Shown: piece by piece, positions 1 through 64,000 of the stretch
How the letters are laid out: every line of letters begins with the position of its first letter
How positions within the stretch are numbered: position 1 is the first letter of the stretch
From: Haplodiscus bocki
Lineage: Eukaryota
Reading direction: 5' to 3'
Assembly: GCA_965655095.1 (NCBI GenBank)
Contig: OZ296650.1
Coordinates: 23,312,001 to 23,376,000 of the forward strand
Length of the DNA stretch: 64,000 bases
The notes under the pieces: generated by a model
Databases searched by the model: none
Seen by the model: only the letters and a program-made list of their open reading frames with translations
Told to the model about the DNA's origin: nothing
Translations under genes and position numbers: made by a program

Positions 1-3000
1 ATCGTCCTATTCAGTACTCATCCATTTTCCACTTTCCTATTCATGTTTGAATCCTATATCTTTCCAAAGAAATTGAACACATAAAGCTTTCATAAATAAT
101 TTTATCAATTGTTCTAATTTTTCGTGCCGCTCTTTTATATTGTTTTCTTAAAAGAAACATTTTTTTTGTTAAATCGTTTAAAAAGTGGTATTTAGAAAAC
201 TTTCGTTCTATATTACACCTTCAAATATCTTAATCACTCGTCCTCTGATTCTTGAATGTCAACAGTTGTTAAAGTATCAAGGCTATTTCCCTTTCCTAAC
301 CTGTTTACTTTTTTTTCGACTTTTTCCTTTTTAGGTATGTGTTGTACAATTATATTTTCTGGGTAGTAATACTTATTCAGTTTTCCCGAAATAGCTATTG
401 AACTTTGTTTTTTTTCAATTTCCATAGGCTTTTCTATTAAATCTAATAACAAGTTAGTCATTCAAATCTTTTGTGTAAACAAAACCTGTCTCATTCTCCG
501 GATTTATTCAATCCATATCTGACAATGCTGAAAGATTTAAAGAATTCAAATCAAAAACCATGGAAAACTTATCGCGATTCACTTGTTGTAATTTCTTAAG
601 AACTGGTGAATCTGATAAATTCGCCTTTCTTTTCTAACGATATTTCCTCAAACAACAATTTTGTTTCCGTATTCTGTGTCCCTCTTACATTTTTCAATCT
701 CTTCATTTGTGAACTCTCGATCTTATTTTCCCACAAATTTTGAGACAGGAGAAAAGCCAACTTATACGGTCTCGCTTCATCTCTTTTGAAAGCTTCTAAG
801 TCGTAAATTAATACTTTTTTTGTTTGATTTTCTCTTTTTGGTTGGATAAAATAAACTTTTCACATTCACTAACAACACCTAATTAGGACATAGTTCTTGC
901 AATTCGAAGTTATTTTTAACCTCTTCAGTAGCTTCCAGTAAAGATACGCCTTCGCTTTTCCATATTCCACAGAAATGATTTTCAAGCCAATACAGACATT
1001 CATTTCTTTCTTAACATGATCTAGGCATTACTTCTTTCAGATTGAAACAACCAATATCTATGCCTACTTTTTTTACAAAATGATTGAATTCTGGCTCTAG
1101 TCAATATTGTTATTAGAGGGTTTTATTCAACATTTCTTTTCTTTCTTGCTCTCAAATTTCTTTTTTCATTGTTCTTTGTTTTCATCTAATTTCTTTATAG
1201 CTTTAGTAGAATCAATTGGGGAATGATCTTCCTTTCTTGTTCTTTTTATTTTTTCAATGGTCTCGTTTTCTTCTCTGAAAAAAATGCTTTTTCGTACTTA
1301 AATGTTCGCTTCCCGAACTGCGAGCTTTCCGGACGTCTTGATCACATTTATTTTCAAGTGAATCATCTATTGTTATTTCCTGATGCCGATTCATTTAAGG
1401 GGAATACTTCGAAAATACATATTAAAAAAATCACACTTCTTGGACAAGCTGTTGACTATGGGGGTGGGGGAGGAGTTTTCAAAAAATCTATGATGTACAA
1501 AAATCCATGATGTAGCTTCTGGATACTTCTTTAGCAAATGAAGTTTCGATTTTTTATGATTTTGCCAATCGCCTATATTAATATGAAGATTACAAATTCT
1601 ACATTTTATTTGAGAAATGTGCTCTCTCGAAGAGCCAGTATTCTTTTCTTATAATACTAAATGTTTCACATTTATGTTTCTCACCGCTTTTAATTAGATG
1701 AAGATTTCATTTTATATGTCTGTAATAACAATTCTAGTAAAACTTCCACTGCAAATATCACAAAAAAATTTCCGTAGCTCCAGTGGACATTAACAATGAC
1801 CTTTTACACATGACCTTTTATTTACACATGACATTAACAATGACCTTTTATTTGAAAAGACTATCAACTTCTTTGGATTGTACAATTTGCTGCTACACTC
1901 AAATCAGCAATCCCACAGGGAACGTGGGTCTATGACCCACCATTCGCGATGCAAATTTCCAAGTACGCGAAAAAAACCACAAAATTGAAGGGAAAAAAAC
2001 AAAAAATACAAATTTCCTATCCCCACGTAAATCTTAAATGCTATGTATTTTTTTAAACATGTTTGATGATTAACTCATTCTGTTACTTTTTTCCACAGAA
2101 ACTTTCAAAAAAATAATTTACTCTTATTTCTTTCATAAATATATACAAATTGTTAGGTGGTAATGTTTCACTCAATTTTTTTTAAAAAACTTAAGCTGCC
2201 ATTATGTTGAAATATACGTTTGATACTGGTCTAACACCAATTCATGGTAGTGCGACTGGTTAATGTCACGTAAAAGGCCTATCGTAAAAGGTCATGCTAT
2301 CCCCCCGTCTCACTAGCAGACAGTCATAGTGCATTCAATCAGATTCTGTGGTATATCCATCCCAACGGGAGGGGGGAAGATGGTTTACCGGCGAATCTGT
2401 ACAGAAACCTATTTATTGAGCTTTTTCACAGGAATGCTGTATAAAATTGGCCAGTAAAGTTTTTTTACGCAGCGAAAATATTGTCAAAAATAACCTTGGC
2501 ATAAAGCGTGTTGGTTTTTTAGTCTTAAAATGGTGTAACTTTTTGTGTAGCAAAAAAGCCTCGAAATCAGGGGTAAATCATGAATTTTGTAAGATTTTGT
2601 AGGTAAATGCAAAAGAGGGAATACGTCAATTTATGACATTATGTAGGGTAGTTTTGTAGGTAAAGGTTAAAGAGACAATATAAAAAGCATATTAATTTTG
2701 TGTTTTGGGAGTGTTTTGTAGGGGTGCGGTAGTAGTGGCGGAAAACCCGGATTTTGTGAGCGTGCTCCAGAATCCGCGTTTTCTTATACTACTAACGGTG
2801 TCGCGAAAAAACGTTACATGTAATAATTTCGAATTCTCACTATGGTCAATATTTGTCAGGAAGACATAAAAAAATGAAAATTGTGCAAGTAAAGTTGTTT
2901 CGAGACACCTCATACACTTCCCATGCTGTGCCATGTTCAAAACATTGTTATGTGCAACATTACCTTTTAGAACGCTGTTGTTCATTTTTCGAACCTACTT

Positions 3001-3075
3001 TCAGAAATTCTGAACTTTTCAGAACGCAAAAATAAACAAGTACATGCCAAGATGTCTCAAAAGGGGCGCTTTTTT

Positions 3076-3197
3076 GACCGTTTACACTAGATGATTGACT
3101 CTCTGATGACATCACAAAATGCAAGTTTTGGACAGGATAAAAAAACTTGCATAGGCTGGTTTCCAATAGAAGTCTTCCTTTCATTGAGAATGTGCAA
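3076..3197. repeat. Dispersed repeat of about 120 bp (other copies about 30430-30550 and 43230-43350), probably a DNA transposon end
   Basis: Shared cgtttac.ctagat...ttttggacaggataaaa...ggtttccaata...ttcctttca.t.a.a.tgtg; all three copies stop at the same point. Confidence 0.7.
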
Positions 3198-3689
3198 GAG
3201 AATAGAGCAGAAAAGACCATTTTGCGTATAAAGAAATTGGAAGCAGAGCAACTACAGATCCACCGAAGCAGAGGAAAGTAAATACTGGCACTGAATAACT
3301 AACAAAATTAGTCGGATGGAATGTTATTCACACACTGGATGTCTCAAAATGAGCAAAAAGACCTAAATTTACTTGCTTCGAAAGTGTTACTTCCGCCCTA
3401 GCTGCCTGTTGGTGAAAGCTGTTAACGAGCAATACTTGCTAAAAGTAAGCGCAATAGACCTGATGATGATGACGCAATAACCTGTTTTTGCCTTGCCTGA
3501 TGCCAAAGTAATCTCGAGAGAGTAGAAAGTGATTTTAGGGGTGATTTCACTGCTTCCACAGTAACCCGTACTACGCCTACTATTTTCAGCCATATTTATA
3601 ACATGAGAGGAAAATCATCCATTTTCAGCGAACATTTTTTTAACGTTTGCTCGCCAATTGTCCGTGCAGCCCAGTTTCTGAATTTGAAT

Positions 3690-4040
3690 TTTTCATCATC
3701 AAATTGTAGCAAATTTGCCGTAGAATACAATGCGATTGAAATGGTGCGATTTATCGAATACGTACGAGAAAAAAGACATGGGTTTTTTGGAGAAGTAATT
3801 GAAATTTCTTAAAATCGGTAAACGAGGCAAATTTGCTGTAGTCTTGAAAATGTCTATACCACCTTAATTTTGAGGTTTTTTTGCAAAAAAATCAGAGAAT
3901 TTCCACATTTGCAAAACTTAAAATTCGTTAAAATCACAAAATTTATTGAAAAGTATTTTTGGAAAAAAACGCCTTCTTAAAAGGCATATTTAACAAAATT
4001 GGTCGGTGGAAAATATGCCGGTGGTAACCGGCCGTCTTGA
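3690..4040. repeat. Dispersed repeat, related copy at about 17340-17710
   Basis: Both copies share caaattgtagc...tttgccgtaga and end with aaaaggcat...aaaatat.c.gg.ggta.c.g.c.gtcttg. Confidence 0.65.
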
Positions 4041-5226
4041 TCAATATCCACTGAAAAAGATTTTTGAACATTTTATTCATGGAAATAGAAATCGTATACT
4101 GCTATACGATGGAAGAATAAATACACTGGTTGCAATTTGACAGCGTGTTAGTTGTTTAGTCTATTGGAGATTCAATATCAAATAATCTGTCAAAAAAGCA
4201 GACGTGTTAGCCCAACACTATGTTTCATCATTCGGCGGTTAGAGTCAACTTACTAGCTTGATTTCAAATCTCGCAAACTCTTTGCCACTTTCTTAGGTGT
4301 CCTCAACACCTTTTTGTACCTGCAAGCCCAAGCATTGACTATCATTTTCATTTTCAAATAAGCAGCTCAAGAACCAAAAGGTTGAATGAAGTCAAACATG
4401 TGGTATTTCAATGTGAACTAGGCATAGCACCAGGAAGTTAATCGAAAAGTGCATTTGTGGAGCACCATGCACAAGAAATTCATTTTAATTTTTTTTCTTG
4501 CTTAGCTGGGCAGAGACAACCTGGTACCGAAACACAAGGATCAATGCACCGTTGAATTTTTGAAGTGTTCGGAGAAATTGAAATGCGTCTGTTTCAATCG
4601 CTAATGTTAATTAAGACATTCCGAAGTCAACATTTCTGGCATTTGCTACTGCCAGCTATGTTAATCTACTACATTTTAACTCACCCTAATTGTATAAGTG
4701 AGACATTTCTATTGTGATTGGCTTTTAGACTCTTATAATTAGTTCACAGTATATGAAAAAAGTTTTAGCTTTTGAAGGCCTTTGATGAAAACTGCAGAAC
4801 AAGTAACCAAGAAAAAAGCCCACTTATTTTAAAAATCAAAATGATCTGAAAACAATTTTCACTGAAGCATTTATTCGATCACACTCTGCAACACAGAAAG
4901 GTAAATATAAACACATAAATTGGAATCTGTCGAACCTGATCAACCATTCAACTATTTCAAAACTGAAAGCAAAACGTTTTAAAAAAATAACAGTGCCATA
5001 TATCTCTTTCATTTTCTTCACCATCTTTGGAGAACCTCACGATGACATGGAACACCATTTTCATTAGCCGAAAATCAATGCAGTATAGTTGCACAGTTCA
5101 ACTTTATCGCTTGAAGCATTTTCCTAGAGGCTTTTGTTTCTCCGATACCGCCCATAAAATTTTCATCAAGCTAATACTGGAAATTTTGACCTTTCAGGTG
5201 GGGGGGGGGGGCTAAAAATGACTTAC

Positions 5227-5931
5227 TGTTTAGGCACCATTTTCATTTGTGCGGGTATCAAGAAGTGCATACACCGTCCGGCGAGATTGAAAAGACATCC
5301 TGCTGGCGAAGGCGATAGTAGAAAATGAATATATCGACATATAAGAAGATCTCTCTCATTCATTAATGCTCCGCACATAGCCATGTACCGCGTATCGTCC
5401 TTCAAATGTTCCTCAATCAGTAAGAGATGTTGAGGCCCCGCAGCAAGCTCCGACCCCGGCTGATTTCTAAGCTGGTTCACTATCGGTACAAACACGTCCA
5501 GACTTTCACACAGCAGTTCCAGAAGACCCAACGACAGTTTTTGTTTCTGTTCCTTGAGCACCAATTGCAGAATGTTATCACAATCCTCGACTGATAGAAG
5601 TCCGGATTTGAGACACGATGAGTCAGAGAAGTATGGCATGAGTTGCGACCATGAAAGGACAGTCATGTTTGAAGCTGAAACTAAAGGCGATTGTCTGAGT
5701 AAGTCAGCGAGTCGTTCTCTCTCGTTGCTTTTGCGCTGAGTCATTTGCAGATTGTCGCAATGATATTGGAAACACAGTTGCGCTTCAGGGGTTTTCAAAA
5801 TGTCACTGGGAATTCGATTGTCATCGTCGCAGTCAAAAAGAGTACTTGAGATCCAATCGCCTTTCGTACGCACAAAGAACTTGTCAAACATCTCATGATT
5901 CTGCATTGTCTCCACAACATCGTGCCAACAG
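5227..5931 (-). CDS. RhoGAPp190: p190 RhoGAP exon (FF domains)
   Basis: DNRIPSDILKTPEA...ERDLLICRYIHFLLSPS resembles p190 ERIPFDLMDT...ERDALILKHIHFVYHP. Acceptor acttcag| (phase 2), donor ca|gtaagt. Downstream exons (GAP domain) were not identified in this window. Confidence 0.88.
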
Positions 5932-6428
5932 CTGAAGTATTAGATTTATTGACGCGAAATCTAACCTAGCACCACCGCAAGAGGCTACTCAAAAACAGCC
6001 TATTTTCAATTAACGAAGCAGAAGTTGGAAACAGCTCTCTGTCAAATTCATGGAAGGAACACTTGTACCCCAAACATCAATTTAACCACTAAAACTGCGA
6101 GTTCAACGTTTTAAACAAATGTGTTACAGGCTTCCTTGGAGAAACATATGCACATGTTGATTTTAGAAGGGCCATGTAAACAACGATAGCATGACCAAAA
6201 TATCAATTCACTCAGAAAATTACAATACGTTCACACTTCTGGACTAGGTGATCAGGGCTACGTTTGTCACATTCTGAAAATTAATTTCAGTGCGTTCATC
6301 AAAAATAAGTGTCAGCAACTTCGACACATAACAAAACATAAATATTTACTAGCAAATTTCATGTAATAATTGTTCGTATTTTCTTGGCTCTAATACATGA
6401 CTATAAAAATCAAACTGCGAGCTCTCAC

Positions 6429-7110
6429 TTGGACACATAATTAACGCGAGGGTAGATGATAGAGAAAGCTTTCGGTAAGTTTTCATAGAAGGTACACAAC
6501 TTCTTTTTAGTACGCTCTTCTTTTAATCGAGTCACATGACGATTAAACTGTCTTCTGGCAGCCGAGATTCCAAGATGTCGCGTGTAATTCATGAAAATAG
6601 GCTCTGTCTGATTCACCTCCAAAAAATGTTCCCATGAAGACCTGTAGTCAATCACTTTCGTCAATAAAAGAGTCAAGTAAGATCCTCCAACATCTTGCAA
6701 CTGTTTTTCTCTCTGCTTCTTCGCTTCAGGGTATGCGAAAATTTTCTGTTTTGAAGTTAGCTGACCTACACCTCTTGAAATTTTATCGACCATCATCGCG
6801 ACCGCGAAAAAAGGCAGGTTACAGTTGACGTTATCAATTGCAGACGTCTCGAACATCATGATGTTCTTCTTGGTCAAAAAAGACTTCTTGATTGCATCTG
6901 TAACGAGGTCATTCTTCGAGTCGAACTTGGTCAAAGCTACTACAATTGGTCGCTTGGTCTTAGACAAAGCGTTGTAAAGAGAGTTTGAGAAGCGCACTTG
7001 GCTCTCGATGCATCGATTGGGCACTTCGCTGCTGTCAATGCACAAAATGAAGCCATCTACTTTTAGTCCTCCCTGAGGCAGAAATACTCGGTGGAAGTCG
7101 TGCTCTAGTC
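6429..7110 (-). CDS. RhoGAPp190: p190 RhoGAP exon (end of GTPase-like domain and first FF domain)
   Basis: GLEHDF...KVDGFILCIDSS...KTKRPIVVALTKFD...FETSAIDNVN, followed by an FF-like W...F...F segment. Acceptor tgtttcag| (phase 1), donor aa|gtgaga (phase 2). Confidence 0.92.
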
Positions 7111-8699
7111 CTGAAACAGAAACCCCATAATCGCACTTCATACACACAACGTGCTTGAACCACAAGAAGTGTTCAAGACTATCAAGCGAGGGCGGAGCTT
7201 GATTGCTCAAAACTTCAAAAACTGATTTACAACTACTTCATACAATCTAAAGTTGGAAAAACTTGTTACACACAGAATGGTTTGACGCAGAGGTGAAGTT
7301 GCGCTTTGCAAACATTTTCACGAAAGGGAGAAACGGGAGGCACTAAAGGCTCATCAAAGAAAACTGCTCATTTGATTTTTGTAAAGGTTTCGTAATATTT
7401 TACAAGAAAAGTTTCAACTAAAGAAAAGGAAAATATAGATTTTCAATTGCAATCCTTTTTAAGGGGATTGAACTCAAGCGCTGGATGGCTACAAAGAAGT
7501 TCTTAGTCCCAAGAAAACTTTTGAATAGACGACTGAAAACAAGAGGCGCAGTCGCAATGCGATATTTTCCGTCAATGTGGCGGTTAAATATTTGGTCGAA
7601 CAAACAACAATTCAGTTTTACACATAAGCCAAACTTGGCCAAAAACATCTCGATGGAGATCTTGTCGAAAGAATTCAAGCCGATTGCTTTTGAGAATATT
7701 CAGTTTGAAAATCGACATACTCACAACATTAATTGAACCTTTTTGCATGTTCAGCTTATCAACATTCCAATCTAAGGGACACAGTCAAAATTTGTTCCAT
7801 CTAAGATAAATTCAAAAAGATGTCACCGTCAATTCAGACCTTGAAAAACGAATTCAAAAATGTTGTTTTCGAGAAGGTCGATTTGGAATAACAAGATAAT
7901 TCAATACTAAAATAACTTTTGCCAAATTTGGTCAATCAAGACTCCAAATCCGATGTAAAAGACAAATTTCATGATTTTAAGGAATGAACCATCTGTTTCA
8001 GGTAAAAAGCAATCGATTGACAAGTTGAAGGGAAAATTAACCAGGTAGAGCTGAAGAAATATGAGATTGATTTTCGAGGCATGTCAAGACCAACACCACT
8101 TTCTGTCAATTCTGGTCACTCAGATTTCCACTGAATGGATGAGAAAAAAAAACATTTTTTATTGGAACACTGCAGCAAAAAAAGAAAACTAAAGAAGGAA
8201 AAACTCAAGCCAGTATTTTCGGAGAAAGAGGAGTTTGAAAATCGACTTGAGTCCAGATTATCAGATTGTAAGAACTTCCGGCGATTTCAATGCAGGAACA
8301 GGGTTGACAATGTTTTAACCCAATTTTACTTGAAAAGTACAGACTTTTAGATTGCGATATGTAGTGGAATAAATCGACCCAGTAGTTATGAAGATACATG
8401 AGTTCGAATGAAGAGATTTTTCGATATTGGGAGTATTTTTGGCATTCTCGGACTATAAGGACCGCGATACAAGGCACGAATTCAATGAAGGTCAAATCGA
8501 ATAGTCTACCAAAAAAATCAAAGAATGAGATATTGCAGCTAGAAACCAAGTCAGAGGTTATGAAGAACTAATAGCTGGGATTGATAAAAAATTGTCAAAA
8601 CGATAGCAGCTGTTTGGCATTCCTGAACTAACAAAAATCCAATACAAAGAACAGAATCTTTGCTTTTAGCAGCCAATTTAACTCGCAGCTGAAGGTCCC

Positions 8700-9850
8700 T
8701 CGCTTTATATTTCGATGAAGGAAATTAGACTGGTAGCTACGTAGAAAGGAATGTTTGTATCTGGTGATGAATCAAAACTAATAGCACAATTTAGAATCTT
8801 CGGACTATCACAATTCTAATTTCACAATTCAAGGACCAAAACAAATACTGAATCTAATTCTGCTCCAAAAGTATTATTTGTTCGATTGAGACCTTGACGG
8901 AAAAATTAGGACTGTAGGTACAGCTAAATTTGAGATTGAATATGGAGATGCATCAAAATCGTTAGCACAATTGGAATAATCGGATCATCAGCATTCTGAG
9001 CCGAGAAGAGGATTGAAAGATTATTCCGTTGAACAGTCTCAAGCTTTCGATTCAGATTTTGACGGAAAAATTGGTCGCTAGTTACAGAGAAAGTTGAGAT
9101 AGAATAGGGAGATGAATCAAAATTGTGAGCACATTTGGATTCATCGGAGACAATCAAAACGTTGAGGCAAGGATGAGAACGATTTAATTTCTAACTAACC
9201 ATTACTGCAAAAGTTTCAAGCTTTCGATTGAGACCTTGGTGGAAGAAATTAAGCCTATAGTTATAGAGAATTTTGAGATTGAAGATCGAAATTACTCAAT
9301 GAAAAAACGTTCGATTTTTGGGAATGGCCGGACTCTGAGAACAACTGGCTGACTGAAAGTTGAATCAAATCCTTCTCTCCAGGTGGAAGGTTGCTGATTG
9401 TGAACCTCATGAAGGAAATCAAAACTGTAGTTACGGAGAAACACAATCACGATAATCGAGATCAATCACTATTAGTAACAACTTTCTGGAAATTTTGGAT
9501 TATTTTGATGCAAGGATCAATATTAATTCTTTTTCAATCGAATCTCTCTCTACAGTAAGGCTTCCAATTGACACGGATGAACTCAAACCTGCAGTTGCTG
9601 AGAAAATTCCTTTTGGAAAACGATGTATATCAATACTGATGGCATTTTTCAGAAATTTCGGACTATGGGGATTGTGACGCAAGACACAGAAGCAACGATT
9701 TTTCTAAGTAGTACTCCTTTACAGGTAGAACAATTCTGATTGGAGCTTAAAGGAATGAATTGAACCTTGTATTCTTGGAGAAAAGTGAGTTGCAACATAG
9801 AGGAAATTCAATACTAATTGCGCTTTTCGCTATTCCCTCAATCTGGAGAT
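8700..9850 (+). repeat. Degenerate tandem repeat of about 165-180 bp (about 7 units), coding-like
   Basis: Unit core ttcgattgagaccttgacggaaaaattaggactgtag(t/g)tacagagaa recurs near 8710, 8881, 9044, 9221, 9400, 9565 and 9760. Confidence 0.6.
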
Positions 9851-10184
9851 CACAGAAAAAGTTAATACCAGAGAAGTATCTTCCAACAAACACCACAATT
9901 TCTGACCCCGGAAAAATTACGGTGGTGAAAAACAACTTATACCAGAAAAATTGAAAAAAAAATTCAAATTCTTACATTTCTAATTAACTTTTAAGATCGA
10001 CTTTCAAACTTTCAACTATTTTCGGCGTTTTTGCAAAATGATTTTTTGTCAATTTTTTGGTTTTTTCAGTTGGGTCGGAAAATGGATAATTTTCGAGAAA
10101 CATAGACTCCACTTATCAAAAAAACCCTTAAATTTTGACGAAAAAACCCAGTTTTTTGGTATTGAAAAAAAGAGAAGTAATAAA

Positions 10185-10250
10185 AACGGCCGATAGCGAG
10201 ATTCGAACCCACCACCTTTGGCTTCCTAACCAGGGTGACGCCCACACGTT
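10185..10250 (-). repeat. tRNA-derived (SINE head or pseudo-tRNA) fragment
   Basis: gcgagattcgaacccaccacctttggctt is the reverse complement of a T-arm GGGTTCGAATCTC; no full cloverleaf seen. Confidence 0.45.
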
Positions 10251-13200
10251 TGTATTCATCAAGGTACTAACTGCTCTGCAATAAAGTCTGCGCGTCATGG
10301 GCAATTTCAGGAAAAGGAAAAAAATGGACTACGGAATTGAATGTTGTCCTCTTGAGAAAAATATTGGAGAAATATTTAATCAAACTTCAGGCAACAAGGA
10401 TCACCAATAAATAGAGGATATGCCAACAGTGAAACTTAGCAGAATACCTTTCTGACCGGTCTAACAATGAGCACCAGCTGGTCGTAACCCAACAGAGAGT
10501 CTTCCACTGAAACACTTGTGAAAACATAGGCACTAAGGTGCTTAGCGCAAGGCCCGCAAAAGTATTCAACCTCTCGACTCCAGTGCTGAACACATGCTAA
10601 TTCAATGTCAGAAAGCATGTAGCTGAATTCGGAGAGATAGGGCAGAGAACAACCATTAGATAACAGCCGAGGTTCAAGGTAACTATCCTAAATTGAAAAA
10701 AATTAGCCTGAGAAAATTTTGGCATTTCAAAACTCAACGGCGCTGGGCGGTGTTTGGCAAAAGGAGTCTCAGAGCAGCAAGGTTCCAAAAATGGACAACT
10801 AGGTGTTGAGTAGAAAAAATACGGATCTCGAAAGAAAAATCTTCTCAAAAAGCCGTGTCTTCTCGATAAACTCTCAGAAAACTCGACTAAAAGAATTTTC
10901 GCGCAAACCCGAGGTCACATCGGCATTCAGGAGAGGCTGAACGATAATAGCAGACAGACATTTGAGGCAATTTTCCAGGTGATGAGAATCGTAGTAAAAT
11001 ATCGCGGTGATGAGAATCGTAGTAAATTATCGCGAAGGCCAGAAACAATTGATAAAAAATTGTTCTACATCTAAAGAGTACCATGGCCAGACCAATTATC
11101 TCCGACCGAGGGTAACCTGCAAGCCTCTCAACAGTTTCGTCAGGCAATCCAGTGAGCATGATGAAAGCCAGTTCACTTTTATTGTTTGTGTAACCGGATA
11201 AAAAGTTTTTGGAAGACTCGACAAAGGTTAAGGAAACCTATTTTTCGACAATTTTCGGCAAAAAAAACATGAGAAACAATCGTTCAAAGTCGAAACTTGC
11301 ACCAAAACTCCTTGCCACATACACTGGTTGAACTTGTCCTCAATTCAAGTGATATGCATCACTTTGAGGCACGCTGAACGCGCTAGACTTTAGATAATGA
11401 AAAAATTCATTTGAAAATTCAATTTTTTGTTCAAAAAATTTCGGTTTAAAAATTGTGAAAAATCAGAAAGTTATCGGCTAAAGACTGAATGCAACTAACG
11501 CTTCATATTCAATCGCCTAACTAGTACTGGGACGCCATACATGGGATATTAGGGCAAAAAATTGTGAAACAGTAACACTTACACCCGGAAAAATCTGGGT
11601 TTTCAAATATTTTCGCCGAAAACTCGCCGGCGGATAAATTTCGGCTGCCGAAAACTTCAGTCCCGGTCATTAACGACGTTGCCAATGCAGCTAAGCAAAA
11701 AGCAAATGGATCTTTCAAATACTTTTGCACAAAAAGTTCGTCAAACTTGATAATTGCATAGGGCAATGTCGAATCTGTTTCGAAAAAAAAATCAAAAATT
11801 TCAGCTTTTTTTTGACGGAAACAGGCCGGATTTTTTTTTTCGCAAAAAGTAACACAACCCGCCGCTCATCTGAATGGTGTTCCATCCATTAATGCAAAAA
11901 TCTTAGCATTTCGAAGCTTACTGTGAAAACAGGAATCAAAAATTTACCGTTTGCCCTCTAAAAAAGCCGATTTTTGAAATTTTTATCGCTGAGTCACCGA
12001 TAAAAAATTCTCGGGAGACCCAAAGTTTTGAATATGATAGATCGTGAACCCGTCGTAGTGTTTATGCGAAAATCGGATGAATCCGACCATTAGGTGCCGA
12101 GAAAATTAGATTTAAAGAGATGAAACGCAGAGGGATGTCACGGACGGAAAGAAAAATGAAATCATTTTAACGTGTCCTTGAGAGAAAAAGCTTCGCTCTG
12201 CTTGCCTAAAAAAAGCAAACAAGTTTGAAATTTCAAATAACTAGTCTAGACATCCCGCGTGAAAAACATATCAAAACTGGATACCCCTGCCACTCAGCAG
12301 AATATATGAGAAGCGGGATTTTGATTGAGCACTGGATGGCCGCAATACAACCGACGACCTTCGAGAAAAACAACTTAGAGAGAAAGTGAAACAAAAATTC
12401 TTCTGTCAAACTAGAAATCAATGGTCGCCGCAATCCAACCGGTATTCTTCGAAAAAAAAAACAAAACTGAAAAAAGTCGGAAGTAAAAACTTTTCGAAGT
12501 TACCAATATAATTCAAGTAAACTCAGTAAAAGCGTGAAACTTGACATCCGTGTTTCACCGATTCTCCATACAACGGGATTCTAAATGAGCACAGGATGGA
12601 TGCAATCTAATCAGTAGTCCATGAAAAAAACGCAAGAGAGAAGGCTGTAACTACAAGTAAGACAAAGGGCCATAATACAACGAAATGGGGCATCCGCGTT
12701 TCTACACAGGCTCCCTATTGTGCGTGATCTAGAATCAGCACTAGATGGGCAAAATCTCACACGTAATTTTTGAGGAAAACAACTTGAAAAAGTCTTTGAA
12801 TCTTTTTCTGTACTAATCTCATCAGAGAAATGAAAAAATGTGCACTTGAAATTTTTTCAGCTTTCCAATGAACAATGCATGGATGCAGTCAGAAAAAAAT
12901 GTCTCAGAAAAACAAGAATGGATATCCCAATCAAATGTCAGCCAATAAGCCACACTAAAAAATATTTCAATTACCATTGCTCAATAGCTCACCACTGACC
13001 ACTTTATATACTTTTCCATCAAGCACTCGAAAATTAACTTTAGCAAGGAAGCGCAGTGCAAATTTCCCTCCAAGTATCCACCAGCGTATTGGTGAACAGC
13101 TAGTGCGAAATTTCAACGATCGGGAAAAGGCCTCGACGAACCTATTCCATAACATTTCCCGGACGCAAGTGGGATACAGAGGCGGAGCAGGACATCGCAA

Positions 13201-14419
13201 CAGCTGTGGGACTATTGCGCTGATTTCCAGTCGACAGTTGAAAAGAAATCTCGCGGCCTAAATGCGACATATTTACTAACAGTAACAAGGCATAACTTGA
13301 ACTTCGAAGTAGTTGGCAATCACAGATGGAAATAAGGCGTGGGTTCAGTCATCCGAACTTCCTCTGATTCACTGATTGAGAAAGGGCGCGATGATCCATA
13401 CCGGATCCATAGCTTTCGAGAAGAGCTCTTCTGACGAAGTCGCAAGTCGAATCTCCAATTTTCTAATTACATGCTACCATACAATTAAAAAGTGCGCAAC
13501 CCTCCGTCACTTCAACATCTCCGGTCCTCTAGACAGCGAGGAGTCAATTCAGTGCTTGATAAATGCAAGCTGGCTGCCGACAGTCCTTCAAAAACAATTG
13601 CTGCAAGACGCAAGGGCAAATATCCATGAGTTTCCAATGAGGAGCAAAAGCTACATGTTCAAAAACATTGAAATCAATCGACCGTGATACCCCGGGAAGT
13701 TTCGAGGCAGTCTGTTGAATCATGTTCAAACTCTCGATAGCCAGCTAGTACCTGTTCATTAGTTTCTAGGAAAAGCTAAGATAAGAGGAGGCCCAAAAAA
13801 AACAATCTGAATTTCTCGCTACAGTGCAATCTGGCTAATTCATAGAGCTCGGGATCTGGTAGAGTCGTGCGAATCTGAGGAATTACCAATCAACCAGAGA
13901 ATTCAATTCACGGCTGGATAGATGCAACTGGCTCAGCGGTCTCCAACAGAAACACTTCAAGAAGAACGCAAGTTGAGACTTCCTTGATTTTCAGGCAACA
14001 AGTCAAGATTCACCGTTAAAAAATGAACCATCCCTGCTCATCTGCAGACCATCCACGTAGCCTTTGCAGGATTAATGTTCAAGGAAGCAATGGGTGGAGA
14101 CAATGCGACCGACACTTTCGAAAAAAATCATTTTTTTACAAACGACGCCACTGAAAAAAATAGCCTTTTAATTGCGGGTCAAGATATTTTCTGGAATAGA
14201 GTAAAACCAACTTTCTCCGCTATTTAGCAGCAACCTTCAGCAATGAGTAATCGAATATTCACTGGTGAATGCGATCCGACCACTGCTCAGGCAGAAAAAG
14301 TTAGGAACGGCGAGAGTTGGCCCCCCGCCATATGCCTAAAAAACTACAAGGATGGAGTTGATGATGTTTGAGAAAAATGTCCATCGTTAAAAATTTTTGG
14401 TAAAAACTAAAAGAAAACA

Positions 14420-14830
14420 CACTTTATGCTAGGATTCGATTTTGATACATATCGAATCCGTAGACGTTGTTCGAAAACAGGTAGACTTTGGTACAAATGA
14501 CGGTGTAAATCAAATATAGCCTTTAACGGGTTTAGAACCCGGAACATGAGCCTTTGGAGCCCTCTTGTCCAACCCATTGCGCCAATGAAAACGTAGACAG
14601 CACAGCCAATACCGGGTTCGAACTGGCGACCTTAGTTCAGACCCCTTCATTCCAACCCATTGGGCATTGTCAAAAATATAAAAGACTATACTAGGATTCA
14701 AACCCGGAATTTGTGGCTTCGGAGTCGTTTCACCCTACCCACAGGGCCATAGAAAAAATAAATAGAAGTAACCCATACCGGTGATCGAACCCGGAAACTT
14801 TGCAACGCTTTTTTTCTAGCCGCTGGGTCA
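14420..14830 (-). repeat. Array of about 5 degenerate tRNA-derived units (80-97 bp spacing)
   Basis: Recurring reverse-complement B-box-like words (ggattcgat, gggtttagaaccc, cgggttcgaac, ggattcaaaccc, gtgatcgaaccc) near 14430, 14528, 14612, 14693 and 14780. Confidence 0.6.
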
Positions 14831-17800
14831 GATAAATAAACTTTCGAGAAGTGATCTATTTATTGTGAGACTCTTTTGCGTAAAAAAATTGAAGTCACAA
14901 CAATAGCCGGTCTCTTTCTTCACTCAAATTAAAGCGTCGACTAAAAACAGAACCTCTAAAGTACTTTGTATAAACTAAAGGCATGTGGTAGTCGGATCAG
15001 TTCTAGCTGCAGCCAATAAGAGCACAAGCGAATGAGAAGACTAAAAATAACGAGCAACTAATGTAAAAACTGCTTCATTATTTCAACCACGAGCCAACTA
15101 TTTCTCGAGGAACATTTTTAAAAAGCTCACAGAGCAACATCCCAGATTTTCCAGGGCACAAGTATCTGAATGAGCGCTAGATGAAGCCAATCCGACCACT
15201 AGTGGTTGAGAAAAGGATTTCAGCGAACAACGAAAGTCAAATCGTCTTGATTATTCCATTGGAAAGAATAACATTTTGGCAACAAAATCCTCGAACAACT
15301 CTCCCCACCTACCCAGCACAAATGCAAACCATGCCTGAGCAAGATAATCCAAAAACGGATGCAAACCGACCGACCACTCGCTATCAAGAAAAACTTGACC
15401 AAAAAGGACGCAGAAACGTTTGAAGTTTTCAAATGAAAGTAAAAGTTTTTGGAAGTGAAAAATGAAAGAGACAGTCTCCGTTGTTTGGCAGAAACGCCAG
15501 GTAAATAGTTGAGTATAGCCTCGATTGACGCAAACAAACTGACCACTGATAAACAGGAAGAAATCTGCTTTTTTGAGTACCAATGAAGAAAATTCGTGAA
15601 AACATGGAACAGACCATTTATGCCACTGTGAATTACCTCCGGTTAACACACAAAACGAAACGAATAAAATCTGGATAAACGTGAGTCAAAAACATTTTTT
15701 GAAAAAATTGCTTCTGACGAATAATCAAAAAAAAGAAAGCTTAAATTTGCCTAATCCAAAATAAGATATTTCGCCAGCAAAGTATCATTAGGAAAATCAA
15801 ATTCAATCCAATGATCCTCCGGGCAACTATTCGTCGATTTAGCCGTGAATCGGCAGTATCTGACCAGCAGTTTGCCGCCAGAAAAAAATAGAATCATCTT
15901 TCGTTCTTCATTTACAAGTTTCTATTAGTCACAAAATAATAAAGCATTTGAACCCGGCTACTTCAAAAAACCTCTAAGTAGCAGAGAGCCAAACGAAACA
16001 TCAGATGGACCCAATTCGACCAAAAGTAAAGAACACTTTGAACGAACGACACAACTGAAAACACTATCGAAAGTCGAAACAATTTAAGATAACTCGCGAA
16101 AAGTTGAAAAGCGACCATATCTACTGTTACTCAGGAACTCGCAGTAGCCAGCAATTGAAAAGTGGGATTGAGCCATTCCAGCCAGCATTCCTTAACGAAA
16201 GACTTTCAAAGAACGACATAATAAAATTCTTTGACTTTTAAACAAAAGTTCAGTCAATTCTACACAAAACAAGAAAAAGACAACCTCAGCTTTTGACCAG
16301 AAACTTATTGCAGCCAGCATTTAATTGAGCACCTGGTGCTATCGGTCTATCCAATAGTCTTTGAGAAAAACGCGCTCAACGAAGGATATGAAACATTTGA
16401 TTGTTCGAACACTAATTGAAATAGTTCGCGATAGAAGTTGAAAAATGACTATGCCGGCTGAGTCGAAAATCCGGCCCGTGAGTACTTCGATGAGCACTGA
16501 AAGGATGGAATTCGATCAGCAGTCTTGAAAACACTCCTTGCGGAGACAATTGAAGACGTCTTCGATTTTGCAACGACAAATGATCTTCGGTTTTTGACGC
16601 ACGAATTTTTTCACGATAAAAGATGAAAAAAGACCACTCCGACAACTCATCAGAGGCTGCAGTCAGCTAGATGAAAGGTACTGGATATACCCATTTCAAC
16701 CGTTAGTTTTCAAAAAAAAACATTTAACGACAGACGCAAGTGAACAGGTACTTGATTTGAGAAAAACAAATCACAAATTTCCGTCAGAGGATTACGAAAA
16801 AGTTAACCCTGGCCACTCCACATGACATCTGGATAACCAGTATTCGAATATTCACTGGTCTTCCGCTTATCAAAAACACTTTTGGGAAGGTCAATCAAAA
16901 ATTTCATCTTCCTTCATTAGATAGGATTTCAAATTCGTACCACTGCAGTTCAATTCATTCAAAACGCGAAAAGAAGCTTAATATTAGGGCACATGACAAA
17001 ATCATTGAACTGCAGCGACGCTGCAAGAAGAAAATTGGAAACTAGCGGGAACGCGTATTTTGATATTCGGATAGCCACGGAAAAAAAACGAAAACCGTCC
17101 CTAGAACACTTCGCTTGTATAACAGAGGCGAAGCGACGCGTTGCAGAGCTGGCAACACGAAAACCGGAGAAGTTTCGAGACTAAAGTTTAATGGAATCAA
17201 CACTTTCCTGATAATTATTTTCCGCCATAATTAGGCAGACATGGAAGGAAAATCTTCCTCTCAAATGGCACGTTTTATTTCACCCGATAAATGCCAATTG
17301 CGTTCAAGTTAAACGATGTTTTTTTTACGTTTCTGAACTTGACAACTTCTTTTCACCAAATTGTAGCGCATTTGCCGTAGAGTGCGACTGAATTAGTAAG
17401 AAATTTGGTTTTTCCAAAAAACTGGTTTCTTTTTTCAAAAAAACATTGAATTTTTTCAAAATCGTTAAATGTGGCAAAATTTTTTGTAGAATGCGAATCG
17501 AATGGTAATATTCCCTTAAAAATGTCTTTTCCACCGTAATTGTGAGGTTTGTTGGCTGAAAACCAGAAAATTTTCGAAGTTGGGAAAAATTAGAAAATAT
17601 CATGGAGAAACAGAGTATTTTGGAAAAAAAAACGCTTCTATGCTTTAAAAAAAGGCATCTTCACTAAAATGGAAGGCTGAAAATATACTGGCGGTACCGA
17701 CAGTCTTGTCAGTTTTCAAATAAAAAAACTGCTAGATTTTAAGAGCTGCGAGTATGAATTGAAAGCGGATTATTGCAATCCGCTCAACATTTTATAAAAT

Positions 17801-18573
17801 CGCGTCTTGAAAAAAGCTCAAGCAAAATACCAACCATCCCTTCCAGCGGTCGCATCTTTTTCGTCTTTTTCACCCACAATCTGCATAAAGAAGACGTTAA
17901 AAAAGAGATTTCAGGAGACTCTAAAAAGTCCACCAGCATTGGAAGTTCTCTTTACCAGCGCATTAAGCTCTACACTGTGAGCGAAACATGGAAATACATG
18001 CTTGCAATATTGCCCATTTGCACGCAATTCCATTCGTTTAAGGCAATTGCAAGAAATGCTATTTGTCTAAGGCCAGACAAAAAGGAAACAATAACCGCAT
18101 TAAGCTAGCGTTGCCAGCTTAACTGGAAGTTCAAATAACTGATACGAGGTTTTTCACGCCTTCTGTAAAACACTGATTTGTGCGAATAAACTGAAAATCA
18201 CAGTCAATTATTTTCTAGAAGTAGTGTATATCAATAATGTATTTTGCGGTTATGCTGTATTTCATCCAATAAAGAACCAAGAGGCTTCATCTCGATGTGT
18301 TTTTCAGACATCACATAGACTCACCAAACCAACTGTTGTTTGATCTTGAAAAATGATAATACCGGACAATTAAATTGAATAATGCGATAGCTTAACGAAA
18401 GAATGGATATCATAAAATAGGTCCCTGGCGCGACACGAATATTGCAGCATAAGAATCAAAACCAAATTTTAGGTGGACAAAAAACAGGCATCCCTTTCAG
18501 GGAAGCGCCACGCTTCTGAAGAATACACTATATTAGCTAATATCATTGAAATCCTACAATTACTTTAAAATCC

Positions 18574-18652
18574 TCATTGAAAAATTATCGTGGAAACTGA
18601 AATATTTCAAATCATTGAAAAATTATCGTGGAAACTGAAATATTTCAAATCA
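18574..18652. repeat. Tandem duplication, 38-bp unit x2
   Basis: tcattgaaaaattatcgtggaaactgaaatatttcaaa occurs twice. Confidence 0.9.
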
Positions 18653-21170
18653 AAGCTCCGCGGAAAAAAGGCAAAATCGGCATCTATTAGTGGCTAAAAA
18701 GACGACATGCAAGGAAAAAGATACTTTAGAAGCTTTTAGGCTAACTCTGGAGCATCATCTGGGACAAAACTTTCAAAGACCAAAGAAAATTGTCTAAATT
18801 TTACTTTCAGTTTCAAATTAAACGTGATGTGGATGATAAAAGCGCAAAATTCTTGGAGAGATCGCCAAACTAGCCATTTCGTTGCATCGAAAAGAATGAA
18901 AAACGACTTTTCCTCGCAGAACCTCGTTTCAAATAGAACATACTGAATACATGCTTCTGTTTCGATTCTAATGCAATTGTAGTAAAGGGCAGCATTAGAG
19001 ACACGAGCTAACAAACGGCGAAATTACAAAAAAAACAGTTACTTCTCATCCATTTTATACCAAAAAAACCATATTAAGTTTTTTGTACTATTCTGTTCAA
19101 CCTTGGCAAAAATACGGTTTCCTTTTGTATTGGTTGAGACTAGTAGTAGCTAGAAAATTAACACAAACTGAATAACGCAAAACTGCAATTTCTGGAAAAA
19201 GCGCAAAAATAGCAAAACGTGCCAAGAACGTTTTTTGAGATTTTCAAGCAACTGTAGTTCCACTGGGGACAAAAATCTGAGAATCTGTTATAATATATCA
19301 CGTTCAGTTGAAAAAAACCGGATGCGTACTCACAAGAGGTTGGCTTATTGAGCAAAAGAACTCTAGAAAACACGCAAATAGCTACTTCTAGTTCACTCTA
19401 CACTGCCAAAAAACCCTGAATGCATTTTTTGAGAATTCGGTTGTTTTTCCTGTTTCCGCGCTTTTATGTCGTGTTACTGTACAGTTGTAGCCTGAAAATT
19501 GATATGGAAGAGAGGAAAATACCAAAAATAGAAAAACGCCAAAAATTCACGCGTTTTGGTCTACTTTGAGACTCTGAAAAAACCAGTTTTCAGAGGGCCT
19601 TTCAAGTTTTTCATCAATTTTTTCAAAATCTATAAGTTGCACTGCTTTATGCTGGATAAACGGCTGAAAAGATGTCATAAGAGAAAGGAGGGATAATTTC
19701 GAAAAAATGCAACTTTTGCCATTTTCGTACACTAAAGAACGCAAAAAAATTCGGACGTAAAGCTTACGGAAATGCCGTACGATGCAGTGTCAGTTCAATT
19801 CAAAACAGATATAATGCACCACAGGCAAGCAAAACAGAGAGGCGAAGCGGAGCTCCGCAAACTCAACAACCTAGAATGCACCTCTTTGATAACTGGAAAC
19901 ATTTTGGAAAAACAGGAAAGCATAAACTTTTGAAAATTTCTAAAGGTATGAAAAAATTCGATAGTTCCTCGGAAAGATTGGACGATGATACAAACAAGAT
20001 CTTGCAAATTTGGCTAGGAAAACGATTCCCAAAATCAGCAGAACTCCCATAATAAGGACTTTTTGTATTGACGTAACAACTTTGAAAAGTTGAAGTTCTT
20101 GTGGGTTTGAAAACATGTCAGATAATTTTCGGCAAAAAGCACACAAAGGCAATCAGCAACGCTGAACAGTTTAGCTGCACCAATTGGTGAGTGACTGAAT
20201 TAGTGGACAGTTGTTACATGATTGGTATTCGTTGAGTAAGATTAAGAACGATGAAAGCCGCAAGTTGAAAAAAGGACTTCCCGATTGCCAGTTTAGTTAT
20301 ATCCAGCGAAATTTATGGAACATGCCAATCTTGATGTTACAGAAAGCCCGCGTTGCAAGTATTTCATAATGCGCGCTACATGCTCCCAATCCGACACAAT
20401 CATTGAGATAAACATTTTCGAAAGAAGGTGCAACTCTAATATTTCTGAATTTGGAAGTACAAGTCGAGTTAAATCGCGGAGAACTGTGAACTAGTGAGCC
20501 CGTGTCTCTCATACATGTCGAAAGAGTATGCTATAATATGAATCAGACTCAGTGAATGAACAATTTCGATTTTGAGTCAAAGATTCGAATTTTTCCATCG
20601 GGTTTTTGTCAAGAAAAAATAATGTTACCTCACGGATTTCCTCCCGACAATGGCTTGAAGATTATGCAATTGATGGCTTCAACTCAAAAGATATACTCTG
20701 GGAAAAAACCACTGAAAATTTTCTGTAAGATTAATTACAAGAAGGATATTTCTCATTTCTCGTATTATGAAAAAGTTTCAGTTGGAACAAGTTCTACAAA
20801 ATTGGAGAACGGCTCGAATTATTGCTGCCGTTAAGGTTCAAATTATTCAAAGGCGGTTTTTGTATTTTGGCTCTTGAAAGTCCTGAACATTTTCAGAACC
20901 AACGCCAGCGTATTCTCGTGACCTGTAGTTTTTACTGAGCGATTTTGAAAAATGTCTGAAAAGTTGGTCAATTATGTGTTAAGAAAGAAAATTCACCGTA
21001 GCTCAAGGGCTCTTTTCGGAAAACACTGACATTGTCTTCTCTTCATAAACGTGTAAGTTGAAGCTACGAAACTTAATTTGACAATCCAAATGTGATTCGC
21101 GGCCAAAAACGCAACAACTTCATTTAAGCATAGGTTGGTGAAAGCAAAACGAACAAGATGACGGACGAAC

Positions 21171-21312
21171 CCAGCTGTTGTTTGGAGATGTACATCAACT
21201 TCTGCTCGGAGCATAGCTTGAGCACAGAGCACCGCTTCTCGTAATTGAGGTCTCCAGCACTCTTGAATGCTGTGAACGACCTGTCATCTATGAACTCCGT
21301 GTGCTCTATAAT
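21171..21312 (-). CDS. RhoGAPp190: p190 RhoGAP exon (GTPase-like domain, middle); not in the ORF track
   Basis: Reverse complement reads cttatag|IIEHTEFIDDRSFTAFKSAGDLNYEKRCSVLKLCSEQKLMYISKQQLG|gttcgt, matching p190 IVEQTEFIDDQTF...KL.SAEKLMY...DQLG. 142 nt, phase 0 in and phase 1 out, fitting both neighbouring exons. Confidence 0.92.
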
Positions 21313-21523
21313 CTATAAGCAGCAAACACTTTAAATCACACAAAGGTTGCCGGTTTCGTTTCAAAACAATATATCAAAAACTAATCTCATCCTTCTCTTG
21401 AACACAAGCCACCGCTTTGCGTGAGTAGCGACAGCTGTAGCGGTTTTCTACTTAGCTGTCATAAAACCACTGATGTCAAGTCTTGATCCTCCAGTAATAC
21501 CACTTAATGAACTCGGAAAATTT

Positions 21524-21658
21524 CAAAGAAGTTTGGATAATAACTGTAGAATTATAGCAAGGGTATTAATGTTCAGCTATTTTTTAGTGCAAAGAAGTTT
21601 GGATAATAACTGTAGAACTATAGCAAGGGTATTAATGTACAGTTATTTTTTAGTGCAA
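21524..21658. repeat. Tandem duplication, 66-bp unit x2
   Basis: caaagaagtttggataataactgtagaa...ttttttagtg occurs twice. Confidence 0.9.
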
Positions 21659-22269
21659 CAGAGGGCTGAAAAATGTATACAACTTGCACAAATGGCTCAA
21701 TATGGAATTCCTAGAATCATGGTAAAAAATCAAATCGGGTCTTGAAAGAGCTAAGTTATCTACAAAAGATAACACCCGTGACCCTCTTAGGGGTGTGCGG
21801 TCAAAGTCAAATTCTAAATTAATTCACTGGAGTAGAAAAAGCTAAGGAATTAAAAATAGTTGACTGATAAAGAAGCAAATCAGATGAGCGCATATAATTG
21901 ACTTCCAATAAGCACCGGCAAAACAATGAACTTGAACCAGAAGTAATCATGTTTTCTGACTCAATGCCTAACTAACAAGAGAATTAGTTAACATGGTCCG
22001 AAGGTGTGAAAGTTTCCCTGCCTTTCGTATCCACTTCGCAATCATTCGTGGCGAAAATGATCTGCCAAAACGCTGAATTGAATAAAAAAACACGATCATT
22101 TATCAAGCGTAAGTGTTGACGAAAAAGCAAACTACTGAGTCAAAAGTCACTGGATTTGTTATTCCCAAAGTTCGGACGTAAATCATCTATCAATACCTGA
22201 GACAATACAATGATCAAATTTCCAAAACCGCACTCCTGCATATTTGCGCCCCGAGGAACACAAGCGCGA

Positions 22270-25200
22270 TAAAAGTTGCCGTCATTAACGAATCACCCTG
22301 TACCATGGAAAAACAGATGCCATTGCCGAAAATGTACACGAGACCGAAAATGTGTAAGAAAAGCCCCGATTACAACAACACTCAATCAACGTCGTACGCA
22401 AAATGCTGGCCTTGCTCCCACACGAAAAGCTTCAAGATCTCAGAGGACTTCCAATATTTCCCTTGATGTGATTTTGGAGGACGACGACGAGCAAATTTTG
22501 ATATTTGCACAACAGACGTGCTTGTGTAATGTACGGGGCAAGTGGGCAGCGCACTGTTTCGCTTGTGCGTCAAAAAGCACAAAATGGCACTGGAAAAAGA
22601 ATGATCCAGGACTATACAATAGATACTGGCACCACCTACCAGCAGCTGACGAAGTGGTCAAGTGCCAGCCACCCGGAGCACCTTCTGAACAACGCATTTC
22701 GCGAGGGCCCTCAGGGACCCGTCAAGACACACACACAGGACACAGCGAGAAAATAGAGAAATCGTTACAGACATCCACCCGAACCCAGCACCGACAAGAA
22801 GAGGAAGAACCAAGAGGTCCGCGGAGAATAAGGCGCAGGGAACATTCGAAGACTGGAGAAGAGACAAAATGAAGCTGCAGCCGAAAAAAACCATGACGTG
22901 GAATCAGCAAGGAGTTTCAAGACGTGGAATCAGCAAGGAGTTTCAAGACGTTGAATCAGCAAGGCGTTTCACACACGAAGACCCAGAAGGCTAGATTGAG
23001 GAACGCACTGGATTTCCTGACGAAACAAATGGGACATAACGCTAATGTCTGAGTTGAAGCTCTGACAGGATGGGCGTCAGCATGGGCAAGGGCAATGAGA
23101 CCACCGCAAAATTTGACTCCCTCAAGAGTGGCCTCATCTTTCGCGGCACTGCCTTGGACAAATAAGTTCGAAAGGGACAAAAGATGAACTTCAAGAAAAG
23201 AGTCACAAAAATCCAGATAGACAATATATAGCCCTCAAAGCAACATATCAGCCAATCAGTGTCCACGACGACGAAGACTACTGCACAGATGTGGAGATGA
23301 TAGCAAAAAACCTTTCCTACAAACTGCTGGTTATCAGAGGAGACCATAACTTTCATGTGGGCCAAGCATCCCAACAACCAGGGACGGCCGGAGCCTGAGG
23401 ACTTCGTACTCCAACTAACCAGCAAGGACGCGATCTGCTGGACTGGTGCCAGGAGCACGAATTATGCCGGATCAATTCTCATCAGCGTCGCGGCAACCGG
23501 CTGAACAACAGCACAAGCAGATTATACGAGCTCAACAGCTTCATCACGCGCAGTAACCAGAGACACGGTCTTGTTATAGCTATCGAAACAGTCGAGGAGC
23601 TGTCGCACTCCGACCACAAACCAATTATGTTGAAGATGAAGACCGAAACAAAGAAATGGAAAACAACCTCCAAACTGCAGCCCAACATACAAAGGGAAGC
23701 TCTTCGAAAGCCGGACAAATGCAACGCACTGCAGCGGATGGTTTCGGATCTCACCAGTGAAGAGGAAATCGGCGAGGAAAGAGGACGGGGAAAAATTTCT
23801 GGGATACTAGTAAAGGCAGCACGTCTGGTCTGTGGGTTACAGAGTTAACCAGTTGAAAACCCTGGATCGCCTTAAAAGAGGAGCACGAGCTTCAAAGGCT
23901 GCGAGGGGAGCTCAACAAATTGAAAGCAGCAAGGAACAACGCCATGACCACGACACGGAACCCAATAACCAGGAGATACCAGAAGCTAGCATCTGCTGGA
24001 AGGACAATGAAACAAAGGCTAAGATCTTTGGAGCAGGATTGGTGGGACGAGAAAATGAAGGGCTTTAAAATGCCTCCACAAAGAGAGGTTTCGGCAACGT
24101 GTAGTCTTTTGCCGAATCTGCGGACGTCAAGCAAGCCAGAAGCAGTAACCAGCATCACAGCAGACCCCGTCAAGAACTATTTTGCTAAGATCTCCTCAAT
24201 ACGTTTCGGAGTCAATCCCACTGACATGGAAGAGGCGATCGTTGAAACACTAGACAGAAGAGGTGAGGTTCCGCTACAGAGGGCCAAACAGCTGAACACT
24301 ACGCCAGTCGAAGAAGCAATGAGCGCGATGAACGAGACGAAGATTTTGTCCCCGAGAAATACAAGGTACGAATGCGATACATTAGAGAAGCATGCATAGA
24401 ACTACAGGTAAACGTGACCCAGTTATTACAAGTCCTTTTCGAGAAGCGGAAGATTTTCTGCGAAGAGTCTGTAAAGATTGGACAAAACGTCCCGATCTTC
24501 AAAATGGACAGTCGTAATGAGTACAGGAAGCACCGGATCTTCACCAGGGTAAAAGCGAGACGACTCCGAAAATAGACTAAGGACCACAACACAATCGAGG
24601 ACAATCACAATGGGTTTCGGCCTAACAGATCGACAGCAGACTCAACCCAAGTGATGAAAGTAGATATTTTGTACATCAGAAAACGAAGAGCAGCTGAAGG
24701 CCTACCTGACACCGCTGGCGAACCAGAAGCGCGCCTGTTCGAGCTTGAGAATGCGTACCCTAGGGTGTAAAAACCGGTACTGCGGAAGAAACAAGAGGGA
24801 CACGGTCTGACATGCAATTTTCTGAATTGCAACAAGGATTTACAGAAAGCAACGTCATACATAATTAAGAGAAAAGAAGAGGAGAGTGAAAATTGGATTC
24901 CAAAACGGGATCTTCGCGAGGGCTGCCCAATATCACCATTGTCATTCAATGCGTTCCACCAAATGGTAATCGAAGCAGCAAAACGAGAGATATCTTTGGG
25001 AGGACTGGGAAAACTGTTGGCGTCAAGTGGAACTAACTAGAACAAGACAAACCCCCTGGCGAAGGCCAGTTTGGTAAATTCAATTCATGAAAAAACACAT
25101 CGGCGATTTTGATATCATTTCGCCCACGACACAGATATCCTCGGGAACAGAGATGAATTGGACATCGGATTTCAAGCAATCAAGGAATGAGCAGATTCGA

Positions 25201-27490
25201 AGAAAAAACAACCAGAGAAAAGAACAAATGATCTTCTGAAAAGCTGAAAACGGGTTACTAGAAAGATTGATTGCTGGAGGGGTCCAGCCAAAGACAAATA
25301 ACCGCAAAAAGATGACTGGGAGCATCTGGTCCACGGTGCAGGTTCAACTGGTCAACAGATTGGTAAAACTCCAGCAAGCATCATATATCCGCACATAAAT
25401 CGAGTGGCCGCGTGTTTGACGCAGGGAAAAGATCCTGAAAAAACAGGATAAAGTCAGTGCTACAATGAATTGACCGCCGATACCGTTACGTAAGGAGCAA
25501 CAAATAGGCGAGTTAAATACCTCCGTTTCGGGTCTTGAAAAACGATTTAATCCCCTATTGGAAACAGCAGTTTATTGGCGAGCGGACAAGAATCTTGGAC
25601 GCATGGATCACAATCCTTTTGGTTAGTTGAAAGAAACTTTACAATATTTCAATTGTTATTCTTCTGAGTTGTTGATTTTGAGATCAGCTTTCATCAATAC
25701 TGAATAAACAATTTGAACGAATAGTTAGGATAGTTTACACTGTTTCAAAGTTCAATTTTTAAAGTTACATGTCAAGGCATTCGGAGTTTAATTTGAAGTT
25801 CATCTGTCCTCAACGAAAATATTGTGTTTTAGTGCATGACAATTTTTCCGTTGAAACACTTGCGGGATGTTGAAAAAGACCAACATACGGTTGGAGGAAT
25901 TCATTGTCGTTGTTGAAGTGAAAGAACTGAAACTACCAAATTAAGTTCATGGGAAGACAGGATGAACCCAAGAATTCCAAAAAGAGTAGGACGAAATCAA
26001 GAGAAACATAAGTCGCAAAAAGTATAGAGGGCCAGCACAAGTTTCCCATTGCCCAAAATTGTCAAGTGGTCGTAGTCCTGTGTGCCAGTCCCAAGTTGTT
26101 GCTTTTTTCGTCTTGCGATGTTGTAAAAGCCAAAACTTACAACTTTTATTAAATTACAATAAATCAAAATATTAAATGTGAGTTCGAACAATTTATGATT
26201 GATCGAGCGGGACGTGGAGTCAATCAAGCACTTGTAGATACATGAGAATTCTCAGGAATGACTTGACACGATTGAACCATGCGAGGAGCGACAAGTTCAA
26301 TGGTGTCATCCATTTGAACTACTCCAGTGAGACCATTTCCAATGACTGATTGAGCCATAGAGGTGGCAAGTTTCTTTGGGACAGAAACAGCAATACGTTG
26401 AGGAAACGAAAGCAATGTCCCAGTTTTTTCCAAGAGCTGCTAAGGCGGTGAGGTGTTCCTCGAGAACATGAACATAAGGTTTAACAGCTATTTTGCGATT
26501 ATCCGCTTTGACTACATTTGGAAACAGCCGTTCTGATAGATGAAATTTATGGTAAACAAACATGAAAAGCAGAAGTAATCCTGTCAAAACCAAAAAAATG
26601 ACAGTCAGAGTGAATGAAAATTTAAAGGGCACATATTAGTTAAATTCTTTCATGAGAGAAGGTCACTTGCAGAAGGACGCGCTAATTCTACAAGTTGGTT
26701 GACTTCACGGACTCTCGGACGGTGTAACATTTACTTCCATTTTCAATTCAAAGCTTCACTCCTGCTTCTGCTTGCGAGTCAGAGTGGTAATTCAACTGAG
26801 GGGGGAACTTTCATTATTCCCCCCCTTAGAGAGGGGGAATAAGAGACGCAATCGGATTAGGTAATGAAACTTGATGGCCGCTATCTGAGAGCAGCTGGCT
26901 AAGTCAGATCGGATTTTGATGTTCTTTGCCAAGATCTGCATAACACACTCAAGTGTGATGATGCAGATCCGACAAGCAGCATGAATCCGGCCAACTTAGA
27001 CGACCTCACTGCCGACAGGAAGACATGGATATCAGCCGTCGCAAAGAGAAGAAACATCTCGCAGACGAAACCAGGCTAGGACATCAAACCCCACCCAATG
27101 CTACTTCTTACCAGGAACGTGGCCCTGGAACAGAAACTGATCAGTACCCGCAATGCAGAAATTCATAAGAGAATCCATGCACCACAACTTTCCTTGCCCA
27201 TATGCGAACGGAAATTCAGACTAGAAAACAGCCTAAGAAACAATCGAAAACATGCGAAGGAAAAAATAAACATTGGAGACTGACCAAAAACTTCGCTCGA
27301 CACAAGAAAAACTTGGGGCCCAGACCCACGGAAGCGAGTCGAACCCGAAAAAAGGTGTGCAAATACGTACAATGCCCTGAATGTGTACAACGAATCCCTG
27401 AGACAAACCTAGCCCGAAACCTTCGCACCTGCCCAGACGGAGACAGGCGAGCGTACCCTCAGGCTGAGGGGGAAAGCTGATGATGATGAT
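22270..27490 (+). mobile_element. Degenerate RTE-like LINE interrupted by an insertion of about 1.3 kb
   Basis: AP-endonuclease end (...EELSHSDHKPIML, about 23600); RT motifs NGFRPNRST (24610) and LREGCPISPLSFN (24910); C-terminal ADRKTW and zinc-finger-like CPEC; (TGA)n tail at 27478-27490. The 5' boundary is approximate. Confidence 0.75.
22895..22971. repeat. Tandem repeat, 26-bp unit x3 inside the LINE
   Basis: gacgtggaatcagcaaggagtttcaa x3. Confidence 0.9.
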
Positions 27491-30400
27491 AAACAACAGA
27501 CGCATATTGAGAACTGGCGAAAACAAAACGGCTACCCGACAAAACTTCCACCAAAAAGTATCCCCGATACAGGAATTCATGGAACTATTCACCCGATCAA
27601 ACTTACGGGGCATTCGAATTCAAGCCAGAAGAAAGACGTAGGAAAAAGTTAGTAGCAGCGCACAAATAAAAGCCGCAACCAAAAGTCGATTCGAACAAAA
27701 GTTGAATTCTGGCTCTCAGTGCTGAATACTAGTCGCAGAAAAGCAAGAAATGACACATGAAATTGTGTTTAAGGTAACTAATATTATACGCGTAGCCAAT
27801 GCCGACTAAACGAGCGGTACACATATTTCTTCTGAGGCAGGCATTTTACCCTTCCGAATTTTTTTCAAAAGGCAGCATCCGAAATGAAGCGGCAATCGAT
27901 TTGAGGAGGCAAAATTCAACCAAAAATACTATAGGCCGAGGCTACAACTGGCTTATACACGGTATCTTTCCATTGTTGGCCATAAACACTTCAATTCCTG
28001 ATTACAATCCCCCAATGAGTGTACGATCTTTTGCATAATAAAAGTGAACCTACGATTGCATGTTATCGGCTCTTGAAGAAATGATCCCACATTTTGCATG
28101 ATTTCGAGTAAACACTCGTAAATGTTTTCCAAAAGTAATTTAGGCTGACACTTTTGTCGGGCTGTTACTTTCACGAATGTCAGTCGTTTAAAAGGAAGAA
28201 GAACGACATTGGCCTCACGCCGGCGTAATAGCAGAATTCTCACTTAGGGATAGCCCCCAGAATGATGCCAACCTTTGCTATCCTTACTGTAACTGACTTT
28301 GAAGAAGACTTTGACTTCGTGGTCGAGGAAATAACTACGGAGACCGAGAAGGTAAAACTGGGAGAGCTTCAGGACAGAATCGATGAGTTCGCCAATTACT
28401 TCCAGTAAATGGATGAGCGGTAAATGGGAAAAATCACTGCAAATATTTTTGAACATGGCGCTTGAAAGAACTCCGTTTTTTCCGTTGACGGGCTCCGTAG
28501 GAAAACATGGTGCCCCGAAATGATGTCATTCAAGACTACCAACATTTTTCCACGATTCGCACACAGAACATGAACGTTTTTGCGCCAAATCAAACAAAGC
28601 TTCCAAGTCCAAAAACTCAACAGGTAGCAAGGACCGCCTTGGAGCGGAAAACTTCAGTTGAAGGTAAACAAACGGATTGATAACGAAACACAAAAAAATG
28701 TGGGGGACATGCAGGCACAGAACCCCTATTTTTCTAGAGCGATATTACACATTAGCAAAAAAAAAATTTGAATGTTTGACCGACGAAAAATTGTCAAATT
28801 ATGTTCCATCTTTCTCCTCCATTTGTTTTTCTATGATTCTAAATCTTGCCACAGTAAAATTTTAGACATACTCATAAATTACGAAACCCGGTTGTGTCCT
28901 CCCCTGTGTGCCAAAGTTCCTCATTATTGTTCTTTTATAAAGCCATATTGATGGGAACTCATGGAAGTGCAGAACAACTGTCACATCAGTGGTTAATTTT
29001 CTTCCGTACTTCGATGAACCTGTACTCCCAATAGAGTGCTTTTCACAAGGATGAACCTCAAAAATGACCATCTCAATTCAGATAGGATTAAGGCAAAGAC
29101 GTGCGCTCTCGAAGATTCTCTCCAATTCAAACGATAATCATTTGTTAAATGAAGTCAGCATTTGAAGGTAGAAAAATGAAAGCCATAAAACTCAACGTGA
29201 TACAGTAGGCAGATGACACAATTTTTACGTCGATTTGTCGAGCGTTTGCAGAAAGTTCTACAAAAAACATATAAAATTTCAAAATTTTGCAACGGTAACG
29301 GAATTGAAATTAGCACGAGAACAAAATCCATGCCAGCACAGACCCGGAAGGCACCGAAACACCAATTGAAGCTCTTAGTCGACATTCCTGCAATTCGAAA
29401 CGTGAAACTTCAGGTCAATCTCTCTCCCTACGGATCCAACTTGAAGAATGAATTGAAGAACATAAGGACAGCAATTGCTCGAAAGAAGATCTTGGAAAAA
29501 GAATTCATGTAAAAACTGACCATTAGTTTTCCAGGTAACTGAAGATTTAAAACAGGCGTTTGGAGCGTTGTATGATACGTATCTGAAACGTGGACACCAA
29601 CAACTTCCATTCGTTGAAGAGTTAATATCATCGAAAGGTGTTGTTATCGGAGAAACATTTAAATTACATACATCAGGCATGTCACGAATATGGATGATTT
29701 ATTGAGACTGAGCAAAAACGTATGTTATGGAACGAAAAACAACTTCCATTGAACGAACCCTCCAACCAGAGGATGGCACAGATTGATGATGATGAAACTA
29801 GCCGTATTAGAACTAAAGAGCGAGACAGAAAAAAAACAACCTTTCAAAGGAGTAGCACTAGTTAATTGTAACTACCTTGAACCAAACAAAATTCACTACC
29901 ATGGTCAAAAAAATCTTAAAAATTTCAATTTTCCTGTCATGCAAGCTTGATGTGAAAAAAAACCGCTGAATGATTTCGAACATTTACTTCGAAGCTAATG
30001 AACTTAAAAGTAGCGGTTCGAAAATTTCTTTGTGGTTGAAAAAGTGCTTTGGTGTATATTCGGTACAAGTATGCTCGTTTCGAACATTTCATTGACCTTT
30101 TAACGGCTATTTTAAAAGGCATAAACTTTTTCACCAGAGGCGAAGCGGAATTTTGCAACGCCTTCTGACTTGTCAGTGGAAATCAAGGATCCCAGAAGAC
30201 ATTTGAAACCACGACCAGAGATACTACACATGTTGTGAATCAACAGTTTGTTCGAATAAGGCAAAATGAGACAAATACCGGTCAGAGAGTTTCATACTCA
30301 AAATTTTGACATGTCAATCAACTCATACCAGGTTACGGCATATTGCTGCCCAATAATTGAGACGTTTAGTTAATACAATAAAAAAAATCGCGAAAATGAG

Positions 30401-30677
30401 CAAGTACTTGCCAAAAAGAAGCCGTTTGTGACCGTTTACAATAGATGACTATATTCTCTTATGATGCCAACAAAAATCAAATTTGGACCGAATAAAACTA
30501 AGTGTGAGCCGGTTTCCAATACACGTGCTTCCTTTCAGTCAGACTGTGTATATAACAACAGTAATTAGGATGATTAGGAAATACGTAGCGTTGTTCGCGC
30601 GGCTGAAACATGTGAGCAACGTATTTTCACCGCCCGCTTTCTGTCCACGAAGAAACAACGCGCCCAAACAATGTAAC

Positions 30678-31436
30678 CAGACACCGCGAAAATCTGCCGC
30701 TAGCAGAAAACGGCAGAATCAACCAATCACAGCAGACTTAGCACAATAGAAAGTTTCAATCAAAATACGAGCGCGAACACGTCCCAACTAAGCTATACGT
30801 CTATTTTTGGAAATCGGTAGCCAATAAGAATTGATTTTTCAAATCAGATTAATTCAGTGTCGGTTCCCAAGCTCGACAGATTAAAATAATTTAGGCGATA
30901 AATTGAAATCCACCAATCAACTTCAAAACTTATCATTATTAACTTTTTGAACTTATTAATAAACTTAATATTATTTTAAACTTATTATAATTAAAATATT
31001 ATCATTTTAAACGGATCTTTTCTGTTAACTCCTGTTAAGAAGCGAGGGAGGGGCAGGGTTGTCCAAAAAAACTATATTGAATTTTTGAACAACCCTGCCC
31101 CTCCCTTCTCCGTCACGTCTTCAATAACTTTAGTACTGCATCAAATATATTTATTTTCCGAGAAAATAGTATTGAATGTTTAATAATTTGCTCTATGCGA
31201 TATTTGGGCCCCTGCGTCAGCAGCAGAAATTGAAAGTTTCAGCTTCGTGAATTTGGTCGAAAATAAGCGGAGAACAAATTTGTCAAATAAATCTTTGAAG
31301 GATCATTTGTACTGCTATTACAACAATAGTTTCATTGAAATTTGACCAAAATTCCTTCAAAAGCAGAAAAAAGCAGATTCCATTTTAGGCGGCAGCAGAA
31401 TATCGGTTTTAGGGCAGCAGATTTTCGCGGTGTCTG
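30678..31436 (+). mobile_element. Non-autonomous hAT-superfamily DNA transposon (759 bp)
   Basis: 20-bp TIRs CAGACACCGCGAAAATCTGC / GCAGATTTTCGCGGTGTCTG; 8-bp TSD AATGTAAC/AATGTTAC; relic hAT dimerisation domain PASAAEIESFSFVNLVENKRRTNLSNKSL at about 31210-31300. Confidence 0.9.
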
Positions 31437-32218
31437 AATGTTACCTATTATGTAATTGGAGAGCGATTTGAAAGAACTCTGTTTGTTCATTGTCACGCAC
31501 CAAGTATGTGAGCTATTTTCGAATTACGTACAACTTTCCGCTCAAATAGATTTAGCAAGTTGTTTTGCGATGAATTTTCTCAGAGATTTTTAACTAGGGA
31601 GATATTGATACGTAATTCTTTTAGGTTAGAGATTGAGATCAGAAAAGATAAATGCTTTACAACCAATATTCATTCAATTATTTTCCACATGCAACAGCAG
31701 AGTCTAACGTGTCATTTACTCGATTTATGCGATGATAATTTGACATTTTTTTCGTGTTTGCCTGTGCATAGATCCAAACAGTGCTTTTCATCTAGAGTCA
31801 CAAAAAGTAAACAAAACTCCTCTGATTCCCTTTATTCTAAACTTTTACTTGAAGAGTTAATTTTAAATTTACACAAGATCTAAGAAGATTTTCAGAATGG
31901 TCATTACGATTATTGTGTCTTCAGATAGGCGAAGCGGAACTTCGTAACACATTCAGACTTTCGAGTTGAGATCAAATATCCTGAAAGACAGTTGGAACTA
32001 TCATCAGAGAGAGACCACAATTTTTTCCAGACCAATAAGGACTATTTTGAAGCGAAAACAAAGAAGTAGCTGCCACGTCTTAAGACACTTATTGAGTAGA
32101 CTCTCCATGGCGCCAAAAAATACAACTTTTGAACAGGATAAAAAAAAGATGGGCATAAGCAGGTTTCAATACATATTCTTCTTTTCAGTCAGAATTTGTA
32201 AGTAGTGAAAATGCTAAC

Positions 32219-32412
32219 CTCGAACTGATATTGGCCGAAAGAAGTGTTGAGAAGTTTGCAGTTTTTATGCACAGATCCCCAGTATAGAGAGTGGCTACGG
32301 TTGATGACAGGACTGAAGAAGTCTTGCTGGCTGAGAAATGATATGTGTTGAGTGCAAAAATCATCGGCCGCTTGTCGCACAAACCGGTTGCACAAACAAG
32401 ATTTGCCAATTC
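32219..32412 (-). CDS. RhoGAPp190: p190 RhoGAP (ARHGAP35/ARHGAP5-like) exon: N-terminal GTPase-like domain, P-loop region
   Basis: Translates as (G)[49 protein letters not shown]..., matching the p190 motif [17 protein letters not shown]...H.S.LS..DF...V.N..H.LYWG. Acceptor ttgtgtag| and donor gag|gttagc; phase 1 in, phase 0 out. Confidence 0.93.
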
Positions 32413-34711
32413 CTACACAACAAAATTGGTGATACAATAAATCTTAATCGGAGAAAGGGTGCCCGTGGAATTTTTTCTACGTGTTTTGCATTATCACAAC
32501 AGGGCTTCCTGATTTCCGTAAAAAGCCTATTACCTTATATTATAAGTAGGCCCCTGGCAGGGTTCGGATATTGAATAAAATGAATCGAAGGCCAATTTAG
32601 AGCTGCGAAATGAAAACATAGGCACCAAGAACTCAAAGGATTGGACGCTAAGGAATCATGAGTCAAAAATAGGCTTCAAGAGGGGCTCGAACATCGACGC
32701 GAGTGAATTTAAAGATCATTGATTTTCTATCAGTTTTCAACTCACTGCAAAACAGCCTCCACAAACTATGGTTAATACTTCACAAGATTGCTAAGAAATT
32801 ACCATAGTCAGGAGAAAGAAGTGAGCCATCTTCAAACAACTGAGCGGCAAAGTTAAAAAATACAAATAAATCAGAATAATAGAAATTTCAGAAGATTTAA
32901 ATAACTTACAGCCACAGAAAGTGCATTTATGTACGTAACATCCACGCAAAAGTAAAACATAGCCGCCCTAAGCGAATAGGACTTCGGAAAATATTGAATT
33001 TTTTGTTTGATTTGCGCGATCTCAGCGCTACTATGATGTTCCGTATGGTCCCTTCTGTACTCCCACGTAGCTTTGCTGTTTCAAAAAAACTCAATTTTTC
33101 ATAAATATCTAACGGAATTCCTTATTTTGGAAGAGGTCGCAAAATGTCGTACATAAAAGCGTCACAAAAACAAACTGATTACAATTTTCCGAAGTCATAA
33201 TAAAAACGACAAAATCAACCGAAATGAACGAAATTTATCAAACGCCGCGGTAGGCTAGATATAATGAAACGAAAATCGTTTATTAAGGTATTCATCAGGA
33301 AAGAATATGTCCTATCCGGCAGTTCACGGAAATTAACATCGACTCAACTACCAAACAACTTCATGCAGAACTTTTCGTGATTCTATGTTAATGTATTCAC
33401 AAAAAAGACCAAAAATAATCGTGAGACCCTATGCATAAACTGAATTTTTCTGAGTGAATCAAATACAAAAAATTTCGCGACAATTTTGCTGATTCCAAAT
33501 ATCGTCGAAACTCCGTGATACGCTCTTTGTTACGCCTAAAGAAAAGAGCTCCCAGTGATATTCACAAAACCCTTCCGATTTGAAAGTGATCGTACAAAAC
33601 GACGTTTCAAACATAGTCATCAAGTGAAAAGAATCGGAATGGTAAAAAAAGGAGTTAGGTGAATTTTGATATTTTGAAAAAGCAAAAATAGGATGCGAAT
33701 TAAAAAGTCAAATTAGAGAATGCCTGAATCTATTACTACATGTACTTGAAACCGAAGAGTAAAGAGTGAAAATCGCTCTAGCTGGGGGATGAAAGTAAAT
33801 TAGACACAAGCGAATCAGTGCATTTCATACACAAGCGGCGAAGGTGAGGAACGTCATCGACTAATTGCCCATCGACGGAAGCTTCTCATTTGATTCTAAT
33901 GAACTAGTCATTATAGCAAAAACTACTGAAAAACGTCTCCATTGATCAAGAAATGGAGAACAGGGCGTAGCAATCCTATTTAGGGCTCAAGATATGCATT
34001 GGATGACCAACAATCCCACCAGTAATCGCCCCAAAAAATAATATTGAAAGAATACACGTAAAATCGAGCTGCAAGTCACAATAAATTCCGGAAAAAGTAA
34101 AATAGGACATTCCGGCTGATCCTCATGCTGATGGCAGTCGAAACTGGAGACTCACATCAATCTACATTTAGGAAATTTGCATTGTTTCTACAGAAATCGT
34201 TTCGAAAAAAATGTAGCTCTTTGATATGCCGAAAATTTTACGAAAAAAACGTAGGTTCAGGTTTACTAGGCTCGCAGATATAAGGATTCGCATAAAAATG
34301 GCACGACATTTAAAAACAAAAGGCCGCCAATAGTACATAGAATGAGTACAAGTCAATTTTACATTCTGAATAAACAGACTATCCTGACAATTATGTACAG
34401 ACAGCTCATCCTACCAACTCCGAATTTGATTCTTCCTCAATCCGCTCGCTTTAAACGTCATTAATTGCTGGTGCCTTTCGTTTGAGATCAAGAGCAGGAA
34501 ACAAAACTAAAAGCAGAAGGTCTTCCATCGCTTCATTTCGAAAAACCGGAAATCAGAGTTCGGATGGACTTTGTTGGGATACCCATATTTAGCATGCGTT
34601 AAAACCTTTTCAACTCGATGCGAAGGAATCGAAGTCTGCCCAGACTTCGGAGTACCAGCTTTTTGAATAAGCAATTTCGGATTCAAAATAAAACAAAAAT
34701 GATGCCACTCA

Positions 34712-35366
34712 TATTTCTTTCTTTTTTTTCTTCTGAAAAGTACTATTCCTTGGAGCACGCCTTGGAAGACAAAGTATAACCTCTATCGCAGCATGGTCCT
34801 ATCTGTCCTTCTCTATGGCGCCGTCATCTGTTCTCCAAGTATGTCTTCGTTGAAGAAAATGGAGTCCTTCCAAAAATTTTGCTTTCGGTGGATTTTTGGA
34901 AAAAAGCTGAATTATGAAAGAACTTTGAAAACTAACAACCTACTGCCAATTGCTTACCATATAGAGCTGGAGTCCCATTCACTTCTACTTAACTTACTTT
35001 TAAATAAATACGCCTACAATGTTGATGAAATAGTGACGTATCATCCACGAAAACCTTATAAAAGGCTGAGTTCTTTCAACCCCCTTGTCCTTTCTTCGAA
35101 CATGAAACATTCTGTTCTGAGAAACTCAGTTATGTCTTTCAATTATCTCCATCGTCATTCTATAATCAGTGAACCGCATCCATCCTCAATCAGAAGTGTA
35201 AAAATTTTTCTGAATAAAACCTTTGATTTCGATAATACTTGTACCTATTATATTTGTTGCTGCTGTGCTAAATGCTCACATTTGAAAAGTCTGATATGAT
35301 CTTTCTCTTCTTACATTTCTAAGATACCTGAAAAGGAATTAAGTCTTTCTCTCTCTCTCTCTCTCT
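34712..35366 (+). mobile_element. 5'-truncated non-LTR retrotransposon (CR1/L2-like 3' end) with (CT)n tail
   Basis: KYNLYRSMVLSVLLYG...KKMESFQKFCFRWI is an RT C-terminal region ending in a Cys cluster (CCCCAKC), followed by a short UTR and (CT)n. It is inserted into the integrase of copy 1 with CTCA on both sides; the empty site is visible at 40561. Confidence 0.88.
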
Positions 35367-37746
35367 CTCAAGAGGTTTAGCAGTCGCTTTATGATCGTAA
35401 TAGGAAGGATAACGGTGATAGGATTCAATGAGTGTCTTTTGCGGCATCTCAAAATTACGTATCATTGCATCCTGAAGTTCGTGGACAAAGTCTGACATGG
35501 CGTCGACTGCTTCAAAAGCCTTGCTGAAAAAAATGGAGATCGAGCGGTTTATAAGGTCCACGTCCCTGAAAAAGTGTACACGGACTAGAGCCAATGGAAG
35601 AGTGATAGCTAGTATTATGAATAAACGTAGCTAACGGAACATACTTGTTCCAGTCGCTCGAATGTTCGTCCGTATTACATTGCAAAAGCCTGTTAAACAT
35701 GGCATGTGAACGTTCAACAACGCCTATCGTCTGAGGGTGCTTCAGGGTAGCATGCTTTAAAATAAGTTCGAGCAACGTAGCCAACTCCTTCATTATGTCG
35801 GGCTTAAAGTTGGTACCAAGATCAGTCATCATAGTACGGGGAATGTAACTCTGCTGAAAAAAGAAGCAACAAATTCAAGTGCAACAGTATCAGCACTTGC
35901 GTTAGTCAGGTACTGTAAATAAATACTTGGTAAAACTTATACACTGTAAGAACGAACTTATACACCGCACTCGGTAGGGGTCCAACCAAATCTGCTTGGA
36001 ACAAGTCAAACGGAAATGACTGTTGAGTAGCCAAAGACTCTAACGGTGGGCCAATTTGTTTGTTCGGTACACGGTTAAGCTGAAGACAAGTAAGGCAATC
36101 CTTGATGAAATGAGCATGATGTTCGTTGGAATTAGGATAGGAAAACCGTTCGAGAAAGTCAAGAGTCGTTCTAACTATGCCTAAATGGCCCGCAGTGGCG
36201 GAATTATGAAGACGATAAATCGTTTTTTTTTCCATACAAGTTGTGGAACACAAAATTGTTCAACTTAAACCGCTCCTACGGCGTCAAAGAACTGACGGTG
36301 AAGAACACCATCTTTAACGACGGATCGATTGAAATGTTTGGCATACTTGCGCATATTGGCAATAGCGTACTGTAAATATGGAACAGAGCTAGTCACTTTC
36401 CAACGCAAAAACGTTTTGAATATCAGGATCTTTTTTGCTTGTTTCTGAACCAAATTTATTTCCCCAAATTCGCTGGACGTTAAAAAGGAGTCCATCGAAT
36501 CAGATTCCTGGACAATACTAACGCTAGGACTCTTTTGTGACAATTGGACAAAACCAACAACTGATGATTCATCTTCACACGGGATAGTCTTATGCTGTTG
36601 TAAATAAGCATCATAGACACCCAAGTCTTTCAACAGGGTTTCTAAGTGCTGGCCCAACGACTCTTCCGGGAGGAGCTCGTCGAAGGACGTGAAATGAGAC
36701 ATCGAAAGGTCAGGTTGTTTTGCTTTCCTTTCAATTCCAATTTCACGCACCACAATTTCATCAGTCAATTTGAATTCAAACTCTAGTGATTGATCGTTTC
36801 CAGAAGGGACAAAAAAATCAGCGGCGTAGTTGGCACGGCCTGCAATGTGAGCAAATGTCGAATGGAAACAGAGAACCCTATGAAGACAATTCCGCAACGA
36901 AGGCGGTACGGCCTTGGATTGAAAAAATCTCGTAGGACTCTTATCATCAGTCAAAATAATAACTGGTTTACTAGATTCACAAAGATAGTGAGCAAAAGCA
37001 TCTAACGCAACATAAAGTGCAAGAAATTCCTTGTAGTAAATAGGAACTTGAGTTGAGCGGTGTCAAACAAATGAGACCCAAATGAAACAGGATCATAGTT
37101 TTGCTTGCCCGAGGGTAAAACTTTCGTTTCATCCTCGACTATTAAAACGAATCCGGCTCCATGACAACTTGCGTCACAAAGTAGTACGTACTGTAAACCA
37201 GGTTTAGCTAACTGAAGAGTGATTTTGGTCGCATCAATGAAATGACGTTCAAGGACTTCAAGTGCTCCGACATGGGTTTCATCAACTTCAAGATAGGCCT
37301 CTAAAAACAACTTATAAAACGGAATAGGTTTGGTTCCAAGATTCGGAATGAAGTTCCGGAAAAACTCAACAAAACCAATAGGAGGTCTCACCTGCTTTAC
37401 CGTACGAGGAAGACAGATCTAGGACAAGAACTTCGTAAACTTCTCACTTTCAGGAGTAATACAGTGTTCGGAAATTACATTACCTAAAAATTTCATTGAC
37501 GCAGTGGCAATTTCACATTTTTCGGGGACGAGTTTGAGACCTGAGCGACGAATCGGTGCAAAGATAGCATCAAGCGCAGGAATAAGTTCATCAAAAGATG
37601 AGATCTCGTGATATCGATTTCAGTTCGTTGTAAATCAGACAAAAATTATCGTCGTGTTCTTGAGTAACTTCCATAACAAAGTCAGTAAATGCTGATGCGT
37701 GTTGTTGTAATCTATCAATGTTTTCGGCAATCTGGCCTCCAGTATC
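35367..37746 (-). repeat. Duplicated env-fragment/RT-RH-IN segment, copy 1
   Basis: The ORF track shows the same 106, 115, 229 and 129 aa ORFs twice with a few substitutions; frameshifts are shared. Confidence 0.95.
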
Positions 37747-38367
37747 CTGAAAAGAACCAAAAAATCCTGTGATTCCATTCCATTGATTTCCTATCATGAT
37801 ACTTGAACCGAAGACACCATTTCCGGCTGGGGCGACTGCTGCGCCAGGTAGACCACGCTTTTGGCGTTGAACATGTTGTTCTTCCATCGTCAAGAGAAGT
37901 GATGTTTCATTTCCCATATCGCACACATTTTCTTTCGCAGCCTGCAATTCATCCAAAACTTTAGCATAAAGCCAGTTAACATTGAACGGTTTACTTGACC
38001 CATTAAAAGGGAAGGATTCATCCAACGGACAAAAAAATGTCCGTGTCGCCCACATAGTTGCCAATGTTTGTAAACGTTCCTCAATCTGAGTTTTAACCTC
38101 AAACGTAAATTTTGGGAATGGTACTAAGAACTCAACGTGAACAAGCTTTTCAGCGAGAAGTATTTTTGACTCTTCGTGGAACATGATACCACTTCCCAAA
38201 ACTTCTGCGTACTGATCCTGAGAAACTTGTTGTTGTGTCAAGTGTATAAAGGTGAAAGTAAGAACGAGAAAGAGAACCTTACCACGTTGGCAATCTAGGA
38301 ACTTTGAAATCGAAATTGGTATAACCATTTGCGATGCTGAACTACTTCGTATCAATTTATTGAACAT
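37600..38367 (-). pseudogene. env: Env 5' fragment of family 2
   Basis: Hydrophobic signal, GIMFHEESKILLAEKLVHVEFLVPFPKF (versus GVFFHEETKILLAENFVNAQFLVPYPKF in family 1), furin RQKR plus fusion peptide; truncated by a junction to RT. Confidence 0.88.
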
Positions 38368-40446
38368 AAGATGCTCTGTTGAAGTGATTCTTTTTAGCTG
38401 GTTGACTAAGTACGCCCTACTTAGTAATCAAAGCGTATGAAGGGAGGCAGTCATTCGTTTGAATACTCAAAGTTGAGTTCCACAAACTACTATTCTTAAC
38501 TTCTGATACATTTAACTACTTTGACTCATGTGCTTTGAGTGATCAAATTTTCATTTATTTCCCGAACTCACGGAACAAAACTTTCTTTGCTTTAAAATTA
38601 TTTGATTGCCCTTAGAGGGCATAAACAAGCAAAAAAGTAAATGTTACGGGAGTTTTTCGGATACGCTTGTGACAATGTCTTCCTGCCCCCAAATTAACAG
38701 TGGTAGCCTTACTATTTACTGCTGTAGCAACGCATCCATAGCCAGTAGTCGTAGCATTTGAGCCCTTGGTTGAAGGATGTACCCTCCTTTAAAATTTTAG
38801 TCAGCAGCATTACTCCACAGTTAGAATTTACTCCAGATACTCGAGCTCTACTTTCCGTTTTTATAGTTATATAAAGTATTTTTATCATTTGTATGTATGT
38901 CGCTGGAAGATTTTATAGAAGAAATCGAAGATCTACCAAATAGTTCAGATTGTATCTAGTACATACTGTAGACAGTATTGTAATCAGTACAAACATTAGT
39001 CTAGTGTATAGTAACAGTATTAGATGCCAATTATTTGATTACACTTACTGTAGACATCGTCGTAGAGAGTGGATCTACTTACAGATTGTAAACGGTTAGC
39101 AAACGTATTATTGCAGTTAGAACCCGTTAAATATCTTTATTAAATGCAATTTCATATTAGTAATTAAAGGTATATATTGCTAATTCATGCTAAATATCCA
39201 ATGTTACGGCCTATATTAGCTATTGCTTTAAAGGCCTGAGTTGCTTAGGGTGTCTTCTAAGTGGGCTGTCACTAATTGTCGCGATAACGTATTATGTGAT
39301 TGACCTTTTACATACACAATCAGCAAATGTTGATGCTGGGACTAATCTGTCAAAATTGTGTTGAATAATGATTTACAGATGATTAATGCACTCTGCTTAG
39401 CGTGCTTGTTATATTGCTCTTCTGCGTTCTAACAATACAGAAGAGGATTTCAAGGTGGCCTTCTCTCCTTAATCAGAAGGAACGGAAGCTGATGCGGGAC
39501 CGTTCACGGAGTTTGTCGCTGTCTGAATCTTGTTATACCAGAACAAGAAGGTGGCAACTGTCTCAGAATGTCTTGATGCTTTGGGTGTCTTCAGCCACCT
39601 GACGTGACGACATGACATACACCACACGTGCCGGCCAATGCTTCACTTCTGCACGACAAGTTATGGAAGCTGCCAGCTTTCCTGGGAGGCAACCAAGGTG
39701 CTCCTGCAGCTCAGTTAGTCAATGTTTGGATCTTTTACGTGCTGTTTTAATATTTATAAATTTTTTAAGACAGTGGTTTGGGTCGCGTGCGGGATCAGGT
39801 CTTATGATATTTGAGCGTACTCCGAGTGTCTTGTGTGTTTCTTTGTTATCACACAAGGCCAAACCATCAGTGCCAAGCCTCCTGTATCTCATCAGCTGAG
39901 GAAATGGTGAACAGAGCTCGGGTACACTTTTCCAGAGGACACCCTAGACGCACCCTATTGATTTTCGGGAATTGGTATACGACTAGCTGTAGGTCTCGGA
40001 CGCAACTTTACTGGTGAAGGAGGCAAGGCCTCTACAGATGAGCCCAAAACTTGTTCATCTTCCCACATGGGGGTGGGGGAGCAAAGGTATTCCAGGAACT
40101 GCCACATGAAGCCGGCAGTTCGAACGGAGGATTAACTGGGGCCGGGGGTAATGTCACTGGCGCACCCGGAAGAGGTGCTCGAAATGATAACGATGACAGT
40201 CGCGGCCGGATGAATAGTACTACGCGGAGACAAAGATACTGAATCCTCGATGAACAATGCAGGGAAGTGTGGATGAAAAACTTCCAGTTCCCTAATCGTA
40301 AAAAGGCTTGAAGGGTCAGGTTTAAAATTCGACGGATTAATCTCATCAAAGTCATCAGGAGGACTATCAGGAGAAAAAGGACGCAGTCGAATATGATGTA
40401 CATATTGCTTGTAATTAGTTCCGACCTTCCTGACAACAAAATAAGA

Positions 40447-42940
40447 ATGCGTTAAAACCTTTTCAACTCGATGCGAAGGAATCGAAGTCTGCCCAGACCT
40501 CGGAGTACCAGCTTTTTGAACAAGCAAATTCGGATTCAAAATAAAACAAAAATGATGCCACTCAAGAGGTTTAGCAGTCGCTTTATGATCGTAATAGGAA
40601 GGATAACGGTGATAGGATTCAATGAGTGTCTTTTGCGGCATCTCAAAATTACGTATCATTGCATCCTGAAGTTCGTGGACAAAGCCTGACCTGCCGTCGA
40701 CTGCTTCAAAAGCCTTGCGGAAAAAAATGGAGATCGAGCGGTTTATAAGGTCCACGTCCCAGAAAAAGTGTACACGGACTAGAGCCAATGGAAGAGTGAT
40801 AGCTAGTATTATGAATAAACGTAGCTAACGGAACATACTTGTTCCAGTCGCTCGAATGTTCGTCCGTATTACATTGCAAAAGCCTGTTAAACATGGCATG
40901 TGAACGTTCAACAACGCCTATCGTCTGAGGGTGCTTCAGGGTAGCATGCTTTAAAATAAGTTCGAGCAACGTAGCCAACTCCTTCATTATGTCGGGCTTA
41001 AAGTTGGTACCAAGATCAGTCATCATAGTACGGGGAATGTAACTCTGCTGAAAAAAGAAGCAACAAATTCAAGTGCAACAGTATCAGCACTTGCGTTAGT
41101 CAGGTACTGCAAATAAATACTTGGTAAAACTTATACACTGTAAGAACGAACTTATACACCGCACTCGGTAGGGGTCCAACCAAATCTGCTTGGAACAAGT
41201 CACCCGGAAATGACTGTTGAGTAGCCAAAGACTCTAACGGTGGGCCAATTTGTTTGTCCGGTACACGGTTAAGCTGAAGACAAGTAAGGCAATCCTTGAT
41301 GAAATGAGCATGATGTTCGTTGGAATTAGGATAGTAAAACCGTTCGAGAAAGTTATGAGTCGTTCTAACTATGCCTAAATGGCCCGCAGTGGCGGACTTA
41401 TGAAGACGATAAATCGTTTTTTTTTCCATACAAGTTGTGGAACACAAAATTGTTCAACTTAAACCGCTCCTACGGCGTCAAAGAACTGACGGTAAAGAAC
41501 ACCATCTTTAACGACGGATCGATTGAAATGTTTGGCATACTTGCGCAAATTGGCAATAGCGTACTGTAAAGATGGAACAGAGCTAGTCACTTTCCAACGC
41601 AAAAACGTTTTGAATATCAGGATCTTTTTTGCTTGTTTCTGAACCATATTTATTTCCCCAAATTCGCTGGACGTTAAAAAGGAGTCCATCGAATCAGATT
41701 CCTGGACAATACTAACGCTAGGACTCTTTTGTGACAATTGGACAAAACCAACAACTGATGATTCATCTTCACACGGGATAGTCTTATGCTGTTGTAAATA
41801 AGCATCATAGACACCCAAGTCTTTCAACAGGGTTTCTGAGTGCTGGCCCAACGACTCTTCCGGGAGGAGCTCGTCGAAGGACGTGAAATGAGACATCGAA
41901 AGGTCAGGTTGTTTTGCTTTCCTTTCAATTCCAATTTCACGCACCACAATTTCATCAGTCAATTTGAATTCAAACTCTAATGATTGATCGTTTCCAGAAG
42001 GGACAAAAAAATCAGCGGCGTAGTTGGCACGGCCTGCAATGTGAGCAAATGTCGAATGGAAACAGAGAACCCCATGAAGACAATTCCACAACGAAGGCGG
42101 TACGGCCTTGGATTGAAAAAATCTCGTAGGACTTTTATCATCAGTCAAAATAATAACTGCTTTACTAGATTCACAAAGATAGTGAGCAAAAGCATCTAAC
42201 GCAACATAAAGTGCAAGAAATTCCTTGTAGTAAATAGGAACTTGAGTTGAGCGGTGTCAAACAAATGAGACCCAAATGAAACAGGATCATAGTTTTGCTT
42301 GCCCGAGGGTAAAACTTTCGTTTCATCCTCGACTATTAAAACGAATCCGGCTCCATGACAACTTGCGTCACAAAGTAGTACGTACTGTAAACCAGGTTTA
42401 GCTAACTGAAGAGTGATTTTGGTCGCATCAATGAAATGACGTTCAAGGACTTCAAGTGCTCCGACATGGGTTTCATCAACTTCAAGATAGGCCTCTAAAA
42501 ACAACTTATAAAACGGAATAGGTTTGGTTCCAAGATTCGGAATGAAGTTCCGGAAAAACTCAACAAAACCAATAGGAGGTCTCACCTGCTTTACCGTACG
42601 AGGAAGACAGATCTAGGACAAGAACTTCGTAAACTTCTCACTTTCAGGAGTAATACAGTGTTCGGAAATTACATTACCTAAAAATTTCATTGACGCAGTG
42701 GCAATTTCACATTTTTCGGGGACGAGTTTGAGACCTGAGCGACGAATCGGTGCAAAGATAGCATCAAGCGCAGGAATAAGTTCATCAAAAGATGAGATCT
42801 CGTGATATCGATTTCAGTTCGTTGTAAATCAGACAAAAATTATCGTCGTGTTCTTGAGTAACTTCCACAACAAAGTCAGTAAATGCTGATGCGTGTTGTT
42901 GTAATCTATCAATGTTTTCGGCAATCTGGCCTCCAGTATC
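40447..42940 (-). repeat. Duplicated env-fragment/RT-RH-IN segment, copy 2
   Basis: 40561-42940 is near-identical to 35367-37746 (offset 5194), and 40447-40564 matches 34594-34711. Confidence 0.95.
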
Positions 42941-43195
42941 TTTGTTCTTGGATTTCTTGAAGTTCGTTGATAACGAACCGTGTTCGTAATGCAGCAAGAC
43001 TCTGATCTAAGTCTGCTCTAACTGCTGCTGGTAATTGTTGAAAAAAACTAAGTGCGTTATTTGTAGAAAGTTTCCTTAATGCGGTCCAACAATTCCAGCT
43101 ACACCAATTACTGCTCTCAATAATTCTTCAAATTGGTTGAAATCTTCCTGCGTTTGCCCAGAAAAAGGTGTGACTGTGATATTCGCTTGTGCCAT
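42941..43195 (-). pseudogene. gag: Gag 5' fragment of family 2
   Basis: MAQANITVTPFSGQTQEDFNQFEELLR...FLQ/...NALSFFQQLPAAVRADLDQSLAALRTRF aligns with the family 1 Gag N-terminus. Confidence 0.8.
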
Positions 43196-44100
43196 ATTTT
43201 CTCACTTTTCACTTTGTCCATTTCGTTAACGTTTACTCTAGATAACTAGACTCTTTGATGACTTCAAAAAAACGCAAGTTTTGGACAGGATAAAATAACT
43301 GAGCATAAACCGGTTTCAATACACAGTTTTCCTTTCAGTCAAAATGTGTAAAAAGCGCTTATCCTGACAGTAGTGGTCCCTTAGCAATTCATTGGATAAA
43401 TTCGATGATAAGCACAACACAAGAAATGCTCCTGAAATTTCAATTTCGAGAAAAGCATATTTATATTGGAAGCAAAGTAGTTGGCGTGCATAGGAAAATT
43501 AGACTCAGGTGTACTCAAGAGAAAAGAAGTGACAGACATCCAGAAGAGTTTCAGATGGATTCAAGCAATTTGGTCAAAAGTAAGACCTGTGCAGTCCGAT
43601 TACTTTTCATTTAGTTCATCAAAACCTTTCTTGACATCTAATATGTCGAGATTAATGGAGGGGGACCAGGAACAACTTCAAAAGAATAACGTCTACAGCC
43701 ACTTCGGGAATAAGGTCTAAAGACAAGACATGCACATGTCGTATCTTAATGCATGGAATTTTAGACTTTATTCCCGACATGATTTTATTAGACGTTATAC
43801 TTGAGACGTTACTCCGCCCCACCATAATAGAGAAGTGGAAACCACTTTTAATTTTAGTGAAATAGCAGAGTTTGGAATGTATTTGATAAGTTTTTTTTTC
43901 TAGTGCCGTGACATTGGAGCACAAGTTTTCTCGATTTAGTAATATCGAGTTCACGCGTTCATTTGATGCGTTCCATGTGTTAAACACAGGCGAAGCGCGA
44001 CACTTCAACACTTGAAGACACTAGCGGAAACGCAGTACGAGTAAGAAGCGCCGTAATATTTCATTCGCTTGATATTTCAAATAAAAATACTCATTCTAAA

Positions 44101-44170
44101 GTGGCGATTGCACAGTTAGAAGAGCATGTGACTGTGTCGCGAAAGCTCCTGGGTTCGAGCCTCAGAAACT
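44101..44170 (+). repeat. tRNA-derived SINE-like head
   Basis: A-box-like tgcacagttag and B box GGTTCGAGCC at tRNA-like spacing. Confidence 0.45.
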
Positions 44171-47100
44171 CCCTTCTCTCTGATAAAATCCAGCAACTTT
44201 TGCGAGTGGTGAACGGATCGGGAAAAGAGCCACAGAAACCTGTGATATAACAGTTGCTTGCGGAAGTGTAAAAACCTCATAAACGAACGATTTGAATTAT
44301 TAAGATATACCAGTGAAATTGGATCAAGTTCACAATCTCACCCCAAATTGCCATGCTGTGGAGATAATCAACTAGGTTAGGCTGCCGTATTAAATTTCAT
44401 CTAGATTCTGCTGCGCGTGCTGTGGCGATTTTGAACTAGTTGCATCCTTGTGGATTGTGAACTTCATCCGTAAAATTCGGTAATCGCATTTCAATTCTGA
44501 AGAAAGCAACCAACCAAATCTACAGCTCTAATGAATTTTGCAGCAACCTATGCTTATTGTTTGCGATTCCGAAACGTTTCAGCAATTTGGAGACCCTCAA
44601 GTGGTTAGGAGATTTTTAACGAGAACGGAGGTCTGACTCTTTGTTTATCCAAAAAATTGCAAAACGATGAACGATCAAGCTGACTCAAAAAAGTGTTTTC
44701 CAAAATCTATTTGTCCTGATCCATTTACTACTCCTGGAACAACTTCAAATGGTAAAAACTGATTTTCTTGGAAGTTAGTAAAGTTGCGTGCACATTTATT
44801 AAAAAACTGGCTTCAAAAATCTGTCATAGAGGTCAATAAAAAAAGGTCAGCAGAACTAACCAACATTGCCTTTGACTGAGGGTGGTCCAGAAAACCCAAC
44901 TATAGCGACACATACAGATTTACTAGGAGCATATCCTTTAGAGGGACTGGCATTTGAGTTCTTCGTCATTACATATTAAGGTTCACGCCAATTACGCAAT
45001 CTTTAGCCCATTTGCATCTGAAAACGACCAAGTAGTAAATTCTACAAGTGTTCGCAAGATTCATCATGTTCTTACGAAACGTTCGTGAAGATATTGCATA
45101 GAAAAGAACAGAAAATTTTCGAGAAGCTAAAATCATTCCACCAGAGGAAAAGCGCAATTTCGTAACACATTCTCAGAGTAGACATCAAAGATCCTGGAAG
45201 GCAATTGAAACCATGATCGTAGATTTTGATTTTCAAAATTATGTCAGCTTTCAATCAGAAGTTTGTCCGAAACGGTCGAAATAAGACATACTTATCGAAG
45301 TCTCTCGCTACTAAAAACTTGATAAGCCAAACAAATCTTTTACTTACGCCACTTTGCAGCTGAATTTTCACAATAAACAACATGAAGATGAACAATTTAT
45401 CGCTAAAATTGTCTCATACTCAAAACATTGATGTCAAGCATCATTTAGTGCGATGTTTGTTGTTATATTTTGCTTTTCTTCTATCTGTAATTTTGAGAGG
45501 GGATGGCAAAAGAAAGTTTCGGATGCTACGTCGAGCAAAAACAGACCAGCCAAATTTGATTACCTAAATTTTTCGGCATTAAATTATTCAAGACACATCC
45601 GCATGCTGATTCGACCACGATCTGGGATGACACACACGGATTGATCTTTCGCCTTCAAATATTCATCGCAACTGCTGACAATCACAAACAGTAAAGATTT
45701 TGGTCAAGAGGGTCATGACACTACAACAAAAGTCTGTATCCACAGAGTCAATAATTGTTGTGTTCTCTAAAAAGGGTTATCAGAAGTCCGAAAATTAGTT
45801 CATATGCCAGTAGTAGGACTGAAAAGGATCCAAGTATCAGACGACAGAGGAGCGTCACACAGAATACCGAAGATTACACTTTACCTTAGAATTTTTTGAT
45901 GATATAAAATACTTCACTGCTGTGGTGTTGTAAAAAGAGCTCACATGAAGTGAAAATACATCTGAAAATCAGTTCTGACGAGTATTCCAATAGTTTTCAA
46001 TGTAAGTAATGAAAAATCAGTTTCCGTTAGCAGCATGAGCACATTAAAAATTGATGTCGTCCCGTTTGATCTACCTCATGATGTTGAACTGATAGGTTGT
46101 ATAGAGCAGTATTTTTATTCACGACCGGAATTATCTACGTGGGAAAAATTCCTATTTCACTTCTTACGATCTCCAAAACAAGCGAAAATTAGGCACGAGT
46201 TTTCTAATTGACTGGGAAGCGATGACAAAAAAAGCACAAAACATTGATCCATTAAAATTGGAGAGTAACATTGTTAAAATTGTCTTCCAGGGTACTAATT
46301 AGTATCAACCTTTTTCGAAACAAGGTTTAATCAGTTTCAAATTTTGAGCTAGTTTTCGGCAATGATGAATTCTTAATGCACGTCGTTTTCATGACTTAAC
46401 GCTTCGCGATCATGCCCACGGAGTTCAATTTCAGCTGATGACATTGAATGCAAACAGGGCACTTCTGAAACTTTTTCATTTTTGAATGTATCGAAGTATC
46501 TGCTGATTGAACGTCAACTTTGATCACGATAGTGCCGTGCCGAACAATAGCTCAAATGATTACTTTCCGAAAAAAAGTCTTAATCTCAGTTGCTGACTAG
46601 AATATAGGGTGACGACAGCCATCATATGACTTCAAATCCGTCGCGTCTGTGGAACCTACGTTTTTTTCCGCAAAATGAAAACGCAGCTATACAATTTTCA
46701 TAACTAGATTCCAAAGTCCACATTTTGAACTAGTTCGAGTATGGGAGGAAAAAAGACTCGCCTTTACTTGAACTTGGGCATCAATGCTTGTTCGGAAACA
46801 AAAACGCTTGCTGCGCAAGATCTGTCTCGTAGATTTGTTGGTAGTGCGTCATGACATGCGCACAATCCAGAAAAGCAAAAACATATGTTCAGCTACTGTG
46901 GGACACTACTGCTGTTTTGATGATGCCCTCTGATATTCGTTATTGTGAGTGAGGTTTTTTTAATTTACCACTGCAGGCGCTTTTCAGGCTCCAACAGCCC
47001 CGTAGGATAGAATTCAACTGTGTTAACTCTGAGGCTGCATGATGAAAAGATAGTAGTACTCGGAAAGTCAAACGGAGTCTCATCTCCTTCTTAAAAACGT

Positions 47101-47524
47101 CGAAAAGTACCCAAGAAATTTAGGAATTCCCATATCACTATCGATACAGAAAACACTGATTTGCTGAAGATGACTGCTAAGACTGAAGCGACTGTGTTAA
47201 AGTTGACACTTGTCCGTTGTATTGGAAACAGCATCTGTGTCCAAGCTTGTAGTAAAAGAAAGCAGAGACAGAACAACTCAAAGTGTGGTTGTAGAACTTG
47301 CCAATTTTCTTTAGTAACCACTTATTCAACCTGCTTTGTACCCATCAAGTCCTTTGAGACCATGAAGAGCTCCTGAAGTGATGTACGAAATCGGGTAACA
47401 AGGTTACGAATGCCTTTTGTATAACCTGAAACATCCGTTTTGCTTGCTGCAGTAGTGCTTGTTTGGTCCAGGCATCTACCAAAAAGTCTGGTTAATTCAC
47501 ATCCGAATTGTCACCTAAAGCATC

Positions 47525-47821
47525 TGTAATATTCTGATGAATATTTTATTTAGAAGCATGATTTTAATTTGATTAATTTTGAAAAACATGAAATCTTGGC
47601 GCTATTAAATTTCTTGGAGTTTAAAAGACAAGGAACCCTCCCCTTATCGGAAATAATAATATCCGGAGAAATAGACAACCAATAAACCAGTGGAAAAAAA
47701 ACAAACACCTAATATCCGCATGGAAATTAAATGTAAAGAAGAGATATTGAGTATAAACTTTTATTGAATTATAATTTACGCATGATGACAAAAAAATAGA
47801 TTGGATAATTTATAAAGCTGT

Positions 47822-47863
<42 letters not shown>

Positions 47864-48049
47864 CTTCGGGGATTGCTACTAAATAGTTGCCTGTATGCCT
47901 GAAATTAATTCTTAAAAGGCCTCAACAAAGTTTTCTTCCTCACACCACGCACTGAAGATAGCCACTAAAAAAATAAATCAAAGTCTTCCAACTAGTAGAG
48001 GACTGAAAACCATTTCCAAACAAAGGACAAAAACCCAAGGAATTTTACA
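47525..48049 (+). repeat. 5' LTR (525 bp) with internal (GA)n microsatellite
   Basis: Direct repeat of 58973-59482; TG...CA ends with 5-bp inverted termini. Confidence 0.97.
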
Positions 48050-48062
48050 TGGTGACAAGGAG
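48050..48062 (+). promoter_or_regulatory. Primer binding site (TGGTGACAAGGAG)
   Basis: TGG immediately follows the 5' LTR. It resembles tRNA-Ser(GCU)-type (TGGCGACGAGGA) or Trp-type (TGGTGAC) PBS; the tRNA cannot be determined here. Confidence 0.8.
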
Positions 48063-48091
48063 GAAGTGAGGAATACAACTATTCGAAAACG

Positions 48092-49243
48092 ATGGCAGCA
48101 GCAAATCCACAACCACATATTACTCTCTACCCATTCCGCGGAAAAGCAGATGAAAACTGGCCAGATTTCGAAAGTCTTCTCAAAAGTCTCATCAATGTTG
48201 GCAATATCCCAATTGCCAACCGACCCCAGTTTCTTCAACTTCACTTACTAGATCAAGCCCTGCAGTTCTTCAGAACATTGCCACAAGAAACCAGAGATAA
48301 ATTTGATGCAGCAATAACGGCACTGAGAAATCATTACTGCAACCCAAACCTTCGAGAACTCCACAAACTACAGCTTCACCACTTAAAATTTGACCACAAG
48401 CATGGTAGTCCAGAAGACTTCTTGGTACAAGTGCAGATAAAAGCAACACAAGCTTACCCAGACCCAGTGTTACCACCAATTCCGCCAGCTAACCCACCGA
48501 ATGAACAAGCAGAAATTGACAGAGTCCAGAACGCACAAGAGGCAAACCAAGCGGTACTAGAAAATGCAGTTAATGAGCGGAACAGGAGAATCAAGGAAAT
48601 CTTCACGAACGCCATGCCAAATTTTATCAAAAGAAAACTACTGGACCAAAATGAGGCAGCAACGGTGCAAGACCTTTGTACAGTTGCAAGACGCCAGATG
48701 GTATTCTTCGAACTTTGTCCAAGTGACGACTGGACGAGAGATGCCTTCAATGAGGTTAGTTCAACACTTTCCGAAAACTTAGTAGGGGCACTAACAAAAC
48801 TTACACAGCAACAAGATGAACTGAATCAGCAACAAACAGACTTATCTAATAGAATCAATTCACTGAACTTCCCAAGCCACCAAAATTCCAATACTAGTAA
48901 CAATGGTTTTAACCCCTCACAACGCGGCAATTACCGATTCAACAATCAACGAGGATTCAGAGGACAAGGATATGCCAACAACAGAGGACGAGGGCGCCTC
49001 AATAATAACAGAGGTTTTTTCAATGGTAATCAAAATCGTACGGACTACAGCTCCTATCCCAACTATAACTCACCTCACATCCAAGAAGCAAGCAACCAAG
49101 AGCATATAGCTGAAACTACATATTCCAAACAGATATGTTACATTTGTGGTTACCCAAACCACTATGCAAGAGATTGTAACAAACGGAGACCAGCCAATAG
49201 AAACCAACAAATACCATACCAAACCGCACCAAAAAACGAGTGA
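48092..49243 (+). CDS. gag: Gag (intact ORF, 383 aa) with RGG/N-rich region and one CCHC zinc knuckle
   Basis: CYICGYPNHYARDC knuckle, position right after the PBS, and a retrotransposon capsid-like N-terminus. Confidence 0.93.
   Translation: MAAANPQPHITLYPFRGKADENWPDFESLLKSLINVGNIPIANRPQFLQLHLLDQALQFFRTLPQETRDKFDAAITALRNHYCNPNLRELHKLQLHHLKFDHKHGSPEDFLVQVQIKATQAYPDPVLPPIPPANPPNEQAEIDRVQNAQEANQAVLENAVNERNRRIKEIFTNAMPNFIKRKLLDQNEAATVQDLCTVARRQMVFFELCPSDDWTRDAFNEVSSTLSENLVGALTKLTQQQDELNQQQTDLSNRINSLNFPSHQNSNTSNNGFNPSQRGNYRFNNQRGFRGQGYANNRGRGRLNNNRGFFNGNQNRTDYSSYPNYNSPHIQEASNQEHIAETTYSKQICYICGYPNHYARDCNKRRPANRNQQIPYQTAPKNE
49231..49237 (+). promoter_or_regulatory. -1 ribosomal frameshift slippery heptamer A-AAA-AAC (gag-pol)
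   Basis: In-frame X XXY YYZ heptamer one codon before the gag stop. The -1 frame stays open through ...SDVLSYVPLKFP towards the protease. Confidence 0.8.
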
Positions 49244-52200
49244 AGCCACGCCAGTGTGAAAAACAACGAGAGACGACGGATGAACCAAATGAAAAAACAG
49301 CATGCATTTCTCTTGAAAGTGATGTCCTATCGTATGTTCCACTGAAGTTTCCTATCAACCAACAAAAGAAGCACTGATAGATACTGGTGCCTGTGCAAAT
49401 GCGATCAGTGAAAATGACTACGAGGACCTGAAATCAACTTTCGGAACAACAGCAATCATCTCACAACCTTCTGAAGTCAATAAAGTAAAACTAGCTTCAG
49501 GACAACTTATACGTGTGCGTGGCCAAATCCAGCTCGAATTTGCAATAGCAAAAAACCATTTCAAAGAACAATTTTTAGTACTCCCAACAACGAATAGTAT
49601 TATTTTGGGAAACCCATTTTTCAAAAATAACTCCATTGAGCTCTACCCACGAGAAAATCTGATGAAATTACCAGACTTGACACTTCAGTTGAACGAAATA
49701 TCAACACAAACAGATAAAACTGGAAAACCCCAATACACTATCAGAACAATGGAAAAATGCGTCATTGCCCCCAACCAACAAACAACACTGAAATGCAATC
49801 TCCAAACAAAAAACAAACGACTTGCTGATGTATGTGGTATAGTCGAACCAAAAGTAAGTTTTGAAGAAAAAACAGGACTGTGCATCACTTCTTCATTATC
49901 ACGAACTGACTCTGAAGGAAACTTGTACTTATCTGCCTTAAACCTTCAAACCAATGAGATCACTATTCCCCGAATTTCGGACATTGCACTTTTTAAATTT
50001 CTCTCACCCCAACAAGCGGAAACATTGACCCCGATAGAGCCACAACTACTAACATTGGCCAAAGTCAAAAATCCAGACGACTTTGAGAAAGAAATCAACC
50101 AACTGATAATTGACGAAGAATTTAATGCAGATTCTCAACCACCTAGACCGAAACCCGACTACAAAAGATTCTGGTTCCCAACGCCAGAAACATGTAAGAA
50201 CCCCACAGCACTGAAAGGTGTTGAGAAGAGAATCTACAACGAACTAGAAAAGCTAAGGCAACTAGACAGTTTAGACCCACACATTAATGATGAACACCGT
50301 AACCAGTTTTTACAGAGATTCAAATGGAATGAATCTATACTTAAAGTGGATGAAAAACAGCAAGTTGAAGACTTACTGCTAAAATTTTCGGATATTTTTG
50401 CCAAACATAGATTTGATGTTGGATATAAATCCTAGATTTCGTTGAAGCTATACCCAGAACATGACCAACCGGTCTACACCCAAAGCCCACCAACGCCGAT
50501 CCACTTACGTGAAGAACTACAAGTAGAGCTTGCCCTCCTACAATTTTTCGGAATCATTACAAGCCTCAATCATTCAAAATACAGTAGCCCAATCTTTGCA
50601 CACCGCAAACCTAATGGAGAACTCAGAATTCTAGTGGATCTACGCCGAATCAATCACCTTCTCTTACATGATTATCATAACAACAATTTCCCGATTTCAT
50701 CAATGGCAGATACCACAGCACATTTCGCCGGAAAATCAATCTTTTGTAAATTAGATTGCTCTGAAGCCTACCATTTTGTACAAATGGCTGACCCTCTTTC
50801 GGTCCAGCTACTTGCATTTAATTTTGCTTCCCGAACTATGACTTACCAAAGACTAGCTAGAGGTCTGAACAGATCAGTTACAGGCTTCAGTGCTTTTGTG
50901 AGAAATTACTTAGAGCCATGTCTCTCAGCAAATATTTGCACACAGTTCATGGATGATATTAGATGCGGAGCGGAATCAGTTGAACATACCCAATTTACGA
51001 CTTATCTTCAAATGCTTACGCAGATCAGGACTCAAACTATCGCCAGAAAAATGTGTTTTTGGATCAGAAAAACTTAGTTTCCTTGGAAATGTCATAAGTA
51101 AAGAGGGCTTACGACCTGAAAAAGACAAAATCGAAAAGTTTCTGAGAAACCTTGAAATACCAAAATCAGTGAAACAAGTAAAACGGCTAATAGGTTTCCT
51201 ACAATTCTTCCGAAGCTTCATCCCGAACCTAAACGAACACCTCATACCCTTCTACAAACTTTTGCGCAAAAATGTCTCGTTCGAAATCACAGATGAAATC
51301 GAGAATGCATTTAAAGTACTACGAGAAAAACTCCAAACCACAACACAAACTCTTCGACTCGCCAAACCGGGACTGCAATACGCCATTCTTTGTGACGCTA
51401 GTTACCACTCCGGCGGGTTTGTACTAATGACAGAAGACTATGTCAAAAACAACAAAGGAGAAACTGTTAAATCTTATGCACCCGTCTCATTCGGATCTAA
51501 AGTTTTCAATACACGGCAACTAAAAATGTCAATATACTGCAAGGAATTCTTATCTCTTTACTTTGCCTTGGAAACGTTTTCTCATTTCATATGGGGAAGT
51601 GAAAAACCAGTACTCATACTGACTGACAACAAAAGTTTGACCAGATTTTTCCAAGCCAAAACAATTCCCCCATCACTTTGGAATTATGTTGACAGAGGTA
51701 CAGCATTCAACATAGTAGTAACACACATTCCAGGAAAAGCGAATGCAGCCGCAGATTTTGTATCTCGCTTGCAATCAAATCCAAACGAAACACTTGAATT
51801 GAAACTGACAGACAGAATCCCGATTAGAGAAATCGAAATAGACGTATGAGCACAACTACCGGATAATACCATCAATGAGCTCTTTGCAGATGACTTACCT
51901 GTAGACCTACTTCAAGTAGTAGATATAAACACATTGGTCACACTCAAACAATCTGGAAACTATGACCAGGCCGTACACCAGTTAAAGAATTTGACTTCAA
52001 ACGGTGAACTACGAATCACGAAATACAAGAAGAAAACAACAGAATTTAATGCAACTCAGCACAAAAACCCAATGGACGACTATCCCGAATTGGAAACAAC
52101 AATAGCTGACTTAAAACAGGAACAAAATTCTGACTCGGTGATCACAAAAGTGATCAAATGGTTGGAAAGTGATTCTGCACCTACAGCGAACATCTACTCT

Positions 52201-53873
52201 ACCGGAGAAGAACAAAAATACCTCAAACAGTTTCGACGATTATTTACAGAAGATGGAACACTTTACAGACGATACTACGCACACGATGGAAAAATGCTGT
52301 ACAAGCATTTGTGTGTACCAAAAACAATACTCAAAGAAGTTATGTACAGACTACACAACGCTCCAAATGGAGGACATTTGGGAATCACGCGGACCATCGA
52401 GGAATTCAGAAAACGTTTCTATTGCCCGAACTATATGAAATTAATTGCAGACTATATCAGAAACTGTTCCACATGCCTGCAAATGAAACAGGTACAACCC
52501 CAGAGACTAAAAACACCCTGCAACGGGTTTCGACATTGAAATCTTACCCAGGCGACCTTATGCAGATAGACATTCTGGGACCATTTCCATCGTCACCATA
52601 CAAATATGTGCTGACAGCTATTGACGTTCTCACTAAAAACCTTTTTGCAGTACCACTGACCACAATCAGTGCACTCTCAGTGGCAACCGCCCTAGTCTCC
52701 ATTATGTTCCAACACAGTTACATACCACAGGAAATACTCTCAGATTTAGGCACACAGTTTGTGTCTGAACTTTTCCATGAACTCACCAAACTACTTGAAA
52801 TCAAAATATCTCATGCATCATTGAAACACCCGCAAACAATAGGTGTCGTGGAAAGAGCACATGCAGCACTAACGCGAATTTTGAAACTAAATAGCAACCA
52901 CACCTTTACAAATTGGCATAAATACATAAACTTAGCAACATTCATCCATAACACATCTTATCATACCTCAATTGGATGCGCACCAACGGTGATCTTCCAT
53001 GGACGAGACCCGGTGAAGCCTTTGGATATTCGCTTCTACAGTAACTGTATCCAGAAATCAGCATTCAACTACGACTTTGTGGAATCACTGAGAGATGAAA
53101 TGTTGAAGAAATTCCAGAATACAAAAGAAAGTCTCGCGAAATCTTTAAACAGATATAGGAGATATTACGACCGAAAGGCAAGGGCAAATCCCCTCACAGA
53201 ACACACATATTGCTTATTGTTGAACCCTCGACTCACAGAACAATCAGCTTTCAGCCCTAAAACTATCCGGAAATGGCTTGCTCTGTATAGAGTGGAGAGA
53301 GTTTTAACCGCCGCTAATTATCTCATCAGAAAAACTGGAACGAATTATACACAAATTGTCCACCGAATTAGACTACGTCCAATCAAGCCTCAATATCAGG
53401 TAACAGACATAGAGGACATCAACCCTGAAAATTTTCAGACAGACCCAACACTGGGATGTTACAGAGGCGATCAGGACTTCTTTGACAACGGTCTCCCTTA
53501 TCTCCTGGATAATGACCAAGGGGCGCCGGAAAAGAAAATTCCGAATTTGGACAGCCCAGTTCGAGTCTCAATCTCTTTTGGAGCACAACCTCCACAACCA
53601 CTGCCAGCACAAATAGTCAATCAACCCGACGGCATGGCTGTGACAGCAGAACCGGCATCAATTCACCAAGCTCCTAGAGCTGAACAACCTAGAAGAATAC
53701 TTACACCACCACCGTACCCCACAGCTCAGTTGCCGGACTCTTCAGAAGAATCTGATGAATATGCGGAAAACAAAACAGCACCGAGACGCTCGACAAGGAT
53801 ACAAGAACAACAGACCAAACGGTTAGGTGAACGTGTTCTTGAAGTGGCAGGACAACAACTCCAACAACCCTGA
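49238..53873 (+). pseudogene. pol: Pol (protease, RT, RNase H, integrase) with frameshifts and stops
   Basis: PR ALIDTGA (49371); RT YSSPIF...LRILVDLRRIN...KLDCSEAY...FMDD; RH CDAS...LTDNKSL...GKANAAADFVSR; IN H..GH.G...C..C, DDE core and GPY/F-like LYRV...VHRIRLRP. Lesions: frameshifts near 49360, 50985 and 52515; stops at 50433, 51847 and 53871. Confidence 0.95.
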
Positions 53874-54062
53874 TGCAGTAAACGCACAAATCAAGGATAT
53901 TCAGTACAAGCCAGAAACTTTGTGAATCTTCTCAATAACCGTCGACAGCAAAGCCAGCAAATGCAGTTTGTACAAAGACTAGGATCAACCCAAGAAGGAA
54001 CGACTTCGAAGAAGAGTAGAACTGACTTGAACGAAATACAAGCACCTAAGAAAACCTCACAA

Positions 54063-54508
54063 GTGACAATAGTAGAAGACAACCTTTTTGAACTTCATCT
54101 AGCATGGGACATTGTGTTTCTTCAGATTTTTTTATGGGAGCAGGCATTGCTAAGCAATTAGACAGACTCTACCCAAAAATGAAGACAGAAGCCTGCAAAA
54201 AACTAACACCGGGATCAGTGTTAGCATTTTACGACTTTTATTCACGAAGATGGATATACAATTTGGTCACGAAACCAAAAGACTTCCACAAACCCTTCTA
54301 TGATGCACTAAGGAACAGCCTTATCTTGATGCGCAATCACGCTGAGGCTCATCGCGTGAAAAACATTAGACTACCAGAACCTGGATGTGGCCTAGACAAA
54401 CATCAACCACCAATAGTGCACAAAATTCTACACGAAGTTTTCCAACGGACGAGTGTATGTATTACAGTTTGTATTAGAAACGATACGGTATTGAAATGGA
54501 ACGACTGA
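54063..54508 (+). pseudogene. TARG1/OARD1-like macrodomain (ADP-ribose glycohydrolase family), one frameshift near 54093
   Basis: VTIVEDNLF.../MGHCVSSDFFMGAGIAKQL...IYNLVTKPK..HKPFYDALRNSL..MRNH......I.LPEPGCGLD...ITVC aligns along its length with OARD1 ITYVKGDLF...LAHCISEDCRMGAGIA...IYYLITKK...HKPTYENLQKSLEAMKSH...MPRIGCGLD...ITVY. Confidence 0.92.
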
Positions 54509-55595
54509 ACAGACAATGAACTGAAATAGATTGGCAAAGAGACAGAAAAAGGCCCAAAAAGAAAACAAAAAAAATTCCCAACTGGCTGAAGCCCAGAAAA
54601 AGTACAAGAGTTCACAAAACCAAAACGAAAAAAAACACCCCGGAAAACCTGCGGAATAAAACATTTCTGTATCTAACGGTCAGGGACAGGTTGCTACCCA
54701 GCTACATTGATAACAATGGAATCAGTTTTGCAATGAAGTCCCAAAAACCTCAAAATCATGCTAGTCATCAATGAACGCGCACTTCGACTGAGAGACTCAA
54801 AAACTTTAGTGCAGTCCTAAATAGCTCAGCATCAAGCACAGAGAACGCCGATTACAGTAGGATACTAGCCCTAACCTATGGCTTGCAAAACAACTATATT
54901 TGTTGAAAAATTTGAACAAAAAAATGTTCTCCCTATAAAAATGACCGAACGCGGACTTCGACTAACTAAAACTAGTGGGTGAGGCCAACACGTCATACCT
55001 TCCCGAACGCCTAAAACAAAGTTTGTTTCAATAGGATATACGGGATCTCGGATTATGCAAAAATCAAAAAACACAACAAAAAAAACAGAGCCCCCTAACC
55101 ATCATTTAGAAAAAATATTAAACCAACCGAATTATTTGGGAACGGTCCGATGTTTTCGAGCGCCAAACCTCTTTCAAGTGACAATTGTTCCATCATTGCA
55201 ACATTCTAGATTAGCGTCTGCGAACAAAGTAACAAATGAACAATCCATTCTCTGAAAAACAATAGCATAATTCAGAAATATGTAATAAAGTAGCAGATCG
55301 TGAAAGCCCTAAAACAACAGGTCGCTTTACAATAGGCGACAGAAAGCTCATTACCTCAGCAAACAAAATAAATTAGGCTCATTTCCGGTTAAACGACAAT
55401 GCTTAAATAAGGTTTTTAATGAGAAAACCTGAGCCAAAAAAACTCAGAGGACACCTAACACGCCGCCGACATTAATATCCGCCGCAACAAACAACTAACA
55501 GCCATATTACCTCTAGCGATCAGCCCGTAAAAACAACACTTCTACAATTTTTTTACCCATTGTACGAACCAACATAAAAAGCAAAAATACGACAA

Positions 55596-55880
55596 ATGGA
55601 CAAATTGGAAGTTAACTTACAGTGGAAACCATCTGGAAAAGATACCCTGCTGACAATATACTGAATTCAGTGGCAAAAATGCTCCTGTTGTGCACCTCTG
55701 AGACTTTTAATCAGCGAACCTAACATGAACAAGGGCCAAAAAGCGATCTTAGATATTTCCACAACAAACGAGAAGTTCGTTAGCCTTTATAAATTGCTAC
55801 GTCTGTATACATCTACTGATCCGACTGAACTGGATGCGTTAGTTCAATTCATGGCAAATCAAATTATTGAAATAGATTAA
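55596..55880 (+). pseudogene. Accessory ORF A (about 94 aa, CSCC motif; internal TGA at 55662)
   Basis: MDKLEVNLQWKPSGKDTLLTIY*IQWQKCSCCAPLRLLISEP...ILDISTTNEKFVSLYKLL...; paralogous to ORF B. Confidence 0.7.
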
Positions 55881-56277
55881 TTGGTTCCACTGGAACACTA
55901 ACAAATGCATTCCATGACCCAGCAATAACCATGATAGCTCTGACAACTTGTTCATATCTGACCGGACACATTTAAATATCCGTACCAACAAAATCTAATA
56001 TCCGACGAAGTCCAGCTCACACCAACTTTAAATTCCGTCAAAACACCCAATGTGTATTCACGATATTACAATTCCCTTTTATAGCGACAATCTTTCTACA
56101 ACCGGTTCTCCAGTAGTCAGTTACTCATTCCCCTTCTTAAAGAAAACGAAAGCCCCTGAATTTCAACTTTTTTGCATGGCAAAAAAAATCATCTAAGAGT
56201 GGCTGGAGAAGTTTGAAATTAAGTCAAGCCCCTTCTAAATCGAATTAAATACCTTGAAGCCCTATAAGTGGATCAAT

Positions 56278-56596
56278 ATGGAGAATATAATTACAGTTCA
56301 TTGGCAACTTACCCCAATTCAATTACAATTCAAAGTACTCCTACCGTGGACACCACCCGACAGGAACCCTATTTATATCAATAATATTCAACTACAACAA
56401 TGCGGATGCTGTCCCCTCATTCGAGTGAGAGTCTTCAAACCCTACAATGAGACCTACTATATGGAAATTGACAGTGACACAATGGAATACGAGCCTGTAT
56501 GATACCCTGAGCAAACACTACAAATCATTGACGTTAGAATCAACGTTCAAAGTCAAACTAGCAGAACTGTTGGACTATCTAGAAGAGGAACTTTAA
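56278..56596 (+). pseudogene. Accessory ORF B (about 105 aa, CGCC motif; frameshift near 56494)
   Basis: ...FKVLLPWTPPDRNPIYINNIQLQQCGCCPLIRVRVFKP...YMEIDSDTMEYE/LYDTLSKHY...LEEEL*; paralogous to ORF A. Confidence 0.7.
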
Positions 56597-56700
56597 AGCA
56601 ACTTAAATTGCAAATATACCCCCAAATCATCTGTGTTCTAACAGTATTCCAAAATTCAAGGTAGTAAAAAATTCCACCTTCAAAAGAATCAGCCCCCACA

Positions 56701-58890
56701 ATGATTCTACTTTTGCTATTTATAGTAGTAACAGCAGATGATAAAGGTAGTCTTGAACGAGGAGTATTCTTTCATGAAGAGACAAAAATACTTTTGGCAG
56801 AAAATTTTGTAAACGCCCAATTCTTAGTCCCCTATCCAAAATTTGATATTCAACTAACTGAGAGCCTGGACAAAGTTGCAAAAGAATTACAGAACATGTG
56901 GCAAATGCCTACATATCGGTGTTACCTTAGTTTCACAAATACAGGCGAAAACGAATTTAAAGTAGACTGGCTTTTAAAAGAAACAAAAAAGGAAATAGCG
57001 TTCGCTGAAGAAGATCTGACTAACATAAAACAAGAGGTATCCTCCTTCCTGAAGGGTACCGAAATCAAGAAAAGCCAAAGGTCTAGAAGAGCACTACCCA
57101 TAGCAGCCGCAGTTGCTGGCGCCGTAGGATTATTCGGAACAGGCATCATGTTCGGTGCATCAGATGATTGTGGCATTATGGGCATTTTTGGCTCGTGCCA
57201 AGAAAAGGCCAAAACGAATGCCCAAAACATTGAAAAGTTAGGAAAATACGCAATAGCCATTGGAAATAACTTACAACAACTTGCAAATGAAACCGATGAG
57301 AAATTTTTCCGTGTCTCGAAAGATTTATCCCTGCTTCATGAAATCCGAAACCAAATTATAGAAACCCAAAATGAGAACTGGCAAAAGATCGAGAAGCAAT
57401 TTCAAGTACTTCAGGATAATATTCACGACACGCGCGATTGCGACCAACTCTTATACACAAGACAACAGGTGAACTTCAATTTTGATACAATATCTTCCCT
57501 ACTTTCGCTAATCTACAGCAATGTCAAGGCCTATCGCGCCGCACTATTCGCATTCCAGATGAACATAATGAACGCTATTCCCTCTCTACTTTCAAAATAT
57601 ATCCCCATGTCACTCCTACCCAAAGACTCTTTGGAACAAATTTTAAAAGTGGTTGACGACTCACAAGAGAAGTCGGATAGTCGACTTACACTGGCCATCC
57701 CAAAACAAGAACTTCTGGCATATTATGAATCACGCCTACTATTGGACGTATTGACTTTGGATCAGGGTCTTCTGATGACAATGGCAATCCCATTTGCATC
57801 ACGACAAACAGCATTCACAGTGTACAAAGCAATAGTGGTACCTCTACCCCAAATGGACGAAGACATAGCAATTAAATGGGATGTGGAGGCCGAATATTTG
57901 GCAGTATCAGAAAACATGATGGAAACCTCGCTTGTAACGAGAGATCAACTTGACAAATGTATTGGTTCAAGCAAGTATCGAATTTGCCATGACACTTTGG
58001 CAACAGAAAGTAAAGACTCGTCATGCCTCGCAACTTTATATTTTGGAAACATTATGGATGCATTAGAAGTCTGTGATATAGTCCCAGTCCCACTACCACT
58101 GAAAGTCACAGCAACAAACTTGGGATATGGAATATAGCTTATAACTTCAGCCCAGGCCAACTTCGATTTCATAGAAAATTATATGGATGCTACAACACTG
58201 GCAGGCTCAAAAACAGTCAAAGGATGTAGAATTTGCTTGATAACACTAGAATGTGGTAAACAGTTAACTGGCGAAAATATCAGAATCAGGTCTGACCTAT
58301 CGTCATGCGCAAAAGTCCCACCAGTCAAACTGGAAGTGGAACTGCCTCAACCAATGGCAAACCTGTTCAGCCTATTACCAACAGTGGAAGAACTCCCCTA
58401 CTACAATACCAAAGTGGAAGCTAATATGAAACTAATAAAGTCCCTCAAACTGGAACTCCAAGCACAACCACAATACGGCTACAAAAAGAATGTTCAACAA
58501 ATAGCTGAACCTATAGCGCAGAAACTAACTATGTTGAAGCCCTCACTTGAGAAACAATTTAATAACTTTATATCGTGGAAAAGTCATTTGATGATTGGCA
58601 TTGCAGTAGTCGTCCTTAGTGCACTACTACATTTGGGACTAATGCTTGCTCTCCATCGCTACAAAAAATTCCACAAATTCCAACCCTTTTCTCACAAACT
58701 GGACAAAGAAAAAATTCCCCTAAAACCGATAATGGTGGTAGAAGACCAACACTTGAATCGGGTACAGAATGATGAAAATTTTCAATGGCGTAACCACAGT
58801 CTACTCCTACCCGAATCTCAACTGATGGAAGCAAGAGAAGAAAGTGCACCTACATATGCACAACTCAATCGACAAGTGCACCGAGTTTAA
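56701..58890 (+). pseudogene. env: Envelope / class I fusion glycoprotein (single in-frame TAG at 58135)
   Basis: Signal peptide MILLLLFIVVTA; furin site RSRR followed by fusion peptide ALPIAAAVAGAVGLFG; heptad region; Cys-rich ectodomain; TM LMIGIAVVVLSALLHLGLMLAL; tail YAQL. The two ORFs share a frame, separated by GYGI*LITSA (probably TGG>TAG). Confidence 0.92.
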
Positions 58891-58972
58891 GAAGAACTAA
58901 CCTCAAGAAAGCATGGATAATAATTACAACAAATGAAAAAAGAGCCGGAGAAATAAACTTAAAGTCGGCTAG

Positions 58973-59482
58973 TGTAATATTCTGATGAATATTTTATTTT
59001 GAAGCATGATTTTAATTTGATTAATTTTGAAAAACATGAAATCTTGGCGCTATTAAATTTCTTGGAGTTTAAAAGACAAGGAACCCTCCCTTTATCGGAA
59101 ATAATAATATCCGGAGAAATAGACAACCAATAAACCAGTGGAAAAAAAACAAATACCTAATATCCGCATGGAAATTAAATGTAAAGAAGAGATATTGAGT
59201 ATAAACTTTTATTGAATTATAATTTCCGCATGATGACAAAAAAAATAGATTGGATAATTTATGAAGCTGTAAAAAAAGAGAGAGAGAGAGAGAGCTCTTC
59301 GGGGATTGCTATTAAATAGTTGCCTGTATGCCTGAAATTAATTCTTAAAAGGCCTCAACAAAGTTTTCTTCCTCACACCACGCACTGAAGATAGCCACTA
59401 AAAAAATAAATCAAAGTCTTCCAACTAGTAGAGGACTGAAAACCATTTCCAAACAAAGGACAAAAACCCAAGGAATTTTACA
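58973..59482 (+). repeat. 3' LTR (510 bp)
   Basis: Differs from the 5' LTR by about 6 substitutions, a 1-bp A-run indel and a 16-bp shorter (GA)n tract (counted by eye). Confidence 0.97.
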
Positions 59483-59487
59483 GCATC

Positions 59488-62400
59488 TTCCGCACCAAAT
59501 AGGCCAATCGTTGCTAAACCTGCTAGGGCAACGGGGTTTCTTCCTCTTGTTCAATGGCCTTTTTTTCGCTTTAATTGGCTGCAAAACACGGCTCTTTCAT
59601 TTTGTCAAGACTTCATTTCGGTTGATGCTTCGCTAAATTCAAGTTGAATTTTCTAAAAGCCACTTCAAATCTCACTGGTATCTCGAGAGGTTGACCAAAA
59701 ATCTAATGCGCCGAAAACTAAGATGGTGCTTTCCATGCTTCATTCAATGTGTTGAGCAAGAGCTCATCTCAACAAGTACTGAGAAATTGTGTTGCTGAAA
59801 GCGTACCAACACTTCCAATTGACAAAAAGTTTCAGTAAAAGAGGTTTTCAACCTTGGTTTTTTTTTAGCGAGAAGATTGCAACCTTTGTCACTTCCTTGT
59901 AACTGAAGAACGAGATCAGAGGAAACGGTGATAGCTGCGAAACAGACAACAGTGGAGAAAAACAACATGATGCTTGTTGAATTGCTAAAACTTGAGTGAA
60001 ATCAAACTTAGGTAAAATGTTAGGACGTTGTGGCAAAACACTGTTAAGTTTTTTTTGGATTCCAATAAAATAAAAACCCAAGGTTTTGCTGGGCCTAGTC
60101 ATAAAATGTTCGCGGCAGTATAAAATTGCGTGTTGCGATATTGGACAGAGTTCAGAGTGTATTCTGTGGTGCTAGAGGAACCTTGATCCAAGGAAGAATT
60201 GTAAGAAGAGAAAGAATCAATCTGTTCAACACAGTAAAAAGATGAGAAGTGAGCGTTTCCGCCTGTATAGCTCTGATACTGACGGACTGTTGCCCTATCG
60301 TATCGAGCGAGGACTCGAATTTGTTTGCCTGATGCGCAAAAACGAGAAATCGACAACTGATTGCAACTAGGCGCAATAATTTCATGGAGACATCAGGCAG
60401 TGCAAGACTACCTGAATTTAGCAGTTGTTTTCAACCTAAGGGACAGAGAGCGAACACAGTCAGACACAAGTTTAGCTTTCCCTCTTCGTTTTTTAGGCAG
60501 CCTTCAAAAATGTTGAATGTTTAGGTTGTTTGAATATTGGTATAACTTGACTTCGCCAAAATGTTTGGAAACAAAAACAAAGAATTGAGCTCACTTAGTT
60601 GTGTGATTTCTTTTTATTGTGACGGCGAGGAAGAAGCTTTCTTCTTATCTTCGCACTGTTTACTTTCAAGGATTAGCCAGCCAAGAATGATGATGAGACG
60701 GTCATGTCGGAACTGATGAGGTAACTGGCGTTAAGACATTAGAAATCGAAGTTGCTCCCATCCGTTACACTTTGGGGCGGGGGATGAAGGTTAGCGGACC
60801 ACAGAAACAGGAAAATTCTATCTTATCCAGGACTTCGTATCAACTTGAACATCACCGCTGTGACGAAGAGACGTGGTCAGATCTCTGTTACTACAAGCTT
60901 TTGACGCTGCGATACGCTTTGTTTTTGAATAATAGCAACAATACTAGAAACAGAAGGGTGCTTGGAGAAGCTTCTGTCCAGAGCGATGATGTTTCTAATT
61001 TCGGTACGAAGTGGAACAGAAATAAAACTTGTTGAAATTTGCTGAACGAGTAGTAAATGTTAGAGCAATGGCTATCATGCAAGCAATGGCGGTGAAATCA
61101 AAAACTACGCAAAAAGCGATGTTCGTGCACTTTGTAAAGCAGTGATTGAAGGCAAAAAAAGTAGCTTCATCTAGTAGGTCAATATTTACCGATGTTGCTC
61201 TTCGACGTCTGCACATTGGAATGAAAAATTCCAAAGGCCGATATAATGGAGTTCAGGTTTCTATGTATGATTGAATTAGTAGTCCAGAAAGTAGAGTTTA
61301 CTTAGCGGCGATCCAGGCAATGGGCAAGGGAATATCCCGCTGAAAATGATGGCACAGCACGTTTTCCTGAAGAGAAAGTACCAAGCAATCAGGAAGATGG
61401 CACAATTTTACACCTCCAACTTGTAAATGAGCAAAAAGAGCATTTAGTTGTTGTGCCGAGCATGTTAAGCTCTGATTAAAGCTTCGTCAGCATTACCCGA
61501 AATTACAGGCGTTTTCCCCAAGTACCAGAGTTTAACTTCAAATGTTAATCGTTTCAAAAACAATGAAAATCTGTGATTTTTTTAACCTCAATCACTTTTA
61601 GTTTTTGCACGGTTGTTTGAAATGATTTTGGGCTACAGAACGACCATGGGAAGTGCCAAAATTCACAGGCCTACCCGCTGCAGGAAGATAAAGGTTGTGT
61701 CAAAAACTCAGCAATAAATTAGGAGAAGGGATCCGCTTCGACATGGTCCAGAAGGTGCGTTTGCTGTCAGCTGTCCTGGAACAATTCATCTCAAGTCTCA
61801 CACTGTCGAACTTGCAGCAGATTGCTTGCTTTCGTCCATCTATTGTTGTACGTTGATCAAAAAAAGTCAAGTTGGTACAAGTTCTTAACTTTAGCAGCGA
61901 CAACGCGTTTTCAAATCATAAGTTCGGTAAATCACTTTTCAGATCCGGACCTACTTGAAACTGATTGCATGCATTTCTAAAAAGCTGTTCGTTTTGTATT
62001 TAAAACCCGAGAACTCAGGAAGCTTTGTACAACCGATACGTTGTACGAATCTAAAGAGATCGAAATCGACGACGGAATGCAAAATCGAGTGTTCATAGCC
62101 AAAACATAAGCTAGTTAAGTGTAACAAGAAAGAAATAGCCTACGCGTGCAATTGACTCAAAATTTAATATCTTTTATTTTTGTTCTGTAGACACAGTAAA
62201 TGGCATTATATATGGTCATATATGGTCTGGAAATTAGTTTTTTTGGCCGTACTCTGATAAAAGTTGGTTGCGCTACTTACATGCGAACAACTGTTATCGA
62301 CATTATAGAACTTTTCTGGACCAGGTTGTGTTCAACGCAAAACGGAACGTTTCGTTGGGAATTTCGAAAGTTAGAAACAGAAAAGTGAGTTTTTGTGAGA

Positions 62401-62500
62401 GATGACCAGCTGAAATGCAGAACTTTCAAGGTTAATTTTTTTGACGTCATTTCAAGCGGTGATGCCCCATTCAAGTCTTACAGCGGATCCAAATGGTTCT
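59488..62500 (-). mobile_element. Probable highly degenerate DIRS-like (tyrosine recombinase) retrotransposon; appears to continue at about 47100-47519
   Basis: Weak motifs in DIRS order: RT-like (IMPFTVST about 62200), methyltransferase-like (NIDL.. about 61180; VVTEI*PR about 60880), YR-like RATVRQYQS (about 60280) and RPNILPKFDFTQVL (about 60010; cf. RP....P.WDL..VL). Confidence 0.4.
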
Positions 62501-64000
62501 CAGGACTGACAAGGACTTCAAATTAGCAGAGGTGTGTTTTTGAAAAAGTGCTAGACTGTAATTTCATCATGTAAGAGTTGGTTTTTGGTGCTAATTTGAT
62601 CAGGAGCTAACACCGTTAAAATGGGCGTTTTGAAAAAGTACGGAAGAAAGTTGGAGCAAGGAAACAACTGATTGCCAGGTTCGAGGTTAACCGAAGGGGA
62701 TTTGGAGGAGAACAATGAAAGCCCCCGCAATGTAAACGATGAAACCAAATTCAGCAATAATGATTATCTGAAAAGACGATTTTTGTCCAGGTTTACTTGT
62801 GGAAAGCTTAAAAAAACAGTAACATATAGGATGGTCTTTAGAAGTAAAATGAGAGTCTCTGGAGATGAGCAAGCTTGTTTCTACCCTGTTACAGGAGTAA
62901 GCGTTCGATTTAGTCTGAGGACACTTTGGGCCTCTGTAAACCAGGTCGGATTGTTTAAATGAAACTTGTCCATCCAGTTTTATGGAATCGTCTGGCTGTT
63001 TAATTTTTGAGTTTTTTTGATGGTGCACGGATACATACGGAAAACGATGCTATGGTAAGAAAGAAATAATTCGTATCGTACTCCACTCGAAAAGTGGGCA
63101 AATAAACGGCAACACGTGGAACCATTTTAACTTTTCAAGACCACAGTCGAGTTCTGAGAACAAAACAGTTGGTTTTGATGGTGTCCTTCAGCCTTTGTTG
63201 CGAAAGTATTGACGCGCATTTTTTTTTCGGAAAAATGCTAGTGCTTAATTGCACATTTGCAGAAAAATTTCAGTTGCGGGATTTAAAAAAAAACGACGAA
63301 GCCAATGTTGGAGTGGAGTTCATTTTTTTCCCAAAAATGTTAAATAGGGATGTTACTTGATCAGTGAGCCCGAAAAAATGGAAGTAGCATTCATGTCTGG
63401 CTTTGGAATGTTCAATACTCTTCCGAAAATTTTTTGACCGAAAATGCTGATATTAGATGGACGAACTGACTGCAAGCTGGTACCGTTAGTTCCCGTGACT
63501 TTTTTGTATCTCAGAATGAAGCTGCATTCTTGTCTCAGTGCATCTGAGTAATGAGATTTCAGTCGGTGTGGCATTGTTTTGATTTAATCGCCCTACAATG
63601 TAGCTGAACGTAACTATTAGACATGACATGGGAGTAAATTGAGTGTCGCTGTCGGAAGTAACTCAACAGGCCGCGTGATCCAGCGGGTTGGCGACGGAGT
63701 AGTGCGTCTAACTAGCGATGATGCAGCAGTTATTTCCGGAGTTTCTTTAACGGCGACGTCTTTGTGTTGTGCCTGTTGATCGTTTTTGATAGGTGTTGGC
63801 AAAAAATTTTTTGAAACGTGCTGGCTAGTTCCACGACTGGTGCTATCGAGGCTTGTTGAACTGCGAAAGGCACAGTTATGGGCACTGCGAAAAACAGGCT
63901 CACCTAAACGGATATTTTGGTTGTAGTCAATGTTGGCGTAGAAGCTACTGTAATGAGTGAGCTCAAGTCATCATCAAAAAGTTGTGGCTGCCTGGAGAAC

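Follow-up and report, generated by a model that had tools for sequence, protein, structure and literature searches.

Enzymes that erase ADP-ribose are carried by RNA viruses and phages, and the macrodomains of RNA viruses are thought to oppose PARP defence. Among retroelements, a NADAR domain is present in the Pol protein of an Ectocarpus Gypsy element and in ORF1 of an oyster Tx1 element (available text of PMC12477816), and epsilon-like endogenous retroviruses (ERVs) of fish carry macro-domain ORFs (Basta et al. 2009, as cited in an excerpt of PMC4977317). Human TARG1 reverses thymidine ADP-ribose on DNA, with Lys84 and Asp125 as catalytic residues (PMC9411070, in part). According to the accessible part of a preprint, it also reverses uracil-N3 and guanine-N1 ADP-ribose on RNA, marks that are placed by PARP10/PARP15, and Lys84/Asp125 are again required (bioRxiv 10.64898/2026.03.31.715305). 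We found no description of a TARG1-type domain in a Ty3/gypsy Pol in the literature within reach, with most subscription papers, Repbase and GyDB lying beyond it; the word 'macro' is absent from the available portion of PMC12440569.

The element described here lies in a window of 64,000 nucleotides from Haplodiscus bocki (assembly GCA_965655095.1, contig OZ296650.1, positions 23,312,001 to 23,376,000). On the forward strand of this window, a decayed 12-kb Ty3/gypsy element occupies positions 47525-59482, flanked by the target-site duplication GCATC (47520..47524, with the identical 5-mer at 59483-59487). The 5´ LTR (47525..48049, with TGG directly after it at 48050) and the 3´ LTR (58973..59482, adjoining the second copy of the duplication) have TG..CA ends and differ by about 6 substitutions over 508 aligned bases. 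The ORF list and a domain search place gag, a 395-aa open frame with a CCHC zinc knuckle, at 48056..49243. Pol (49323..53873), recognized by Pfam and ending at the stop at 53871, comprises protease (PR), reverse transcriptase (RT), RNase H (RH), integrase (IN) and the start of a linker, and is interrupted by two internal stops and two frame changes. The TG..CA LTRs, the target duplication and the order PR-RT-RH-IN assign the element to Ty3/gypsy (Metaviridae). Further downstream, 56668..58890 holds an env-like gene that is interrupted by a single stop at 58135 and that Atlas features suggest to be an F-type fusion protein. The ORF scores 0.96, of low recognition value, to a cluster 26% of whose members carry Fusion_gly, and Fusion_gly/Baculo_F occur in a minority of members of its nearest clusters; Pfam and PDB sequence searches with it gave no match. 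The env-like frame is conserved, with 88 matches. Pfam detected no chromodomain after the integrase, and a macrodomain occupies that place instead. This copy of the element is dead.

The window holds other remnants of repeats. On the reverse strand, two near-identical decayed pol remnants (35358-37604 and 40231-42798) are related to the lineage of the 12-kb element, hereafter lineage A, at 36-47% identity, and an env-like piece lies beside them (37621-38199). A macrodomain was not detected in either pol remnant, both of which are truncated. Degenerate repeats with a spacing of about 165-180 bases (families D4, D5, D9) were also seen at 7669-9624.

A preliminary description of this locus, made from its letters, proposed that the frame of pol stays open beyond its TGA into the first strand of a macrodomain, that one frame change near 54093 separates this strand from the rest, and that the catalytic pair of TARG1 is retained. 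All of this is borne out. The frame 52173-53873 stops at the TGA (53871..53873), and the same frame is open over 53874-54161, passing through VTIVEDNLF at 54063-54089, with the remainder of the domain in a different frame at 54092-54508. The second half of the linker (53874..54062) is polar and probably disordered, judging from the composition of a close copy whose linker is 58% P/S/T/Q/E/R/K and 20% hydrophobic. Frames, fold and other loci delimit the macrodomain to 54063..54508, and the change near 54093 splits it in the window copy. Aligned to human TARG1, the codon at 54272..54274 encodes the Lys equivalent to Lys84, and that at 54395..54397 the Asp equivalent to Asp125.

The class of the domain had been given as TARG1 (OARD1), with DarG and MacroD to be compared, and TARG1 came first in both sequence and structure searches. 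The best PDB match is human TARG1 (phmmer E 3.5e-18), and all five matched sequences are TARG1/C6orf130; the Pfam Macro match to the window domain is weak (E 0.0015, below the cut-off). For the structure model we used the macrodomain of the natural close copy (pLDDT 89.5). In a Foldseek search with this model, ranks 1-8 were TARG1 (top match with an rmsd of 1.1 Å), DarG appeared from rank 9, and viral MacroD domains gave far weaker matches (E about 1e-6, 11-18% identity). The domain combines a compact macro fold nearest to TARG1 with the Lys84/Asp125 pair. A DarG-type domain has the catalytic Lys without the Asp partner; here the Asp is present, and the fold match to DarG is weaker than that to TARG1. 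From the modelled fold and the catalytic pair, the macrodomain is most likely an active TARG1-type hydrolase.

Comparison with natural copies settles how the domain relates to Pol. A search of the genome (1.5 Gb, 6626 contigs) gave 5598 candidates, of which 150 were scored and the best 30 taken as loci. All 150 scored candidates, many of them in one tandem array, match the macrodomain, so the domain in the window is not a chance resemblance. The array, at G000:C1:120.05-120.18 Mb, repeats lineage A linker-macrodomain fragments with a period of about 1.5 kb and makes up a large share of the genome match list. We compared the fusion in natural copies only, at the 29 loci besides the window. The preliminary description had reasoned that a TGA kept in all copies would speak for a separate ORF or read-through; instead, the place of the stop at 53871 is a sense codon in 27 of the 29, with one stop and one locus unaligned. 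Linker and macrodomain share one frame in 27 of the 29 as well (one is like the window and one is unaligned). The window copy has suffered two lesions here: the stop at 53871 and the shift of frame near 54093.

Most copies have decayed elsewhere, and the integrase C-terminus, linker and start of the macrodomain form one open frame in 6 of the 29 loci, 4 of which are open through the domain end. The close copy, at 93% identity, has a 978-aa frame that runs from the end of RH through the integrase into the macrodomain, and in a database protein of 552 aa integrase and macrodomain are joined in the same way. A sister family of lineage A, with a macrodomain about 41% and an env 47% identical, has a 1923-aa frame in the order PR-RT-RH-IN-linker-Macro-tail, and of the 110 matches to this family at E 1e-40, 7 fall within frames of 1915-1923 aa. 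The ancestral Pol proposed at the outset, PR-RT-RH-IN-linker-Macro, is thus found in nature, in part as the 978-aa frame and in full in the sister family. The natural copies in which one reading frame spans integrase, linker and macrodomain exclude a separate ORF or read-through of the stop. In this env-bearing Ty3/gypsy lineage, the macrodomain is genuinely part of the Pol polyprotein and is maintained by selection.

Between its pol and env genes, the sister family also has an antisense ORF of about 370 aa (L031:8809-9927, reverse strand), which has 114 genome matches at 38-100% identity, conserves an H-x-E...K...H pattern and carries a basic tail. Sequence searches with this ORF gave nothing. 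Its structure model (pLDDT 69) resembles the JmjC oxygenases FIH, TYW5 and KDM7, with a best E of 4.5e-6 and a TM of only 0.3-0.4. We looked for this JmjC-like ORF in the window copy and did not find it there.

Selection was examined by pairwise dN/dS among the 10 of 30 loci that are in-frame throughout the region, with subgroups set by identity. The preliminary description had held that a domain found only in this copy and evolving neutrally would point to passive capture; the domain is present in many copies, and its ratios are not neutral. Between diverged subgroups, dN/dS of the macrodomain is 0.13-0.27 (one comparison saturated), and within close groups 0.33-0.40, values that include decay after insertion. 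The corresponding ranges are 0.17-0.30 between subgroups for the linker (two saturated) and 0.07-0.12 for the integrase C-terminus (four saturated). By these ratios, the macrodomain is under purifying selection. The catalytic Lys is found in 31 and the Asp in 28 of 32 aligned rows, one of them a duplicate. Sister families retain every motif of the macrodomain at about 41% identity, and their linker is barely alignable. The macrodomain of the window has R/K/K at the TARG1 RNA-binding positions K50/R86/R126 and a net charge of +9. All three positions are basic in 6 of 20 lineage A rows against 19 of 125 other rows, which is not a clear enrichment, and lineage A macrodomains are basic overall (mean net charge +9.8 versus +4.4).

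The same type of domain was found in two further lineages of this genome. Lineages A, B and C are pairwise 26-28% identical over RT/RH and carry the macrodomain at three different positions of Pol. Lineage B, with 38 matches under a strict first look, has the order PR-Macro-RT-RH-IN, as in the 1859-aa Pol at L034:1015-6594 (forward strand), and 13 of the 38 matches are in stop-free frames of 1858-1859 aa. No env-like ORF of at least 150 aa is present in the 3 kb downstream of this Pol, where we noted a 190-aa acidic antisense ORF. Lineage C, with 139 matches, has the order PR-RT-RH-Macro-IN followed by an env-like gene (Pol at L033:1951-6762, forward strand; further loci L036-L041), and consists of several families that are 50-73% alike. 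Its RT is 44% identical to that of an Athalia rosae element with a macrodomain in the same slot. Lys and Asp are retained in 19/20 and 20/20 lineage A rows, 10/10 lineage C rows, 4/4 lineage B rows and 6/6 insect rows, and all catalytic and binding motifs persist in A, B and C across deep divergence. A genome search at E 1e-60 with P0081, a PR-Macro protein, was without match. The pattern is broader than the preliminary description saw, with the sister family contributing a JmjC-like gene in antisense as well.

Among the 150 best of 1832 representatives, we scanned 48 longer proteins. Retroelement domains occur in 4 of the 48, including proteins of Athalia rosae and Molorchus minor; in the Molorchus minor protein (P0159), a retrotransposon gag domain accompanies a TARG1-type macrodomain, possibly through the joining of two gene models. 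DNA ligase, BRCT and PNKP domains are fusion partners of cellular homologues, and phage homologues are distant (under 35% identity in the 15 listed out of 17 records). To see how far the domain has spread, we then sampled insect-type Pols by integrase similarity to one macro-bearing insect-type Pol, taking the best 120 of 622, the named ones being mostly from aphids. The macro profile used for them was built from rows other than insect retroelements, with matches accepted up to E 1e-3 and reversed controls scoring no more than 6.3 bits. The bridge between RH and IN matches this profile in 97 of the 110 Pols with a full bridge, a figure for this neighbourhood and not for all insect elements. 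In the other 13 the domain is undetectable, and a second round with an insect profile brought back just 1 of these. Lys and Asp are both present in 87 of 102 insect proteins with matches, and the remaining 15 lack one of them or are partial. In P0038, P0192-P0196 and P0197-P0314, the stretch from RNase H to integrase holds one or two macro-like domains, ranging from intact to heavily eroded; in the degenerate examples shown, the ADP-ribose-binding loops are lost. The Atlas score of a degenerate bridge domain was 0.77, which serves as a lead only. The automatic NCBI name of P0275 already includes 'Macro domain'.

A five-stranded 'pseudo' RNase H has been described in this very slot, in the bridge from RH to IN, in nearly all insect errantiviruses (PMC13524379, as available). 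The word 'macro' is absent from the main text of that paper, and the matches displayed from its supplement are species names. Given that our insect macro matches fall in the same slot, the 'pseudo' RNase H of insect errantiviruses may be a macro-derived domain, a testable re-reading of a domain found in most of these elements.

The host has its own candidate for TARG1, a single-exon, single 328-aa frame (L035:1341-2327, reverse strand) with an N-terminal half that matches no assigned domain and a C-terminal macrodomain that includes both catalytic residues. The close copy is only 39% identical to it, and the host protein has none of the three basic residues at the RNA-binding positions and a net charge of -2. 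The genome also has 31 PARP-domain matches over the Pfam cut-off. Several of these occupy one frame each of 1700-2400 aa, and in some the PARP domain is doubled; the sequences suggest an expanded, intron-poor set of host PARPs. In a careful tree of 53 rows, thinned from 167 domains and with a bootstrap that had not settled, A and B are joined (95/86), C (100/99) and the insect RH-Macro-IN rows (98/88) are separate, and the host TARG1 candidate falls outside all of these groups. In AU tests on quick trees, neither a grouping of A+B+C (p 0.80 and 0.87) nor one of A+host (p 0.84) was rejected, results that are uninformative because the constrained trees beat the free search.

We suggest, with a probability of roughly 55%, that the macrodomain serves in counter-defence, as a particle-borne eraser of host ADP-ribose on the RNA, cDNA or proteins of the element. 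Judging from the Ty3/gypsy life cycle, a macrodomain made within Pol would be packaged in the particle together with the genomic RNA and would then travel with the reverse-transcription and pre-integration complex. There it could strip off ADP-ribose placed by host PARPs or other transferases on RNA bases of the element, on thymidines of its cDNA or on acidic residues of proteins. Such marks might otherwise block reverse transcription, translation or integration; the RNA bases marked by PARP10/PARP15 would form the pairing face that is read during reverse transcription. The outcome would be counter-defence or self-repair, as with the macrodomains of RNA viruses, but by an enzyme of the TARG1/DarG class. 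Three slots in three diverged lineages fit an enzyme that needs only to be present in the particle, and a conserved domain that takes other positions in unrelated lineages suggests self-defence against host ADP-ribosylation. The many PARP-like frames of the host agree with this reading, as do the basic residues of the window domain at the RNA-binding positions. Against it count the lack of a clear enrichment of these three residues in lineage A, the eroded or missing domain of some insect Pols, by which certain lineages can do without the activity, and the two truncated pol remnants of the window that show no macrodomain.

The enzyme could instead have a housekeeping role, clearing PARP1/2-type ADP-ribose from cDNA ends, nicks or the integration gap and thereby letting integration and repair run to completion. 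TARG1-type enzymes do act on ADP-ribose linked to nucleic acids (PMC9411070, PMC8120803 and bioRxiv 10.64898/2026.03.31.715305, each in part), and the cellular fusions to DNA ligase, BRCT and PNKP domains would suit such a role. We nevertheless consider it unlikely, if the strongest of the alternatives, since the host owns a TARG1 candidate, many Ty3/gypsy elements do without the domain, and its patchy gain and loss more resembles conflict.

Ranked after this, and improbable in our judgement, is a chromodomain-like reader attached to the integrase that steers integration to ADP-ribosylated or damaged chromatin. The lineage A domain does sit in the chromodomain position, behind a long flexible linker, the domains of lineage C and of insects lie directly N-terminal to the integrase, and Gypsy elements have repeatedly gained chromatin readers here (available text of PMC13524379 and PMC12477816). 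In lineage B, however, the domain lies between protease and RT, distant from the integrase; the catalytic pair is retained, and an active hydrolase would erase the very mark that it reads. Of the three functions offered in the preliminary description, it is accordingly the chromodomain analogy that is weakened, the domain also being found in the PR-RT and RH-IN slots elsewhere, and the shifting position together with the retained pair favours a particle-borne eraser over a targeting reader.

It is more doubtful still that the domain serves Pol without catalysis, by binding RNA or as a structural spacer, its enzyme residues being kept as a by-product. The basic character of the lineage A domain would agree with this, as would the eroded insect forms, which keep the fold signal without the binding loops, and the Lys and Asp may be retained for binding; yet A, B and C have kept all catalytic and binding motifs over deep divergence. 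Passive capture of a host gene followed by neutral drift is very improbable: the host candidate has a single exon and the AU test does not reject A+host, but the close copy is far from that candidate, the in-frame fusion spans many families, and dN/dS between subgroups largely rules out neutrality.

A particle-borne eraser would have consequences beyond this element. The selected TARG1-type enzyme in Pol is indirect evidence that hosts use ADP-ribosylation against LTR retrotransposons, and it occurs in three deeply diverged lineages of this genome as well as in numerous insect elements. We also entertain, tentatively and as something short of an even chance, a wider reading in which animal Ty3/gypsy Pols have long and repeatedly carried a TARG1-type eraser, as a module that was overlooked and that has moved between co-resident lineages into three slots, with the 'pseudo-RNase H' as its eroded form. 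If true, base-linked ADP-ribosylation of RNA or cDNA would be a real host defence against LTR retroelements, and a JmjC-like oxygenase would give the sister elements a second enzyme for removing marks. The domains are small enzymes suited to assay against the newly reported ADP-ribose marks on RNA bases.

Among known systems, the domain is closest to human TARG1/OARD1/C6orf130 (PDB 4J5S, 4J5R), with which it shares the fold, the catalytic pair and the motifs H-C-x-S-x-D, G-x-G-I-A, T-K and G-C-G-L-D. TARG1 is a stand-alone host enzyme, whereas the domain described here, at about 37% identity, is a predicted enzyme and part of a retroelement polyprotein. The macrodomain of bacterial DarG (PDB 5M3E, 23% identity) is likewise of the ALC1/TARG1 class and has the catalytic Lys, but lacks the Lys/Asp pair (PMC9411070, in part), and we saw no DarT-like partner in the element. 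Coronavirus Mac1 and alphavirus nsP3 are also polyprotein-borne erasers of ADP-ribose, but are of the MacroD class and match the fold less well. Env-bearing Ty3/gypsy elements ('errantiviruses' in the wide sense) and chromoviruses share the LTR-gag-pol-env layout and an extra domain after the integrase (PMC13524379, available part), and their F-type env has a putative counterpart in the env-like gene of the element. The NADAR retroelements also place an ADP-ribose-processing domain within a retrotransposon protein, but theirs has a different fold and is N-terminal in Pol (PMC12477816, available text), and NADAR acts on guanine-N2 ADP-ribose, which TARG1 does not (bioRxiv 10.64898/2026.03.31.715305, in part). 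The fish ERVs, too, are env-bearing LTR elements with a macrodomain, but they belong to Retroviridae, and their macro domains are additional ORFs and not fusions to Pol (PMC4977317, excerpt). The element of H. bocki is thus an LTR element with a captured accessory domain, for which the NADAR domain of the algal Gypsy Pol, the macro ORFs of fish ERVs and existing database annotations are precedents.
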